A stretch of DNA of 64,000 bases from NCBI GenBank assembly GCA_004552445.1, contig SFOJ01000004.1:7802-71801 (forward strand), in the 5' to 3' direction. This DNA comes from Mollicutes bacterium. GTDB taxonomy: Bacteria > Bacillota_I > Bacilli_A > RF39 > UBA660. Under the pieces are notes generated by a model. The model did no database searches. It had not been told where the DNA came from and saw only the letters and a program-made list of their open reading frames with translations. Positions 1 through 64,000 of this stretch are shown here, in pieces (positions within the stretch are counted from its first letter, which is position 1; every line of letters starts with the position of its first letter). Position numbers and translations under genes: made by a program.

Positions 1-388
1 CTCCTATTATATCAGAAATTTCCTCTAAACATTCAACCATATTAGAATATGCATTATCATAATATGGTATTTTCTCTTTTAAAAGAATTTGTTTATTAAA
101 CATTTCCACCACTGACTCTTCTTCATACATGTATTTAATAAAAACATCTTCATCATAGTAACTGATTGAACGTGCATGTAATAATTCATGTAAGATTTCT
201 TGCTCTAAAGTATTATTACTTATTCTTATATCACAACTCCATAACTTTCCAGCATTTTCATTATTTACTATTGAAATATTTTTGCTCCACTTACTTTTCT
301 TATTTGTATATTTTGATAAAGTTTTATTCATTTTATTTGCTAAATCTTTTATTTCATTATCGGTCATATATCTTCTATTATTGTCCAT
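1..388 (-). CDS. HExxH-motif protein (putative metallopeptidase), N-terminal part only; continues past the window start
   Basis: Own minus-strand translation from ATG 388-386: MDNNRRYMTDNEIKDLANKMNK...LEQEILHELLHARSISYY...; open to base 1, so absent from the ORF track; HELLH encoded at 176-190. Confidence 0.5.
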   Translation of the reverse strand, partial: MDNNRRYMTDNEIKDLANKMNKTLSKYTNKKSKWSKNISIVNNENAGKLWSCDIRISNNTLEQEILHELLHARSISYYDEDVFIKYMYEEESVVEMFNKQILLKEKIPYYDNAYSNMVECLEEISDIIG

Positions 389-402
389 TTGATAACTAGG
401 AA

Positions 403-792
403 TTATTGATTTAATATTTTCATTTTCAGTTTTGTTTTTTCTCCATAATTTGTATAGCTTTTACAATCAAGTGTTACATGTAATTCGTAGTTATCAATTG
501 TATTAATTAAGTTTTCCCAATATAAAGAATATGATACATTTTTTGTTCCAATATTTTTAACTGTTATAACTTTAGAAATTATGTCTCCTGGAACTGCATT
601 TTCAAATTTTAATTCTGTTTCATCTTTATATTCAAGTCTTAAGTCTCCTGTAGACATAACTATATCTTTTCCAGTTCCCTCTATTTGTAAACTAAAGAAT
701 GCATATGTATAACTAAAAATACTTAATAAGATTAGAGTTATGAATGATACTAAAAGTGTCTTTATTATATTATTTCTTTTCATATCCTTCAC
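403..792 (-). CDS. small secreted protein with TasA/camelysin-type (SipW-class) signal and N-terminal module
   Basis: TM anchor, then YTYAFFSLQIEGTGKDIVMSTGDLRLEY (AxFxS ... TGxL pattern of TasA/CalY N-termini); AGGTGAAGG SD before the ATG; paralogous to the N-terminus of 8958-10436. Confidence 0.6.
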   Translation of the reverse strand: MKDMKRNNIIKTLLVSFITLILLSIFSYTYAFFSLQIEGTGKDIVMSTGDLRLEYKDETELKFENAVPGDIISKVITVKNIGTKNVSYSLYWENLINTIDNYELHVTLDCKSYTNYGEKTKLKMKILNQ

Positions 793-840
793 CTACTATT
801 AAATGGTATACAATAATTTTTTTCAAATAAAAAGAGCTAA

Positions 841-1410
841 TTATACAAACATTGGCTCTTTTTCGAATTTTTTTTCTTCTTTGTATTCATATTCATTTAA
901 TAGAGTTATTTTTCCAGAAGATAGTGTTTTTGGTATATCTATTAATCTTTGATTAGAAGATCCTCTAAATAGAAGATTTAAATCTTTTTGTTCCAAAATA
1001 AATTTGCCATCTACTAGTACATCTATATAATGAATAAATTTATCATATGCTGGATTTTTCTTTGACATTTCCATTAATTCTTCAAATGTAAATCCAGTAT
1101 ATACCCATATATTTAGTCCTAAATTTTTGGCATATGCAGCTATTTTGGCACATTGTTCTGGTTGAAACATTGGATCTCCACCACTAAAAGTTATCCCTGT
1201 ATGATATTTAAGCTCACTTATTGCTTCACATACCATATCTACTGGAACAAGCCCTCCACCATTAAAATCATGTGTACCTGGATTTTGACATCCTTTGCAG
1301 TTATGTGAACACCCCTGAGTCCACACTACTGCTCTTAGACCTGGACCATCTACTATTGAATCAGTGGTAAGGTCTGCTGCTAAACGGATATAATCGCTAT
1401 TTTGTTGCAT
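841..1410 (-). CDS. nrdG: anaerobic ribonucleotide reductase activating protein (radical SAM)
   Basis: VWTQGCSHNCKGCQNP cluster motif, size, position directly after nrdD. Confidence 0.9.
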   Translation of the reverse strand: MQQNSDYIRLAADLTTDSIVDGPGLRAVVWTQGCSHNCKGCQNPGTHDFNGGGLVPVDMVCEAISELKYHTGITFSGGDPMFQPEQCAKIAAYAKNLGLNIWVYTGFTFEELMEMSKKNPAYDKFIHYIDVLVDGKFILEQKDLNLLFRGSSNQRLIDIPKTLSSGKITLLNEYEYKEEKKFEKEPMFV

Positions 1411-1555
1411 GAGTTACTCTATCGTTAACTTCTGCTTTTTTTGCATTGTTAAATCTGTCTAATGTTCCTACTAGGTATCCAGTAATTCTTCTAATTCTTT
1501 CGAATCCTACTCCTTCTCCTACAGTTTTTTTACTTTTTTTAATTTCCTTATCCAT
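1397..1555 (-). CDS. 52-aa free-standing glycyl-radical peptide (C-terminal NrdD module)
   Basis: Own translation MDKEIKKSKKTVGEGVGFERIRRITGYLVGTLDRFNNAKKAEVNDRVTHATK; RxxGY radical loop; AAAGGAAAGGAA SD upstream; too short for the ORF track; 3' end overlaps the nrdG ATG. Confidence 0.7.
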   Translation of the reverse strand: MDKEIKKSKKTVGEGVGFERIRRITGYLVGTLDRFNNAKKAEVNDRVTHATK

Positions 1556-1580
1556 AATATTTTATTCCTTTCCTTTTAAT

Positions 1581-3314
1581 TTATTTTGTAAAGCTTGAAC
1601 AGCTTCCATAACAATCTAAGCATGAAATTTTTTCCATTTCAATACCTTCGTTTTCATGTCTTCCACATCCTGGGCAAACATCTTTAATAACTCCAACATA
1701 TCCACAAACTGGATCTCTATCTACTGGGTGGTTAATAGCTCCATAACCAACTCCTGTATCATGCATTATTCTAACTACTGTTTCAAATGCATCTACATTA
1801 TTTACTGTATCTCCATCAAGTTCTATATAAGAAATATGTCCTGCATTTGTAAGTGAGTGATATTTCCCTTCAACTTCTAATTTGTGTTGAACTGATGTTT
1901 TATAATAAACTGGTACATGGAATGAATTGGTATAGTAATCTCTATCAGTAACTCCTTTAATTTTTCCATATATTGATCTATCTATAGCAACGAATCTTCC
2001 TGAAAGCCCTTCTGCTGGTGTAGCTAAGCAAGTAAAGTTTAGATTGTATTCTTCAGTATATTCATCACATTTCTTTCTCATATGACCTATTATTTCAAGT
2101 CCAAGTTTTTGTGCTTTTTCACTTTCTCCATGATGTTCACCAATAAGAGCTTTTAGTGTTTCAGCAAGTCCTATAAATCCTATTGAAAGTGTACCGTGTT
2201 TAAGTACTGTTCTAAGTTTAGTGGTACTATCCATTTTTTCACTATTTAACCATACACCAGAACCTAATAAGAATTTAAAGTTTGCTCTTGATTTTGAACA
2301 TTGACATTCAAATCTTTGAAGTAATTGTCCTTTAACTAAGTCCATTGTTTCATCTAATTCTTTATAAAATGCTTTCATATCAGCTTTATCACGTTCGCCA
2401 AGTGCAATACCATGTTTAATACCTAATCTTGGTAAGTTGATTGATGTAAAACTTAAATTTCCACGTCCTGGTGTAACTGATGGTCCACATACATTTGCTA
2501 ATACTCTTGTCCTGCATCCCATATATCCTACTTCTGTGTTATAGTCACCTTCTACATAATATTTTTTATTATAAGGTGCATCTATAAATGAGAAATTTGG
2601 GAATAATCTTTTAGCAGATACTCTGCATGCTAATCTAAATAAGTCATAGTTTTTATCTTCTTTGAAGTAGTTTATCCCTTCTTTAACTTTGAATATTGAA
2701 ATTGGGAATATTGGTGTTTCTCCATGACCTAAACCTGATTCAGTAGCAAGCAAATAGTTTTTAATAACCATTCTTCCTTCTGGACTTGTATCAGTACCAA
2801 AATTAATTGAACTAAATGGAACTTGAGCTCCAGCTCTACTATGCATTGTATTTAAATTATGAATAAATGCCTCCATAGCTTGGTATGTTGCTCTATCAGT
2901 TCTCTTCATTGCATTTTCATATGCACTTTCAAATATTTCTTTTAATCTAGTACTTTTAGAAGTAAATTCATCGAATAATTCTAAATCAATTTCTATACTA
3001 TCTAATTTATCTATAATATCTGTTACTTTATTAAAGTTAATTAGTTCTTTGAATCCCTCAAATTCTAAATAGTTATATATAGCTTGTTTAAATTCTTTTT
3101 TAAATGTTTTTAAAACTCCTGGTGCCATATAGTAATCAAATGCTGGAATACTTTGTCCACCATGTTGTTCATTTTGATTAGCTTGGATTGCAATAGCAGC
3201 AAGAGCTGAATAGCTTCCAATACTATTTGGTGTTCTTAAATATCCATGTCCTGTTGAAAAACCATTTTTAAATAATTTATTTAAGTCAATTTGCATACAA
3301 GTAGTTGTACCCAT
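1581..3314 (-). CDS. nrdD: anaerobic ribonucleoside-triphosphate reductase, catalytic core (no ATP cone, no Gly-radical tail)
   Basis: GTTTCMQIDL, QNEQHGGQS, zinc ribbon CPGCG-x14-CLDC at the end; reading frame stays open upstream of the annotated Met through IIHDLDFW. Confidence 0.85.
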   Translation of the reverse strand: MGTTTCMQIDLNKLFKNGFSTGHGYLRTPNSIGSYSALAAIAIQANQNEQHGGQSIPAFDYYMAPGVLKTFKKEFKQAIYNYLEFEGFKELINFNKVTDIIDKLDSIEIDLELFDEFTSKSTRLKEIFESAYENAMKRTDRATYQAMEAFIHNLNTMHSRAGAQVPFSSINFGTDTSPEGRMVIKNYLLATESGLGHGETPIFPISIFKVKEGINYFKEDKNYDLFRLACRVSAKRLFPNFSFIDAPYNKKYYVEGDYNTEVGYMGCRTRVLANVCGPSVTPGRGNLSFTSINLPRLGIKHGIALGERDKADMKAFYKELDETMDLVKGQLLQRFECQCSKSRANFKFLLGSGVWLNSEKMDSTTKLRTVLKHGTLSIGFIGLAETLKALIGEHHGESEKAQKLGLEIIGHMRKKCDEYTEEYNLNFTCLATPAEGLSGRFVAIDRSIYGKIKGVTDRDYYTNSFHVPVYYKTSVQHKLEVEGKYHSLTNAGHISYIELDGDTVNNVDAFETVVRIMHDTGVGYGAINHPVDRDPVCGYVGVIKDVCPGCGRHENEGIEMEKISCLDCYGSCSSFTK

Positions 3315-3325
3315 TGCCCAGAAAT

Positions 3326-3811
3326 CTAAATCATGTATAATTCTCTTGAAACTGTTGATCCAAAGTGAAGCATAGTTCCCATTGGTCCATCACCATCAAC
3401 ATTAGCATTTTCACGTTTGGCATTTTCTTCTCCAGCAGATTTAAGTCCTAGAGATTCAATAGCTTTTACAAACTTATGTTGTTGTTTAACTACAAATGCC
3501 TCTCTTGATGCATCTCTTCGTTCTCTATAGTTTTTAAATGAATCATAGACCTCGTTATATTTAAGTTTCTTTAGAACTTCTTCTATAACATCAGATACAT
3601 CTTCTACTCCGATAGTTTTTCTATCTTTATACTCTTTTCTAATTTGATCTAAAACTTTTTCTTTAACTTTATAGACGTTTTTTTCATCGTATTCTTCATA
3701 TACGCTATCAAAACCTTTCTTAACAGCTAAAGCTATTTTAGCATCATTAAAACTAACCCTCTGACCGCTTCTTTTGACAACAACAATGTCATCTAAAAAA
3801 TCCTTTTCCAT
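3326..3811 (-). CDS. nrdD: NrdD N-terminal fragment (ATP cone plus linker), separated from the core by a frame change
   Basis: VVKRSGQRVSFNDAKI ATP-cone start; ENANVDGDGPMGTMLHFGSTVS matches the NrdD ENANKD region; stops at TAG 12 nt before the core Met. Confidence 0.75.
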   Translation of the reverse strand: MEKDFLDDIVVVKRSGQRVSFNDAKIALAVKKGFDSVYEEYDEKNVYKVKEKVLDQIRKEYKDRKTIGVEDVSDVIEEVLKKLKYNEVYDSFKNYRERRDASREAFVVKQQHKFVKAIESLGLKSAGEENAKRENANVDGDGPMGTMLHFGSTVSRELYMI

Positions 3812-4038
3812 TAACTACCTCACCTTCACCGTTATATTTTTTATAACCATCTTAAGGATATCAAAATTCTATTTTTTTGTAAATGTTTTTTTTATAAAAA
3901 AATTAAAAAAATAAAATAGTTTACATTTTTAAAATTTTATTTTTTTAGGGTAAAAAAACATTATGCCTTTATTTACCTGACATAGATACTATTTCATAAT
4001 ATTTGTTCGCTTTACATATCATTAATTAGGTGGTTCTG

Positions 4039-4731
4039 ATGTTTGAAAAAATTAAAAATTTTATTAAAAATATTATGATTTTTACTACTAGTTATAGTCT
4101 TAATGTATTTGAGGATCCTCTTTCTAATGATGAAGAAGAATATTATATTAAAAAGCATTTAGAAGGAGATAAAGAAGCTCGTGCTAAGTTAATTATTCAT
4201 AATTTAAGATTAGTTGCCCATATAGTTAAAAAGTACGAAACTAAAGGAACTAGTGCTGATGATCTTATTAGCATAGGTACTATTGGGTTAATCAAAGGAA
4301 TCGATTCTTATAGTCCTAATAAAGGTGTTAAATTAACTACATATGCTGCTAAGTGTGCCGAAAACGAAATACTTATGTTCTTTCGTAGTAATAAAAAATA
4401 TAATAATAATATTAGTCTTAATGATGTAATTGCTCATGATAAAGATGGAGGGGATATAACACTTATAGATGTACTTGAAGAGCATACTGAAAGTTTAGAT
4501 AAAATAACTGAATATAAAGACAATATTAGAAACTTATCTAAATATTTAAATGTACTTAGTACTCGTGAACTTGAGATTATTAAAATGCGATATGGTCTTT
4601 TAAATACAAATCAAAAAACACAAAAAGAAATAGCTAAAAAATTACATATTTCAAGAAGTTATGTTTCAAGAATAGAAAAAAGAGCACTTATAAAAATGCT
4701 CCGTGAATTTATTCGTAATAATAATATTTAA
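4039..4731 (+). CDS. sigK: sporulation sigma factor, pro-sigma-K-like
   Basis: HNLRLVAHIVKKY, DLISIGTIGLIKGIDSY, ISRSYVSRIEKRAL closely follow B. subtilis SigK; AGGTGG SD 5 nt before ATG 4039 (the track's GTG 4030 lies inside the SD). Confidence 0.75.
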   Translation: MFEKIKNFIKNIMIFTTSYSLNVFEDPLSNDEEEYYIKKHLEGDKEARAKLIIHNLRLVAHIVKKYETKGTSADDLISIGTIGLIKGIDSYSPNKGVKLTTYAAKCAENEILMFFRSNKKYNNNISLNDVIAHDKDGGDITLIDVLEEHTESLDKITEYKDNIRNLSKYLNVLSTRELEIIKMRYGLLNTNQKTQKEIAKKLHISRSYVSRIEKRALIKMLREFIRNNNI

Positions 4732-4744
4732 TTTAATTAAAAAA

Positions 4745-4770
4745 AATGGCTAAAAAGCCATTATTTTTTT
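4745..4770. terminator. bidirectional intrinsic terminator between convergent genes
   Basis: AATGGCT-aaaa-AGCCATT hairpin flanked by an A-run and a T-run. Confidence 0.7.
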
Positions 4771-5351
4771 AATATTTTTCCGGTTACTAAACCATATTCT
4801 CTATTTTTAAATTCTCCATTAGTATCGATTTTTTCAAAGTTTCCGATTCTATTACCTATATAATGTCTAGTTAATCCAACTAATCCACCTACAAATTCTT
4901 CTCCTTTTATTTCAGCAAATACATCAACTGATTTGAATTCAGCTTCTTCTGTTAAACCAGCAATCCCTCCTACAAATGCATTTCCTTCAATTTTTCCATT
5001 GAATAATGAATCTTTTACATCTAGTTTTCCATTTACATGTCCAGCTAAAATTCCAACTTCAGTATTACCTTTAACATTTGCACTATCAAATAATATATTT
5101 CTTACATATAAGTTATTTACTTCACTAAACATACCTACTGAATCTAAATTAGAATCAATAGTCATATTGTAGATTGTATGTCCTCCACCATAAATAATTA
5201 CACTAGTATTTGGAATATTTATACTTCTAAAACTTTCAATATCTTTTAAATCTAAATTTCCTTTTAATATTATAATAACCTTACCACTTTTTACTTTTCT
5301 TATCTTTTCTAAATCTTCTATAGTTTTAATAACTATTACTTTCAAATTCAT
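4761..5351 (-). CDS. GLUG-repeat (beta-helix-like) protein without signal peptide
   Basis: Repeated G-N-x-x-VGGIAG / FVGGLVG units; no N-terminal hydrophobic segment. Confidence 0.55.
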   Translation of the reverse strand: MNLKVIVIKTIEDLEKIRKVKSGKVIIILKGNLDLKDIESFRSINIPNTSVIIYGGGHTIYNMTIDSNLDSVGMFSEVNNLYVRNILFDSANVKGNTEVGILAGHVNGKLDVKDSLFNGKIEGNAFVGGIAGLTEEAEFKSVDVFAEIKGEEFVGGLVGLTRHYIGNRIGNFEKIDTNGEFKNREYGLVTGKILKK

Positions 5352-5592
5352 TTCTTACCTTTCCTTTTTAATACAGTTTTTTAATTTAAAAAATTATATA
5401 ATTTTGGTAATCAATTTCTCCTTCTTAAAGATTAAATATTTAAAATATTTTCTTTCATATATCTCCTAATAATAATCATTATTAATCAATGATATATAGT
5501 CAAATTAATTCATTTGATTGGGCTTTATTATACCAAAAAACGTGTTATAAGTCAATTTAGGCACATTAAAAGCACTATTTCTAGTACTTTTA

Positions 5593-8500
5593 TTATTTAA
5601 CTTGTTTAATAGATACTTTCATATCATAATCATTGATTTTTAATTCTTCAGAAGCACTTTCGTCTTCATTAAGTGTAAGAGCTAATACTTCATCCATAAT
5701 ATAACTCTTGAATTCATTAACAGCATCTACTATTTCTTTAGGACCATTATATTTCATATCTATTCTATCAGAAATATCAAATCCACTTGTTTTTCTTAAG
5801 TTTTGTACTTTAGATACTATTTCACGAGCTATTCCTTCGTTGATTAAGTCTTGGTCTAATGTTGTATTTATAATAGCTGTTTTGTAATTTAACATTACTG
5901 CCTTATATCCTTCAGTAGCGTTTATTGATTTTAATACATAACTTGTATCAACATTATAGTCTGTACCATTTAAATTAATAGTTAGTGCATCATTTTCTAA
6001 CTTTTTACTGTCATCTTCACTAATATTATTTAAATATTCACCAAATGCTTTAATATTGCTTCCAAATACTTTACCTACTTCTTTAAAGTTTGGTTTATAA
6101 GTAACAGTTAAATATTTTGATAAGTCATTAGTCCAATTTACTTCTTTAACATTTAGTTCTTCTTTAAATAGACTTTCGAATTCACCAACTAATTCTTTAT
6201 ATTTCTCTTCGAATATTACTTCTTTGATTGGTTGACGAACTTTAATCTTAGCTTCTTCACGAATGTTTCTAGTATAACTAATTAATTCTATTACTAAGTC
6301 CATCTTTTCTTCTAATTTTTCATTTATTAATTTCTCATTACATTCTGGATAATCGCTTAAATTAACACTTAATTCGCCTGTTAATTTAGTATAAATTTCT
6401 TCACTAATAAATGGTGAGATTGGAGCAATCATTTTACATAATCCTACTAAAACATCATATGTAGTTTTGTATACTGCTTTTTTAGAATTATCTAGTTCAC
6501 TACCCCAGAATCTACGTCTATTACGTCTAATGTACCAGTTACTTAAGTCATCACATACAAAGTCTTGAATTAAATGTACTACTTTATTTAAATCATATTT
6601 ATCCATATTAGTAGTTACATTTTTAACTAGGTTGTTATATTTAGAAAGTAACCATTTATCTATATCCTCTAAATCTTTGTATTTAACTTCAAAAGTTCTT
6701 GGATCTACTTCATCTGTGTTTGCATACATTTCAAAGAATGTATATGTATTTTTAAGTGTATTTATAAATTTGGAATTAATATCTTTGATACCATCTTCAT
6801 CAAATTTTAATGGTGTCCATACTGGACTAGTATATAACATATACCAACGAGTAGCATCAGCACCATACTTATCTAAAACTGTAAATGGTTCGACTGCATT
6901 ACCTCTTGATTTATGCATTTTTTGTCCATATTTATCTAGTAATAAGTCATTAACTAATACATTTTTATATGGAGCTTTACCTGTTAAAAATACTGAAATT
7001 GCAATTAAAGAATAGAACCAACCACGAGTTTGATCAAGACCTTCAGCAATAAAGTCTGCTGGGAAGTGTGACTCAAAATATTCTTTGTTTTCAAATGGAT
7101 AATGATATTGAGCAAATGGAACTGCTCCACTATCAAACCAAACGTCTACTACATCAGGTATTCTTGTCATTTCTTTACCACAATCTGGACATTTAATATG
7201 AACGTTATCTACATATGGTTTATGTAAATCTATAGTTCTATCAATCTTTTCAGTTGCTTTTTCTACTAATTCATCTATTGAACCAATCATTTCTTTATGC
7301 CCACATTCACAAGTCCATAGTGGAATTGGACATCCCCAATATCTACTTCTTGAGATTCCCCAATCTTGAACATTTTCAAGCCAGTTACCAAATCTTTTTT
7401 CTCCTACATAATCTGGATACCAATTAACTTCTTTATTTGCTTTAACAAGTTTATCTTTGTAATCTGTTACTTTTATATACCAAGCTGGTTTTGCCATATA
7501 GATAAGTGGACTTTTACATCTCCAACAATGAGGATAATTATGTGAAAATTTTACTTTTCTAAATAATTTATCATTTTCTTTTAACCAATCAATGATTTCA
7601 ATTTCTAATTTAGAATCAGTTACTAATCTTCCTTTCCATGGTCCTTCAGTGTAACAACCAGTTAAATCTACTGGATTTAGCATAGGAATATTGTATCGTT
7701 GACATACAGCATTATCATCAGCTCCATAAGCAGATGCGATATGTACTACACCTGTACCATCTTCCATAGTTACATAGTTATCGCATGTAACATAGAATGC
7801 TTTTCCATCAGGTTTTAAGAATGGCATTAACTGTTCGTATTCAGTATATTCAAGATCTTTTCCTTTGAATGTTTCAATAACTTTATAATCTTCTCCTAAA
7901 ACTTTATCAGCTAGAGCGTGCGCTAATATAAACTTATATCCTTTACTTTCTACTTTTACATATTCTTCATCTGGATTAACACATAGTGCTACATTTGCAA
8001 TTAATGTCCAAGGAGTAGTTGTCCATGCAAGAAAATATTCATCTTTATTTTTTACTTTGAAAGATAAAACTACTGAATTTACATCTACTTCTTTATACCC
8101 ATCTGCTACTTCATGTGTACTTAATTCAGTACCACATCGTGGACAGTATGGAAGTATTTTATGACTATGATATACAAGTCCAGCATCAAAGAATTGTTTT
8201 AAAATCCACCATTCACTTTCGATGTATTCATTTTTAAATGTTATGTATGCATTTTCAGTATCAATGAATTGACCCATTCTATCGGTTAAACGAACAAATT
8301 CTTTTTCATTCATTCTAACATTTTTCTTACATTCTTCGTTAAATTTTTCTACACCATAATTTTCAATGTCTTTTTTGTCTTTAAAGCCTAATAATTTTTC
8401 AACATTTACTTCAGTTGGAAGACCATGAGTATCCCATCCTACTTTTCTATCAACTTTAAATCCTTTCATTGTTTTGTACTTACATACTGCATCTTTTAAT

Positions 8501-8691
8501 ATTTTAGCAAGCATGTGATGTACTCCGGGAAATCCATTAGCGTAAGCAGGTCCGTCATAGAATACAAAATTTTTAGCATCTTTTCTATTTTCAATTGTTT
8601 TATTTAATATATCTTCTTTTTTCCATGTTTCAATTTGACGTTCTTCTATTTCTTTAACATTTCCCTTTTCTAAGCTTTTAAATTTTTCCAT
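5593..8691 (-). CDS. ileS: isoleucyl-tRNA synthetase, long (about 1030 aa) form
   Basis: Class I aaRS motifs (GVHH in the HIGH position, KMHKS), WCISR-like WGISRSRYWG; GAAAGGAG SD before ATG 8691 (track start 8709 is upstream and in frame). Confidence 0.9.
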   Translation of the reverse strand: MEKFKSLEKGNVKEIEERQIETWKKEDILNKTIENRKDAKNFVFYDGPAYANGFPGVHHMLAKILKDAVCKYKTMKGFKVDRKVGWDTHGLPTEVNVEKLLGFKDKKDIENYGVEKFNEECKKNVRMNEKEFVRLTDRMGQFIDTENAYITFKNEYIESEWWILKQFFDAGLVYHSHKILPYCPRCGTELSTHEVADGYKEVDVNSVVLSFKVKNKDEYFLAWTTTPWTLIANVALCVNPDEEYVKVESKGYKFILAHALADKVLGEDYKVIETFKGKDLEYTEYEQLMPFLKPDGKAFYVTCDNYVTMEDGTGVVHIASAYGADDNAVCQRYNIPMLNPVDLTGCYTEGPWKGRLVTDSKLEIEIIDWLKENDKLFRKVKFSHNYPHCWRCKSPLIYMAKPAWYIKVTDYKDKLVKANKEVNWYPDYVGEKRFGNWLENVQDWGISRSRYWGCPIPLWTCECGHKEMIGSIDELVEKATEKIDRTIDLHKPYVDNVHIKCPDCGKEMTRIPDVVDVWFDSGAVPFAQYHYPFENKEYFESHFPADFIAEGLDQTRGWFYSLIAISVFLTGKAPYKNVLVNDLLLDKYGQKMHKSRGNAVEPFTVLDKYGADATRWYMLYTSPVWTPLKFDEDGIKDINSKFINTLKNTYTFFEMYANTDEVDPRTFEVKYKDLEDIDKWLLSKYNNLVKNVTTNMDKYDLNKVVHLIQDFVCDDLSNWYIRRNRRRFWGSELDNSKKAVYKTTYDVLVGLCKMIAPISPFISEEIYTKLTGELSVNLSDYPECNEKLINEKLEEKMDLVIELISYTRNIREEAKIKVRQPIKEVIFEEKYKELVGEFESLFKEELNVKEVNWTNDLSKYLTVTYKPNFKEVGKVFGSNIKAFGEYLNNISEDDSKKLENDALTINLNGTDYNVDTSYVLKSINATEGYKAVMLNYKTAIINTTLDQDLINEGIAREIVSKVQNLRKTSGFDISDRIDMKYNGPKEIVDAVNEFKSYIMDEVLALTLNEDESASEELKINDYDMKVSIKQVK

Positions 8692-8952
8692 ATTTATTTC
8701 TCCTTTCAAATAATAAAAAAAGAATGGTACGCAAGGAGTCTATAAGACGGTACCATCCCTTTATTTATCTTTATTTTTATAACGCAATATTTGCGTACCT
8801 ATCTTCTCCATAGGTAACATCAGAAGTGATTTATATATAATTTCATTTTCTAGTTTACACCAACCACTAGTTCTCTATAAAATCCATTATATAACGTCTT
8901 CCTCATTTGTTTTGAATGAACTAATTATAACACTAGTATTTTAGTTTGTAAA
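8692..8952 (-). promoter_or_regulatory. T-box leader (Ile) with promoter
   Basis: TTTACA(8947-8952)-17-TGtTATAAT(8924-8929); AGAGA, AGTGG, GGTG stem I elements; AUC-A specifier at 8828-8830; T-box AGGGATGGTACCGTC. Confidence 0.85.
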
Positions 8953-8957
8953 GTTTT

Positions 8958-10436
8958 TTATAAATCATCTATTGATATTGTTACTAATGGTCTTACACTA
9001 AAGACTTGGTCCATATATTTATAATAGTTAAAATCACCATCTGCAAAACCTAAATATCCAAATACATTAGTCATTTGATTATTCCTAACTGCACATGCAA
9101 TATCTGAATCAGCACTACCGCTTGTTTTAGTCCAATATGATGTACTATATAACCATGGAAAATTTGTAGTTGTGCATGTATAAGGACCATTTTGGCCTAT
9201 TTTACTACATCCAAGTTCTAATAATTCATCAAAGGATATTAATGATGATACAGTGGAACTTGAAAGCCCAAATTTTGATATTAATAATTCATTATATTTA
9301 GTTACATAATTTTTTATGGTACTTTGTTCATAATCATTTGTTCCTGGATCAAACATTGCTGGATATTGTGCAATGCCACTTGGATCATCTTTTGTTATTT
9401 GTAATCCATAACCTTCATTACTTTCATCAGCGTTAGTTCCAACCATTAATTCATGTTTAGCAAGCATTTTTATATTTGTTCCATCATTTGATATAACATA
9501 GAAACTTTCTGTTCCACACTTTATTGTGTCACCTACTGTTTTTCCAGTTCCATTAGCTACCGCACATATTTGTGGAATGTATTCTGCTTTAATATCTAAG
9601 TTTCCTACAAAAAATGTTTTTTGTGCTTGGTTAGGTGTTGTTTCATCTAAATATAACCATAAAAAATATATTGCATTTTCTCCAGCAGCTAGAGGGTCAT
9701 TTGTAAGAATAGTTCCATCTATTAATGAATTAAATGAATAAATATTTGTTTTAGGTAATTTATCATTTGATTTCAGTCCATTAATTGATTGCCTTAATAT
9801 CAGTGAGTCAGTTCCATTTATTTTAGTATCTCCATTTATATCACTAATAATTTTATCTTCTTCTGTGATCTCAACAATGTCTGCATAAATTTTTTGGATT
9901 TGATTTGCATCTTCTAGATTGACAATACCATCTTTATTAGCATCACCCATTTGATATTCTGATCCTGGCGCAAGTACTCTTCTTCTAATTGCTACTTTTA
10001 AATGGCTTGAATAAAGATTTGTAAGTCTTGTATATTCTGCATAATTTCCAGTTGGTAAAAAGTCTGTATCTTCTTTTAATTTAATTGTTACTTTTGATTC
10101 TAAGTTTCCAGTATTTTCTACTTTAAATATATAAGGTGTTGAATTTGAATATGTTCCGTCATTTGGATAAGGATAAATTGATGATGGGACTGAAACACCA
10201 TCTACTTTTGTGGTACCTATCACCTGTCCTATATTTGAATATGTTGTATCACAATCGGCATCACTACAAAATGATATTGATAAATCACCTGTTTTAATTA
10301 CATTGGTTTGTCCCTCTTTAATTGAAAAGAATGATGCAAAAGATACACCAATGAATATAATCAATAATAATCCTACTGAAGTTAATAATGTAATAACTTC
10401 TTTTTTTATTATCTTATCAATATACATATTACTCAC
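8958..10436 (-). CDS. secreted protein: TasA/camelysin-type signal and N-domain, internal dockerin-like repeat pair, unknown C-domain
   Basis: VSFASFFSIKEGQTNVIKTGDLSISF; GDANKDGIVNLEDANQIQKIY and SDINGDTKINGTDSLILRQSING (nt 9774-9947). Confidence 0.6.
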   Translation of the reverse strand: MSNMYIDKIIKKEVITLLTSVGLLLIIFIGVSFASFFSIKEGQTNVIKTGDLSISFCSDADCDTTYSNIGQVIGTTKVDGVSVPSSIYPYPNDGTYSNSTPYIFKVENTGNLESKVTIKLKEDTDFLPTGNYAEYTRLTNLYSSHLKVAIRRRVLAPGSEYQMGDANKDGIVNLEDANQIQKIYADIVEITEEDKIISDINGDTKINGTDSLILRQSINGLKSNDKLPKTNIYSFNSLIDGTILTNDPLAAGENAIYFLWLYLDETTPNQAQKTFFVGNLDIKAEYIPQICAVANGTGKTVGDTIKCGTESFYVISNDGTNIKMLAKHELMVGTNADESNEGYGLQITKDDPSGIAQYPAMFDPGTNDYEQSTIKNYVTKYNELLISKFGLSSSTVSSLISFDELLELGCSKIGQNGPYTCTTTNFPWLYSTSYWTKTSGSADSDIACAVRNNQMTNVFGYLGFADGDFNYYKYMDQVFSVRPLVTISIDDL

Positions 10437-10498
10437 CTATTTTCTACTAGAATTATATAATATTTGATTTTTTTAGTCAATTGTATGGTTAATCAAAT

Positions 10499-10527
10499 TT
10501 GACTAATTTTATAAAAAATGATATAAT
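10499..10527 (+). promoter_or_regulatory. consensus sigma-A promoter
   Basis: TTGACT-17 nt-TATAAT with TGn extended -10; the track's TTG start at 10499 is the -35 box. Confidence 0.7.
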
Positions 10528-10558
10528 TTGTTTAATTTTAAGAGGGGGGATAAGTTAT

Positions 10559-11782
10559 ATGAATGAGGAATTAGTTTCAAGAATTAAAAGCGAAATTAAT
10601 AAATATAATTCAATAATTAATGACTTACGTGAAAAATATAATAGAATGCAAAAAGAAGGTGCTAGTGTAGCTGAACTTAATAAAGTAGCAAGAGAGGCAC
10701 AGACTTTATTTAATAAATGTGGTGAACTAAAGAAAGATTTAGCTGATTATACTAATAAATATAATATTTATGCTAACGAAGCAGGAAAGAAAGTATTAAA
10801 AGATAAAGATGCTAATGATAAAAAATTAAAAGATGCTCATGATTCATTTATAGCATTACAAATTAGTTTGCTTTTTAAATATAATTTAAATGCTGAAGTG
10901 AGTGAAACTCAAGATGAAGAAATCGAGGTTGTTTCACATACTAAACCTAAACATAAATTATTTTTTAAATTTTTAGCCGGTGGTTTGGCACTTACAACTA
11001 TATTAGGACTTGGTTATGGACTTTCTGCTTGTCATAATAAAGATGCAAATAATTCTAATAATATTTCTATTATTCAAAATGAAGATGAAACTCGTGAACC
11101 TGATGATGAACCTGTAATTAATGAAACTACTAAACCTGATATTACTGAAGAAATCGAAGTTCCTGAAATTGAATCTACGGTTCCAGCTATTGAAGAAACT
11201 AATCCTGTAAATGAAAATTATCAAATTTTAAATGATTTTGCATTTTTAACTGAAAATTCATCTTTGTATGATAGTGGCACTGAAGATAAAACTGAAGTTG
11301 AAAAAATAGAAAAATATCAAAAAGTTTTAAGATTAAGTACTGATGGTAATTATGATTTTGTACAAACAGAAGATATGAAATATGGATACATAGAATCTTC
11401 TAAATTAGAAGTATTACCTGAATTATATGTTGAAGTTGATTTAAGTGATCAAACTGTAGATTTATATAAAGATAATGATATAATTTTAACCACTCTATGT
11501 GTTACTGGTAAAGATAGCACACCTACTCGAATTGGCTATTTTCCTATTAAATATAAAACCTATGATACTTATTTAAAAGGTCCAGGCTATAATAGTCATG
11601 TATATTATTGGATGCCTTTTGATGGTGGCATTGGACTTCATGATGCTGCATGGCGAGATGAATTTGGCGGGGATATTCATTTTAATAATGGAAGCCATGG
11701 GTGTGTTAATATGCCTCATGATGCTGCTAAAACAATTTATGAAAATGTAAGTACTGGTACAAAAGTTTTGGTACATAATTAG
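10559..11782 (+). CDS. membrane-anchored L,D-transpeptidase (YkuD domain) with coiled-coil N-domain
   Basis: C-terminal GIGLHDA...SHGCVNMP catalytic motif; TM FFKFLAGGLALTTILGLGYGL; GAGGGGGGA SD before ATG 10559. Confidence 0.8.
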   Translation: MNEELVSRIKSEINKYNSIINDLREKYNRMQKEGASVAELNKVAREAQTLFNKCGELKKDLADYTNKYNIYANEAGKKVLKDKDANDKKLKDAHDSFIALQISLLFKYNLNAEVSETQDEEIEVVSHTKPKHKLFFKFLAGGLALTTILGLGYGLSACHNKDANNSNNISIIQNEDETREPDDEPVINETTKPDITEEIEVPEIESTVPAIEETNPVNENYQILNDFAFLTENSSLYDSGTEDKTEVEKIEKYQKVLRLSTDGNYDFVQTEDMKYGYIESSKLEVLPELYVEVDLSDQTVDLYKDNDIILTTLCVTGKDSTPTRIGYFPIKYKTYDTYLKGPGYNSHVYYWMPFDGGIGLHDAAWRDEFGGDIHFNNGSHGCVNMPHDAAKTIYENVSTGTKVLVHN

Positions 11783-11820
11783 TTAATAAAAAAGATATTC
11801 AATTTTGAATATCTTTTATT

Positions 11821-12588
11821 TTAGAATATTAAGTATTTTGTTATTATTGGGCTTATTATATTTGAAAAATATAATGTCATAAGTGCACCTATTAAAAGAA
11901 ATGGTCCAAATGGGATAATTCCATCTTTATTTTTTCTACTTATTATTAGTGAAAAAGTTAATCCTACTACTGACCCTATAAATAATGCCACAAAGCTATT
12001 TATGCTTCCAATAGCAAGTGCTATTATTGCCATTAGTTTAATATCACCATCTCCAAGTGATTCTTTTTTAAACATATAGTTTCCTAGAAGTTTTAGTCCA
12101 TACATTATAACAAATAATAATGCTGATGCTATTATATGTTTAAATACATCACTCATTTCTAAATAGTAACATAATGTAATCAATATCGAAATTCCTGATA
12201 TTATTAATACTCTATCAGAAATATAATAGTAAAGAAAATCACTTATTATTGTTACCATTAATGCACATGTTATTATTGTTGCTATCCAAAATTCAAATGT
12301 AAAATCATACATTATATAATTACATAAGAACAATAATGCACATACTATTTCTACAAAAGGATAAATAAAGTTTATTGGTTTTTTACAATAAGCACATTTT
12401 CCTTTTAGAAATATGTATGATAGTATTGGAATGTTCATATACCATTTTAATGGCTTACCACATTCATTACAAAAACTACTAGGGAAAGTAGCTTTTATTT
12501 TGCTTGGAATTCTATATCCCATACATCCTAAAAAGCTACCCATTACAGCACCTAATACTGTTAAAAATATCATTATCTCTATTTTCAT
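11821..12588 (-). CDS. prepilin peptidase (A24 family)
   Basis: N-terminal CNECG...CAYC zinc motif, polytopic, GDGDIKL aspartyl motif. Confidence 0.85.
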   Translation of the reverse strand: MKIEIMIFLTVLGAVMGSFLGCMGYRIPSKIKATFPSSFCNECGKPLKWYMNIPILSYIFLKGKCAYCKKPINFIYPFVEIVCALLFLCNYIMYDFTFEFWIATIITCALMVTIISDFLYYYISDRVLIISGISILITLCYYLEMSDVFKHIIASALLFVIMYGLKLLGNYMFKKESLGDGDIKLMAIIALAIGSINSFVALFIGSVVGLTFSLIISRKNKDGIIPFGPFLLIGALMTLYFSNIISPIITKYLIF

Positions 12589-12604
12589 TTTACCTAACCC
12601 TCTT

Positions 12605-14398
12605 CTAACTTATTGTTGAATACATTCCAAACATTGGAACAACTATTGCAATTAATATAAATCCGACAATTAAAGCTAAGAAAATTATCATAATTGGCTC
12701 AATAAATGTTTTGATCATATTTACTGAGTTCTTTTGTAATTTTTGATAATAATCGCCAACTTTATCAAGCATTTCTGCAAGTTCTCCTGTTGATTCTCCT
12801 GTTAATATCATATAGTATGCTACTTGAGGAACTGCCCAGTTATCTTTGAATGTTTCACTCATTTTTTCACCTTTTAATAGGTTATTAATTGTTCTATACA
12901 TTATTCCTTTATAAATTTCATTTGATGTTATTTTTCCCAATATATCAATACTATCAGTAAGAAGTACATTATTTTTATTTAATGTTGCGAATGTTCGAGC
13001 AAATAGTGAAATTTCTTTATATATAATTAGATTACCTATAATTGGTAATTTCATGAATATATGTTGCATCATTGCTCTAAACGCTTTTACTTTCTTATAT
13101 AAATATGTATATATTACTACTATTGCTAAGATTATTTCTATTATTTTCATATATTCATTTTGTAAGAATGCTGAAATATTTAATGTAATTACCGTTACTG
13201 GATTCAATTCTGCATTCATTGATTCATAAACATCTACAAATTGTGGAACTATATAAACTAGCATAAATACAACTATAGCTATTGCAAATATTAATACTAT
13301 GCACGGATATGCAAGAGCACTAACAACAGCACGTTTTGTGTCTTCAACTTCTTGATAATATGCACTCATTTCATCTAATGTACCTTCAATATTACCAATC
13401 ATTTCAGCACTCTTAATCATATTTACTAATAATGCTGGGAATACATTTCCTTGTTTATTTAATGCTTCAGAAAATGTTTCTCCCATTGTTAGTTCATATA
13501 TTACTGCATCATATACTGATTTATATTTTTTTCTTTTATCTTGCTCTGCTAATACTTTAACAGCATCTGTTAATGGAATACCTGCTTTTATATAAGTAGA
13601 CAATTGTGCAAGCCAAAATACTAGGTCTTTGTTTTTCATTTTCTTTTTAAGGCTTGCTGATTCAGTATGAAAGAAGTTAATTGCCCAGTTCGTTACTATT
13701 TCATAAACTGTCATTCCTTCATCAATTAAATATGAATAAACATCTAATCTTGAAAGAGCTGCAAAATATCCCTTTACTAATTTTCCATCTTTATTTCTTG
13801 CTAAATATCTATATGTTTGTTTAGCTTCCGTTCTGACTGCGTCGTTTCCATTTGGATTTATTGTTAAAATGATAAGACTTGCTTCTTTTTTCTCACGAGC
13901 AGCTTTTACAAATGAAAGGTTTTCATATTTTTCTTTGATATAGTTTTCTAATTTTTGGCTTAGTGTTTGTGTTTCTTCTTTCTTTTCTTTTTCAATTTTT
14001 TCTTTTATTGTTTCTATATATCTCTTTATATAGTTGTAAACATCATATACATATTTACTACATTTATTATATAGAAATAATGGTAAGTCATAAAAAGATA
14101 TAGTTATTATATACTTTGCACCTTCATATATAGAAACTGCAAGAATATATATTTCTCCCCAAATACTTTTAAAACAAAAATTCCAAATTGCTTCAATTAT
14201 GTTTTTAACACCCCATATAAGGTAGCTGCAGAATGATACTATAAATGATATTATCATATCAACAACACCAAATACTCCTACACCTATACTTTTAATAAGA
14301 ATAGCTATTTCAGAAATAATATTTTTAGGTAGTGCCAATATATTAAAAGATGACTTTTTAGTACTTTTGTTTTTCTTAATTGTATCTTTTTTAGCCAT
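12605..14398 (-). CDS. type II secretion/type IV pilus platform protein (GspF/PilC family) with about 190-aa N-terminal extension
   Basis: Canonical PilC start YRYLARNKDGKLVKGYFAA only at about residue 195; two T2SSF repeats follow; extension has TM helices and a K/E coiled coil. Confidence 0.8.
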   Translation of the reverse strand: MAKKDTIKKNKSTKKSSFNILALPKNIISEIAILIKSIGVGVFGVVDMIISFIVSFCSYLIWGVKNIIEAIWNFCFKSIWGEIYILAVSIYEGAKYIITISFYDLPLFLYNKCSKYVYDVYNYIKRYIETIKEKIEKEKKEETQTLSQKLENYIKEKYENLSFVKAAREKKEASLIILTINPNGNDAVRTEAKQTYRYLARNKDGKLVKGYFAALSRLDVYSYLIDEGMTVYEIVTNWAINFFHTESASLKKKMKNKDLVFWLAQLSTYIKAGIPLTDAVKVLAEQDKRKKYKSVYDAVIYELTMGETFSEALNKQGNVFPALLVNMIKSAEMIGNIEGTLDEMSAYYQEVEDTKRAVVSALAYPCIVLIFAIAIVVFMLVYIVPQFVDVYESMNAELNPVTVITLNISAFLQNEYMKIIEIILAIVVIYTYLYKKVKAFRAMMQHIFMKLPIIGNLIIYKEISLFARTFATLNKNNVLLTDSIDILGKITSNEIYKGIMYRTINNLLKGEKMSETFKDNWAVPQVAYYMILTGESTGELAEMLDKVGDYYQKLQKNSVNMIKTFIEPIMIIFLALIVGFILIAIVVPMFGMYSTIS

Positions 14399-14512
14399 AC
14401 TAATCTTTCCTTCTTACTCTATTATATATTGATTATAACATATAATTTTTTAAATAAAAATACATTTTTAACTTTTTTTAATTAAATTAATATAATATTA
14501 ATAGGTGATTAT

Positions 14513-14767
14513 ATGAATCAAGACTTTTTATCAATTTTTAAAAATATAAATTTATCTAGTATTATGGGAGGAGCTAATAAAACCCTTGGTGTTATTAAAA
14601 AAACAATTCCTGTCTATAGGGAGGTTAAGCCTTATTTATTAAAAGAGAAAAGTATTTTTAGTAAGAAAAAAGTCACCGATGTGATTGATGAAATAAAAGA
14701 AAGTAAACCTATCAAAACTGAAAACAGATCTGCTTCTTATAATGATACTCTTACTTTCTTTCAATAA
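14513..14767 (+). CDS. hypothetical small protein
   Basis: AGGTGA SD, 84 codons; converges on the lepA stop. Confidence 0.5.
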   Translation: MNQDFLSIFKNINLSSIMGGANKTLGVIKKTIPVYREVKPYLLKEKSIFSKKKVTDVIDEIKESKPIKTENRSASYNDTLTFFQ

Positions 14768-16552
14768 TTATTCTCTTTCGTCTGTACTAAGTATTGTTAA
14801 GAATGCTTCTTGAGGTATTGATACGCTACCTACTTGTTTCATTCTCTTTTTACCTTCTTTTTGCTTTTCTAAAAGTTTTCTTTTTCTTGATACATCTCCA
14901 CCATAGCATTTAGCAAGTACATTCTTTTTCATAGCTGATATATCTTCACGAGCTATTACTTTTGATCCTATACATGCTTGTATTGGAACTTGAAACATTT
15001 GTCTTGGTATGATTTTTTTTAGGTTTTCACATATTATTTTACCACGTTTATATGCAAAGTCTTTGTGTACTATTAAGCTTAATGCATCAATTATGTCTCC
15101 ATTTAATAATATATCCATCTTTACTAGTTTACTTTCTCTATTTCCAATAAATTCATAATCAAATGATGCATATCCTTTAGTGTAACTTTTAAGTTTGTCA
15201 AAGAAATCATAAACTATTTCTGATAGTGGTAATTCATAAGTTATGTTTACTCTTGTTTCATCTAAGTAAGACATGTTTTTATATATACCTCTTTTGTCTT
15301 GACATAATTCCATTATTGGACCTACATATTCACTTGGAACATATATATTTGCTCTTACAAATGGTTCTAATACTTTTGATATTTTTGATGGGTCTGGCAT
15401 TTTAGATGGTGAATCTATTGATATACTACTTCCATCGTTAAGAATTACTTCATATATAACTGATGGACTTGTTGCGATAATATCTATTCCAAATTCTCTT
15501 TCTATTCTCTCTTGAATGATTTCCATATGAAGAAGTCCTAAAAAGCCACATCTAAATCCGAATCCTAAAGCTATTGATGTTTCTGGCTCAAATGTAAGTG
15601 ATGCATCACTTAATTTTAATTTTAATAATGCTTCTTTTAAATCTGGATATTTTGATGATTCAATTGGATATATTCCGGAAAATACCATTGGTTTCATTGG
15701 TTTATAACCAGGAAGTGCTTCAACTATTTCTCCTTCTTTACAGATAGTATCCCCAACTTCTACTTCTGTTATGCTTTTAATAGATGCACTTAAGAATCCA
15801 ACTTCTCCGGCACTTAAACTATTCTTTTTTATTTCATGTGGTGTGTGTTTGCCAAGCTCTAGTACTTCGTATGTTGCGTTTGAATTTATAAATCTTATTT
15901 TATCTCCAACTTTAACAGTACCATCCATTATTCTAATAAGTATTACTACTCCTTTATATGGATCAAAGTAACTATCAAATATAAGAGCTCTTAGTTTATT
16001 ACTATCACTTTTTGGGCTTGGTACTCTTTCTATAACTGCATCTAGTAGTTCATCTACACCTTCTCCAGTTTTTCCTGAACAACAAATTATTTCGTCTCTA
16101 TCAAATCCTATTGTTTTAACAAGTTCATCTTTAACTTTTTCAGGATTTGCATTTGGTAAATCTATTTTATTAATAACGGGTATTATCTTTAAGTCTGCTT
16201 CTAATGCAAGGTATAAATTAGCTAACGTTTGAGCTTCTATTCCCTGTGTCGCATCAACTACTAGAATAGCTCCTTCACAAGCTGCAAGACTGCGGCTTAC
16301 TTCATAACTAAAATCTACATGTCCTGGAGTATCTATTAAATGAAGAGTGTAACCTTTATATTTGAGTTCTACTGCATTCAATTTAATAGTGATTCCTCTT
16401 TCTCTTTCAAGATCCATAGAATCTAGTATTTGTTCTTTCTTTTCTCTTTCTGTTACTGCATGACAAATATCAAGTATTCTATCTGCTAGAGTACTCTTAC
16501 CATGATCTATATGTGCAATTATACAAAAATTTTTAATTTTATCTCTTTCCAT
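14768..16552 (-). CDS. lepA: translation elongation factor 4
   Basis: [27 protein letters not shown]-terminal LepA domain. Confidence 0.95.
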
Positions 16553-16597
16553 AAGAAATATTTTAACAAAATAAGAAATAAATTACAATTATATATC

Positions 16598-16634
16598 AAA
16601 ATAAAAACGTAAATACTTTTTTTTCTACGTTTTT
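16598..16634 (-). terminator. intrinsic terminator after rpoD
   Basis: ACGTA...TACGT stem followed by TTTTATTTT on the minus strand. Confidence 0.6.
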
Positions 16635-16652
16635 ATTATATCTTTAGTTATA

Positions 16653-17882
16653 TTACCATTGCTTTTTACTAAAAGTTAATTTCATATTTGAGGCATCTTC
16701 ATTAGGATTAAATGTTTTTACTTGTCTATTATTTCTTAATTTTCTTAATGCTTTTGATTCGATTTGTCTAATTCTTTCACGAGTTACATTTAGTTTTTGA
16801 CCAACTTCTTCTAGTGTGTGGGTTCTGCCGTCAACGTAACCAAATCTATATGCTATAACAATTCTTTCACGTTCATTTAGTATTCCACTATTAAATACTG
16901 CATTTCTAAATTGCTCATAAAATAATCTATCTGAAAAATCTTTTCCTTTACTTTCAGGATCTTCAATAAAATCACCAATTTCACTATCCCCAGATTCATC
17001 ACTATTTTTAACTGTTTGTGATAATGATATTGTATTTCCTGCTATAATTCTTTGACTTGATCTAACCTTCTCAAGTGGTATTCCTAGTATGTCTGAAATC
17101 ATTTCTTCTGAAGGTGTTTCTCCATGTTCTTTTTCATAATTTTCAATTGTTTTTTTTACTTTAAGAGCTGTTTCATGTAAATGAACAGGTACTCTAATTG
17201 TTCTTGATTGATCAGCAATAGCTCTTGTCATTGATTGACGAATCCACCATGTAGCATAAGTACTAAATCTATATCCTTTTGTATAGTCAAATTTTTCAGC
17301 TGCTTTTATTAAACCAAGGTTTCCTTCTTGAATTAAATCAAGTAATGACATTCCTCTACCTAAATAATGTTTTGCATTTGAAACTACTAATCTTAAATTA
17401 TGTTCTACTAATTCATTTTTTGCTTTTTCATCACCTTCAGAAATACGTCTTCCTAGTTCTATTTCTTCTTCTTGAGTTAATAATTCTCCTTTTATATCAT
17501 TTAAATATAATCTTTCATTTTCAGGTGTTATACTTGTATCATAATCGTTTGATACAAATTCTTCTCCAGCTTGTGTACTATCTGTTTCTTTAACTTGAGA
17601 ACCTGTCATCATACAATATGCTGTTAACATAGCACTAATTGTACTATTGTTCACTAAATCAAAAGCATTTTCCATTGTAGATATTTCAGATAACATATCA
17701 CATAATTCAGTACTTTCAATTACAACATCTTGAACATCATCTACATTTAATGAAATATTATTAGTTAATAAAAATTTTGATAATTCTCTGCAATTTTTCA
17801 ATTGTATAGTAGTATTTCCTTTTTTAAAGTGTTCTTTTGCAAATTTAGTTATTGCATCTATTTTTTCTATTTTTCCTTTCAT
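16653..17882 (-). CDS. rpoD: primary sigma-70 factor
   Basis: [18 protein letters not shown], region 4 [16 protein letters not shown]. Confidence 0.9.
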
Positions 17883-17946
17883 ATTTTATTCACCCCTCAA
17901 ATAAAAAAGTGCTAATATTATAGCACGATTTTAGTATTTTTGCAAC

Positions 17947-18429
17947 TTACTTAGTTTCTTTATAACGATTTATAGAGTCTTCAATAACTTTTAAAGCTTC
18001 TTCTTTATTATAATACTCTCCTACTTCAACTTTTATATTCTGCAATGATTTATAATTCTCAAAGAAATTTTTAATTTCTTCAAGTATAAACTCAGATAAA
18101 TCTTTGAGTTCGTTTATTTCATTATATCTAGGATCTACATTAACTACTGATATAATTTTATAATCTTCAAAACCATTATCTATTAATTTCAAACATCCAA
18201 CTACTCTTGCTGGAATAATGCATCCTGGATAAGTTGGTTCTGTGCCTATAACTAGTATATCAAGAGGGTCTCCATCATTTGCAAGAGTATTATCTATAAA
18301 ACCATATTCTGCTGGATAGCCCATTGCAGAATATAAAACTCTATCTAGTTTAATTTTTCCTTCTTTTATTTCAAATTTATTTCTACTTCTATAGGGAATT
18401 TCTATTATAGCTTCTACTACGTTATTCAT
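17947..18429 (-). CDS. ppa: inorganic pyrophosphatase, family I
   Basis: EIPYRSRNKFE, DGDPLDILV motifs, 160 aa. Confidence 0.9.
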   Translation of the reverse strand: MNNVVEAIIEIPYRSRNKFEIKEGKIKLDRVLYSAMGYPAEYGFIDNTLANDGDPLDILVIGTEPTYPGCIIPARVVGCLKLIDNGFEDYKIISVVNVDPRYNEINELKDLSEFILEEIKNFFENYKSLQNIKVEVGEYYNKEEALKVIEDSINRYKETK

Positions 18430-18487
18430 ATTTCACCATCCTAACGTAAGTATAACATAGACAACAAAAAAAGCCAACATTAGTTGA

Positions 18488-18703
18488 CTACTTTGTTTCT
18501 TCTTTTGCAACTTTAATAGTTTCTTTACCTTTGTAATAACCACATTTTGTGCAAGCTCTATGAGGAGCAACTACAGCACCACAATTAGTACAAGTAGTAA
18601 CTGTTGGAGCAGTTTTCTTTAAATGTGTTCTTCTTTGTCTTTTAGCTGTTTTACTAATTCTTCTAAATGGTAAAGCACCAAATAAAGTAATGTCTAATTT
18701 CAT
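18488..18703 (-). CDS. rpmF: 50S ribosomal protein L32 with short N-terminal extension
   Basis: PFRRISKTAKRQRRTH, CTNCG...CTKCGYYKGKE; AAAGGAGGAA SD before ATG 18703. Confidence 0.85.
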   Translation of the reverse strand: MKLDITLFGALPFRRISKTAKRQRRTHLKKTAPTVTTCTNCGAVVAPHRACTKCGYYKGKETIKVAKEETK

Positions 18704-18863
18704 TTTTATTCCTCCTTTTATATCAGGTCGTAAAAATATCTTTTTCACTTCGCTAAAGTATTTTCTCATAAAAAGATAAAAATATCAAGTGAATTTTAGT
18801 ATTTTCTTATAAAATTTGTATAAACACTAGTATTTTGCTATAATTTACACGAGGGGATTACTT

Positions 18864-19565
18864 ATGAAACTATTAGTTAGTGATTATGATGGTACATTTA
18901 ATGAAGATAAAAGTTTATCTAAGATAAATAATAATATAGATGCGGTCAAAAGATTTATGAGTAATGGTAACCTATTTGCATTTGCAACAGGAAGAAGTTT
19001 TTATTCAATTAAAGAAGAAACTTCTCGTTATAAAATACCCTATGATTATTTAATTTGTAATAATGGTTCTGCTATATTTGACAGAGATGATAATCTTATA
19101 TTTCAAAATACTATTCTAATAGACACTATTAAAAAGACACTAATATATTTAAACAAATTAGGTTTTATAAAAAGTCTTGAATTTAAAGATGCTTATGGTA
19201 GAAATACAATAAATTATAATGAGATTATTGAAATTATTTGTACTCTCAAATTTAGAAATTCTTTAGATGCTCGTAAGGTTATGAGGGAAATATCATTTTT
19301 AAGTAGTTTTTCTTTTATGAATATAATTATTTTTAAAGAAGAGTTTGATAAAAAAGATGGTATATATATAGTAAGTGAAATTGAAGGAATAGATAATAAA
19401 GACATTTATACTATAGGAGATGCATCTAATGATAAAGGAATGCTTTTAGAGTTTAATGGTTATAAGATGCCATATTCTTATCCTGAAATACTATTTAGTA
19501 GAGCAAAATTAACTTCTTCAGTTAAAACTTTAATAAGAAAAATAGAAAGGAGAAATCATGAATAA
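18864..19565 (+). CDS. HAD-superfamily (Cof-type) phosphatase
   Basis: LVSDYDGTF motif I, GDASND motif. Confidence 0.75.
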   Translation: MKLLVSDYDGTFNEDKSLSKINNNIDAVKRFMSNGNLFAFATGRSFYSIKEETSRYKIPYDYLICNNGSAIFDRDDNLIFQNTILIDTIKKTLIYLNKLGFIKSLEFKDAYGRNTINYNEIIEIICTLKFRNSLDARKVMREISFLSSFSFMNIIIFKEEFDKKDGIYIVSEIEGIDNKDIYTIGDASNDKGMLLEFNGYKMPYSYPEILFSRAKLTSSVKTLIRKIERRNHE

Positions 19566-20691
19566 AATTATAGGTATTATCGCAGAATATAATCCATTTC
19601 ATAATGGACATTTATATCAAATTAAAAAAATAAGAGAAAAGTATAAAGATGCTACTATTGTTGTGGTGTCTTCATCTTCATTTACTCAAAGGGGAGAAAT
19701 TTCTCTATTAAATAAGTTTGATAAGACTAAGGTTGCACTTAATAATGGTGTTGATTTAGTAATAGAACTTCCATATGTGTATAGTACTCAAAGCAGTGAT
19801 ATATTTGCTAGTGCTGCTATTAAAATATTAAATTATTTAAAGATAAATACTTTATGTTTTGGAACTGAAAGAGATAACATTGATGATATAAAAATTTGTG
19901 CTCAAACACAACTTAATAATCCAGAATATGATATTCTTGTTAAAAAATATTTAAATGATGGTTTTAACTATCCTACTGCTCTAAATAAGGCACTAAAGAG
20001 TCTTGTGGATATAGAAATAACTGAACCAAATGAATTACTTGCACTTAGTTATATTAAAGAAATAATAAGTAATAAATTAAATATAGATATATTTAATATT
20101 AAAAGAACTAATGATTATCATGATATAGAATCTAATGAAAGTATTGTTTCTGCCTCTAATATTAGAAATAAATTAATTAATAATATTGATATTAAAGATA
20201 AAGTTCCAAGTGATGTTTATGATATACTTAAAAATATTAAGTTTAATAACAAATATTTTGAATTTTTAAAATATAAAATTAACTCTGAAAGTGATTTAGA
20301 AAAATACTTAGATGTTGATGAGGGATTAAGTACTAGAATAAGGAATGCTATAAATGAATCTAATAATTTAGAAGAATTAATTCAAAATATTAAGACTAAA
20401 CGTTATACTTATAATAAAATATCTAGAATGCTTAATCATATACTTTGTTCTTTTACCAAAGATGAAAGAGACGATGTTAAAAATATAGAATATATTAGAA
20501 TACTTGGTTTTAGTGACACTGGTCAAAGACACTTAAATAATATTAAGAATGATCTTTCAATTAACATTCTTAATAAATATGATACAAGTTATAGAGCTCT
20601 TGAAATAGAAAAACGTGTTTCATTAATATATTCAATGATCATTAATGATATAATGGATGCTGAAATTAAAAATAAACCAATTAAAAAGTGA
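19558..20691 (+). CDS. tmcAL: tRNA(Met) cytidine acetate ligase (YlbM/UPF0348 nucleotidyltransferase)
   Basis: IGIIAEYNPFHNGHLYQI N-terminus typical of YlbM. Confidence 0.75.
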   Translation: MNKIIGIIAEYNPFHNGHLYQIKKIREKYKDATIVVVSSSSFTQRGEISLLNKFDKTKVALNNGVDLVIELPYVYSTQSSDIFASAAIKILNYLKINTLCFGTERDNIDDIKICAQTQLNNPEYDILVKKYLNDGFNYPTALNKALKSLVDIEITEPNELLALSYIKEIISNKLNIDIFNIKRTNDYHDIESNESIVSASNIRNKLINNIDIKDKVPSDVYDILKNIKFNNKYFEFLKYKINSESDLEKYLDVDEGLSTRIRNAINESNNLEELIQNIKTKRYTYNKISRMLNHILCSFTKDERDDVKNIEYIRILGFSDTGQRHLNNIKNDLSINILNKYDTSYRALEIEKRVSLIYSMIINDIMDAEIKNKPIKK

Positions 20692-20703
20692 CTTATGTCA
20701 CTT

Positions 20704-23271
20704 TTATTTTGCTTCATACCAGTCTTTTCCGTAGTTTATTTCTACTTTTAATGGTACATCTAATTTATATATATTCTCCATAGTATCTCTTACTATATCT
20801 TTTACTTCATCTATTTCATCTTCAGGTACATCAAATATTAATTCATCATGAACTTGTAATAACATTTTAGTTTTCAATTTCTTTTCTTTTAATATATTAT
20901 GTAGTTTTACCATAGCCATTTTAAGTATATCTGCTGCTGTTCCTTGGATTGGAGTATTAAGTGCCATCCTTTCACCCATTTGTCTAATCATATAATTAGT
21001 GTTTTTAAGTTCTTCTATTTCTCTTTTTCTATTAAATATTGTTCTTACTTCTCCTGTTTTCTTAGCTTCTTCGACTATATTTTTCATATAATTATTTACT
21101 TCTGGATATAGTGTTAAATATTTATCTATATATTTTTTTGCTTCTACCGCACTTATATCGAGATTTTCTCCTAAACCATAACCACTGATACCATAAACGA
21201 TACCAAATATTACAGCTTTTGCTGTGCGTCTTTGATTTGGTGTTACTTCGCTTTCATTAATACCAAAAATATCACTTGCTACATGAGTATGTATATCTTC
21301 ACCATTAATAAAAGCATTTTTAAGACTATCAGAAGAACTTATATGAGCTAATACTCTTAATTCAATTTGTGAGTAATCGCTTGAAAGAAGATATCCATTT
21401 GTACTTGGAATGAATGCTTTTCTTATTTTCTTTCCTTCTTCACTTCTAACAGGTATATTTTGAAGATTTGGTTCAATGGATGATAATCTACCAGTACGTG
21501 TACCAGTTTGTTTATATATAGTATGTATTTTACCATCTTCCAAAATATAACTATTAAACGTATCTAAGTATGTACTTACTAATTTTGAAAGGTTTCTATA
21601 TTCTAATATTTCATTTATAATTGGAAATCTATCTTTATATTTAATTAATACATCATGAGCAGTAGATGTTGCATTTTTACCCCTACCTTTTGGAATTCCA
21701 ATTTTTTCATAAAGTATATCACCTAATTGCTTAGGACTTGATATATTAAATGTTTCACCAGCAAATTCATATATTTTATTTTCTATTATAGTTAGTCTTT
21801 CTTTTAGTTCTTTTGATAACTCATCTATTACATTAGGGCACACACTTATACCATTTATTTCCATAGTAGATAGTACTTCAATTAGAGGATGCTCTATATT
21901 AGTATAAAGATCATAAAGATTTTCATTCTTTAACTTCTTATTAAAGTCTTCATATGTATCATATAAAAACTTAGCTTTTTTTACTATAGAAGATATTATT
22001 TCTTCTTCTGATAGTGGATTTTTTTTAGAAATGATTGTTTCATAATAAGGTATCTCTATACCATATGTAGTACTTATATATGAAACATCATCTTTAACAT
22101 TATATTCAAGTAAATATGAAGCTATTAATGTATCAAAAGACGAATTAGTATCAATACCAAATTTATTTAAGAAAACTATATTTTTTTTATAATCAAATGT
22201 TACTAAAATATCTTTTAATATATCTCTATTTAGAAGTAAACTTGCTTCATCAAAGTAATATGCATTCTTTCCATCATAAATAGATGCTCCTATAAATTTA
22301 GCTTTGTTATAGTTTGTGTTATCTAGTTCTATATATAAGCTTTTCTTTCCCTTTAATTCTATTTTTCCTTTTACTATTGTATATGTTGCTTCTTTTTTAT
22401 TAACTTTAGTAGGAATGGATTTTAAAAATGAATTAAATTCTAGTTCTTTATATTTTTCTATTAATGCTTCTATATTTGGTTTTAAATATCTAATACTTTC
22501 AAAAGTATATTCAAAATCTATTGTTTTATAGATAGTTGCTAATTTATATGAAAAATATGCATTTTCTTTATCATTTTCTAGTTTTTCCTTTGTTTTTCCA
22601 CCAATTTCATCTAAGTGATTATATACTCCATCAAGTGTTTCATATTTTTGAAGAAGTGAAAGTGCTGTTTTTTCACCTATTCCTTTAACGCCAGGTATGT
22701 TATCACTAGCATCTCCCATTAATGATTTTAGATCTATCATTCTAATAGGTTTAATGCCATATACTTCCATAAATTTATTTTCATCCATCATTATGTAGTC
22801 TTTTTGTTTTAAAAGTTTAACATTTACTTCATCACTAATAAGCTGTAATAAATCTTTGTCACTACTTATGATAGTTGCATTATAGTTTTTATCTTCATCA
22901 GCCATTCTTGCGAATGTACCAATTATATCATCTGCTTCATAGTTATCGCATTCTATATATTTAATACCAAGAAGTGTACATATTTCTTTAGCTTCTTTAA
23001 ATTGTATCTTTAAATCTTGTGGTGTTTCAATACGACCATCTTTATAGTTATCATACATGTCTTGTCTAAAATTATGTCCTTTATCGAATGCTACCATTAT
23101 ATATTCAGGATTTTCTTCATTAATTATTTTATTTAACATGTTAATGAATCCATATAATGCATTTGTTGGGAATCCTTTACTATTTTTCATTAAATTTCCA
23201 TTGTATGCAGTTGCATAGTAACTTCTAAATAATAAATTATTTCCATCTATTAAAATTGCTCTTTTCTTCAT
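20704..23271 (-). CDS. polA: DNA polymerase I
   Basis: 5' nuclease N-domain, DYSQIELRVLAH, QVHDELIF; ATG 23271 follows AAGGTGAGG (track start is a GTG inside the SD). Confidence 0.9.
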   Translation of the reverse strand: MKKRAILIDGNNLLFRSYYATAYNGNLMKNSKGFPTNALYGFINMLNKIINEENPEYIMVAFDKGHNFRQDMYDNYKDGRIETPQDLKIQFKEAKEICTLLGIKYIECDNYEADDIIGTFARMADEDKNYNATIISSDKDLLQLISDEVNVKLLKQKDYIMMDENKFMEVYGIKPIRMIDLKSLMGDASDNIPGVKGIGEKTALSLLQKYETLDGVYNHLDEIGGKTKEKLENDKENAYFSYKLATIYKTIDFEYTFESIRYLKPNIEALIEKYKELEFNSFLKSIPTKVNKKEATYTIVKGKIELKGKKSLYIELDNTNYNKAKFIGASIYDGKNAYYFDEASLLLNRDILKDILVTFDYKKNIVFLNKFGIDTNSSFDTLIASYLLEYNVKDDVSYISTTYGIEIPYYETIISKKNPLSEEEIISSIVKKAKFLYDTYEDFNKKLKNENLYDLYTNIEHPLIEVLSTMEINGISVCPNVIDELSKELKERLTIIENKIYEFAGETFNISSPKQLGDILYEKIGIPKGRGKNATSTAHDVLIKYKDRFPIINEILEYRNLSKLVSTYLDTFNSYILEDGKIHTIYKQTGTRTGRLSSIEPNLQNIPVRSEEGKKIRKAFIPSTNGYLLSSDYSQIELRVLAHISSSDSLKNAFINGEDIHTHVASDIFGINESEVTPNQRRTAKAVIFGIVYGISGYGLGENLDISAVEAKKYIDKYLTLYPEVNNYMKNIVEEAKKTGEVRTIFNRKREIEELKNTNYMIRQMGERMALNTPIQGTAADILKMAMVKLHNILKEKKLKTKMLLQVHDELIFDVPEDEIDEVKDIVRDTMENIYKLDVPLKVEINYGKDWYEAK

Positions 23272-23339
23272 AATCCTCACCTTTTATTATTGTACTATAT
23301 TTTTTTAATTTTATAAATAATTAAAAAGAGATATTTTTC

Positions 23340-24089
23340 TTATACCTCTATTGTTTCACTTATTTTATCTTTATATGCTATATATATTGGAATATTTTTA
23401 TCTATTGCTTCTCTATTCACTTCATATGCTTTTTCATATGTATTGTCATTTTCACTAATGTGCACTAGCATTATGTCTTTTGTATTTGGACCTATAAAAT
23501 GATTTAAGTATTTAGCACAATCTTCGTTAGATAAATGTCCTTCATCTCCTATATTTCTATATTTAATGTATTCGAATTTATTTCCATTCATTTCCATTTC
23601 TACATCATGGTTACTTTCTAACAAATATACTGTTTTATTTTTCATTTTCTCATGATATCTTGAATGTATCATACCAGTATCAGTCATATACACTAGTGAT
23701 TTACCATTTTTTTCGAATACAAAGCCAAATCCTTTTTTATCATGACTTATTGGTACTTTAGTAAATTTTATTCCCATAATATTATCTAATTCATCAAATA
23801 GTTCATAGTTTTTTATGTAATCTTTTTTATTATATTCATTTAATGTTTCAATAGATATATATATTTTTGTATTATATACTCTATTAAATGAATGTATACT
23901 TTTAACATGATCAGAGTGAGCATGTGTAACTATTATAAAGTCTAAATCTTCAGGGTGTTCGTTAATACTATAAAGTGCTTCTTTTAGTTTTCCGAATTGA
24001 AGTCCTGCATCTATTAAAAATTTGACATTATCAATATTAACAAAAGTAGAATTTCCACTACTACTACTTCCTAAAACTACAATTTTCAT
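23340..24089 (-). CDS. MBL-fold metallo-hydrolase
   Basis: VTHAHSDH motif, 249 aa. Confidence 0.8.
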   Translation of the reverse strand: MKIVVLGSSSSGNSTFVNIDNVKFLIDAGLQFGKLKEALYSINEHPEDLDFIIVTHAHSDHVKSIHSFNRVYNTKIYISIETLNEYNKKDYIKNYELFDELDNIMGIKFTKVPISHDKKGFGFVFEKNGKSLVYMTDTGMIHSRYHEKMKNKTVYLLESNHDVEMEMNGNKFEYIKYRNIGDEGHLSNEDCAKYLNHFIGPNTKDIMLVHISENDNTYEKAYEVNREAIDKNIPIYIAYKDKISETIEV

Positions 24090-24192
24090 ATAACCACCAG
24101 GAAATATTATAGCATAAACTAACGTTAAAATTACAAGTTCTTATTATCTAGGTCTATTTTATTTTTTTAAATAAAAAGAAGCAATAAGCTTC

Positions 24193-27100
24193 TTATAAAT
24201 CAAATAAACTAAGTTGTGAACTTTCAGGTATTCCTTTGAATATTCCCATTGCTCTCATTTTATCAATTAGTGTTTGTGATACTTTGCATCTACTTTGGAA
24301 GTCTTCAATACTAATAAATGGTCTTTTTTGCGCTTCTGCTTCTATATTCTTAGCAACTGTTTCACCAAGGCCATCTATTGTAATAAATGGTGGAATGATC
24401 GTTTTATCATCTTCTACTCCAAACGTAAGACCTTTTGATTTATAAAGGTCAAATTCTGATACTCTTATATGTCTTGCAGCCATTTCAAGTGCTACATTTA
24501 AACATTCTTGAACACCTGCTTCTTTATTAGTAGCATCGTATCCTTTATTTTTAATTTCAATTATTTTATTTTTTATTGCATCGTATCCTTTAATCATAGT
24601 TTCAATATCAAAGTCTGTTGCCTTAGTACTAAACCATGAAGCATAGAAGTATGCTGGCATATGTACTTTATACCAAGCGATTCTAAATGCACTTGTTACG
24701 TATGCTGCGGCGTGTGCTTTAGGGAACATGTATTTAATTTTTTGACATGAATCAATAAACCATTCTTCTATTCCTGCTTCTTCCATAGTTTTTCTATGAT
24801 CTGCCCATGTTATAGGATCTTTTGATGCTTTACCTTTACGAACAAATTCCATTATTTTAAATGCTTTTATTGGTTTCATTCCTTTATACATTAAATATAC
24901 CATAATATCATCACGACATCCGATAACATCTTTAAATGGAACTCTTATTTTTCCTGTTTCATCTGGTGTACATAAGTCTCTTGCATTTCCTAACCAAACA
25001 TCGGTTCCATGAGAAAGTCCTGATATTTTGACAAGTTCTGCGAATGTTGTTGGTTTAGTTTCTGCGACCATACCAATTGTAAATGGTGTTCCAAATTCTG
25101 GAATACCAAGTGTACCTGTTGGGCACATTATCTCATCATTTGTAACACCTAAAACTTTTGTTGATGTAAATATGCTCATTGTATCTTTATCATCTAATGG
25201 TACTTTTGATACATCTGTATGACTTAAATCTTGTATTAGTCTTAATTGTGTTGGATCTGAATGACCTAATATATCTAGCTTTAGAAGATCTGCGTCTATT
25301 GCATGATAATCAAAGTGAGTTGTTCTCCATGCTGAATTTACATCGTCTGCTGGGAATTGGAATGGTGTAAAATCAGATACTTCCATATAATCTGGAACAA
25401 CTACTATACCACCTGGATGTTGACCAGTTGTTCTTTTAACACCTGTACATCCCATAGCAAGTCTTTCTATTTCACAACTCCTCTTATCCATAATTCCTTT
25501 ATCTTCAAAATATCCTCTTACAAAACCATAAGCTGTTTTTTCTGCAACTGTACCTATTGTTCCTGCTCTATAAACGTTATCAACTCCAAACAATACTTTT
25601 GTATATTCATGAGCTGATGCTTGATTTAAGTCTGAAAAGTTAAGATCTATATCTGGTACTTTATCTGCATTGAATCCTAGGAAAGTTGCAAATGGCATAT
25701 CTTGCCCATCTTTAATCATTTTTTCACCACAATTAGGACAAATTTTATCTGGAAGATCAAAACCACTTGAGTAATCTGCTCCGTAAGGCTTACCTTCTTC
25801 ATCTAGGAATAAACTTGTTTGACATTTTGCACATCTATAGTGTGCTGGAAGTGGATTAACTTCAGTTATCCCCATCATTGTTGCAACAAAACTGCTACCT
25901 ACAGACCCTCTTGAACCTACTAGGTATCCTTCATCATTTGAGTGTTTAACAAGTCTTTGAGCTATTAGGTATATCGGATCAAATCCTCCACCAATAATAC
26001 CTCCTAGTTCTTTTTTCACTTTTTTAGCTAAGCTCTTTTCATTTAACTCTCCATCTTCTTCACTCCATTTACTTTTAACATTTTCTCCAATTAACTCTTT
26101 TACTTTATCAAACCCTTGAAGTAATGTTTCGTGTAAATTTTTAAATGTTTCTTTTTCTAACTCTTCATCTGTTATATTTGGATTTTGTGTTTTAATTAAA
26201 TCATTCCAGTATTTATATATAGCATCCCCATATAATTCTTTTGATATACGTTCTTCTATATTATATGGCAGTGGATCTCCATACCATTCTTTTGCTTTTT
26301 CAAATACTAGATCTGTTACAACTCTTGGACAGTCTAAGTAACTTTGGCCATCATCTGCTTTAACTCTTGGACTAAATGGTATACCACCTGTATCTATAAT
26401 TACTTCAAATTCTCCAATCATATCACAAATCTTATTTGTATTTGTTACAACTATTTCGTAAGCTAAGTCCTTATCTAGAAAGTCAAAATCATTTAACATT
26501 TCGTTTGTTGTTCTAAAATGTTGTGATGGGATATTTGTAATATTACTTTTAGCAAGTGGATGTCTTCCTCCACCTGGAACTTTTTGATTTATTATAATTT
26601 CTCTATATATTTTATCTTCTCTTGTAAAATGGTGTACGTCTCCTGTTGCTACTATAATTTTACCTGCTGATTTTGTCGCTTCAATTACTTTTTTAATATG
26701 ATTCTTTAATTCAAAATTATTTGCAAAATCACTTGTTTGTATTAAGTGGTCGTATACTTCTGGTGGCTGTACTTCTACATAATCATAAAAATTGATTATA
26801 TTTGTTAATTCTTCACCATCTTTACTTCTTGCTTCTTTGAATACTTCTGACTCATAACATCCACTACCAATAAGTAATCCTTCTCTTAATTCATTTAATT
26901 TACTTCTTAATATTCTAGGTGTCTTATATAAATATGTAGTGTTTGCTAAAGATATAATTTTAAACATATTTTTAAGACCAGTTCTATTTAAAGCAATTGC
27001 ATTAAAGTGATATGTTCTACCAAATTTATATATTTCATCTTTACTAATTAGTTTTTCTAAGTCACATATTTTTTCATAGTTTTGACCTATTAGTTTTTGA

Positions 27101-28800
27101 CACATTTTATGGAATACTAATGCTGTTCCTTCTGCATCATAATCTGCTCTATGATGGCTTTCTTCATCAAATGGTACATTATATCTTTTAACTAATGCTG
27201 ATAAGCTATGTCTTGCAAATCCTTGATCTAATGCTCTTGATAATTCTAAAGTATCTATTACTGTATTTGTAAATTCTCCTAAATTATATTTTCTCATTGC
27301 ATTTTCAATAAATGAAATATCAAATTTGGCGTTATGAGCAACCATTGGAGAATCTCCAGTCCACTCTAAAAATCTTTTAGTTACTTCTTCTTCGCTTCCA
27401 GCATCTTTAACCATTTCATCTGTTATTTCGGTTAATTCAGTAATCTTATCTGGTATATGTCTTCCTGGATTTATAAATTCGTCAAATCTATCTATTATGG
27501 TACCATTTTGTATTTTAACTGCACCTATTTCAATCATTTGATCACCTGATGCAGCGTTAAAACCTGTTGTTTCTGTATCGTATACTACAAATGTTGTATT
27601 TTCAAGTGTTTTTTCTGATGGTCTTACTACTATTTCTACAGTATCATCTACTAAAGTAAGTTCTGTTCCATAGATTCCTTTAAATTTCTTACTAGGGTCT
27701 TCTTGTTTTTTATTGTATCCTTGAATAATTCCGTATGCAATAGGGAATGCTTGACAACCATTATGATCTGTAATAGCGACTCCTCTGTATCCCATTTCTA
27801 TTGCTCTACTTACTAGTTCACAAGTATGAGCTCCTAAATCTAATTTAGTAAGTCCATCCATTTGGCTCATCATAGTATGAGCATGTAATTCTACTCTTTT
27901 TACCTCAGCATCATCTGTTAATTTTTCTACTTTCTTTTCATAAGTTTCTATATCATTAATACCAAATTCATAGTCATTACTTCTTTGGTTATATTTTATA
28001 TTTCCTTTAAATTTATACCATTTATCTTTTTTTATATTTGAAAGAAGATAATCAAATTCTTCTTGTTTTTTAGTGAAAATATTAGCCATTATACTATCTG
28101 TATAGTCTGTTAACTTAAGGGTGATTATGAACCAACCACTTTGAGTACTTTTAGAGTCAATTCCAAATACTTGAGCTATTAATATTACTCTATCTTCATT
28201 AGTTATTAGGTTCTTTATTTCTGATGGTTCTCCAGCTATTGGATTTCCTTTAATTATTTTTCTTACTTCTTTATTTACTATTTTTTCTGTAGTTGTATTT
28301 AATTCTTTCTTAAATTTTTCTCTTTCTTCTTCATTAATATTAGATGTTACTTCTACATCATCAAATCCCATATCACTCATAAATATTTCTATTTTTTCTT
28401 TTATTTCTTCTATTTTGTTATATTCTGCTGGATTTAAAACTTCTATATTTATCTTGTTATTATTAAATGTTATCTTATTTCTATCTATGCATTTAAGCAT
28501 TGGACATCTACTGATTAAAATATCAAAATAGTAATCAAAATATTCTTTAAATAATAGTGTGTTATTTTCTACTATAAATTTAAATCTTACTTCTTTTGCT
28601 CCTTCAAGTGTCTTTCCTTTTTCATAAGTTTCTTTAAAAACTTCTATTGGTGGAAGTAAATCGATATTGATAATCATAGTCATTTTATTTTCTTTGCGTT
28701 TTAAAAGTACTTCTTTTAAAGAAGCATTTTCATAATATTTTAAATAATCTTTATTAAAATTTATGGCATTAAAAAATCTTATTAACTTATCGTCTTTCAC
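24193..28800 (-). CDS. polC: DNA polymerase III alpha, PolC type
   Basis: PHP, DEDD exonuclease (VVYDTETTG) and Pol III core regions; GTG start after GGAGGTGAGG. Confidence 0.95.
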   Translation of the reverse strand: MKDDKLIRFFNAINFNKDYLKYYENASLKEVLLKRKENKMTMIINIDLLPPIEVFKETYEKGKTLEGAKEVRFKFIVENNTLLFKEYFDYYFDILISRCPMLKCIDRNKITFNNNKINIEVLNPAEYNKIEEIKEKIEIFMSDMGFDDVEVTSNINEEEREKFKKELNTTTEKIVNKEVRKIIKGNPIAGEPSEIKNLITNEDRVILIAQVFGIDSKSTQSGWFIITLKLTDYTDSIMANIFTKKQEEFDYLLSNIKKDKWYKFKGNIKYNQRSNDYEFGINDIETYEKKVEKLTDDAEVKRVELHAHTMMSQMDGLTKLDLGAHTCELVSRAIEMGYRGVAITDHNGCQAFPIAYGIIQGYNKKQEDPSKKFKGIYGTELTLVDDTVEIVVRPSEKTLENTTFVVYDTETTGFNAASGDQMIEIGAVKIQNGTIIDRFDEFINPGRHIPDKITELTEITDEMVKDAGSEEEVTKRFLEWTGDSPMVAHNAKFDISFIENAMRKYNLGEFTNTVIDTLELSRALDQGFARHSLSALVKRYNVPFDEESHHRADYDAEGTALVFHKMCQKLIGQNYEKICDLEKLISKDEIYKFGRTYHFNAIALNRTGLKNMFKIISLANTTYLYKTPRILRSKLNELREGLLIGSGCYESEVFKEARSKDGEELTNIINFYDYVEVQPPEVYDHLIQTSDFANNFELKNHIKKVIEATKSAGKIIVATGDVHHFTREDKIYREIIINQKVPGGGRHPLAKSNITNIPSQHFRTTNEMLNDFDFLDKDLAYEIVVTNTNKICDMIGEFEVIIDTGGIPFSPRVKADDGQSYLDCPRVVTDLVFEKAKEWYGDPLPYNIEERISKELYGDAIYKYWNDLIKTQNPNITDEELEKETFKNLHETLLQGFDKVKELIGENVKSKWSEEDGELNEKSLAKKVKKELGGIIGGGFDPIYLIAQRLVKHSNDEGYLVGSRGSVGSSFVATMMGITEVNPLPAHYRCAKCQTSLFLDEEGKPYGADYSSGFDLPDKICPNCGEKMIKDGQDMPFATFLGFNADKVPDIDLNFSDLNQASAHEYTKVLFGVDNVYRAGTIGTVAEKTAYGFVRGYFEDKGIMDKRSCEIERLAMGCTGVKRTTGQHPGGIVVVPDYMEVSDFTPFQFPADDVNSAWRTTHFDYHAIDADLLKLDILGHSDPTQLRLIQDLSHTDVSKVPLDDKDTMSIFTSTKVLGVTNDEIMCPTGTLGIPEFGTPFTIGMVAETKPTTFAELVKISGLSHGTDVWLGNARDLCTPDETGKIRVPFKDVIGCRDDIMVYLMYKGMKPIKAFKIMEFVRKGKASKDPITWADHRKTMEEAGIEEWFIDSCQKIKYMFPKAHAAAYVTSAFRIAWYKVHMPAYFYASWFSTKATDFDIETMIKGYDAIKNKIIEIKNKGYDATNKEAGVQECLNVALEMAARHIRVSEFDLYKSKGLTFGVEDDKTIIPPFITIDGLGETVAKNIEAEAQKRPFISIEDFQSRCKVSQTLIDKMRAMGIFKGIPESSQLSLFDL

Positions 28801-28872
28801 TTACCTCACCTCCTTCAATTATACATAACAAAAAAAATTATATCAATAAAGTTTGACATAATTTTTATTATT

Positions 28873-29553
28873 TTATTTCCAATCTTCGGCATTTATTAAG
28901 TTTTCATATTTATACATTTGATTGAATCTATTTTTGATAAATGCTTGGCTTTTATATGAATCAATCATTTCTATTTTCATATCATAAATATCTTCTGGTA
29001 TTTCTCTTGCAAATTTATTTTGATTTATTCTTTTTTTAGAATAATATTTACCAAAATATTTAAGTTTTCCAATTTTTTCTTTATTATATACTTTTGTAAC
29101 TATATTACTTGTTATTTTATGATGGATATGTCCATATTCTCCTTCTGGATTGTGTGTTACGATTGTATTCCATTTTTTCTTTTTGATTACATATTTTAAT
29201 TCATATTCTATTTGTTTTTTATAGTGTTTCCAATCGCTTCTTTTTCCTCTTACTTTATCTGGTTTATCTAAAACTATTAATCTATCTTTTGATATTTTAA
29301 GAGCTGCTTCAATTTCTTTTTCACGCTTTTTATTAGTACCACATGTAATGCAAACTACTAAATATTTATTTTTTAATAATTCTTCGCTTCCCCATAGTGT
29401 CTCATCATCTGGATGTGCAACTATCATTAATCTTTCTACATTATTCCAATCATGAAATCTAAATAAGCCATTTTTTCTAAGATAAATTTTACTAAATAGC
29501 ACTAAACAAAAAGAAAATAATGTTAAAATAAAAAATATTATAACCTTTTTCAT
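28873..29553 (-). CDS. PIG-L/LmbE-family deacetylase with N-terminal anchor
   Basis: VAHPDDE motif, HxxH later; signal-anchor helix. Confidence 0.7.
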   Translation of the reverse strand: MKKVIIFFILTLFSFCLVLFSKIYLRKNGLFRFHDWNNVERLMIVAHPDDETLWGSEELLKNKYLVVCITCGTNKKREKEIEAALKISKDRLIVLDKPDKVRGKRSDWKHYKKQIEYELKYVIKKKKWNTIVTHNPEGEYGHIHHKITSNIVTKVYNKEKIGKLKYFGKYYSKKRINQNKFAREIPEDIYDMKIEMIDSYKSQAFIKNRFNQMYKYENLINAEDWK

Positions 29554-29607
29554 GCTTCCCCTCTTTTTGACTATATATGATTATAATACTTTTTAATTTA
29601 TTTTCAA

Positions 29608-30144
29608 CTATTTTTCTTCTTTTGACTCTTCTTTACTTACATTTTCTTCTTTTGATGTTTTTTTAAGTGTTAATTCTTCACCATTTTTTGCTTGATTTTT
29701 TAATGTCTTAAAAATTCCACTTACTCCAAGAACTGTAAATAATACTGCGAATATTAAGTCTTTTATAATTGCACTTTTGAATTCTGTATTACTATATAAT
29801 AATGATAATATTTCAAAACTTGGTGTTAATCCTTCTTTAATTATTAATAAAGCAGGTATTACATATAAAGTTGTAAAAATAATAACTATTATAGAAACTA
29901 TACCAATAATATATGGAACTTTAATATCCATCTTTCCTTTAAATAATTTGTATCCTAAAAATGCTCCGTATCCTATTAAGAATGCCATAAATGACCACAT
30001 CATTTCTACATACACATACATTATAATCCAGGGTAGACTTGCTACTAGTCCACCTAAAATTGAACCTATAATTCCAAATAAATATCCATTATTAGTTTCT
30101 GGTTTTATACTATTTTCTGTTGTAACTTTTGCTTCTTTGTTCAT
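29608..30144 (-). CDS. hypothetical membrane protein (4 TM), translationally coupled to lysS
   Basis: TAATG stop/start overlap with lysS; hydrophobic helices; K/E-rich tail. Confidence 0.65.
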   Translation of the reverse strand: MNKEAKVTTENSIKPETNNGYLFGIIGSILGGLVASLPWIIMYVYVEMMWSFMAFLIGYGAFLGYKLFKGKMDIKVPYIIGIVSIIVIIFTTLYVIPALLIIKEGLTPSFEILSLLYSNTEFKSAIIKDLIFAVLFTVLGVSGIFKTLKNQAKNGEELTLKKTSKEENVSKEESKEEK

Positions 30145-31631
30145 TATTTTCTTTCTTTCATAGTTGGGAACAAAATAACATCTCTAATTGATTCATTTTC
30201 TGTAAAGAACATAACTGTTCTATCAATTCCATATCCAATACCACCAGCTGGAGGCATACCATATTCTAATGCTTCTACAAAATCCATATCAATATCATTA
30301 GCTTCTTCATTTCCAAGTTCTTGTTCTTTTAATTGATTTTCAAATCTTTCTAATTGGTCTACTGGATCATTAAGTTCAGTATATGCATTTGCCATTTCTT
30401 TTCCACCTACAAATAATTCAAATCTTTGAACGAATCTTGGATCTTTTGGATCTTTTTTAGTAAGTGGACTTATTTCGATTGGATGTCCGCATAAGAATGT
30501 TGGTTGAATTAGTGTTTCTTCTACATACTTTTCAAAAAATTTATTTACTATATGACCAAATACTTTTTCATGTTCTTCTAATTCAATATTATGTTCTTTA
30601 CATAATTTTAATAAATCTTCTAGCTCCCATTCTTTGCTGAAATCTATTCCTGTTTGTTCTTTTATTGCATCTACCATTGTTACTCTTCTAAAACTTGGTC
30701 CAAGGTCTATATTATTGCCTCTCCAGTTAAATACTTCTTTATTAAATACTTCATGAGCAATTGTTTTATATAATGCTTCTGTCATTTCCATCATACCATC
30801 AAGATTTGAATAAGCCAAATAAGCTTCCATAGATGTAAATTCTGGATTGTGTGTTGTATCCATTCCTTCATTTCTAAATAATCTTCCAATTTCATATACT
30901 GCTTCAAGTCCACCTACTAATAATCTCTTAAGAGGTAACTCTAGAGCTATACGAAGGTACATATCTAAATCTTGAGCATTATGATGTGTTACGAATGGTC
31001 TTGCACTTGCTCCTGTTAAAAGTGTACTAAGAACTGGTGTTTCAACTTCTAAGAACCCTCTTCCATCCATAAATCTTCTCATGCAACTGATTATTTTTGA
31101 TCTATATATTGCTGTTTTCTTTGATTCATCGTTCATAATTAAATCAACATAACGTCTTCTATATCTTTCTTCTACATCAGTTAGTCCATGAAATTTTTCT
31201 GGTAATGGTTTTAATGCTTTAACAAGTGGAGTATATTTTAAACATTTAATAGTTAATTCTCCAGTTTTAGTTTTCATTACTTTACCATATATACCTACGA
31301 TATCACCTATATCAGCACTTTTAAATAAAGTATATGCTTCTTCACCTATATCATTAATTGAAATATATATTTGAATTGATCCGGTTTTGTCATTGATACT
31401 AAAGAATGATGCTTTACCCATTTTACGAATAAACATAATTCTTCCTGCTACTGTAGCAGTATCAGTCATATTTTCAAATTCTTCATGACTAATTGTAGCG
31501 TATTTTTCTTTTAAATCTGCAGCGAAACTGTCTCTATCATATCTATCACCGAATGGATCAAGTCCAGCTTCACGAAGCTTTTCAGCTTTTTCACGTCTAA
31601 TTAATTCTTGCTCTGTAAATTGTCTTTCCAT
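30144..31631 (-). CDS. lysS: lysyl-tRNA synthetase, class II
   Basis: OB-fold N-domain, FRNEG motif 2, GGIGYGIDR motif 3. Confidence 0.95.
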   Translation of the reverse strand: MERQFTEQELIRREKAEKLREAGLDPFGDRYDRDSFAADLKEKYATISHEEFENMTDTATVAGRIMFIRKMGKASFFSINDKTGSIQIYISINDIGEEAYTLFKSADIGDIVGIYGKVMKTKTGELTIKCLKYTPLVKALKPLPEKFHGLTDVEERYRRRYVDLIMNDESKKTAIYRSKIISCMRRFMDGRGFLEVETPVLSTLLTGASARPFVTHHNAQDLDMYLRIALELPLKRLLVGGLEAVYEIGRLFRNEGMDTTHNPEFTSMEAYLAYSNLDGMMEMTEALYKTIAHEVFNKEVFNWRGNNIDLGPSFRRVTMVDAIKEQTGIDFSKEWELEDLLKLCKEHNIELEEHEKVFGHIVNKFFEKYVEETLIQPTFLCGHPIEISPLTKKDPKDPRFVQRFELFVGGKEMANAYTELNDPVDQLERFENQLKEQELGNEEANDIDMDFVEALEYGMPPAGGIGYGIDRTVMFFTENESIRDVILFPTMKERK

Positions 31632-31635
31632 ATTT

Positions 31636-32364
31636 TCATTTCCTCCTTAATTTTAAACTTTCATCTTGAATTCTTAGATATTCCATAAAATCATCTAAAA
31701 ATTCAAAAGTTAAGTCTTTATTTTTTTCTTTTTCTTGTTTATATATTGTTTTTAAAATATTTAATGCATTATCATTATTTTCATTTACAACTAATGATAT
31801 TTGTTTATTTGATACTGGTGTATTACTTTTGGTATGCATATTAAATTCTTCTACTTCAAAAAAACTACTTACATACCCACAATACATTTTTTCAATGAAT
31901 TCAGGGTCATTTGCTCTTTCTTTTGCTTCATCTATGTCATCGCTTTTATATTGTTCTTTTTCAGTAATATCTAATACTAAAAGTACATTTTGCTTCATAA
32001 ATATACTCATATATTCAAATGCTCTTTCAATATTTTCTTTTGTATGAATTTTTCCTGTTTTAAATATTTCTTTATATTCATCAATAGCTTTACGTATACC
32101 AATTGAATCTATTTTTGATTTTGATAATAGATAGTCATCCATACCATATCCATATATTATCCAGTTAATCCATACGTCACATATTCTTAAGAATCCTATA
32201 TTCCCTTTTGAAAAGAATACTTTTTTAGTTTTTTCTATTCCTTTAGAATTATTGCCTATCATAGGTATAAGACCCAATTCTTCTATTTGGCTAATATTTC
32301 TTTTATCCGTAAAGTGAAATAAAGTTTTATTAGCATCTAGATCTTTTAATTCTATGGTTTTCAT
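31636..32364 (-). CDS. hypothetical 242-aa cytoplasmic protein embedded between aspS and lysS
   Basis: ATG directly follows the aspS TGA; its last codons carry the lysS SD (AAGGAGG); no family recognised with confidence. Confidence 0.7.
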   Translation of the reverse strand: MKTIELKDLDANKTLFHFTDKRNISQIEELGLIPMIGNNSKGIEKTKKVFFSKGNIGFLRICDVWINWIIYGYGMDDYLLSKSKIDSIGIRKAIDEYKEIFKTGKIHTKENIERAFEYMSIFMKQNVLLVLDITEKEQYKSDDIDEAKERANDPEFIEKMYCGYVSSFFEVEEFNMHTKSNTPVSNKQISLVVNENNDNALNILKTIYKQEKEKNKDLTFEFLDDFMEYLRIQDESLKLRRK

Positions 32365-34104
32365 TCAGTCTCTTACCTTAATATGTGTTTCTCTTAGTTG
32401 TTTTTCAAATACTTCATTTGGACAACCCATTAGTGCATCTGCACCATTTGCTGCCATTGGAAATGCTACCATTTCACGAATGTTTTCTTCGTCTTTTAGA
32501 AGCATAAGTATTCTATCAAGTCCAGGAGCCATACCTGCATGAGGAGGTGCTCCGAATTGGAATGCTTGATATAATGATGGGAATTTACTTTCTACTACAC
32601 TTTCATCATATCCGGCAATTTCAAATGCTTTTTTAAGAATAGTTGGACTATAGTTTCTCTCTCCACCACTTGCCATTTCAAGACCATTACATACGAAGTC
32701 ATATTGACATGCTACTATATCCCCTGGATTCATATTTAATAATGCATCCATTCCACCATTTGGCATGCTAAATGGATTATGTGTGAAATCCCATTTATTA
32801 TCTTCTTCATTCCATTCATAGAATGGGAAGTCTACGATAATACAAAATTCATATTTATTTTTATCTATTAAATTTAATTCATTTCCTAGTTTTAATCTTA
32901 ATGAGCCACAAAGCTTATCAAATTTTTCACCTTTAGTTCCACAAGCTATAACTACTACATTACCTTGATCAAGTTTTAATGATTTTTTTAATTCTTCTTT
33001 TTCAGTGTCACTAAATAATTTAGCCATTGAACCAGTTATTTCACCATTATCAAGTTTTATAAATCCTAAAGAAGAAAGTCCTAAAGATTTGTATTCTTCT
33101 TCCAGTTTTTTATACCAAGAATTTGATTTATCACTACTTGGTAGTACACATACTTTTACTTCTTTATCTTTAAATACTATACTTTCTGAGTTTGATAATA
33201 GACTTGTAATATTTTCAATAGTAAAAGGTATTCTTAGGTCTGGTTTATCACTACCATATTTTTCCATTGCTTCTTTGAATGGTATTCTTCTAAATGGAAC
33301 ACTTGATACTTCTTTATTACCAAATTTTTCAAATACATCGTGAAATACTCTTTGCCCCACCTCGAATACATCTTCTTGTGTTGCAAAAGACATTTCAAAA
33401 TCTAATTGATAAAATTCTCCATAAAGTCTATCGCTTCTTGGATCTTCATCTCTAAAACATGGTGCAATTTGAAAATATCTATCAAAGCCACTACACATTA
33501 ATAATTGTTTAAATATTTGTGGTGCTTGAGGTAGCGCATAAAATTTTCCTTTAAATTTTCTACTTGGTACTATGAAGTCTCTTGCTCCTTCTGGACTAGA
33601 TGCTGTTAATATTGGTGTTTGAATCTCAGTAAAATTCATATCTTTCATAGTGTATCTAATAAAATCTATTACTTCTGTTCTAAATTTAATACCATCATGA
33701 ACACTTTTATTTCTTAAATCTAAATAACGATATTTTAGTCTTGTTTCTTCACTTGAAGATTTACTATTTTTAACTTCAAATGGAAGTGTTCTATATACGT
33801 CTCCTAATACTTCAATAGTTTTAATTTCTACTTCTATTTCACCAGTTTTCATATTCTTATTTACCATATCTGGTGTTCTAGGCTTTACAATACCTGTAAC
33901 TGTTGCAGTAGATTCACGATTTAATTTAGCATATTCAACATTATTAGAAATTAATTGTACGATACCTGTTTCATCTCTTAATGTAATGAATACTAAACCA
34001 CCTAGATTACGAACTGTTTCAATCCATCCTGCTAGTCTTACTTCTTTGTTTTCATACTCTTTTGTAACTTCACCGCAATATACGTTTCTGTACTTATTTT
34101 CCAT
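32365..34104 (-). CDS. aspS: aspartyl-tRNA synthetase (bacterial type)
   Basis: FRDEDPRSDR motif 2, GMAPGLDR motif 3, GAD insertion. Confidence 0.95.
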   Translation of the reverse strand: MENKYRNVYCGEVTKEYENKEVRLAGWIETVRNLGGLVFITLRDETGIVQLISNNVEYAKLNRESTATVTGIVKPRTPDMVNKNMKTGEIEVEIKTIEVLGDVYRTLPFEVKNSKSSSEETRLKYRYLDLRNKSVHDGIKFRTEVIDFIRYTMKDMNFTEIQTPILTASSPEGARDFIVPSRKFKGKFYALPQAPQIFKQLLMCSGFDRYFQIAPCFRDEDPRSDRLYGEFYQLDFEMSFATQEDVFEVGQRVFHDVFEKFGNKEVSSVPFRRIPFKEAMEKYGSDKPDLRIPFTIENITSLLSNSESIVFKDKEVKVCVLPSSDKSNSWYKKLEEEYKSLGLSSLGFIKLDNGEITGSMAKLFSDTEKEELKKSLKLDQGNVVVIACGTKGEKFDKLCGSLRLKLGNELNLIDKNKYEFCIIVDFPFYEWNEEDNKWDFTHNPFSMPNGGMDALLNMNPGDIVACQYDFVCNGLEMASGGERNYSPTILKKAFEIAGYDESVVESKFPSLYQAFQFGAPPHAGMAPGLDRILMLLKDEENIREMVAFPMAANGADALMGCPNEVFEKQLRETHIKVRD

Positions 34105-34376
34105 AAACTCAACTCCTTCTAATAAAAAAAGAACCTATTCGTAAGAGCGTTTTTGTACGCTGTACCATCTTACTTCATAGATTCTCATAAATTCTATCTT
34201 TTGGTCTTTATAGCTGACATGCTTATTAGCTCCAGAAAATTGTCACGTTTTTTCTTCATTATTTATTTATTATTAGTTTCCACCAGCCACTAACTCTCTA
34301 TTAAGGGAAATAAATAACTACTACTTTCCTTCATTGCTTATGAGTAGATTATAGTTTATTCGTTGGTTTTTGTCAA
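34105..34376 (-). promoter_or_regulatory. T-box leader (Asp) with consensus promoter
   Basis: TTGACA(34371-34376)-17-TATAAT(34348-34353); AGAGAG, AGTGG, GGTGGAAAC; GAC-A specifier at 34242-34244; T-box AGATGGTACAGCG; hairpin and T-run before the SD. Confidence 0.85.
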
Positions 34377-34380
34377 TATT

Positions 34381-35019
34381 TTATTTATTTTTTAATAACA
34401 TTCTAACTGAACTTGTACTATCTAGTTTTTCAAATGTATCAATATCATATATTGGTACATTATATCCAAATCTATCTAATGCTTTATTGATTGAATCTAA
34501 ATCCATCATTATTTTTGCGATAGTTGCTCTCTCACCTATTTCATCATCTATAGATAAGTGGGTTGGATAAGTAAGAGCAGTTAAACTTGCTAGTGGTATT
34601 TTATTCTTGACTTGTACTTCATCAGGCATATCAGTATATCTTCTATCGCCCTTAATCTCACCGAGTTTTTTCATTTTCATAAATCCTTCTTTGCTTATTG
34701 CGTATATATCACTTAAAATTATCGGTTCAATTACTGACAATTCATTTTTAGGAAAAACTAATGAAAGAGAATATCTTATATATGTATGAAAAGCGTTATA
34801 CTTGCCATCTTCACCTTTTTTAATATCTTTTTTTGTGTAATCACACAATGAAATATAGTCTTTTCCATTGAAGCCATCCGTTGATAATTTTCTTTGTAAT
34901 CTTGATGATAATAATGCCCCACATTTTAGTATTTTACAAAGTATTTGATATGTTTCAATTGTTGGATAGTTATCATCTGATGTTGCATTTATTGCATGTA
35001 AGTAGATATTCTTTTCCAT
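34381..35019 (-). CDS. hypothetical 212-aa cytoplasmic protein
   Basis: Clean ORF with no TM or signal; family not recognised. Confidence 0.6.
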   Translation of the reverse strand: MEKNIYLHAINATSDDNYPTIETYQILCKILKCGALLSSRLQRKLSTDGFNGKDYISLCDYTKKDIKKGEDGKYNAFHTYIRYSLSLVFPKNELSVIEPIILSDIYAISKEGFMKMKKLGEIKGDRRYTDMPDEVQVKNKIPLASLTALTYPTHLSIDDEIGERATIAKIMMDLDSINKALDRFGYNVPIYDIDTFEKLDSTSSVRMLLKNK

Positions 35020-35039
35020 ATTAATCCCCCTAAAATATT

Positions 35040-35615
35040 CTATTTTTTTAACTTTTTAATGTAATTGTTAACTCTTTGTGGCCACTTTGGATCACTTGCA
35101 TATTTTGGACCAATTTGTTCTGTTGTAGTTAATCCTTTTTTATAATAAGAATTAAGTTTATTTATAGCGAATTTAATTCCTTCTTCAATGGTATCAAATC
35201 TTCTATAACTTCCTCCATTACAACCAGGTTTTCCTTTGTTGCCTCCTACGTTATTACATACTCTAGTTAAATAGCTACATCTCCAATAACAACCAGTTTC
35301 TTGCAACATTACTCCTGCTGCTAGGTAAGGATCCATTCCAACTGATATAGAATATTCAGTAATAAATTTACCTTTTCCTTTTAATGTAGAATTTAAATAT
35401 CTATCTATTTTATTTGCAATGACATCTATCTTTTCTCCATTAAAATAATTCTCTTTCTTATAATCTTCATGTTCACTTTGGAAATGTTTTACACTTAACT
35501 CAATTTGTTTATTTAAATAATCATGATTTATTTCCATGTTGTTTCTTTTATTAAATATACCACCAAATAAAGTAAGTGCTACTAATAATTTATATATCAT
35601 ATATTGTATATTCAC
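35040..35615 (-). CDS. membrane-anchored glucosaminidase/lysozyme-like domain protein
   Basis: N-terminal anchor; AAGVMLQETG...NNVGGNKG resembles the FlgJ/LytD glucosaminidase core (by eye). Confidence 0.45.
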   Translation of the reverse strand: MNIQYMIYKLLVALTLFGGIFNKRNNMEINHDYLNKQIELSVKHFQSEHEDYKKENYFNGEKIDVIANKIDRYLNSTLKGKGKFITEYSISVGMDPYLAAGVMLQETGCYWRCSYLTRVCNNVGGNKGKPGCNGGSYRRFDTIEEGIKFAINKLNSYYKKGLTTTEQIGPKYASDPKWPQRVNNYIKKLKK

Positions 35616-35715
35616 TCCTTAATGGGCAAGTGCTATTTATTATATCACTTTTAACATTATTAATCAAATTTGACTATTTTATGCGACATAAAAAGAAAAA
35701 AGCAACATTTGTTGC

Positions 35716-36471
35716 TTATTTTAAATTGAATATACTTAATATATCTTTTGGAAGTTTACCATCCCATTTATTAATAAATTCTTTGGCAATTAAATTATCT
35801 GTTAAACTTTGCTTTAACAAGTCATTTGCTTTTTTAGTAGCTTGTGCTTCAACTAATTTACTTTCTGCATCTAATTTTGCTTTTTCTAGTTTTTGCTCTG
35901 CTACTTGTTTATCTTCAATTGCTTTACTATATTCTTCACTAAAACTTAGATTTGTAATATTAAAGTTATCAATTGTGATGCCATATTTATCTACTTTAGA
36001 CTGTAAATCTTCCATACAATTTTTAGATACGTTTGCTCTTTCAGTAATTACTTCAGCTGCTGTATACTTAGCTATAGTTGCTTTAATACTTTCTTTTATA
36101 GCTGGTTCTAAAATTGTGCTTTCATAATTATTACCTACTGTTCTATATAAATGTGTTGCTTTGTCACTATTAATTCTATAGTTTACTGCTAAAGTTGTCT
36201 CTATAGTTTGTAAGTCTTTGCTTGAACTTTCAGTATTTAGTTCAATCTTTTGGACTTTTATATTTACTTTAACTATTTGTTCTATATATGGTATTTTAAG
36301 ATTCAATCCTTCATTTAATTGAGTGTTTACTATTTTACCAAATCTGACTTTTAATCCTACCTCCCCTGACTTTATAGTTTGAAAACTACAAAATATAGTT
36401 ACAACTATAAATATTGCGATAACTGTATAGATAACATATTTTTTTGTATTAGTTTTGTTTATATACTTCAT
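35716..36471 (-). CDS. SPFH/band-7 (prohibitin-like) membrane protein
   Basis: N-terminal TM, SGEVGLKVRFGK start, coiled-coil C-terminus. Confidence 0.8.
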   Translation of the reverse strand: MKYINKTNTKKYVIYTVIAIFIVVTIFCSFQTIKSGEVGLKVRFGKIVNTQLNEGLNLKIPYIEQIVKVNIKVQKIELNTESSSKDLQTIETTLAVNYRINSDKATHLYRTVGNNYESTILEPAIKESIKATIAKYTAAEVITERANVSKNCMEDLQSKVDKYGITIDNFNITNLSFSEEYSKAIEDKQVAEQKLEKAKLDAESKLVEAQATKKANDLLKQSLTDNLIAKEFINKWDGKLPKDILSIFNLK

Positions 36472-36521
36472 ATAACCCTCCTTATAATTTTATTATAAGT
36501 TATATACGTTTACTTGTCTAT

Positions 36522-37205
36522 TTATTTTAAGAAATATTTTTCTTTTATAGTTAAATTATCATCTAACTCATAAACATAAGGTATTCCAGTAGGTATTTCT
36601 ACATTCATGATGTCTTCATCACTAATATTTTCTAAGTATTTAATTATGCTTCTAAGACTATTACCATGAGCTACTACTAAAACATTTTCTTTATTTTCTA
36701 AATGTTTTTTAATTTCGTTATTATAATATGGAAGGACTCTTTCTAAAGTGTCTTTTAAACATTCTGTAAGGGGTAACTCTTCGGGAGTTAAATCTTTATA
36801 TTTAGGATCATTTCCTGGATATCTTTCATCATCTTTAGAAAGTTCTGGTGGTCTTACATCATAACTACGTCTCCATATGTGTACTTGCTCATCTCCAAAT
36901 TTCTTTCTCATTTCATCTTTATTTAATCCTTGAAGTGCTCCATAATGTCTTTCATTTAATCTATAACTATAATATACTGGAATATTAAGATTCATTTCTT
37001 TTAATACTATTTCTAGCGTTCTATTTGCTCTTTTTAGTATTGAAGTAAAAGAAACATCAAAAATGTAACCTTTATCTTTTAATAATTTTCCTGCATTTTC
37101 TGCTTCTTTTACTCCTTTTTCTGATAAGTCTACATCTGTCCATCCAGTGAATCTATTTTCTTTATTCCATACACTTTCTCCATGTCTTAATAATACTAAC
37201 TTCAT
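36522..37205 (-). CDS. gpmA: 2,3-bisphosphoglycerate-dependent phosphoglycerate mutase
   Basis: [33 protein letters not shown]. Confidence 0.9.
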
Positions 37206-37996
37206 TTTTCCTCCTTTAATAGTTTATCTAGTTCTTCTCCTATTTTATAACCTTTAACGTAGAAATCATTTAAACTAATTTTATCTACATAATTCATTCT
37301 ATAACAAATTTCTAAAGTAGTATATCCTTTATAATTTGCAATCTTTAATCCATTTATTACTTTGTTATAATCAAGTGTTCCATCATATGGTAATAAATGA
37401 TCATCAATATTACCATAATTATCATGTATATGCACGCAGAATATCTTATCTTTAAACAAACTAAAATCAAAATCATCTTTAAAATGGCAATGATAATGTC
37501 CTGAATCAAAACAAATTCCTACATTATCATTTTTAATGTTTTTAAGTAAATATTCTAGATATCCTTTCATCTTTGTATTTTCAAATGCGACTTTTATACC
37601 TAGTTTTTCTGCATAATCACATATTTTTTGATATCTTCTGAGTCCTATTTCATTTGGTTCTACTGTATCCCAACCTATTGATGCATGCATTACAACCATA
37701 TCTATATTATTATTTTTACATTCATCTAAGTTTCTTAGATATTTTTTTTCTAATTGTTCTCCTATCTCATTATCTAACCATATATTATTTAAATCTTTAT
37801 ATCCTAGATGTGCAAATATTATATTTAAATTTTTACTTTTTATATATTTAAGTTGTTCTTCTTGTGAAACTTCGAAATTTTGATCGTACCATTGTATAAA
37901 AACATTTTTAAATCCAGCATTTACTACTGCATCTATGGTTTCATATACTGTTACTGTCTTATTGTCATTAGTAATACAAACTGCTAAATTATTCAT
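37202..37996 (-). CDS. xylose-isomerase-like TIM-barrel (sugar phosphate isomerase/epimerase) protein
   Basis: Size, FENT and DSGH...HIHDN metal-site pattern. Confidence 0.6.
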
Positions 37997-38039
37997 TATT
38001 TCCTACCTTTCTATATTGATTATAACATATTTTATTGAA

Positions 38040-38447
38040 CTAATTATCTTTTAATATTTCAATATTTATAATATCATTTATATAAACTGTGGAATTGTCT
38101 GTAAATTTAATTTTAGATTCAACTGGGTTTATTATTTTTATAATACCTGTTTTATGAATATAATTTCCGCCTGATTTTTTCTCATCTTTTATAAAATATG
38201 TAATTATTACTTTGTTATTATCTTTTATATGATCATTTAAATAATTTAATTTGTTACTTATTATTACTTTTAATTCATCATCTATTTCTATTCTTTTATC
38301 TGTAATTCTTGCTGTTTCTTTTATAGCACTATCATATCCTACTAATGCAGCAAATGGAGCAAACTGGGCTGCTCTTGATTCTACACTTAAATGAGAATGG
38401 TTAGATTTTGGCCTTTCTAAATTAATAATATCTTCATAATTATTCAT
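38040..38447 (-). CDS. YolD-like protein
   Basis: RAAQFAPFAALVGYD motif; overlaps and follows the Y-family polymerase. Confidence 0.75.
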   Translation of the reverse strand: MNNYEDIINLERPKSNHSHLSVESRAAQFAPFAALVGYDSAIKETARITDKRIEIDDELKVIISNKLNYLNDHIKDNNKVIITYFIKDEKKSGGNYIHKTGIIKIINPVESKIKFTDNSTVYINDIINIEILKDN

Positions 38448-39946
38448 CCTTTATGACCTCCTACTTCTAAGTTTCTATCTTTAGCTGTTGCTCCTTCTTC
38501 ATAATTCATTGCTTTTAAAATAGAATTTTTGCCATATTTTTTCTTAATATTCAATAAAGCTTTTTGTATCTTTTTTTCTTCTATTTCGTCTTTAAGACTT
38601 TTTTCTTTTTGTTTACTTATTTCTTCATAATTAGTAAATAAATCTATTTGCTCTATTATAGATGTTGATTCTTCATTTTCTTCATTTACTATATTACATG
38701 CTGTTACATTAAGTCTTCTTATCAATAAAATAGGATTTACTATTTTATCATATAATTTCATTACTTCATTTGTTATTGTTTTAGTAGATGATGTTTTATG
38801 ATCTATATTTGCTGTTCCGTGAGAATGTTTTGGGACTTTTCTTCCGTATGCATCTATTGTTATTTCTCCTTTATATCTTCTTTCAATACTTGGATTTGTT
38901 AAGTTTTCTATATCGTAGCCTATCGTTAAAACAATTTGATCTGTTTTTAGATGTTTATCTACTAATTCTAATACTAAATTATCTACCATCTCTTTTACTA
39001 TTAATTTTGCCTTTTCAAAATCATATGGACAGTGTAATACTTGTCCTTGACTTATACTGGAATTTAAAGGTTTATAATTCTTAGCATCTTTTATTGTGCA
39101 TGGCTCATATCCCCATGCATGATCTATTAGAAATTCTGCATTTACTCCAAAAAGTTTAAATAAAAAATCTTCATTATTTATAGACATTCTTGCTATATCT
39201 CCCATAGTATACATACCATGTTCTTCTAATTTTTTAGTGTATCCTTTGCCCACTCTCCAAAAATCTGTTAATGGTTTATGGTTCCATAATTCTTTTTTAT
39301 ATTTCATTTCATCTAAATAAGCAATTCTTACACCAAATTTATTAGGTTTCATTCTTTTGGCAGTGATATCCATAGCAACTTTTGCAAGATACATATTTGT
39401 TCCAATACCAGCAGTTGCAGTTATACCGGTTGTCTTATAAACATCTTCAATTATTTTCATTACTAATCCTTCGGCAGACAATTTATAAAAACTTAAATAA
39501 TTTGTAATATCACAAAATACTTCATCAATTGAATAAACTAATATATCCTCTGGTGCAATATATTTTAAGTAAATATTGTATATTTTTGTGCTATATTTCA
39601 TATATAAGTTCATTCTTGGTACTGCAGCAATAAAATCTAATTCTAAAGATTTATTATTATTTAGTTCTGATGCTATAAAAGATTTACCTGTAAAATTCTT
39701 ATAATTATTATTTTTTCTTCTTTGATAATTTACTTCTTTTACTTTTTGCTTTGCTTCAAAAAGTCTACATCTCCCACCTAAACCATAAGATTTTAATGAA
39801 GGTGATACAGCTAAACATATAGTTTTATCTGTTCTTGATTCATCTGCTACTAAAAGATTAGTATCAAGTGGATCTAAGTTTCTTTCTATACATTCTACAG
39901 ATGCATAAAAACTTTTTAAATCTATACACATATATACTTTAGACAT
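38444..39946 (-). CDS. Y-family DNA polymerase (UmuC/ImpB-like)
   Basis: YMCIDLKSFYASVE N-terminus, SIDEVF motif. Confidence 0.85.
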   Translation of the reverse strand: MSKVYMCIDLKSFYASVECIERNLDPLDTNLLVADESRTDKTICLAVSPSLKSYGLGGRCRLFEAKQKVKEVNYQRRKNNNYKNFTGKSFIASELNNNKSLELDFIAAVPRMNLYMKYSTKIYNIYLKYIAPEDILVYSIDEVFCDITNYLSFYKLSAEGLVMKIIEDVYKTTGITATAGIGTNMYLAKVAMDITAKRMKPNKFGVRIAYLDEMKYKKELWNHKPLTDFWRVGKGYTKKLEEHGMYTMGDIARMSINNEDFLFKLFGVNAEFLIDHAWGYEPCTIKDAKNYKPLNSSISQGQVLHCPYDFEKAKLIVKEMVDNLVLELVDKHLKTDQIVLTIGYDIENLTNPSIERRYKGEITIDAYGRKVPKHSHGTANIDHKTSSTKTITNEVMKLYDKIVNPILLIRRLNVTACNIVNEENEESTSIIEQIDLFTNYEEISKQKEKSLKDEIEEKKIQKALLNIKKKYGKNSILKAMNYEEGATAKDRNLEVGGHKG

Positions 39947-40029
39947 TTTTCACCTCCATTAATTAATTTATTTATCTTTTCATATAAAATATTATAACAT
40001 TTTAATTTTCTTTAATGCTAATAATTTTG

Positions 40030-40061
40030 AATAAATAAAAACTAATTATTTCTAATTAGTT
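40030..40061 (-). terminator. intrinsic terminator after the DUF1697 gene
   Basis: AACTAATTA-gaaa-TAATTAGTT, then TTTTTATTT on the minus strand. Confidence 0.65.
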
Positions 40062-40075
40062 AAAATAATTATATA

Positions 40076-40618
40076 TTATTTTTTAGATATTTCTATTAAT
40101 TTTTTTACTGTATTTGCTGTCCTTATAGTTATTTTATCCTTAATATCTGTATTTGCTGTTTTTACCCACCAATTAGATTTTCTATAATTTTTTAAATTGA
40201 ATGACCAAAATACATAATTATTAAGTTCTTTTATTTTTTCTATTTCTTCTTTCGGCTCACCTATCGCATTATAAATATCTTTATATTTAGTAGGTGGTAT
40301 TATGAATATTAAATTATCATATACTTCCTTATTATTTGTTCCCCACCATTCTGGACAATTATTTAATAGTCTCTCTAGTTCACTAGGAATTGTAACAAAA
40401 ACTGGTATATCCAAATTAAAAGTATCTTTTATTATTTTATTAATATTATTTGCAATCTCTTCTTTAGTGAATTCACTTTCTAAAATAATATTACCACTAT
40501 TAAGATAAGTAATTACATTTGTATAATTATTTTTTTCTAGAATATTCTTAAGTTTAATCATAGATATTTTATTTTTACCACTTATATTTATTCCTCTTAA
40601 TAAAACTATATATTTCAT
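40076..40618 (-). CDS. DUF1697 protein
   Basis: MKYIVLLRGINISGKNKISM start typical of DUF1697. Confidence 0.7.
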   Translation of the reverse strand: MKYIVLLRGINISGKNKISMIKLKNILEKNNYTNVITYLNSGNIILESEFTKEEIANNINKIIKDTFNLDIPVFVTIPSELERLLNNCPEWWGTNNKEVYDNLIFIIPPTKYKDIYNAIGEPKEEIEKIKELNNYVFWSFNLKNYRKSNWWVKTANTDIKDKITIRTANTVKKLIEISKK

Positions 40619-40653
40619 AGTTTACCTACTTTCCAATTTATAATTATATCTTA

Positions 40654-41400
40654 TTACTTATTAATTAATTTTTCATATGAATTTGCATTTAATATAGTAT
40701 TTGATATAAACTTTCCTTTATAAAAGTTCGCCCAATTATTAAAGATACATGGTACATTCTTTGCTTTTTCAAGAGAATCTATTTTTATAAAATTAATTTT
40801 AATATTGTTTTTCTTTGAGTATTCAGTAAGTTCTTGTATTTCATGTTCTACATATGGACATTCATTACTATAATAAATTGTAAAGTCTTGCTCTTCTATT
40901 TTATTTAATCTAACAGTATCACAGAATTTAGGAGTTTCAGAATCATCAAATTGTAATGCTAATAATTCATAATCATTTATCGTATCTACTACTTCAAAGC
41001 CATAATGTTCAAAAAATTTCTTTTCACCAATAAATGGTTTCTTCTTTTTTGATGTTAGAGTACATACTCCACTCATTCCTTTTTCTTTAGCATCATTAAT
41101 TGCATACTCTAATAATTCTTTTCCAATTTCTTTTCCTTTAAAACTACCTGCTACCCACAAACAATAAATATATTCATAATTTTTTCCACTGATAGGTACC
41201 CAAGCTGTTTCAATAGGTTCATATTCTATAAAAGTCTTACCTCTTGCATTTAATTTTCTAAAGACATGTCCATCTTTTATTTTACTTTTAATCCATTCTT
41301 TTTTTCTATCAACCCCGACTTGATGTTTCTTATCTCCTATTGCACAACATATATGCTCATTTTCAATATTTTCAAGTGTTAAATTTATATATTCATTCAT
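40654..41400 (-). CDS. GNAT N-acetyltransferase with YoaP-like C-domain
   Basis: GKEIGKELLEYAINDAKEKG acetyl-CoA site; C-terminal thioredoxin-like YoaP pattern. Confidence 0.6.
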   Translation of the reverse strand: MNEYINLTLENIENEHICCAIGDKKHQVGVDRKKEWIKSKIKDGHVFRKLNARGKTFIEYEPIETAWVPISGKNYEYIYCLWVAGSFKGKEIGKELLEYAINDAKEKGMSGVCTLTSKKKKPFIGEKKFFEHYGFEVVDTINDYELLALQFDDSETPKFCDTVRLNKIEEQDFTIYYSNECPYVEHEIQELTEYSKKNNIKINFIKIDSLEKAKNVPCIFNNWANFYKGKFISNTILNANSYEKLINK

Positions 41401-41442
41401 TTTATTTTACTCCTTTTAATGAAAAATCAAAACTTTCTTTAA

Positions 41443-42072
41443 TTAAAATTCTTTTTTTAAAAAAATTTTTTCAGATATTTTATATGATAATAATAATATT
41501 ATTGTTAGTATTATTGGAATTATTATAAAATAATAGTTATTGAGAAATATTATTATATTGGCTGGTATACTTAATTTGGATATTTTAGTTATTAAAGTTA
41601 CTATAACTATTATAGCTATCGTTAAGGCAAATAAGCCTATTCTCCCTTTTTCTATACCATACTTAAATATTAATGGGTACATTACTGCCTCTATAAATAT
41701 TGCTCCTGTTGCTATTGCTAATACTGAAGATATAATTTTGTCAAATTCTAAATTGTTATTTATTAAACCTACGAAATAATTTAGTAAGAGTGTTACAAAT
41801 ATTGCACCTACTACTAAAATTAAACTAGCAATATATTTAGATTTTACTATATTTTTTCTACCATTTGGTAGTGTTATTGCATAGGCATCCCATTTATTAA
41901 ATTCATCATAACTAAATGTAGAAATAAATAACATTACTACGATAAACGGTAAAACAAATGTTATATCAAATTCCCCTTGTAGTGCCATTATAAAAAACAT
42001 CATAAGCATTATTATTATTAACTTTAAATTATTTTTAACTATCAAAAAATCTTTTTTTATTAATCCTAACAT
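41443..42072 (-). CDS. ABC-2 type permease
   Basis: 6 TM, overlaps the upstream ATPase. Confidence 0.65.
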   Translation of the reverse strand: MLGLIKKDFLIVKNNLKLIIIMLMMFFIMALQGEFDITFVLPFIVVMLFISTFSYDEFNKWDAYAITLPNGRKNIVKSKYIASLILVVGAIFVTLLLNYFVGLINNNLEFDKIISSVLAIATGAIFIEAVMYPLIFKYGIEKGRIGLFALTIAIIVIVTLITKISKLSIPANIIIFLNNYYFIIIPIILTIILLLSYKISEKIFLKKEF

Positions 42073-42932
42073 TTCTTTTCCCCCTTTATGACAAGAACCA
42101 TAAGTTCTTCAAGAGTTATTTTATCTATAATACAGTCTTTATATTTATTTTTTATTTTATTTTTATTATTTACTAGTACTTCATAGTTATATTTATTTTT
42201 CTTATAACTAACTATATCATCTTTAGAAATTTTATCGAATGATTTTTTATCACATTTTAATATTCCATAATTATCTAACAATTCATCTTTATTTTCGTTT
42301 AATATGATTTTACCTCTATCAATAAATATTATTTCATCAGCTATATGTTCTAAATCACTTGTTATATGAGTTGATAGTAATATTGTATGTTCTTCATCTT
42401 TTATAAAATCTAAAAATATATCTAGTATATCATCTCTTATAACAGGATCTAAACCACTTGTTGGTTCATCTAAAATTAATAGTTTTGGTTTATGAGAAAG
42501 TGCAGTAGCAATTTCTAATTTTTTTCTCATACCTTTAGATAAGTCTTTTATTTTTTTATTACTTTGTAATTTAAAATTATTTAAGTATTTATAAAATAAT
42601 TCTTTATCCCAATTTTTGTATATGTCTTTCATAATAGAATTTATATCATTTGGAGTAAGTATTTCTGGAAAAAACATTCCTTCTAGTACTACACCTATAT
42701 CTTCTTTAATTACAGATTCATACTTCTTATTGTTCTTATCAAATATTTTTATTTCTCCAGATTCAGGTTTTGTTATATTTAAAATAGATTTTATTAATGT
42801 AGTTTTTCCTGCTCCATTTTCTCCTATTAAACCTATTATATATCCACTTGGAATTTCTAAGTTAATTTCTCCAAGTTCAAAATTATTATCGTATTTTTTC
42901 TTTAAATTTTTAATTTCTATAGCATTACTCAT
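42066..42932 (-). CDS. ABC transporter ATP-binding protein
   Basis: GENGAGKTT Walker A, LSKGMRKK signature, LILDEPTSGLD Walker B. Confidence 0.9.
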   Translation of the reverse strand: MSNAIEIKNLKKKYDNNFELGEINLEIPSGYIIGLIGENGAGKTTLIKSILNITKPESGEIKIFDKNNKKYESVIKEDIGVVLEGMFFPEILTPNDINSIMKDIYKNWDKELFYKYLNNFKLQSNKKIKDLSKGMRKKLEIATALSHKPKLLILDEPTSGLDPVIRDDILDIFLDFIKDEEHTILLSTHITSDLEHIADEIIFIDRGKIILNENKDELLDNYGILKCDKKSFDKISKDDIVSYKKNKYNYEVLVNNKNKIKNKYKDCIIDKITLEELMVLVIKGEKKC

Positions 42933-43309
42933 TGTTCTTCACTCCTATATATAAATTCAAATAAATCAATTATTTCTTTTTTATCAATATTAAATCTATT
43001 AGCAATATTAATTATTTTTGATATATGATTTTCTATTTCTTTGTTTGCCTGTTCTTTTGCCAATTCAATATTTTTAGGAGCAACAAATGTTCCTTTACCT
43101 TGTACTGATTTAATATATCCTTCACTTTCTAATTCATCATAAGCTTTTTTTATTGTCATTACGCTTATCTTAATATCACTTGCGAGTGATCTAATCGATG
43201 GTATAGATTCTCCTTCTAATAGCTCATCTAACATTATTTGATTGATTATTTGATTTTTAATTTGTTCATATATTGGAACTGAACTACTATTACTAATAAT
43301 TATTTTCAT
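42929..43309 (-). CDS. GntR-family (YtrA-like) transcriptional regulator
   Basis: 126 aa, IPSIRSLASDIKISVMTIKKAYDELE wHTH. Confidence 0.85.
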   Translation of the reverse strand: MKIIISNSSSVPIYEQIKNQIINQIMLDELLEGESIPSIRSLASDIKISVMTIKKAYDELESEGYIKSVQGKGTFVAPKNIELAKEQANKEIENHISKIINIANRFNIDKKEIIDLFEFIYRSEEQ

Positions 43310-43322
43310 ATAACTCTCCCAC

Positions 43323-43353
43323 TGTTATATATATAGTATAACACCATATAACA
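43323..43353. promoter_or_regulatory. candidate GntR operator overlapping the operon promoter
   Basis: TGTTATA-n7-TATAACA palindrome, with a third TATAACA 10 bp further on, inside the TTGACA / TATACT promoter region. Confidence 0.4.
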
Positions 43354-43406
43354 CTTGTCAACTATTTATTATAAATTTAAAAAATCAGTGAATTACTGAT
43401 TCTTTT

Positions 43407-43949
43407 CTATTGTTTTTTATACATAAAACATTCTTTATCATGTGAATATATTATTCCTATTGCTTGTAAGTATGAATATATAATTGTAGAACCTACAAAT
43501 TTGCATCCTCTTTTAATTAAATCTTTAGATATCTTATCAGACAAATTATTTGTTGTTTTATCTACCTCATATAGTATATTTCCGTTTGTGAATCCGAGTA
43601 AGTATTTGTAAAAGCTTCCATATTCATTTTCTATGTTTTTAAATATTTTAGCATTATTAATACTCGATTTTATTTTAAGTTTATTTCTTATTATTTTGGG
43701 GTTTGATAGTAATTCATTTATTTTATTTTCATCATAATTAATTATTTTATCTATATCAAAGTTATCATAAGAAATTCTAAAATCTTCTCTTTTATTTAAC
43801 ACACATTCCCAAGAAAGTCCAGCCTGGAAAGATTCAAGTATTAACATTTCAAATAAATATTTATCATCTGTGTTTGGCATACACCATTCATTATCATGAT
43901 ACTCTATATATAATGGATTATCTAAGTTGCACCATTTACATCTTTTCAT
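43407..43949 (-). CDS. tag: DNA-3-methyladenine glycosylase I
   Basis: RCKWC...YHDNEWCMP...ESFQAGLSW motifs. Confidence 0.85.
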   Translation of the reverse strand: MKRCKWCNLDNPLYIEYHDNEWCMPNTDDKYLFEMLILESFQAGLSWECVLNKREDFRISYDNFDIDKIINYDENKINELLSNPKIIRNKLKIKSSINNAKIFKNIENEYGSFYKYLLGFTNGNILYEVDKTTNNLSDKISKDLIKRGCKFVGSTIIYSYLQAIGIIYSHDKECFMYKKQ

Positions 43950-44030
43950 AGTTTATTCCTTTCTTATACTTCTATTAGTTCTTTTTATTCACTATATCAT
44001 GTAATAAAGATTAATTTTCTTCTATAATTT

Positions 44031-44204
44031 TTATTTTTTTAATCTCTCATCTTTTACATATTTACATTTTCTTGGATTTCCTTCTGATCTATATATTGTT
44101 AAACTATCTAAATCAAATATAGAACTCCATACTGTTTCAAAGTTTAATGATTTATCATATTGACACATAAATCCTTTATTACCTTTAAATCTTAAATGAT
44201 ACAA
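44031..44204 (-). CDS. 57-aa hypothetical protein (TTG start)
   Basis: Own translation MYHLRFKGNKGFMCQYDKSLNFETVWSSIFDLDSLTIYRSEGNPRKCKYVKDERLKK; AAGGAGG 9 nt upstream; TTGACT-17-TATGAT promoter. Confidence 0.5.
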   Translation of the reverse strand: MYHLRFKGNKGFMCQYDKSLNFETVWSSIFDLDSLTIYRSEGNPRKCKYVKDERLKK

Positions 44205-44312
44205 TTTATATTTCCTCCTTTTTATTAGAACATATTACGTTTAAATCATATTATAATAAAAAATTTAAGTCAATAAAAAAGAAATAAAACATTTAACATA
44301 CAAATAAATATT

Positions 44313-44340
44313 AAAAAAGCAAATCTTTAACGAGATTTGC
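44313..44340 (-). terminator. intrinsic terminator after the ABC permease
   Basis: GCAAATCT-cgttaa-AGATTTGC, then TTTTTT on the minus strand. Confidence 0.75.
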
Positions 44341-44361
44341 ATAATTAGTTAAATTTATTAA

Positions 44362-45252
44362 TTATTTATTTTTGCATAACAAATGTTTTAAAATATATAA
44401 CATAAATAGAATAAATATTGTTATTATTACTATTAAATACATTGTTGATATACTAACTACATTATTATTAAATATTAATCTAATATCAATAGATTCTTTT
44501 AAACTATTTATTGCGTTATTAGGAATTATTTTTGCTAACTCTCTAAATGTACTTTCCATAACTGAATTTTTCATTAAAGCTGTTGCATATGTGGTAGGTA
44601 AAAATAGCAAAGCATTTCTTAATCCTGCACCAAATTGACTCATTGGCATATACGCACCAGCAATAAATCCATACATAGAACTAACAATTGAACCAACAGC
44701 AGAAATTTGACCTTGTGTACTTAAAAATGAATTTATTAATGATGATAAAATACAACCAAATAAAGTTAAGCCTATAACATTTAACATTATTAATAGTATA
44801 TCTATTATGTTCATAAACCAGCCATTAATAGCAATATATATTAGACACAACCCTAACGCAAATAAATTGACAATTAAAGTAGATATAAATGATGCTAAAA
44901 AATATGATATAGCCAAAGTTTTCTTATCAGTTGGTGTAATAATTAAATCCTTAATATTCCCATTTGCCTTATCTTGAACCATTAACATGTTTGAGCAAAA
45001 AGCAACAGTTATGCATGAAACAGATAATAGTGAACCTACCAATTGACCACTTACTAAACCATTAAGTAATTTACTACTAATTTCTATGCTATCAGGTATA
45101 GCACTTATAAATGCATCTTTATATACGTTAGCTAAAAATGTAGAGTATAAAACTAATAAAATTGCAGGGGTAATTAATGAAGTAAAAAACATTCCTTTAT
45201 CACTAAAATATACTTTTATATTTCTAATAGTTAAATTAATTATTTTTTTCAT
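44362..45252 (-). CDS. ABC-2 type permease
   Basis: 6-7 TM, adjacent to the ATPase. Confidence 0.75.
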   Translation of the reverse strand: MKKIINLTIRNIKVYFSDKGMFFTSLITPAILLVLYSTFLANVYKDAFISAIPDSIEISSKLLNGLVSGQLVGSLLSVSCITVAFCSNMLMVQDKANGNIKDLIITPTDKKTLAISYFLASFISTLIVNLFALGLCLIYIAINGWFMNIIDILLIMLNVIGLTLFGCILSSLINSFLSTQGQISAVGSIVSSMYGFIAGAYMPMSQFGAGLRNALLFLPTTYATALMKNSVMESTFRELAKIIPNNAINSLKESIDIRLIFNNNVVSISTMYLIVIITIFILFMLYILKHLLCKNK

Positions 45253-45253
45253 T

Positions 45254-46156
45254 CTATACCTCCAGATTACTTCCAGTTGCGTTTAAGAACACATCATCCA
45301 TTTTACCTTTTATTATTTCATAATCTTTAAATATTTCTTTATTTTTTATTATTAAATCAGTTGCTATACTTGTATTTTCGACTTCTATTTTAAATCCATC
45401 TCTAATCTTTGTATATGGTAATTTTAATTTCATTACATCATGTTCTTCTATATGGTAGATATTTATTATATCTTTAGCATATTTGTTTTTTAAATCTAAA
45501 GGTGTCCCTTCTGTAATAATTTTACCTTTTTCTATTATTGTTATAAAATCAGCATCTGCTGCTTCTTCCATATAGTGTGTTGTTAAAAAAACAGTCATAC
45601 CATTTTTTTCTCTTAAATTTCTTATTATATTCCATAATTTTTTTCTTGTATTTGGATCTAATCCTGTTGTAGGTTCATCAAGTATTAAAAATTCTGGTTC
45701 ATGAATAATTGCTCTTGCAATATCAACTCTTCTTCTTTGCCCACCAGACAAAGTTTTAACTTTTTGATTTTTAATTTCATTTAATTCAAACATTTTTGAC
45801 AATTCTTCAAATCTTTTTTTAAACTCATTTCCTGTAATATCATATAAACTAGCTCGATATTTTAAGTTATCATATACACTTAAAGTTTGATCTAAAACAG
45901 AATTTTGAAAAACCACACCTATTTTATTTTTTATATATTTTGAGTTTTTATTTATATCTTCCCCACACACTATTATATTCCCATTATCATTTTTTAAAGT
46001 TCCACATATCATAGATATCGTTGTTGATTTACCAGCACCATTAACACCTAAATATGCAAACATCTCACCCTTTTTCACTTTAAAACTTATATTATTAACC
46101 GCTTTTATTTTACCAAAACTTTTACTAACATTAGTTATCTTTAAAATTTCTTCCAT
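45254..46156 (-). CDS. ABC transporter ATP-binding protein (DrrA/CcmA-like)
   Basis: GVNGAGKST, LSGGQRRR, ILDEPTTGLD. Confidence 0.9.
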   Translation of the reverse strand: MEEILKITNVSKSFGKIKAVNNISFKVKKGEMFAYLGVNGAGKSTTISMICGTLKNDNGNIIVCGEDINKNSKYIKNKIGVVFQNSVLDQTLSVYDNLKYRASLYDITGNEFKKRFEELSKMFELNEIKNQKVKTLSGGQRRRVDIARAIIHEPEFLILDEPTTGLDPNTRKKLWNIIRNLREKNGMTVFLTTHYMEEAADADFITIIEKGKIITEGTPLDLKNKYAKDIINIYHIEEHDVMKLKLPYTKIRDGFKIEVENTSIATDLIIKNKEIFKDYEIIKGKMDDVFLNATGSNLEV

Positions 46157-46198
46157 ATAAGAGCCTCACTTTCAAATTACTATTTATCTGCCAGTTAC

Positions 46199-46207
46199 AT
46201 TATATCA
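46199..46207 (-). promoter_or_regulatory. extended -10 promoter element of the ABC operon
   Basis: TGaTATAAT on the minus strand, 43 nt before the ATG; no TTGACA-like -35, which is replaced by the repeat array. Confidence 0.55.
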
Positions 46208-46210
46208 TAA

Positions 46211-46282
46211 GTTTCCGATTTTTTCCGTTTTACTTCCGAATAATTTCCGTTTCATTTCCGATTGATTTCCATTTTTTCCGAT
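46211..46282. repeat. seven phased direct repeats, TTTCCG (CGGAAA on the gene strand)
   Basis: TTCCG at 46213, 46223, 46234, 46245, 46256, (TTCCA 46267), 46276; spacings 10, 11, 11, 11, 11, 9. Confidence 0.9.
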
Positions 46283-46603
46283 TCATATATATTAAACATT
46301 TCCATTTTGTAAATATCATTCACTCATTTCACTGCAAAATTTTAAATAAACAAAAAAATCACTTTTTCAAATAAGCGATTTTCCTTTATAAAACTTGACT
46401 TTCTAGGCCACAGAAAAGTTCAAGTTAAACTCTTATGGTGCCCTAAGGGAAGAAGTAGAACAACTCCTAGGGCAAAAGAAATAGCTAGTAATAACTATTA
46501 ACTAAATATATTATACTACATTTCTAGTAAAAATCGAAAAAACTTCATAAAAAAAATAAATTTACTCAAAAAAATGTTATAATTAGTATGGAGATGACTT
46601 GTT

Positions 46604-47272
46604 ATGCATATTAATAAAGATCTAATGTTATATATAGAAAAAAATATATTTCCAAAATATGAAAAATATTATTCTCATGGAATGTTACACATAAATAATG
46701 TAATTGAAAATATGTTGATGCTAGCTGATTATTATGAATTAGACAAAAATATGGCTTATGTTATTGCTGCTTTTCATGATATTGGTCTAAATATTGATAG
46801 AGAAAATCATGAGCACGAATCAGGAAAAATATTAAAGAATGATGTAGAGTTAAAGAAATATTTTAATAATGAACAAATCAAAATTATGAAAGAAGCCGTA
46901 GAAGATCATAGAGGTTCTAGAAAAGAAAGACCTAGAAATTTTTATGGAGAATGTGTTTCAGATTCTGATAGAGATTTTGATATTGAATTATTGGCAAAAA
47001 GACAACTAGCTACATCTCTTAAAAATTACTTAACACTTAAAACTTTTGATGAACATTTCGAAAGATGTTATGAATATATTTGCAGAAGAATTAATAATGA
47101 TGGCAATTTTAATCTTTGGACAAATAATCCTTTAATGATAGAAAAAAGAGATAAATTTCAAAAAGATTATTTAAACAAGGATTATGCAAAGTCAGTATAT
47201 AAAAAAGAGTGGGATAAAATATCAAATGATGGGACAAAGGAAAAAATACTTAATTATTATGAAGATTATTAA
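46604..47272 (+). CDS. HD-domain phosphohydrolase
   Basis: H...AAFHDIG...H pattern; TGtTATAAT extended -10 upstream. Confidence 0.7.
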   Translation: MHINKDLMLYIEKNIFPKYEKYYSHGMLHINNVIENMLMLADYYELDKNMAYVIAAFHDIGLNIDRENHEHESGKILKNDVELKKYFNNEQIKIMKEAVEDHRGSRKERPRNFYGECVSDSDRDFDIELLAKRQLATSLKNYLTLKTFDEHFERCYEYICRRINNDGNFNLWTNNPLMIEKRDKFQKDYLNKDYAKSVYKKEWDKISNDGTKEKILNYYEDY

Positions 47273-47298
47273 AAATGCTTTTTTACACTATTTTAATT

Positions 47299-47335
47299 CA
47301 CACGCTAATTGATATGTCAATTTGCAAGTGTGTTT
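47299..47335 (+). other. candidate oriT / nested inverted repeat
   Basis: CACAC...AATTGAtatgTCAATT...GTGTG followed by TTT. Confidence 0.35.
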
Positions 47336-47373
47336 CTAAATTTTCAAAAATTTAGTATAAACAAAGAATACGG

Positions 47374-50534
<3,161 letters not shown>

Positions 50535-50550
50535 CTAGTTTAAAAAACAT

Positions 50551-50817
50551 TTAATTGTTTTTAATATGAACTTCCATATCTTTTAATTTAATACATTTAG
50601 AATAATCATTTATAAAAACTTTATCACTTCCATTAAATATTAAATAATTATTCTCCTTGATTGTTATAATATGTGGACTTACATAAGCAATATTACTTCC
50701 TTTAATATTAATAATACTTCCTTGTTTAATAGAGTACTTACAACAAGCAAATCTACATATCATATCAATTCTTTTTAGAACTTCCTTTTCAACATCTAAT
50801 ATTTTTACTTCCTTCAT
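50551..50817 (-). CDS. hypothetical 88-aa protein upstream of the recombinase
   Basis: GTGAGGAG SD 4 nt before ATG 50817. Confidence 0.5.
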   Translation of the reverse strand: MKEVKILDVEKEVLKRIDMICRFACCKYSIKQGSIINIKGSNIAYVSPHIITIKENNYLIFNGSDKVFINDYSKCIKLKDMEVHIKNN

Positions 50818-50844
50818 AAAACTCCTCACTTTCCTTATAATAAC

Positions 50845-50870
50845 AAAAAAACTAGACGGTACTTCTAGTT
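50845..50870 (-). terminator. intrinsic terminator downstream of the tRNA pair
   Basis: AACTAGA-agtaccg-TCTAGTT, then T7 on the minus strand. Confidence 0.65.
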
Positions 50871-50912
50871 AATATTTATTACTACTCGAAAAGTTCGAGT
50901 TTCCTATCAATC

Positions 50913-50988
50913 TGGTGCTGAAAAGAGGAATCGAACCCCCAACCTACTGATTACGATTCAGTTGCTCTACCGATTGAGCTATTTCAGC
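50913..50988 (-). tRNA. tRNA-Thr (anticodon CGU), CCA encoded
   Basis: GCTGAAA acceptor, GCTC/GAGC D arm, loop AT-CGT-AA, GGTTCGATTCC T arm, TTTCAGC-A-CCA. Confidence 0.9.
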
Positions 50989-50989
50989 A

Positions 50990-51063
50990 TGGTTGCCTCA
51001 ATAGGATTCGAACCTATGATGCTGGAGTCAGAGTCCAGAGCCTTACCGCTTGGCCATGAGGCA
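50990..51063 (-). tRNA. tRNA-Gln (anticodon CUG), CCA encoded
   Basis: TGCCTCA acceptor, GCCAAGCGGTAAGGC D arm typical of tRNA-Gln, loop CT-CTG-AC, GGTTCGAATCC, TGAGGCA-A-CCA. Confidence 0.9.
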
Positions 51064-51071
51064 ATAATGTA

Positions 51072-51440
51072 TTAGTTGTATGACAACATAATACTTTTTT
51101 TAGTATAAATTAAATCTAGTAAATCTATATTTAAATATAGATCGTATAAATCTTTATTTTTTACTATTTTAAAATCTATATCTTCTTTGCTTATATCACT
51201 TGGAATATCATTTACTTCATAAATTATTTCTTCTACTGAATCCCTTAGAGTTATTTCATCTTTTATTTCATCTAATTCATCTTTAGTTAGTGTTGTTCTA
51301 AATTCTAGTTTTATATCTCCTAAATCTTCAGAATGAGTTTCTATTTTTAAAGTAAATGTACTCATTATTCCACTTTCATTTTCCCATATAACTGTTGTTT
51401 TGTCAGTTAAACTTTCATTATCAATTTTTAGCATAAGCAC
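51072..51440 (-). CDS. hypothetical acidic 122-aa protein between tmRNA and the tRNAs
   Basis: ORF only; D/E/I-rich. Confidence 0.45.
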   Translation of the reverse strand: MLMLKIDNESLTDKTTVIWENESGIMSTFTLKIETHSEDLGDIKLEFRTTLTKDELDEIKDEITLRDSVEEIIYEVNDIPSDISKEDIDFKIVKNKDLYDLYLNIDLLDLIYTKKSIMLSYN

Positions 51441-51484
51441 TCTCTTTCATTTAAAAAGACTTAATTAAGTCTATTATTCATATT

Positions 51485-51838
51485 TGGTGGAGATGAGGAG
51501 TAGCGAACTCCTGTCCAAGATTCATCCCAGTAGAATTTCTACAAGTTTAGTTGGTTTTTAAATTCAAATAATAATGTAGATTGCCAACTTCTCTTATTAT
51601 TCTAAGTTTGCTATTCATTCATTATAAATCACAAACAAATTTATAATATAGTTCACTTTATGACTCCCCTCTTAAAACTCGTGAACAAAAGTTAAAAGTG
51701 GAAGCTCCGTTTTACTTAACTTAAGCAAAAGATGGAGAAAAATTAAAATCGTTTCCGATTATTTTAGTTTTTGCATTTATAGTATGCCTACTACTTGCAT
51801 TCTACCCAGACATAACCCTGTCGAATCAATGCATCCCC
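51485..51838 (-). ncRNA. ssrA: tmRNA
   Basis: 5' GGGGATGCATTGATTCGACAGGG, 3' GGACAGGAGTTCGCTACTCCTCATCTCCACCA; tag frame GCA AAA ACT...TTT GCT TAA at 51721-51774. Confidence 0.9.
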
Positions 51839-51883
51839 GTATGTGTTAATTATATCATATTATACCTTTTATTACTAGTTTTA

Positions 51884-51912
51884 TTGACAAAATATGTTTT
51901 TTTGAATAAAAT
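51884..51912 (+). promoter_or_regulatory. sigma-A promoter
   Basis: TTGACA-17-TAAAAT; the track's TTG start codon at 51884 is the -35 box. Confidence 0.6.
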
Positions 51913-51919
51913 TGTAGGT

Positions 51920-52645
51920 ATGAAATATAGTGTTTTTAAAATTGTTGAGTTAGTAGTGGTTAATTTTATTACAATGATTAGACTAATTGGTGCTATAATA
52001 TTACCTATCATTTATGTTAAATATGGTGCTAGCATATGTGCTATATGGACAATAGTGTTATTTGCTACTGATGCCATAGATGGTTTTCTTGCAAGAAGTC
52101 TTAAAATTTCTACTTTTTTTGGAAGTGCGATGGATGGAATTAGTGATAAATTATTAAACGCTATTTCTTTTATTATTTTAGGACTTCAGTATAATATAAT
52201 GATACCACCACTTATTTTAGAAATTGCTATCATGTCAACATTGTATTCTACATATAGATTTGGTGGTAATATTCAATCTAGCAAGACAGGAAAAATTAAA
52301 ACTGTAATACTAGATGTTTGTGTTATACTTAGTTTCACTCTCATGAGTTTGCCTGCTTTAAATATAGATAATAGTATTATTAATCATTTAATACATTATA
52401 CAAATACATATATAGTTTTACTAGGTTGTATTATAACTATCGCATCTATCGTTACTCTAATTGATTATAATAAGAAAAATAAAAATACAAGAAATAATAA
52501 AAAATTAACACATATAAAATATCAACATAGAATAAAGAAAAATATGAAAGAAGTATTATCTGATTTATTTGATACTGATTATTATATTAAACATAAAAAT
52601 GAACCTATTATGAAACAATTCTATAAAACTAAAGTAGCTAAATAA
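51920..52645 (+). CDS. CDP-alcohol phosphatidyltransferase (PgsA-like)
   Basis: DAIDGFLAR-x8-G-x3-DGISDK motif; polytopic. Confidence 0.8.
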   Translation: MKYSVFKIVELVVVNFITMIRLIGAIILPIIYVKYGASICAIWTIVLFATDAIDGFLARSLKISTFFGSAMDGISDKLLNAISFIILGLQYNIMIPPLILEIAIMSTLYSTYRFGGNIQSSKTGKIKTVILDVCVILSFTLMSLPALNIDNSIINHLIHYTNTYIVLLGCIITIASIVTLIDYNKKNKNTRNNKKLTHIKYQHRIKKNMKEVLSDLFDTDYYIKHKNEPIMKQFYKTKVAK

Positions 52646-52711
52646 ATTAGTTACTTTTTTCTTTATAAATGTGGAAATATATGCTACAATTATAATCAAG
52701 GAAGTGATTAA

Positions 52712-53302
52712 ATGAAGCAAAAGATAAGTATACTTCTTATAATCGTAATTGCTATTATTGGAACTATAGTTATATATAAACATTTTTATAAACAGCAAAT
52801 TGATAATAAGAGTGTTACTAAATTTTCTGATGAATATACTTTAGTAGATAAAAATAATGTATTTGTTTACTCAAATATTGATGAAGTTGCTAATATGTTA
52901 GAAAATGGTACTGGAATAGTGTTTATGGCTTTTCCAGAATGTCCATGGTGTCAATATTATGCTAAATATTTGAATGAAGTTGCTCTTGAAAATAATATAA
53001 AAGAAATATATTATTTAAATATTAAACATGATAGACAAATAAATTCTAATAATTATTCTAAAATTACTAAATTGCTTGATAATTATTTATATTCTGACGA
53101 TGGTGGAAAAGTAAAAGTATTTGCCCCTAACCTTACCTTTATTAAAAATGGTAAAATAATTGCTAACGATAATGAAACAGCAATTATTGAAGGAAATATT
53201 AAAGTAGAAAAATATTGGAATCAAGAAAAAATAAATGAATTTAAAGTAAAGATAGCAAGTTATATTAAAGATTATGATACAACTTGTTCAACTTGTAATT
53301 AG
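52712..53302 (+). CDS. membrane-anchored thioredoxin-fold protein
   Basis: N-terminal TM; FPECPWCQ CxxC motif. Confidence 0.7.
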   Translation: MKQKISILLIIVIAIIGTIVIYKHFYKQQIDNKSVTKFSDEYTLVDKNNVFVYSNIDEVANMLENGTGIVFMAFPECPWCQYYAKYLNEVALENNIKEIYYLNIKHDRQINSNNYSKITKLLDNYLYSDDGGKVKVFAPNLTFIKNGKIIANDNETAIIEGNIKVEKYWNQEKINEFKVKIASYIKDYDTTCSTCN

Positions 53303-53314
53303 GAGGTATAAAAA

Positions 53315-53626
53315 ATGTTTTGGCAATATTTAATTATTATAGCTGTATTATTATTAATTTCATTAGTAATAATTAAAATGAGAAGAAATGATTTTCATGT
53401 AGAAATTAATAAATTAATTCAATATCTAGGTGGAAAAGAAAATATACTTGATGCTCAAATTAATTTGTCTAGGCTTAGAGTTACTTTAAAAGATACATCT
53501 ATAGTAAATAAAGAAGGTATTCAAAAGTTAGGAGCTAAAGGAATTGTAGAAATTGATAATCAATTAAAAATAATACTTGGTCCTAATTCAAAACAACTAA
53601 AAAAATATATGGCTGATTTAAAATAG
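53315..53626 (+). CDS. membrane-anchored PTS EIIB(Glc)-like domain lacking the phospho-cysteine
   Basis: LGGKENILDAQINLSRLRVTLKD matches GGxxNI...hCxTRLR, with Asn in place of Cys. Confidence 0.6.
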   Translation: MFWQYLIIIAVLLLISLVIIKMRRNDFHVEINKLIQYLGGKENILDAQINLSRLRVTLKDTSIVNKEGIQKLGAKGIVEIDNQLKIILGPNSKQLKKYMADLK

Positions 53627-53645
53627 TAATTATTCAATTACTATT

Positions 53646-54296
53646 TTATTTTCTTCTTAAAACTACTTGTGATTTTTTAGCTCTATCAATTCCCTTTCGA
53701 CATATTTCAGGATATATATCTGCTAAATCATATAATAATGGGGCAATTTCTTTTCTTTCTCTATCAGAAACATATTCAAAGTTACCTATAGTTATGTCAT
53801 AAAATAAGTTTTCAATATCTTCTCTTAACTTTTGATCAACTGTTTTACCTGTTAATCTTTTTACCATTTTAGATAATGTACTTTGATATTTTTCAAAACC
53901 TTTTACTATTTTTAATGGTTCTTCATAAGGAAAGCATCCATCAATATAAGGTATTAAGTTTACTCCACCCTTTGGTCTTTCTTCTAAACTATAAGGGCAT
54001 CCATCTTTGGTTAACATGGAACACTCTGACTTTAATGATAAGAGATCTACTATATTTCTTTTTTTATTTCTTGCTCTCAAGTATAAAAATGGAATTATAA
54101 ATTTATTTCCATTTTTACTTTTTTTTATGTTTAATGCTGCTACAATAGATATTTTACCTTCACTAAGTATTTCTTCTAATGCTTTCATACTTAAATCTTG
54201 AAAATTATCTGTGCTATAGTCACAGCCACATTTCTTACAACACTTTCCACCACATTCTCTACATATATTTTTGTTTTCAAATTTTGTATTTTCCAT
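53646..54296 (-). CDS. cysteine-cluster protein (YkgJ/CxxCxxCC-like N-terminus)
   Basis: CRECGGKCCKKCGCDY at residues 12-27. Confidence 0.5.
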   Translation of the reverse strand: MENTKFENKNICRECGGKCCKKCGCDYSTDNFQDLSMKALEEILSEGKISIVAALNIKKSKNGNKFIIPFLYLRARNKKRNIVDLLSLKSECSMLTKDGCPYSLEERPKGGVNLIPYIDGCFPYEEPLKIVKGFEKYQSTLSKMVKRLTGKTVDQKLREDIENLFYDITIGNFEYVSDRERKEIAPLLYDLADIYPEICRKGIDRAKKSQVVLRRK

Positions 54297-54341
54297 AATT
54301 CCTCATTTGAGGGTGTATTATACTACAATTAATTACAAATA

Positions 54342-54506
54342 TCAATAATATGGATAATAGCCATATTGATATGGATTTTGATAGTATACTGGTCTTGGTC
54401 TATATGGGTTAAATGCGCCTACTGCTACACCTCCAGTTAGTGCTCCTAAAAGAAAAGGTGCTGCAAAACCAAATCTATCTTTACCATACTTAAAATTTCC
54501 ATACAT
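54342..54506 (-). CDS. 54-aa membrane peptide with Pro/Tyr-rich tail
   Basis: Own translation MYGNFKYGKDRFGFAAPFLLGALTGGVAVGAFNPYRPRPVYYQNPYQYGYYPYY; AGAGGTGAAG SD. Confidence 0.5.
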   Translation of the reverse strand: MYGNFKYGKDRFGFAAPFLLGALTGGVAVGAFNPYRPRPVYYQNPYQYGYYPYY

Positions 54507-54544
54507 AATCTTCACCTCTATTTTATACTATGAAAAAAGCACAT

Positions 54545-55420
54545 TTAAGATTGTGCTTTTAAACGATATAAATTAAATGATGGTTTATTAAATATTCTAT
54601 ATGGATACTTATTTGTTCCAATACCACTTGATATATATATATCAGTTATTCCTTTACTATAATGTTCTTGGTAATACTTATATGCTCCATCATCTATAAA
54701 AATTCCTCCATAATAAGGAATAACAATACTGCCATTAAGTGAATGCCCTCCTAAAACTAAATCCACTTCGTATGTACTTTCATCTAAAAATCTAATTGTT
54801 TTGCCATCATGAACTAGAACTATTATAAATTTTCTTTTTTCATCTTCTTTATAGAAGTTAAAAGCATCTTCTAATTTTATTTCTTCTTTTAATGAACTTG
54901 GAAGTCCTATTATAAACATAGATTCATTATTTTTATAAAATATTTCATCGTAACTATTATTTAATATTTTAAATTTACTTTTTTCCATTATAGTTTTATA
55001 ACTTTCTATACTGTAATCTTCATCGCCATATATAGCATATTTTCCTACTTTTGCTGAAATACTTTCTAATTCTTCTTCTAAAAATTCTATATCCTCATTA
55101 TTTATTTTTGCATTTTTATTAATTAAATCACCTGTAAAAACTACTATATCTGGTTTTAGTTCATTTATTCTTTTTATTAAATTTTTAACATCTTCTTTAT
55201 CTACTGTTGACTTATATAATAAATCACTAAAATGAATTATTTTTAATCCACTAAAGTTATTTGTTAGTATTTCACTTTTTACTCTATATTCTTTCACTAT
55301 CAATCCTTTTATACCAGTATATTTGGCATAAAGAAATATTGTTACTACTATGACTACTAAAAGTAAAAAAATACTTAGTAGTTTTCCACCTTTCTTTTTT
55401 TCTTTTTCTTTCTTTTCCAT
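54545..55420 (-). CDS. membrane-anchored metallophosphoesterase (YkuE-like)
   Basis: HFSD, GDLIN, GGHSLNG motifs. Confidence 0.8.
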   Translation of the reverse strand: MEKKEKEKKKGGKLLSIFLLLVVIVVTIFLYAKYTGIKGLIVKEYRVKSEILTNNFSGLKIIHFSDLLYKSTVDKEDVKNLIKRINELKPDIVVFTGDLINKNAKINNEDIEFLEEELESISAKVGKYAIYGDEDYSIESYKTIMEKSKFKILNNSYDEIFYKNNESMFIIGLPSSLKEEIKLEDAFNFYKEDEKRKFIIVLVHDGKTIRFLDESTYEVDLVLGGHSLNGSIVIPYYGGIFIDDGAYKYYQEHYSKGITDIYISSGIGTNKYPYRIFNKPSFNLYRLKAQS

Positions 55421-55421
55421 A

Positions 55422-56123
55422 TTATAAAGCCCCTAATTTGAATGTTATAAGTAATAATGCTCCTGTCATAGTGTTATGTATCATATGCATCATTATGCTT
55501 GTAAATGTTGTCTTTGTTTCTCTATCCATTAGGGCAAATACAAATCCTAGTGAACCATATGGCAACAAATATAATAAATTAATTAATTTAAACTCTCCTG
55601 CGATTAAATGACATGCTCCAAATAATAATCCGCATCCAAATGCATAAATCCATTTATTTTTTAATAATGGATCCATACTTTTTCTAAACGTTAATTCTTC
55701 ACTTAGTGGTGCTATTATTGCTATACTAAACATAGTATAAATAGGAAATTTGAATAACATTTCTCTTACTATATTTTCATTTGCTGAAACATCTTTAATT
55801 ATAATTGCTATAAATAAATTAAATACTATCATTGATATTAATCCAGCAATATAATATTTAAATCCTGTTTTAAAATTAGATTTAAAATTATCTTTAAATA
55901 TTTTAAACTCTTTATCTATATCTTTTTTATACATTAAGTATAAAAGAAATATAAATAATGCATTTCCTAAAATTGTAGCTATTTGTGTGTTCTTGACTAC
56001 TTTATTAATTGTTAATGCAAACTCGCTTGGCATTATAAATGTACCTAAAAATGCTACTAAAAAGAATAACAGATTGATATACATTGGTCTTTCTTTTGAA
56101 TATTTAAATATCATTTTTATCAC
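55422..56123 (-). CDS. CPBP-family intramembrane glutamic endopeptidase
   Basis: SEELTFRKS (EExxxR), later H...HxxxN motifs. Confidence 0.8.
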   Translation of the reverse strand: MIKMIFKYSKERPMYINLLFFLVAFLGTFIMPSEFALTINKVVKNTQIATILGNALFIFLLYLMYKKDIDKEFKIFKDNFKSNFKTGFKYYIAGLISMIVFNLFIAIIIKDVSANENIVREMLFKFPIYTMFSIAIIAPLSEELTFRKSMDPLLKNKWIYAFGCGLLFGACHLIAGEFKLINLLYLLPYGSLGFVFALMDRETKTTFTSIMMHMIHNTMTGALLLITFKLGAL

Positions 56124-56211
56124 TACCTTCTATATAATAGTATATCATAAAAGAATATTATTTACTACTTAGTTATATATTTTCTTAAAATAATTTTAAA
56201 TAAAAAGTTAA

Positions 56212-57414
56212 CTATTTTGTTAAGTTAACTTTTATGTGTGTTTTCTTTCCTTTTCCGATAATTAAATTTTTTATTTCTTCCTTTTTAAATACTCTTAATT
56301 CATTAGTTTCTTTTTCATTATTTATACTAATACCATTTCCTTGTATTAGTCTTCTTGCTTCACTTTTTGATGGTGCAATATTTGATTTGACTAACAGGTC
56401 TAAAATATTTATTTCATTTTCTACATTAATTAGTACTTCTTCCATACCTTCTTCAGAATATCCTTTAGTAAATAATTCTTCGCTTGTTTTTCTTGCTTTA
56501 ATTGCTTCTTCTTCTCCATGTAAATCTTTTACTACTTCGAATGCTAATGCTTTTTGAGCAAGTCTCTTTTCAGGTTCATTTTTTACACTTTCTTCAAGTT
56601 TATCTATTTCTTCTTTACTTAAGAATGTAAATACCTTTAAGTATTCTACTACTTTAGAATCATCTGAATTAATTAAATATTGATAAATTTTGTATGGACT
56701 TGTTTTCTCTTTATCTAACCATAATGCGTTTCCTTCGCTTTTGCCAAACTTTTTACCTGTACTATCAAGGATTAATGGCATTGTAAATCCATATGCTTCT
56801 TTTCCTTCAATTTTACGAATTAATTCTATACCAGTAGTAATATTACCCCATTGATCTGATCCAGCCGCTTGAAGTGTACAATTTTTTTCTTTAAATAAAT
56901 GTAGGTAATCAAATCCTTGAAGTAATGTGTATGAAAACTCTGCATATGTGATACCAGTTTCAAGTCTTCTTGAAATGATATCTTTATTTAGCATATAATT
57001 GACATTTATGTATTTACCAATATCTCTTAAAAAATCTAGGAATGTTACATCTTTAGTCCAATCATAATTATTTACTACTTCTGCTTTACCATCTAGTAAT
57101 TTAGTTACTTGACGTTTTAACCCTTCTATATTTTTAGCAACTGTTTCTTTTGAAATTATTTCCCTTTCTGCAGTTGGTCTTGGATCTCCAATTAATCCTG
57201 TAGCTCCACCTACTAATATAATTGGATGATGTCCATGTTGTGCTAAACGTCTAGCTGTTACAAATGATGCATAGTGCCCGATATGTAGCGAATCTGCTGT
57301 TGGATCCGTTCCTAAGTAGAAAGTCATTTTCTCATTATTTAATTTATCTTTTAAATCGGGACTGCTTATATCTTTTACTACGCCTCTCCATTCTAATTCT
57401 TCAAAAAATGTCAT
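56212..57414 (-). CDS. tyrS: tyrosyl-tRNA synthetase
   Basis: DSLHIGHY, KFGKS, S4 C-domain; ATG 57414 follows AAGGAGG inside the end of dut. Confidence 0.95.
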   Translation of the reverse strand: MTFFEELEWRGVVKDISSPDLKDKLNNEKMTFYLGTDPTADSLHIGHYASFVTARRLAQHGHHPIILVGGATGLIGDPRPTAEREIISKETVAKNIEGLKRQVTKLLDGKAEVVNNYDWTKDVTFLDFLRDIGKYINVNYMLNKDIISRRLETGITYAEFSYTLLQGFDYLHLFKEKNCTLQAAGSDQWGNITTGIELIRKIEGKEAYGFTMPLILDSTGKKFGKSEGNALWLDKEKTSPYKIYQYLINSDDSKVVEYLKVFTFLSKEEIDKLEESVKNEPEKRLAQKALAFEVVKDLHGEEEAIKARKTSEELFTKGYSEEGMEEVLINVENEINILDLLVKSNIAPSKSEARRLIQGNGISINNEKETNELRVFKKEEIKNLIIGKGKKTHIKVNLTK

Positions 57415-57415
57415 A

Positions 57416-57901
57416 CTATTTTTCCTCCTTATTTGTGGAACCAAGACCACCAATTCTATCATTTTTTATTTCTTCTTCTTCATCAACAATTAAATATTTC
57501 ATAAATACGCCTTGAGCTATTCTATCTCCGATTTTAACTTCAAAATTTTTATTTCCGTGATTAATTAGTTTAACTCTAAAATGTCCTTCATTATCTGGAT
57601 TATTATAAAAATCACTATCTATAACACCTACACTATTTGAAAGTGTAACATTGTATTTATATCCCATACTACTTCTACTATATAGATATAATACTTCATC
57701 TTCATTCATTGATACCTTAAGATCTGTTGTGAACGCTTTAGATTCTCCTGGTTTTAAAGTATATTCTTCTAAACTTCTAATATCATATCCAGCACTTTTT
57801 TTAGTACTTCTTGTAGGCAATAAATAGCTTTCATATAGTTCTTTATCATCTTTAATATCTTTTTTAAATTGTTCAAAACTTATTTTTTCAAATTTTCTCA
57901 T
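57416..57901 (-). CDS. dut: dUTP diphosphatase (trimeric type)
   Basis: SAGYDIRS, GVIDSDFYN, GDRIAQ, RIGGLGST motifs. Confidence 0.85.
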   Translation of the reverse strand: MRKFEKISFEQFKKDIKDDKELYESYLLPTRSTKKSAGYDIRSLEEYTLKPGESKAFTTDLKVSMNEDEVLYLYSRSSMGYKYNVTLSNSVGVIDSDFYNNPDNEGHFRVKLINHGNKNFEVKIGDRIAQGVFMKYLIVDEEEEIKNDRIGGLGSTNKEEK

Positions 57902-58148
57902 ATTTTTTCCTCCAATAAAAAAGGTACCAATTAAAGGACGAATTTTTCCGTGGTACCACCTTATTTCATAGTTAAACTATCTTAAAGATTATAAAGCATC
58001 ACCTTTAAGCTCAAAAATATGTAACTTCTTTATTAAAGATTTATTAGTTTCCATCAACCACTAACTTTCTATAAATAATCTTTATAAATACTTTTATTTT
58101 GTCTTCACTTAATGAGTAAAGTATATATTATTTTTTTTGATTTGTCAA
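57902..58148 (-). promoter_or_regulatory. T-box leader (Tyr) with promoter
   Basis: TTGACA(58143-58148)-17-TATACT(58120-58125); AGAAAG, AGTGG, GATGGAAAC; UAC-A specifier at 58021-58023; T-box AAGGTGGTACCACGG. Confidence 0.85.
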
Positions 58149-58161
58149 TTATTAAATTTTT

Positions 58162-58189
58162 CAAAAGAAAAAACTAAATTTCTTTAGTT
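58162..58189 (-). terminator. intrinsic terminator after efp
   Basis: AACTAAA-gaaa-TTTAGTT, then TTTTTCTTTT on the minus strand. Confidence 0.65.
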
Positions 58190-58190
58190 C

Positions 58191-58748
58191 TTATCCTCTA
58201 CTAAAATATTTACCATCACGAGTGGTTATAACTATTTCTTCTCCTTCTGAAATGAATAATGGAGCTTTTAAAGTATAACCTGTTTCAATAGTAACATCTT
58301 TTTGTGCAGTACTTGTTGTATTTCCTTTAACTGCTTCTGGAGCACTGATAACTTTGTATGATACTTTTTCTGGAAGTGTAATACCTACTACTTCTCCTTC
58401 AATTACCATTGATTCAACGTTCATACCTTCTTTTAAGAATTTAGCTTCATTTTCTACTAATGCTGCTGGTATTTCAATTTGATCATAAGTATTATTATCC
58501 ATGAATACATAAGCATCTCCAGTAGAATATAAATATGAAAGTTGATTTTTTCTTACATCAGCTTTTTCCATTTTAATTCCTGCGTTGAATGTAATTTCTT
58601 GAGTAGTACCTGCTCTTAAATTCTTAAGTTTTGTTTTAACAAAAGCACTACCTTTACCAGGCTTTACATGTTGAAATTCAACAACTTGATAAATATTACC
58701 TTCATACTTAATAGTCATTCCGTTTTTAATATCATTTACATTAAACAT
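58191..58748 (-). CDS. efp: translation elongation factor P
   Basis: VEFQHVKPGKGSAFVKTKLKN, 185 aa. Confidence 0.95.
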   Translation of the reverse strand: MFNVNDIKNGMTIKYEGNIYQVVEFQHVKPGKGSAFVKTKLKNLRAGTTQEITFNAGIKMEKADVRKNQLSYLYSTGDAYVFMDNNTYDQIEIPAALVENEAKFLKEGMNVESMVIEGEVVGITLPEKVSYKVISAPEAVKGNTTSTAQKDVTIETGYTLKAPLFISEGEEIVITTRDGKYFSRG

Positions 58749-58754
58749 AATTTA

Positions 58755-58922
58755 CTACGCCTTCTTTTCTTTATGAGCAGTAGTCTTATTGCATCTTGAA
58801 CAGAACTTATTAATTTCTAATTTACCATCAGTATTCTTTTTATTTTTACTAGTTAAATAGTTGATTTCTTTACAAACAGTACATTGTAGTGCGATGCCTT
58901 CTCTATTTTCTTTCTTTGCCAT
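58755..58922 (-). CDS. rpmG: 50S ribosomal protein L33
   Basis: CTVCKEINY...[12 protein letters not shown]; AAAGGAGGAG SD before ATG 58922. Confidence 0.9.
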
Positions 58923-59063
58923 TTGGACTTCTCCTCCTTTTTTATACACTCAAGATTATAACAAATAAAAATGAAGTTGACAAGAGAAACTTGTGAATTA
59001 TTGAACTAAGACTTCAAAAATACTTGTTTTTATGTTAAAATATGCTCGTTAGTGAGGGAAAGT

Positions 59064-59804
59064 ATGAATAGAAAGTGTGTTTTAGTAACTGGTTCGAGTA
59101 TTGGACTAGGAGCATCAATAATTAAAAAATATGCAAGTAATGACTATGATGTTATTATTACATATAATAATCATAAAGAAGAAGCATTAAAATTAAAAGA
59201 TGAAATTATATCTAAATATAAAGTTAACGCTTTAGTAGTCAAGTGTGATATTAGTAATGAAAAAAATATAGAAAATCTAAAAAATGAAATATTAAATATT
59301 TTTGGTAAATTAGATGTACTTGTAAATAATGCTAGTATAGCAATGGATTCAATAATAGAAGACAAAACTAAAGATAATTTTATGAGGATTTTAGAAGTAA
59401 ATCTAGTTGGTACATTTTTGATATCTAGATGTTTTGGTGATATTATGAAAAATCAAGGATATGGAAATATTATTAATATTAGTAGTACTAATGCAATAGA
59501 TACATATTATGAATATAGTCTTGATTATGATTGTTCTAAAGCTGGAATAATAAATTTAAGTCATAATTTAGCTAATTATTATAGTCCTAATATTAGAGTT
59601 AATACTATATGTCCTGGATGGATAGATACACCTATGAACAAAGATATGGATAATGATTTTAGAAAAAGTGAAGAAAATAAAATATTACTTAAGAGATTTG
59701 CAAATCCAAATGAAATAGCTAATCTTGTATATTTTATATCTAGTGATGAAGCTAGTTATATAAATGACTCAGTAATAAGAATAGATGGTGGTATAAAATG
59801 TTAA
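59064..59804 (+). CDS. short-chain dehydrogenase/reductase (FabG-like)
   Basis: VTGSSIGLG, NNAS, YxxxK (YDCSKAG). Confidence 0.8.
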   Translation: MNRKCVLVTGSSIGLGASIIKKYASNDYDVIITYNNHKEEALKLKDEIISKYKVNALVVKCDISNEKNIENLKNEILNIFGKLDVLVNNASIAMDSIIEDKTKDNFMRILEVNLVGTFLISRCFGDIMKNQGYGNIINISSTNAIDTYYEYSLDYDCSKAGIINLSHNLANYYSPNIRVNTICPGWIDTPMNKDMDNDFRKSEENKILLKRFANPNEIANLVYFISSDEASYINDSVIRIDGGIKC

Positions 59805-61033
59805 AATTAAATGATAAATATATAAACTTAGTGAATGAAACTGAAAAAGAATTAAATGATATATTTAATTCTATAGATAAAAATACTTATTTAAATAGTA
59901 AAAAAGTACTTGATGCTTTTCATTGTGCAAATATTAGTGAAAGTGATTTATATGGTACTAGTGGATATGGATATAATGATACTGGAAGAGATAAGATTGA
60001 AAAAATATTTTCTTATGTTTTAGATAGTGAAGATGCTCTTGTTAGAACACAGATAATCTCTGGTACTCATGCTATAAGTACTGCATTATTTGCTATTTTA
60101 AGACCTGGAGATACACTTTTAGCTATTAGTGGTACTCCTTATGATACTTTGCATGAAGTTATTGGAATAAAACCTAATAATAGTTCTCTTATTAGTTATG
60201 GAATTTATTATAAAGAAATAGAGTTAATAGATAATGATTTTAATTATGAAAAGATTAAAGAAGAACTTAAAAATAATATAAAAGCTATACATATTCAAAG
60301 ATCTAGAGGATACTCTTTAAGAGAATCTATTACTATTGAAAAAATTGAGCAAGTTATTAAATTTATTAAAAGTATCAATAAAGAAATAATTATTTTTGTA
60401 GATAATTGTTATTGTGAGTTTGTAGAAACTACTACTCCTACTTCATTGGGAGCAGATTTAATAGCCGGAAGTTTAATTAAAAATTTAGGTGGTGGTATTG
60501 CACGTAATGGAGGTTATATAGCCGGAAGACATGATTTAATAGAATTATGTGCTCAAAGGCTTAATGTCCCTGGTGAAGGACGTGAAGTTGGACCTAGCGG
60601 AAATGCTAATCGTGAATTTTTACAAGGATTATACTTTGCTCCTAGTGTCGTATCTTCTGCATTAAAAACATCTATTCTTACAAGTAAAGTACTCGAAAAA
60701 TTAGGTTTTGAAGTACACCCTACTTACAATGAAAAACGAGCTGATATAGTACAATTAATTTACTTTAAAAATGAAGAAAATATAATTAAATATGCTGAAG
60801 GTATACAAGCATCTGGAGCAATTGATGCTGGTGTTTTGCCTATTGCATCAGATATGCCTGGATATGATGATAAAATAATTATGGCTAGTGCTTCTTTTGT
60901 ACAAGGAAGTTCTATAGAAATATCATGCGATGGTCCATTAAAAGAACCATATGTATTATTTCAACAAGGAAGCCTTACATATGATTATGGTAAAATTGCT
61001 TTAATCAATGCAATATCTAAATTAAATGAATAA
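59798..61033 (+). CDS. PLP-dependent YnbB / aluminium-resistance family protein
   Basis: GTSGYGYNDTGRDKIEKIF N-region, size. Confidence 0.6.
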   Translation: MLKLNDKYINLVNETEKELNDIFNSIDKNTYLNSKKVLDAFHCANISESDLYGTSGYGYNDTGRDKIEKIFSYVLDSEDALVRTQIISGTHAISTALFAILRPGDTLLAISGTPYDTLHEVIGIKPNNSSLISYGIYYKEIELIDNDFNYEKIKEELKNNIKAIHIQRSRGYSLRESITIEKIEQVIKFIKSINKEIIIFVDNCYCEFVETTTPTSLGADLIAGSLIKNLGGGIARNGGYIAGRHDLIELCAQRLNVPGEGREVGPSGNANREFLQGLYFAPSVVSSALKTSILTSKVLEKLGFEVHPTYNEKRADIVQLIYFKNEENIIKYAEGIQASGAIDAGVLPIASDMPGYDDKIIMASASFVQGSSIEISCDGPLKEPYVLFQQGSLTYDYGKIALINAISKLNE

Positions 61034-61076
61034 AATAACCTCTTACTAATAAACTATATTAGTAGGAGGTTTTTAT

Positions 61077-61331
61077 TTGAAAAAAGAACTATTAAAAGGG
61101 TATATAAATAGATTATCTAAACAAGATATTATAAATTACTTAAGTCATGAGTGTGTTACAGCATCAGATGAAGAAATAGATATGATTTATAATGCAATTA
61201 AAAACGATTATGAAGAAATCTTGAATACTAATTTCATTAGTTATATTTCTAACTATAAATTGAATTTCAACCCTGAACTATATAAAAAAATAATAGAAAA
61301 ATACAATGAATATAAAAAGTTTATTGAATAA
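61077..61331 (+). CDS. hypothetical small protein (TTG start)
   Basis: GGAGG SD 7 nt upstream. Confidence 0.5.
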   Translation: MKKELLKGYINRLSKQDIINYLSHECVTASDEEIDMIYNAIKNDYEEILNTNFISYISNYKLNFNPELYKKIIEKYNEYKKFIE

Positions 61332-61395
61332 TATCAATAAACTTTTATTCTATTATTATATTCTAAATGATAGTCTTACTATTTTTATATTTATA

Positions 61396-62280
61396 TTATT
61401 TGTTTATAAAATCAATAAATTCTTTTTTTCTTATACTTTCAATTTCCATTTTATATGGTGCATAAGCATCGCTTTGATTTCTATTAATATATGGTGTTTC
61501 TAAAATAAATGGTATTCCTTCTAATCTTTTATTATAAACTATGTTTAATAAATTATTAAATCCAATTGTTCCATAACCTATATTAGCATGTCTATCCTTA
61601 TGACTATTAAATTGATTCATACTATCATTTATATGAAAACATTTTATTTTATCTATTCCAATTTTTGAATCAAATTCATCTAAAAAATCATCAATCTTTG
61701 ATATATCAACTCCAGCATCGTTCATATGACATGAATCTAAACATACTCCTATTCTATCTTTATCATCAATTTTATCAATTATTGCTTTTAATTCATCTAT
61801 TGATGTACCAACTTCAGTACCTTTTCCTGACATAAATTCTAAAAGAATCATTGTATTTGTTGTACTTTTATATATTAAATTTATACCATGAGCAATGTTT
61901 TCTATTGCCTCTTCTTTAGAACATGTAGTCGCACTTCCAGGATGTAATACTATTTTATCTAATCCAAGCATTTTGCATCTATCTAATTCTTTTATAAAAA
62001 AATCTATATAAAAATCATATTTTGTTTTATCACTTCTATTAGCTAAATTAACTATATAAGGAGCATGAACTATAACATTTTTTGCATTTATATTATTTTC
62101 TAACATTAATTTATGTCCTTCATAAGTTAATTCATCATTTATATCACTTCTCATAGTACTTTGAGCTCCACCTGTGTAAATCATAAATGTATTTGCATTA
62201 TAGCTTATTGCTTCTTCTACACTACCTAAAAGCTGTTTTTTATTATTAAAACTAACATGACTTCCGATTATTAAATTCAT
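61396..62280 (-). CDS. nfo: endonuclease IV
   Basis: IGSHVS start, HAPYIVNL, HPGS, LDSCH, HINDS motifs; ATG 62280 after AAGGTG. Confidence 0.9.
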   Translation of the reverse strand: MNLIIGSHVSFNNKKQLLGSVEEAISYNANTFMIYTGGAQSTMRSDINDELTYEGHKLMLENNINAKNVIVHAPYIVNLANRSDKTKYDFYIDFFIKELDRCKMLGLDKIVLHPGSATTCSKEEAIENIAHGINLIYKSTTNTMILLEFMSGKGTEVGTSIDELKAIIDKIDDKDRIGVCLDSCHMNDAGVDISKIDDFLDEFDSKIGIDKIKCFHINDSMNQFNSHKDRHANIGYGTIGFNNLLNIVYNKRLEGIPFILETPYINRNQSDAYAPYKMEIESIRKKEFIDFINK

Positions 62281-62340
62281 ACTTATCACCTTAATAAATT
62301 ATATAATATTTTGACCATAAAAAAAAGACTTTAATAAGTC

Positions 62341-62811
62341 TTAATTTGAACTTTTAACAGCACCAGTAATTTTAGCACTATTATCAGTTGCATCTAATAC
62401 TAAAGTGAATTTATCAGAAGTTTCGTCTGCTTTATATGTATCTCCTAATTGTTCGATATTGATTTCAGCAGCTGTTGCTTCAACTTTATAAGTTCCATTA
62501 GTAGCTAATAACTTAGTACATTTTCCATTAGCATCGAATACAATGTAATATTGCATATTTTTATTACCAGTCATTTCAATAGTTTTAGAACCAGTAACGC
62601 CTGATAAACTAGTATAAGTTACTGCGTTTCCTGAATTTAATAAGAAATTTTGCTCTCCTGCTTTATAGTAATCTCTTACTTCAGTAATAAATGTATTTTT
62701 TCTAGCTTCATTGTACATAGATAATACGTTTGGAAGTGCAATAATTACTAAGATAGCTAAAATAGCAATAACTGCTAATAACTCTACTAATGTAAATCCT
62801 TTCTTCTTCAT
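62341..62811 (-). CDS. type IV pilin / pseudopilin
   Basis: MKKKGFTLVELLAVIAILAIL class III signal (G/F cleavage site, Glu at +5). Confidence 0.85.
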   Translation of the reverse strand: MKKKGFTLVELLAVIAILAILVIIALPNVLSMYNEARKNTFITEVRDYYKAGEQNFLLNSGNAVTYTSLSGVTGSKTIEMTGNKNMQYYIVFDANGKCTKLLATNGTYKVEATAAEINIEQLGDTYKADETSDKFTLVLDATDNSAKITGAVKSSN

Positions 62812-62925
62812 TTTACTAATCACAATCCTTTCTTTATTGAGATAGTTTCTCTATCTTTATGTTTTAATTATAGCATCAAATAAAAATATATGTCAACGAT
62901 ATATTACATAAATTATACACATTTA

Positions 62926-63147
62926 TTATTTTGATGCATCAAGTATCTTTGTGATTAAATCTACACTATCAACGAAATTATCTATTTTGTCGATGGTTCT
63001 TAATTTATACTTTATTTTCATACTTTTAATAAATTCATTATACTTAGTTGGATTTCTATTTAATGTTTTATACCATATTGAATTTTGTCTTAAATATTTT
63101 AGATATTTTGGATCCTGTTTTAATTTTTCAAGTATTTCTCTATTCAT
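62926..63147 (-). CDS. YlbE-like protein
   Basis: YLRQNSIWYKTLNRNP motif; start overlaps the upstream gene. Confidence 0.6.
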   Translation of the reverse strand: MNREILEKLKQDPKYLKYLRQNSIWYKTLNRNPTKYNEFIKSMKIKYKLRTIDKIDNFVDSVDLITKILDASK

Positions 63148-63493
63148 CTTTATCTCCATATAAGTTATCTATTTTTGATTCCTTTGGAGTGCTTGTTTCT
63201 TCTTTCTTTGTTTCTTTAGTTAATTCTTCTACTAATGATACAGCTTTTTGTATTGAATTAATATTTTCTTCTAACGAGGCTATATCAATGCTTTTTATAG
63301 TGTTTAAGAGGCCTTTTATACTGAACGTATCTTTATGTGATGAGTTCAAGTATTTATTCCATATGCTTTCATTTTCACCGTATATATCATATAACTCATA
63401 TAATGATTGCCATGTTGTATTATTATTTCTAACCATATCTATAAAGTCAGGGTGAGAAGCTATAAATTTTTTAAAATTATCTAATTTTGTCAT
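63140..63493 (-). CDS. YlbD-like (putative coat) protein
   Basis: FKKFIASHPDFIDMVRNNNTTWQSLYELY pattern; precedes the ylbE-like gene as in Bacillus. Confidence 0.5.
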   Translation of the reverse strand: MTKLDNFKKFIASHPDFIDMVRNNNTTWQSLYELYDIYGENESIWNKYLNSSHKDTFSIKGLLNTIKSIDIASLEENINSIQKAVSLVEELTKETKKEETSTPKESKIDNLYGDKDE

Positions 63494-63530
63494 ATTAAAT
63501 TATATTAAAAAAGATATACATAATGCATAT

Positions 63531-64000
63531 CTATTTCTTTATTTCAAAGTAATTACCACTATCTAAATATAATATTCCTTTTTTATTATCTAGTTTAGTA
63601 ACTATTTCTAAATACTTATTTAGTAGGTTTGTTCTTTTTGATGTAATATATACTTCATTACCATCATTCATATATAATAGGAATCTTTCACTATCGTATG
63701 AAGTTTTATTATATTCTATTTCACTTATCATATTTATTATATTTGAATCTATGTCTTTAAATTTATTTACAAATTTCTTTTCTACTTCTTCAGGAACATA
63801 ATTAATTAATGTTGGTACTCCAGTAACATTATCTAAACTATAATTTTTATTATCTGAAACTTTATATTCATTATTACTTCTTATATGATATAAAATTTTT
63901 TTTTCTTTTATGGTTATTCTTAAAATAAAACCAAATTCTTTTTTTATTTCTACATCTTCTATTAAATCTAATGTAGATAATTTATTTTTTATTTTCTTTC
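63531..64000 (-). CDS. hypothetical protein, C-terminal part (frame open to the window end)
   Basis: The frame of the 66-aa track ORF stays open upstream to base 64000 (…KKIKNKLSTLDLIEDVEIKKEFGF…). Confidence 0.5.
   Translation of the reverse strand, partial: KKIKNKLSTLDLIEDVEIKKEFGFILRITIKEKKILYHIRSNNEYKVSDNKNYSLDNVTGVPTLINYVPEEVEKKFVNKFKDIDSNIINMISEIEYNKTSYDSERFLLYMNDGNEVYITSKRTNLLNKYLEIVTKLDNKKGILYLDSGNYFEIKK

Follow-up and report, generated by a model that had tools for sequence, protein, structure and literature searches.

The locus described here raises the question of how an anaerobic, glycyl-radical (class III) ribonucleotide reductase (RNR) could work when the loop that bears its radical glycine is encoded apart from its catalytic barrel. 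Glycyl-radical enzymes are thought to bear the radical on their own C-terminus. In the window, by which we mean the whole analysed stretch of 64,000 nucleotides from a gut bacterium, the two elements by whose union on one polypeptide a class III RNR is recognised, an RxxGY loop and the barrel, are found on separate polypeptides. We consider it probable, on the strength of sequence comparisons, that the locus encodes a two-polypeptide class III RNR with a radical peptide that acts in trans.

All features of the locus lie on the minus strand. An N-terminal fragment of nrdD, a 161-aa ORF at 3326–3811, contains the ATP-cone domain and a linker (Pfam ATP-cone, 4e-11; NF005497 positions 4–139). The ORF for the nrdD core (577 aa, 1581–3314) ends ...CPGCGRHENEGIEMEKISCLDCYGSCSSFTK-TAA in the ORF calls. 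Profile matches cover the catalytic core up to the second half of the zinc site, at 1659–3314 (Pfam NRDD, 3.9e-165; NF005497, 1.1e-254), and the tail that follows, HENEGIEMEKISCLDCYGSCSSFTK at 1584–1658, is outside the NrdD profile match and stands in place of a glycyl-radical loop. The core stop codon, TAA at 1581–1583, and an intercistronic spacer of 25 nt at 1556–1580 occupy the segment 1556–1583, which includes the Shine–Dalgarno (SD)-like sequence AAAGGAAAGGAA. Every frame is closed by a stop between the end of the core and the ATG of the next ORF, which lies behind the core stop in a frame that differs from that of the core. This ORF, at 1397–1555, is a stand-alone gene for a glycyl-radical peptide of 52 aa, matching the C-terminus of NrdD and carrying the loop RRITGY. 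The last codons of the peptide gene contain the ATG of nrdG, which encodes the radical-SAM activase (841–1410; TIGR02491 NrdG, 1.7e-42, 144.9 bits versus a cutoff of 126.1), and the overlap of 14 nt suggests that translation of the two may be coupled. A sequence-only reading of this DNA had placed the core stop, the spacer, the small ORF and the nrdG overlap at these coordinates, which the ORF calls confirmed; its description of the 25-nt spacer as closed in all frames and as having an SD-like site was equally correct. Scans of the window and of long spacers for promoters and terminators gave sites no more frequent than in shuffled sequence.

Core and peptide are collinear on one NrdD model in searches with Pfam and NCBIfam. 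Core residues 3–558 align to positions 169–715 of the 746 positions of NF005497, and peptide residues 16–51 align to positions 710–745; the peptide corresponds to the last ~32 positions of the NrdD models. The window peptide has a variable, Lys-rich N-terminus followed by the conserved segment VGEGVGFERIRRITGYLVGTLDRFNNAKKAEVNDRVTH, with the codon for the radical glycine, Gly26, at 1478–1480. The closest unsplit relatives read CPKCGRKEGEGDVGFERIRRITGYL. In alignment with the NrdD of Prevotella copri (8P23), the peptide spans residues 708–739, with G26 equivalent to Gly711, Y27 to Tyr712 and R34 to Arg719. The split point falls between residues 706 and 708 of the P. copri protein, that is, directly after the zinc site and directly before the buried Gly711. 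In P. copri, Tyr712 and Arg719 link the loop with the substrate flap; their equivalents on the peptide are invariant. Pfam, NCBIfam and the 8P23 alignment bear out the proposal that the small ORF is the RxxGY loop plus the NrdD C-terminus that follows it.

The peptide is widespread and conserved. At E<1e-3 its family numbers 2043 representatives, of which the 150 best are nearly all 54–124 aa in length; 20 columns are invariant among 30 diverse homologues. The identical peptide is present on 771 contigs, in 1163 of the collection's blocks, and the DNA across the split is identical in five independent assemblies; as the sequence-only reading held, the split is not a read error. The median dN/dS of the peptide is 0.10, versus 0.15 for the core. 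The peptide is under strong purifying selection, and conservation of the small ORF, which had been named as a check on the proposal, is thereby established.

The core of the window has the beta-A Cys (TTTC), the finger-loop motif YMGCRTR and, at 1659–1676, CPGCGR; its MGCR motif is of the formate-dependent type. Though shortened, the 577-aa ORF scores 847 bits with NF005497, above the cutoff of 764. All 60 full-length split cores compared have the NxN flap (NAN), HxHD (HIHD), the beta-A Cys (TTTC) and YMGCRTR without variation, as do all 11 unsplit cores. A radical glycine or Gly loop is absent from each of the 60 full-length split cores. The commonest split core (P0325, on 171 contigs) is annotated as plain NrdD. 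A profile search with 33 diverse cores gave, among the matches listed, 120 near-identical 777-aa variants from one species.

The length of 577 aa given in the sequence-only reading has to be revised, as the intact core in conspecific assemblies is a 763-aa protein comprising ATP-cone and NrdD. Alignment with the DNA of two conspecific loci (L001 and L006) and tblastn place a 61-nt deletion at 3330–3345, with its junction at ~3338. The deletion shifts the frame of the window nrdD, dividing it into the separate 161-aa and 577-aa ORFs, and takes out FAKAYLMDTKYSRAHDEGAIH, which includes the first His of the HxHD triphosphate-binding motif. The 161-aa ORF is 99% identical to residues 1–159 of the intact 763-aa conspecific protein, and the 577-aa product was found on one contig only. 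The deletion is specific to the window and separate from the C-terminal split. The window's own system is either inactivated or mis-assembled.

A further revision concerns the zinc site. The sequence-only reading had described a complete zinc ribbon, CPGC-x14-CLDC, at the end of the core. In the alignment with P. copri NrdD (8P23), the canonical zinc ligands CLDCGY...CPKCG correspond to DPVCGY...CPGCG of the window, and only three of the four Cys residues of a canonical zinc site (DPVCGY...CPGC) are present in split and unsplit members of the window's NrdD subfamily. The CLDC of the window is not a canonical ligand; it is part of a lineage-specific core tail and lies outside the canonical zinc site. 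In relatives, the equivalent position of the tail reads NCGC, CYDCC, CDC or CCK, or the tail is Cys-free, so the tail Cys residues are not conserved.

What is this tail? The window core terminates 25 residues past CPGCGR, and the NrdD profile match stops at core residue 558, leaving the tail beyond it unmatched. Across split loci, the core tails are 18–55 aa long and variable in sequence, although those of 62 split loci begin GE.[VI]..E.[LI]; dN/dS of the tail is 0.02–0.24 in close pairs. The tail looks like a paralogue of the first part of the peptide, truncated and decayed (EGIEMEKI..Y versus EGVGFERI..GY). Alignment of the tail with the peptide of the same locus gave p=0.01 in the window and p<0.01 in 28 of 62 loci, and in two loci (L013 and L035) the alignments are full-length. 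When a peptide HMM was run on the core tails, the scores were weak, 26% of them exceeding the 99th percentile of shuffled sequences; the pairwise test of each tail against its own peptide was the clearer of the two. The most likely origin of the fission would be a tandem duplication of the 3′ end of nrdD, after which decay of the upstream copy would have left the core tail, and the downstream copy would have acquired an SD site and an ATG.

The same organization, namely core, stop, SD-ATG and a peptide of 47–78 aa, is found in 68 of 79 species-level loci, a proportion that is biased because the 79 loci are the best matches to split-type peptides, from at least 600 matches. Split loci occur in Bacilli, Clostridia, Fibrobacter, Desulfovibrio, Muribaculaceae and Proteobacteria, cover core identities of 52–98%, and include records whose titles name a strain or isolate rather than a MAG (L010 and L084). 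The stop-SD-ATG arrangement is kept in close and distant relatives, which do not have one continuous ORF instead, and we regard this as true gene fission, as had been suggested. The N-terminal segment of the peptide, 8–40 residues in the split loci, is variable. In 44 of the 53 split loci in which nrdG was located, its start lies −35 to +15 nt from the peptide stop. A neighbour-joining tree of the cores did not separate split and unsplit forms.

Copies of the peptide gene are also found apart from any core. In 78 of the 80 best viral loci, no core is near the peptide gene. In prophages and viral contigs, these orphan genes adjoin genes for terminase, RusA, RtcB, ligase or helicase, and some are beside nrdG alone. 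A tblastn search of GenBank phages matched only eight contigs, all unannotated and from human faecal samples. The phage-borne orphan copies imply that the peptide is able to act in trans on a host core. The peptide gene, which is common in the scanned viral contigs, would then be a phage auxiliary gene that has gone unrecognised.

We propose the following scheme for the two-polypeptide enzyme. The large subunit would contribute the ATP-cone, the catalytic barrel, the thiyl-radical finger loop and the zinc site, ending in a short non-catalytic tail that lacks a radical glycine. The 52-aa peptide, translated together with the activase NrdG, would supply what the glycyl-radical domain then lacks, namely the buried RRITG*Y loop, a short helix and the C-terminal tail. 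NrdG and S-adenosylmethionine would take the C-alpha hydrogen from Gly26, and the loop would be positioned in the barrel beside the finger-loop Cys, as in one-piece enzymes, so that the radical could pass from Gly to Cys to substrate. The sequence-only reading had likened the peptide to GrcA/YfiD as a detachable radical carrier; the conserved, Gly-less cores and the orphan copies now add to this idea, and two steps are ones that we infer, namely that the peptide acquires the radical and that it docks into the core.

The split may have a use. Oxygen destroys glycyl radicals by cleaving the chain at the glycine, and E. coli NrdD is cleaved by O2 at its radical Gly; with the split, a 6-kDa peptide would be replaced rather than an 88-kDa enzyme. 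How an activase gains access to a loop buried in the barrel is a long-standing question, and the split design would give the activase a freely accessible substrate. The activase of pyruvate formate-lyase (PFL) accepts a 7-residue peptide, RVSGYAV. Carried by a free 6-kDa peptide, a glycyl radical might not be stable, in which case activation may require a pre-formed complex. The free 6-kDa loop also offers an experimental handle, with which the NrdG substrate, docking and oxygen repair could be studied as separate components.

A broader proposal, which we put forward tentatively and with somewhat more doubt than belief, is that the Gly-loop peptide of the NrdD type is a protein radical cofactor that can be moved and exchanged. 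NrdG would activate it away from the enzyme, any compatible core could take it up, and after damage by O2 it would be thrown out and a fresh one put in. Phages of gut anaerobes, temperate as well as lytic, would bring copies of their own, in some cases along with nrdG, so that the host goes on making deoxynucleotides, or resumes doing so, while it is infected. Were this so, class III RNR would be the first of the glycyl-radical enzymes whose radical subunit is obligately separate, and it would have converged on the two-subunit logic of class I RNR, in which the radical is on a separate subunit.

Other explanations of the locus have to be weighed against the two-polypeptide enzyme. The peptide could be an accessory rather than an obligate subunit. 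It might serve a one-piece NrdD from another locus as a spare or sacrificial part, or it might titrate NrdG as a decoy or regulator; the phage copies would then manipulate the host dNTP supply, and the truncated core would be inactive or otherwise employed. Orphan copies far from any core show that the peptide has uses that do not require a linked core, which lends itself to such a role, and GrcA is a precedent for a back-up rather than an obligate subunit. We nevertheless think it unlikely, as in 62 chromosomal loci the peptide gene lies directly between a Gly-less core and nrdG, and invariant catalytic motifs together with a core dN/dS of 0.15 are hard to explain if no radical is supplied. 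Moreover, the peptide keeps Tyr and Arg residues whose counterparts in P. copri NrdD touch both core and flap, which fits core docking rather than mere titration of NrdG.

It is far less probable that the split exists at the DNA level only, a single fused NrdD still being made by recoding (read-through, frameshifting or ribosomal bypass) or by protein splicing. The two ORFs lie next to each other in the order of the one-piece protein, and the window spacer is short (25 nt) and A-rich; yet stops occupy all three frames between core and peptide, and in relatives the spacer ranges from −1 to 298 nt with all frame combinations, core and peptide sharing a frame in only 17 of 62 loci. This range of lengths and the scarcity of in-frame pairs indicate that each cistron initiates independently and argue against recoding, as do an SD-like site in all 69 split loci examined for it and an ATG start in 67 of them. 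Neither a take-off or landing sequence nor the length of the spacer is conserved, and there are orphan copies that have no core at all. A split intein was considered and rejected, since intein motifs are absent from the variable core tails (18–55 residues) and from the peptide N-termini (8–40 residues). Least probable of all is that the locus is a decaying pseudogene or an artefact of sequencing or assembly, with the small ORF a meaningless relic. The frameshifting 61-nt deletion in this contig does hit HxHD, and the window copy may be dead or mis-assembled, but that N-terminal lesion is confined to one contig, while the identical C-terminal split is present in independent assemblies with an intact 763-aa core. 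Retention of the split across 68 species loci at 52–98% core identity, and purifying selection on peptide (0.10), core (0.15) and, in close pairs, tail (0.02–0.24), likewise speak against it, and for the C-terminal split this reading is largely refuted.

The sequence-only reading had regarded a split NrdD as undescribed, and our literature search agrees with this: it found no description of a split NrdD, of nrdD gene fission or of a separately encoded GRD, and a review of June 2026 names the formate lyases as the only GRE class with spare-part proteins. An annotation pipeline or RNR survey that drops proteins of <400 aa (PMC9531940) overlooks the small peptide and takes the Gly-less cores for ordinary NrdD.

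A close comparison is with one-piece NrdD and its NrdG, as in phage T4, E. coli, P. copri (8P23) and S. thermophilus. Shared with these are the ATP-cone, barrel, NxN flap, HxHD, beta-A Cys, MGCR finger loop, a zinc site (here with three of its canonical Cys), the sequence of the RxxGY loop and the adjacent nrdG. In contrast to the one-piece enzymes, the cut in the glycyl-radical domain falls after the zinc site and before the Gly loop, the split core has an extra tail of 18–55 aa that is under selection, and the loop has its own SD, ATG and variable N-terminus. The GRD of NrdD is known to be highly mobile (PMC11226230).

RNR catalytic subunits divided between two adjacent genes, whose products must assemble, are known elsewhere. 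The nrdA gene of phage Aeh1 is split by a homing endonuclease. The class II RNR of Pseudomonas aeruginosa is split into NrdJa and NrdJb (PMC4520616). These two systems differ from the split NrdD in RNR class and in split point; their pieces are large domains, and the radical-storage element is left unseparated. We know of no phage-borne orphan piece of either. The small accessory subunits of X-succinate synthases (BSS beta and gamma) associate with a glycyl-radical enzyme and influence its glycyl-radical domain (PMC12590467). Unlike the NrdD peptide, they are FeS proteins without a radical glycine, and their sequences are unrelated to it.

In kind, the NrdD peptide resembles GrcA/YfiD of E. 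coli and Y06I (vs.6) of phage T4, which are likewise small stand-alone proteins with a radical Gly loop, serving pyruvate formate-lyase. The 52-aa ORF with its RRITGY and the orphan copies are small, separately encoded RxxGY proteins of this sort. For both types, the cognate radical-SAM activase presumably installs the radical, and the partner in trans is presumably a large subunit deficient in a functional loop; phages encode versions of both. GrcA/YfiD restores O2-cleaved PFL in trans (PMC8683613, PMC13450708). We infer from sequence that the NrdD peptide would similarly restore a loop-less or O2-cleaved large subunit. The two are not homologous: the NrdD peptide matches PF13597, the NrdD C-terminus, instead of the Gly_radical family PF01228, to which it gave no match in Pfam at E<=0.1, and BLASTP gave no alignment of the peptide with E. 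coli GrcA, for which an unverified sequence was used. They differ also in size (47–78 aa versus 127 aa for GrcA) and in partner, an RNR instead of a formate lyase. With the NrdD peptide, the idea of a spare part for pyruvate formate-lyase would reach an essential pathway as well, ribonucleotide reduction. GrcA is the back-up of an enzyme that bears its own loop until O2 cleaves it, whereas the linked NrdD core here never bears one; the peptide, unlike GrcA, would therefore be an obligate subunit.

Four collinear ORFs lie on the minus strand of the window. A 161-aa ORF (3326-3811) matches the ATP-cone in Pfam/NCBIfam and positions 4-139 of the 746-position NF005497 NrdD model. It is followed by a 577-aa ORF (1581-3314) for the NrdD barrel (PF13597, 3.9e-165; NF005497, 1.1e-254, positions 169-715), a 52-aa ORF (1397-1555) matching the extreme NrdD C-terminus in the same databases (NF005497 positions 710-745), and a 189-aa ORF (841-1410) for NrdG (TIGR02491, 1.7e-42). 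Judged by these matches, the three upstream ORFs are one NrdD with two interruptions. The core ends in ...CPGCGRHENEGIEMEKISCLDCYGSCSSFTK-TAA, and a 25-nt spacer carrying AAAGGAAAGGAA, with a stop codon in each of the three frames between the core end and the peptide ATG, separates it from the peptide gene. An ORF and three-frame stop check agreed with the sequence-only reading of this core/peptide interruption in layout, coordinates and closed frames. The last 14 nt of the small ORF overlap nrdG from its ATG onward, and the layout suggests that the peptide and its activase, NrdG, are translationally coupled. A divergent gene for a sigma-70 family factor (regions 2 and 4; 4030-4731, plus strand) lies upstream of nrdD. 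The G+C content of the window is 26%, and its nearest named relatives are 'Bacilli/Mollicutes bacterium' MAGs. Downstream of nrdG (1-840, minus strand), assemblies whose sequence is otherwise the same here differ in gene content: the window has a 129-aa ORF whose N-terminus is hydrophobic, three bacterial loci (L001-L003) have a 565-aa N_methyl/Beta_helix protein, and a fourth (L004) has three small ORFs. This segment looks like a variable region.

The two interruptions differ in kind. The exact 52-aa peptide is found on 771 contigs and in 1163 blocks of the collection, its 90%-identity cluster has 87 members, almost all of 50-52 aa, and five independent metagenome assemblies have DNA across the split identical to that of the window. 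The peptide's occurrence on 771 contigs and the identical DNA in the five assemblies rule out sequencing error as the source of the C-terminal split, as had been argued from the sequence alone. In each of these five assemblies, the small ORF is preceded by a 763-aa ATP-cone and NrdD gene. Relative to conspecific assemblies, the window has a 61-nt deletion (3330-3345, minus strand; junction at about 3338). With it FAKAYLMDTKYSRAHDEGAIH is lost, and so is the first His of the HxHD motif, which lies in that stretch; the frame of nrdD is shifted and the gene broken into the 161-aa and 577-aa ORFs. Either the gene is inactivated in this strain or the assembly is wrong at this point. Since it is specific to the window and the 577-aa product occurs on one contig only, the 577-aa "core" is a damaged or mis-assembled copy of the 763-aa protein, and the core length of 577 aa given by the sequence-only reading has to be replaced by 763 aa.

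A scan of one genome per species, from which the best 80 of at least 600 matching stretches were taken, gave loci from Bacilli, Clostridia, Fibrobacter, Desulfovibrio/Bilophila, Muribaculaceae and Proteobacteria. A scripted analysis located the loop motif in 79 of these best loci, 68 split and 11 unsplit, a ratio biased toward the split form because the ranking of loci followed their resemblance to split peptides. Complete split loci have cores of 757-852 aa (two more, truncated, have 421 and 464 aa), which end in CP[RGK]CGR plus a tail of 18-55 aa with no Gly loop; the peptides are 47-78 aa long. Could the ribosome nevertheless join the two parts by read-through, frameshifting or bypass? The core-peptide spacer varies from -1 to 298 nt, with a median of 25, and the two genes lie in the same frame in just 17 of 62 loci. 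All 69 peptide genes have an SD-like site ahead of them, and ATG is the start codon in 67. Such a pattern is the one expected of an ordinary cistron with its own initiation, and it excludes these events as a general mechanism. The stop-SD-ATG arrangement, which was to be looked for in relatives, is thus kept in the split loci (68/79 in this biased sample). In 44 of 53 split loci, nrdG starts -35 to +15 nt from the peptide stop.

Protein searches recover the peptide as a family. The 120 best matches to the peptide query are all 48-75 aa long, and phmmer, run exhaustively on representatives clustered at 50% identity, yielded 2043 matches at E<1e-3, the best 150 of which are almost all 54-124 aa. 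In these sequences an initial Met and a short variable region lead into [VI]GEGVGFERIRRITGYLVGT[LV]DRFNNAK[KR]AE..DRV[KT]H; 20 columns are invariant among 30 diverse members. The sequences are not contig-edge fragments, since a zinc ribbon occurs only in P0310, a chimeric fragment. NCBIfam and Pfam hold no dedicated model for the peptide, and PHROGs has no family for it, matching only the last ~32 positions of its full-length NrdD families. A 777-aa protein (P0325) from a "Firmicutes bacterium", present on 171 contigs, is the split core that the profile search met most often; its source labels it as an ordinary anaerobic ribonucleoside triphosphate reductase, though it has no radical glycine loop.

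The glycyl-radical domain of P. copri NrdD, residues 676-739, is highly mobile; from a zinc site it continues into the buried loop that holds Gly711, then a short helix at 723-730 and an extended tail (PMC11226230). Tyr712 bonds Glu581 near the substrate, and Arg719 binds the NxN flap (PMC11226230). Against this structure (8P23), the core aligns as far as CPKCGSHH (residue 706) and the peptide to residues 708-739; therefore, the cut falls inside the domain, between the zinc site, which stays with the core, and the loop. In the peptide, G26, Y27 and R34, all invariant, correspond to Gly711, Tyr712 and Arg719. The zinc ribbon had been read from sequence as CPGC-x14-CLDC, but CLDC is an unconserved motif of the core tail; in the 8P23 alignment the canonical ligands CLDCGY...CPKCG correspond to DPVCGY...CPGCG in the window. 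Of the four canonical Cys, this site (1659-1719, minus strand), DPVCGY...CPxC, has only three in each of the 71 cores compared, whether split or unsplit. The fourth ligand may be one of the invariant His and Asp residues in NHPVDRDP.

All 60 aligned split cores have an invariant NxN flap, HxHD motif, β-A Cys (TTTC) and finger loop YMGCRTR. Among 568 locus pairs with 0.2<dS<2, the median dN/dS is 0.10 for the conserved 38-codon peptide block; it is 0.15 for the 200 codons that precede the zinc site in the core. Given the low dN/dS and the invariant motifs, split cores look like working catalytic subunits in which the radical site alone is missing. Their MGCR motif, in which Met goes with a single Cys, is the signature of the formate-dependent type (PMC9669993), so that a redox-shuttle role for terminal Cys clusters is not obviously needed. 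Such clusters (CGC, CC, CDC, CxxC) often end the core tails, and the C-termini of some peptides and unsplit NrdDs likewise finish in CxC or CC (L006-L085). At least two Cys occur in 33 of 62 tails and none in 23.

How the split arose may be read from the junction. Unsplit relatives have CPKCGRKEGEGDVGFERIRRITGYL, split cores have CPRCGRREGEG[VI]..E[KR][LI]... and peptides have.VGEGVGFERI...; since split core ends and peptide starts both match the unsplit junction, it is present twice. Tails resemble the peptide of their own locus in a shuffle test at p<0.01 in 28/62 loci and p<0.05 in 40/62, counts that are not independent because the loci are related; an HMM-based tail-peptide test was weak. 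In L013 and L035 the tail aligns over the full length of the peptide, keeping the loop G(Y) and E..D+V.H. The loop-position Gly is followed by Tyr (GY) in L013 and by Leu (GL) in L035; peptide-like tails also occur in the window (1584-1658, minus strand), L046, L070 and others. The pattern fits a tandem duplication of the nrdD 3' end followed by decay of the upstream copy. In a neighbor-joining tree of cores (52-98% identity among split forms), split and unsplit forms interleave on short basal branches. Core-tail dN/dS is 0.02-0.24 in closely related pairs; the tails are under purifying selection within clades and so probably have a function of their own, and they could serve as a docking partner, a loop-channel placeholder or, where Cys-rich, a metal or redox site.

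Five genome loci (L024, L026, L055, L057, L061) carry a peptide gene that has neither an NrdD core nor nrdG in the 4 kb around it. In Bilophila (L055:3884-4219) the next gene encodes a terminase large subunit (phrog_15, 3e-139), and in Desulfovibrio falkowii (L057:3878-4177) the preceding gene encodes a RusA resolvase. Among the best 80 of at least 600 IMG/VR matches (L086-L165), two loci have core and peptide, one of them, L093, on a 167-kb viral contig with nrdG as well. In the other 78, the peptide gene is a small ORF standing alone, with no core in the flanking DNA available; RRVTGY variants are among them, as are a few loci close to the end of a contig. Neighbours of the viral orphans include RtcB, DNA ligase, helicase and PAPS reductase genes; in L095 and L105, nrdG is the only RNR partner beside the peptide gene. 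The orphans show the peptide gene kept on its own, as is predicted for a trans-acting cofactor. An MLM[KE]S.L[FY] N-terminus common to Desulfovibrio orphans and Desulfovibrio-lineage chromosomal peptides (L011, L023, L047) suggests capture from hosts.

The Gly-less but otherwise complete core, the Gly-loop peptide and the activase are thus separate, conserved and co-located genes. PFL activase takes a heptapeptide as substrate, and O2 cleaves E. coli NrdD at the radical Gly. GrcA restores PFL in trans (PMC8683613, PMC13450708). From this precedent, these PFL and NrdD properties and the mobility of the glycyl-radical domain, we infer that NrdG would generate the radical on peptide Gly26, that the peptide loop would occupy the barrel beside the finger-loop Cys, and that catalysis would then proceed as in one-piece, formate-dependent NrdD. 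The split would probably make replacement after damage by oxygen cheap and give the activase a substrate that it can reach. The fission proposed from sequence is supported at the genomic and evolutionary level, with the biochemistry conjectural, and it extends to a large peptide family with phage-borne members.

No split NrdD was found in the literature searched; a large RNR phylogeny dropped sequences <400 aa (PMC9531940), a filter that may be behind the missed peptide. According to a June 2026 review, formate lyases are the one class of glycyl-radical enzymes for which spare-part proteins are known. The enzyme is a class III RNR by homology but departs in one defining feature, since the loop is not on the barrel's chain. 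Class II NrdJa/b is also an RNR in pieces, but there the radical element is not the separated part. Functionally, the closest systems are GrcA/YfiD and T4 Y06I. The peptide stands outside the GrcA/YfiD family: it is half the size, has no PF01228 match in Pfam, and shows no BLASTP similarity to GrcA (with an approximate GrcA query sequence). GrcA is a back-up, whereas the peptide would be obligate.

What the first reader, a model, noticed from the sequence alone, without database searches (positions are those of the whole stretch)
46199..46303. Seven helically phased CGGAAA repeats occupy the -26 to -95 region of an ABC-operon promoter, with no regulator gene nearby
On the gene strand the sequence reads TCGGAAA aa ATGGAAA tcaa TCGGAAA tgaa ACGGAAA ttat TCGGAAG taaa ACGGAAA aaa TCGGAAA, then cttaTGaTATAAT. 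The hexamers recur every 9-11 bp (mostly 11), so all lie on one face of the helix. They replace the -35 box of an otherwise perfect extended -10 promoter 43 nt before the ATPase ATG. Hexamer-N5 direct repeats are the binding grammar of OmpR/PhoB-type response regulators. Eleven-bp iterons are also the grammar of ParR-type centromeres (parC). The G-AAA phasing would also bend the DNA. Neither a two-component system nor a partition gene is in the window, and the array borders the mobile element.
Basis: partly seen in the sequence, partly recalled or inferred. Interest (0 to 1): 0.6.

Follow-up and report, generated by a model that had tools for sequence, protein, structure and literature searches.

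The report
Phased repeat array upstream of promoter
Seven evenly spaced CGGAAA repeats in front of a transporter operon are real, but they belong to a conserved promoter block that sits behind tRNA/tmRNA genes in related gut bacteria and drives different genes there, so they are most likely an exaggerated form of ordinary upstream promoter DNA, not a private switch for this operon.

Summary
Seven (C/T)GGAA(A/G) hexamers, 9-11 bp apart, abut a TGaTATAAT extended -10 box with no -35. The array is unique in this 1.36-Mb, 26% GC genome.

The interpretation mostly does not hold.

The array is part of a ~290-bp module: hairpin, terminator, conserved box, array, extended -10, leader. In about a dozen related gut Bacilli MAGs this module starts right after the CCA of tmRNA, tRNA-Thr or tRNA-Leu genes and precedes unrelated genes. 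In the window a 4.5-kb serine-recombinase/MobV element has split tRNA-Thr from this native flank.

The units are orthologous across genera, so this is not a free microsatellite. Unit number still varies from 5 to 9, and the CGG decays in several lineages while the A-run is conserved (p=0.0007).

The other 110 extended -10 promoters of the genome show phased A-runs at -21/-31/-41/-51, where the array's proximal A-runs lie.

No second site exists in the genome. No response regulator, ParR/ParM or tyrosine integrase lies on the contig. Predicted curvature is unremarkable.

Best reading (about 0.4): a tandemly duplicated UP-like upstream element of a reused promoter. A factor-binding array (about 0.3) is not excluded.

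The parts
46211..46304 (-). Array of seven (plus one distal) 11-bp units, each (C/T)GGAA(A/G) plus a 3-5 bp A/T spacer. On the minus strand the hexamers start at 46217, 46227, 46238, 46249, 46260, 46271 and 46280 (distal one at 46304).
   Evidence: Unit orthology across genomes.
46199..46207 (-). Extended -10 promoter TGaTATAAT with no -35. Predicted transcription start near 46192.
   Evidence: Read from the sequence. The same TTATGRTATAAT follows the array in L086, L198, L201, L199 and L203.
46164..46190 (-). Leader CAGATAAATAGTAATTTGAAAGTGAGG (5' UTR plus ribosome-binding site). It is a family-wide consensus found before many unrelated genes. Homology between module copies ends after ...AAATAGTAATTT.
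46305..46350 (-). Conserved spacer ('GTAGTGA box', TTTTGCAGTGAAATGAGTGAATGATATTTACAAAA) between terminator and array.
   Evidence: Also present in the second locus type.
46351..46384 (-). Rho-independent terminator (AAAATCGCTT...AAGTGATTTTTTT) of the tRNA/tmRNA transcription unit.
46393..46426 (-). Conserved hairpin AACTTGAAC...GTCAAGTT that directly follows the CCA end of the RNA gene in all module copies.
46436..46441 (-). GCACCA: the displaced original 3' end of tRNA-Thr, the right junction (attR) of the inserted element.
   Evidence: Joined element ends across TGGTGC in L180.
46442..50912 (-). 4.5-kb integrative mobilizable element, not part of the array's unit: HD-domain gene, 116-aa ORF, Mob_Pre relaxase, 640-aa large serine recombinase, 92-aa ORF.
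50913..50988 (-). tRNA-Thr(cgt), ending in GCACCA at 50913-50918 (attL). tRNA-Gln lies at 50990-51063 and tmRNA at 51485-51838.
44362..46156 (-). ABC ATPase (45254-46156) and ABC-2 permease (44362-45252), the genes now driven by the module's promoter. The pair behaves as a two-gene cassette with patchy distribution.

Best explanation
The array is the upstream part of a -35-less extended -10 promoter. It is a tandemly duplicated 11-bp unit (partly a 22-bp unit) whose conserved core is the A-run (GAAAT-N-A). This places A-runs on one DNA face at about -22, -32, -40 and -54, the positions where this genome's promoters generally carry A-runs. I infer that it acts as an UP-like element: it contacts the RNA polymerase alpha C-terminal domains or helps upstream DNA wrap, making a strong and probably constitutive promoter with no dedicated regulator.

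The array and promoter belong to a conserved ~290-bp block that lies immediately behind tRNA/tmRNA genes, a recombination hot spot used by serine-recombinase elements. The block has been re-joined to different genes at its conserved leader. In this genome it drives an accessory ABC exporter cassette.

Shown: the anatomy, the module's conservation and context, gene swapping at the leader, the conservation pattern, and genome-wide A-run phasing. Inferred: the alpha-CTD/UP-like function, promoter strength, and the origin of CGG as a passenger of unit duplication.
For: 1. The array is absent from orthologous ABC operons. It is present with the same promoter behind tmRNA, tRNA-Thr or tRNA-Leu genes and before unrelated genes.
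2. Across 8 copies, positions A5, A6 and A9 changed in 3 of 134 cells against 17 of 120 at spacer positions 8, 10 and 11 (Fisher p=0.0007). C1, G2 and G3 changed in 22 of 141 cells, the same rate as the spacers.
3. L199 has lost 6 of 7 CGG but keeps the A-run phasing and the -10 box.
4. In the 110 other extended -10 promoters of the genome, AAA runs are phased at about 10-10.5 bp. Power is 1.51 against a random-site mean of 0.13 and maximum of 0.56 (0 of 300). Peaks lie at -21, -31, -41 and -51; the array's A-runs start at -22, -32, -39 and -54.
5. No second site exists in the genome, not even a pair, and no regulator lies on the contig.
6. The distance from the last unit to TG/-10 is fixed in all copies with intact arrays.
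7. A-boxes spaced about 10 bp apart, acting as UP-like elements to about -100 without a dedicated factor, are documented for the H. pylori sabA promoter (PMC4081817).
Against: - The 11-bp period drifts out of register with the genome-wide ~10-bp peaks beyond about -54, so the distal units would add little.
- UP elements normally end near -60, whereas the array reaches -88.
- CGG is kept in 6 of 7 units here and in L086 despite a strong A+T bias, and G3 is fairly conserved (8.5% changed). This promoter is the only one in the genome with a phased GGAA chain. All three points hint at sequence-specific recognition.
- The indels are 22 bp and the grammar is 7+4 bp, which fits dimeric winged-helix binders.
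- The wedge model predicts no unusual curvature, so any effect would come from contacts and not from bending.
Confidence: 0.4

Rival explanations
1. Binding array for a sequence-specific protein that binds head-to-tail on direct repeats. Candidates are an OmpR/PhoB-type response regulator acting as a class II activator, or another oligomerising winged-helix or Xis/BldC/Cox-type protein acting as activator or repressor. The protein would be encoded elsewhere in the genome or on a mobile element.
For: - A 7-bp core plus a 4-bp A/T spacer at an 11-bp period is the grammar of PhoP/PhoB-type sites (PMC2275107, PMC4832192).
- One hexamer sits exactly at -35 and the promoter has no -35 of its own.
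- TRF finds a 22-bp super-period and the indels are 22 bp.
- The array is old, yet CGG is kept in 6 of 7 units in the window and in L086.
- The genome encodes 9 receiver-domain proteins.
- BldC-type proteins bind variable numbers of direct repeats cooperatively (PMC5859096).
- In L278 a similar array precedes a serine-recombinase promoter.
Against: - No second site exists anywhere in the genome, not even a pair, and no regulator gene is linked in any of about 12 module copies.
- CGG erodes at the spacer rate and is largely lost in L199, L203, L204, L206 and L200 while the promoter persists.
- CGGAAAT arrays are no more common than composition-matched controls in viral contigs: 14 against 8 and 12.
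- The last unit lies in the -35/-10 spacer (-25 to -19), closer to the -10 than in classical pho promoters.
Confidence: 0.3
2. Relic of an integrative element. The block behind the tRNA would be the decayed end (att arm or early regulatory region) of an element that once integrated at the tRNA/tmRNA 3' end. The repeats would be former binding sites for its recombination-directionality or switch protein, in the style of Cox/Apl/Xis. The promoter now reads into whatever gene lies next.
For: - The module begins exactly after the CCA of different RNA genes, the target of abundant serine-recombinase elements. These occur in 74 of 151 family genomes, and 20 of 30 fetched loci lie behind a tRNA/tmRNA gene.
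- In L278 an array plus promoter lies inside such an element, before the recombinase gene.
- A related array type lies next to a prophage lysis module and a pseudo-tRNA 3' end in L248 and L239.
- The ~11 kb next to the array is absent from a same-genus genome.
Against: - None of 30 family recombinase loci carries such an array.
- No tyrosine integrase lies on the contig.
- No second GCACCA-plus-hairpin copy bounds the segment.
- No recombinase or shared gene lies downstream of any module copy.
- The unit was not found in viral contigs.
- The hairpin and terminator look like a native tRNA flank.
Confidence: 0.13
3. Functionless tandem repeat: an 11/22-bp minisatellite that arose by slippage in a non-essential intergenic region and is drifting.
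For: - Unit number differs between genera (5, 7, 9). L086 has two identical extra units and L163 lacks two.
- G/C positions decay towards A/T in many lineages.
- Eleven-bp arrays of arbitrary heptamers are common everywhere.
Against: - The units are orthologous across genera with unit-specific spacers, so the array is old and mostly stable.
- The A-run positions are significantly more conserved than neighbouring A/T positions (p=0.0007).
- The register to the -10 box is fixed.
Confidence: 0.15
4. ParR-type centromere (parC-like) for DNA partition.
For: Eleven-bp direct iterons flanking or abutting a promoter are the layout of R1 parC (PMC2241845).
Against: - The locus is chromosomal.
- The genes downstream are an ABC ATPase and permease, not parM/parR.
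- There is a single block of repeats, not two sets of five.
- The module occurs once per genome behind tRNA genes.
Confidence: 0.02

Closest known systems
UP elements and phased upstream A-tracts/A-boxes of bacterial promoters, for example the H. pylori sabA UP-like A-boxes (PMC4081817) and Bacillus UP elements (PMC9655642). From my own knowledge, not checked here: Helmann's 1995 compilation of B. subtilis sigma-A promoters, and the phased A-tracts of the C. perfringens plc promoter.
   Same: A-runs repeated about once per helical turn upstream of the core promoter. No dedicated regulator is needed. The same phasing is seen in the genome's other extended -10 promoters.
   Different: Here the A-runs are embedded in seven near-identical 11-bp tandem units with a G/C-containing core (CGG). 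The array extends to -88, replaces the -35, and has an 11-bp rather than a 10-10.5-bp period. Function was not tested.
Pho boxes and other OmpR/PhoB-family direct-repeat sites (11-nt DRus of Streptomyces PhoP, PMC2275107; 7-bp motif plus 4-bp spacer of M. tuberculosis PhoP, PMC4832192)
   Same: A 7+4-bp direct-repeat grammar, several units in tandem, overlap with the -35 region of a promoter lacking a -35, and a 22-bp (dimer) super-period.
   Different: No cognate regulator is identified or linked. There is a single site in the genome. The recognition-like CGG is not better conserved than the spacers. The last unit lies closer to the -10 box.
Reused or 'mobile' promoters (Promoter reuse in prokaryotes, PMC3575422)
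   Same: The same promoter-plus-leader sequence stands before non-homologous genes within and between genomes.
   Different: Here the reused piece is anchored behind tRNA/tmRNA genes and carries a repeat array. The swapping mechanism (recombination at the conserved leader) is inferred.
R1 parC / ParR centromere (PMC2241845)
   Same: Eleven-bp direct iterons next to a promoter.
   Different: No parMR genes, one block of repeats instead of two sets of five, and a chromosomal tRNA-flank location.
Cox/Apl/Xis/BldC-type head-to-tail binding arrays (BldC: PMC5859096; Cox and Apl from my own knowledge)
   Same: Five to seven phased direct repeats overlapping a promoter, close to an attachment site at a tRNA end.
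   Different: No such protein gene and no integrase is associated with any module copy. None of 30 related recombinase elements has the array.

Membership tests
OmpR/PhoB-type response-regulator binding site (pho-box-like) | Direct repeats of about 6-7 conserved bp at an 11-bp period, in multiples of two | tested here: met
   Seven units with spacings of 9-11 bp. TRF reports periods 11 and 22. Indels are 22 bp.
OmpR/PhoB-type response-regulator binding site (pho-box-like) | A cognate response regulator or two-component system, usually linked to its target or controlling a regulon of similar sites | tested here: not met
   No receiver-domain gene lies on the 96.7-kb contig; 9 lie elsewhere. No other array or pair of sites exists in the genome. 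No regulator is linked in other module copies.
OmpR/PhoB-type response-regulator binding site (pho-box-like) | Recognition bases conserved more strongly than spacer bases among orthologous sites | tested here: not met
   C1, G2 and G3 changed in 22 of 141 cells against 17 of 120 for the spacer (p=0.86). Only the A-run is constrained.
OmpR/PhoB-type response-regulator binding site (pho-box-like) | Protein binding and regulator-dependent activation | not testable with these tools
   Needs EMSA, DAP-seq or reporter assays.
ParR-type centromere (parC) | Iterons adjacent to, and autoregulating, a parM-parR (or parA-parB) operon on a plasmid or other mobile replicon | tested here: not met
   The downstream genes are ABC_tran and ABC2_membrane. 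The context is a chromosomal tRNA flank.
UP-like / phased A-tract upstream promoter element | A-rich tracts upstream of the core promoter, in helical phase with it, at the positions favoured in the organism's promoters | tested here: met
   Array A-runs lie at -22, -32, -39 and -54 against genome-wide peaks at -21, -31, -41 and -51. The periodicity is significant (0 of 300 controls).
UP-like / phased A-tract upstream promoter element | Constraint on the A-tracts and not on the flanking bases | tested here: met
   A5, A6 and A9 changed in 3 of 134 cells against 17 of 120 (p=0.0007). L199 keeps the A-runs after losing CGG.
UP-like / phased A-tract upstream promoter element | Intrinsic curvature of the upstream DNA | tested here: not met
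   Wedge model: 63 degrees, top 8% of genome windows. Orthologues give 18-35 degrees, which is average. A phased-A6 control is strongly curved. The parameters were recalled from memory. Curvature is not required for alpha-CTD contact.
UP-like / phased A-tract upstream promoter element | Alpha-CTD-dependent stimulation of transcription | not testable with these tools
   Needs in vitro transcription or a reporter assay.
Neutral microsatellite/minisatellite | Copy number varies freely, with units homogenised or randomly decaying | tested here: inconclusive
   Copy number is 5, 7 or 9 between genera, but the units are orthologous with unit-specific spacers and a constrained A-run. Strain-level data were unavailable.
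att arm / recombination-directionality-factor array of a tRNA-targeting integrative element | Array lies inside an element bounded by att repeats and encoding a recombinase | tested here: not met
   The array lies outside the serine-recombinase element. No tyrosine integrase is on the contig. There is no second att copy. None of 30 related elements has an array. L278 is the one exception.

The most novel reading that the evidence does not exclude
The conserved block behind tRNA/tmRNA genes (hairpin, terminator, box, repeat array, extended -10, leader) could be a dedicated expression platform at a recombination hot spot, loosely comparable to an integron's attI/Pc region. Genes would be exchanged at the fixed leader junction (...AAATAGTAATTT). 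The repeat array would bind a still unknown factor, host-encoded or carried by the abundant serine-recombinase elements that target the adjacent GCACCA, which sets expression of whatever gene has been captured.
Probability: 0.07. Interest if true: 0.7.

Novelty: new member of a known kind. Interest (0 to 1): 0.3.

Why it matters
A striking repeat array next to a promoter invites the inference of a hidden regulator. Comparative data here show that the array belongs to a reused promoter block and not to the operon. They also show that what is conserved is the A-run phasing common to this organism's promoters.

For annotating these uncultured, Mollicute-like gut Bacilli this gives three things:
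- a recognisable strong-promoter signature;
- exact limits of a serine-recombinase mobilizable element and its GCACCA target in tRNA/tmRNA 3' ends;
- an example of promoter and leader reuse.

If the array does bind a specific factor, it would be a compact natural multi-site operator worth testing. On present evidence that is the less likely reading.

Tried and rejected
1. ABC-operon regulon. Rejected: the orthologous operons lack the array and the genome has no other site.
2. Array as part of the serine-recombinase element, giving an outward promoter that would drive the recombinase in the circular form (Tn4451-like). Rejected: the element ends at the GCACCA at 46436-46441, the joined ends are seen in L180, and the flank with the array follows tRNA/tmRNA genes directly in other genomes.
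3. Array as a general operator of recombinase promoters, prompted by L278. None of 30 family loci has one.
4. A widespread CGGAAAT-binding protein family. More than 120 hits occur in all phyla, but composition-matched control heptamers give similar counts in viral contigs (14 against 8 and 12). Arrays before 620-aa HTH/AAA-like genes (L227, L262, L234) have no homologue in this genome.
5. Known RNA element. There is no Rfam match even at E<=1. Small ORFs across the array are not conserved in frame.
6. Phage origin of the unit. Two viral scans found nothing relevant.
7. Metagenome scan for strain variants. It gave one relevant copy (L367); the rest were rubrerythrin coding matches.
8. Cassette or older-element boundaries. 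There is no second GCACCA-plus-hairpin copy.
9. Strong intrinsic curvature. Not predicted.

Full report
**1. The observation.** The repeats are there. On the minus strand the sequence reads TGGAAA-(24)-CGGAAAaaa TGGAAAtcaat CGGAAAtgaaa CGGAAAttatt CGGAAGtaaaa CGGAAAaaat CGGAAAc-tta-TG-a-TATAAT.
- Five exact CGGAAA fall within 70 bp. The whole 64-kb window has 17, against 7.2 +/- 2.8 in shuffles, and 0 of 100 shuffles reach 17.
- Tandem Repeats Finder reports period 11 (6.8 copies) and period 22.
- The 1.36-Mb, 25.9% GC assembly has no other cluster of this kind, and not even a second pair of CGGAA 10-11 bp apart.
- The -10 hexamer is at 46199-46204, TG at 46206-46207, and the ATG of the ABC ATPase at 46156.
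- With a start near 46192 the hexamers begin at -25, -35, -46, -57, -68, -79 and -88. There is no -35 hexamer.
- The downstream genes are an ABC ATPase and an ABC-2 permease.

**2. What surrounds it.**
- Upstream on the gene strand lie an HD-domain gene, a 116-aa ORF, a Mob_Pre relaxase, a 640-aa large serine recombinase and a 92-aa ORF. Beyond them are tRNA-Thr(cgt), tRNA-Gln(ctg) and tmRNA.
- tRNA-Thr ends ...TTTTCAGCACCA at 50913. The same GCACCA recurs at 46436-46441.
- In a related genome (L180) the two element ends are joined across TGGTGC.
- So the mobile element is 46442-50912 and has inserted into the 3' end of tRNA-Thr.
- The following therefore make up the tRNA's displaced native 3' flank, not element DNA: a hairpin (46393-46426), a rho-independent terminator (46351-46384; fold z = -3.2), a conserved 45-nt box, and the array.
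- Relatives of the recombinase occur in 74 of 151 family genomes. Twenty of 30 fetched loci lie 400-600 bp behind a tRNA or tmRNA gene.

**3. The array does not belong to the ABC operon.** Three MAGs carry the same two genes at 85-89% DNA identity (L001-L003).
- In L001 and L003 another gene ends about 45 nt before the ATG.
- In L002 there is a different terminator and promoter.
- None of the three has the array.
- Same-genus genomes lack the operon altogether. Synteny with one of them stops at about 35.45 kb of the window, so the operon lies in an accessory segment.

**4. What the array does belong to.** A pattern built only on the hairpin arm and terminator found ten loci in gut 'Bacilli/Tenericutes/Mycoplasma' MAGs. 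Whole-genome searches added more.
- In every case the block starts right after the CCA of an RNA gene: tmRNA (L086, L202, L206, L163), tRNA-Thr(ggt) (L201, L203, L204, L205), or tRNA-Leu (L198, L200).
- It then continues hairpin, terminator, box, array, TTATGATATAAT...AAATAGTAATTT, after which the genes differ.
- L086 and L198 share block and downstream gene but follow different RNA genes.
- The last ~45 nt (-10 plus leader CAGATAAATAGTAATTTGAAAGTGAGG) is a family-wide consensus found before many unrelated genes in many genomes. It occurs three times in this genome.
- L001 and L003 have the same leader before the ABC genes. Recombination at the leader can therefore explain how the block came to drive the operon here (inference).
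- A second locus type (L239, L248, L252, L269) has terminator, box and arrays with the same unit types, then another extended -10 and a 48-nt sequence ending ...ATCGCACCA. L202 links the two types.
- Neither locus type matches any Rfam family.

**5. Is the array constrained?** MAFFT aligns the units column by column across seven genomes.
- Each unit has its own spacer (..aaaat, ..gtaaaa, ..attatt, ..atgaaa, ..at[ct]aat), conserved between genera. The array is therefore old and is not a freely expanding microsatellite.
- Indels are two-unit steps: L086 has 22 bp more and L163 has 22 bp less.
- CGG is kept in 6 of 7 units (window, L086), 5 of 7 (L198), 4 of 7 (L201), 3 of 7 (L203) and 1 of 7 (L199). 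In L204, L206 and L200 only A/T-rich relics remain.
- Per position, C1 and G2 are the most eroded (19% each) and A5 and A6 the least (2%).
- A5, A6 and A9 changed in 3 of 134 cells against 17 of 120 for spacer positions 8, 10 and 11 (p=0.0007). CGG changed in 22 of 141 cells, no different from the spacers (p=0.86).
- What selection preserves is GAAAT-N-A at a fixed phase, together with the distance to the -10.

**6. Mechanism tests.**
- (a) *Curvature.* A wedge model, with parameters recalled from memory, gives 63 degrees for the window's array (top 8% of genome windows). Its orthologues give 18-35 degrees, which is average, and a phased-A6 control is strongly curved. Intrinsic bending is therefore not supported.
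- (b) *General promoter architecture.* In the 110 other TGnTATAAT promoters with a downstream gene, AAA runs are phased at 10-10.5 bp. Power is 1.51 against a random-site maximum of 0.56 (0 of 300). Peaks lie at -21, -31, -41, -51, -60 and -73. The array's A-runs start at -22, -32, -39, -54, -65, -76 and -85. The proximal units coincide with the preferred positions and the distal ones drift.
- (c) *Regulator.* The genome has nine receiver-domain proteins and none is on this contig. No tyrosine integrase is on it either. No regulator or recombinase is shared downstream of the module copies.
- (d) *Global motif.* CGGAAAT-N4 arrays occur in all phyla, but control heptamers are about as frequent. 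These arrays therefore do not point to one conserved binding protein.
- (e) *Recombinase operator.* In L278 an array plus promoter precedes the recombinase gene of a related element. None of 30 family loci has one.
- (f) *Older insertion or cassette.* No further GCACCA-plus-hairpin copy bounds the segment.

**7. Conclusion.** The best-supported reading (about 0.4) is an UP-like, phased A-run upstream element. It would have been made by tandem duplication of an 11/22-bp unit, and it forms the upstream half of a -35-less extended -10 promoter. That promoter belongs to a reused promoter block anchored behind tRNA/tmRNA genes.
- This reading explains the absent regulator, the single site, the conservation pattern, the fixed register and the decay of CGG.
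- It does not explain well why the array is so long and regular, or why CGG survives in several lineages.
- A sequence-specific, head-to-tail binding protein therefore remains a serious rival (about 0.3).
- A relic of an integrative element (about 0.13) and a functionless repeat (about 0.15) follow. A parC-type centromere is contradicted by the gene content.

**8. Limits.**
- All relatives are MAGs with short contigs.
- The unit table rests on eight copies.
- The transcription start is predicted, not measured.

Noticed in passing
window 46442-50912: The serine-recombinase/MobV element is bounded by GCACCA at both junctions (50913-50918 and 46436-46441), so it targets the last bases of tRNA-Thr. 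L180 (G065) holds the two ends joined across TGGTGC, which looks like attP. Relatives of the recombinase occur in 74 of 151 family genomes, mostly 400-600 bp behind tRNA-Leu, Gly, Thr or Cys genes or tmRNA, always with a small 90-96-aa ORF between the tRNA and the recombinase gene.
   Followed up: partly
window 46442-46521 (minus strand): The element's right end carries an outward-facing TAGTATAAT (46510-46515). It is followed by a hairpin that ends in the junction as GCCCTAGG...CCCTTAGGGC-ACCA, a minihelix-like stem plus ACCA. After that come the displaced tRNA hairpin and terminator. In the integrated state the 92-aa ORF and the recombinase gene have no evident promoter of their own. They follow the tRNA and a terminator directly, so expression from the circular form across the junction is conceivable.
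   Followed up: no
window 46164-46207; own genome C12 and C15; L167-L179: A ~45-nt promoter-plus-leader consensus (TGRTATAAT-N7-9-CAGATAAATAGTAATTTGAAAGTGAGG) stands before many unrelated genes, often membrane or secreted proteins, across the family. It often sits directly after a terminator. This is a case of promoter and leader reuse.
   Followed up: partly
L239, L248, L252, L269 (about 100 nt after their arrays): A conserved 48-nt sequence, GAAAATGTCAACGAGGGACAGTTCATATAAGGTACGAGTATCGCACCA, follows an extended -10 promoter. It ends like a tRNA 3' end and is followed by tRNA-type flank hairpins. It has no Rfam match. It could be an att remnant or a small RNA. In L248 it lies just past a phage lysis module.
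   Followed up: partly
own genome C50:61650-63631: A second serine-recombinase element lies in the same genome: tRNA-Gly, 15 nt, GCACCA, terminator, a 90-aa ORF, then the recombinase (41% identical to the window's).
   Followed up: no
window ~35450-46440: About 11 kb next to the tRNA flank has no DNA match in a same-genus genome. It holds SPFH, histidine phosphatase, AP endonuclease, a Y-family polymerase, DUF1697, GNAT-YoaP, a GntR-ABC operon, 3-methyladenine glycosylase and the ABC operon. It looks like an accessory segment rich in DNA-repair genes. No att-like boundary was found.
   Followed up: partly
L227, L262, L234: In gut Clostridia MAGs, CGGAAAT 11-bp arrays with an inverted copy near the -10 precede ~620-aa proteins that have an N-terminal excisionase-type HTH and an AAA-ATPase-like region. 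This may be an autoregulated family. It has no homologue in this genome.
   Followed up: no
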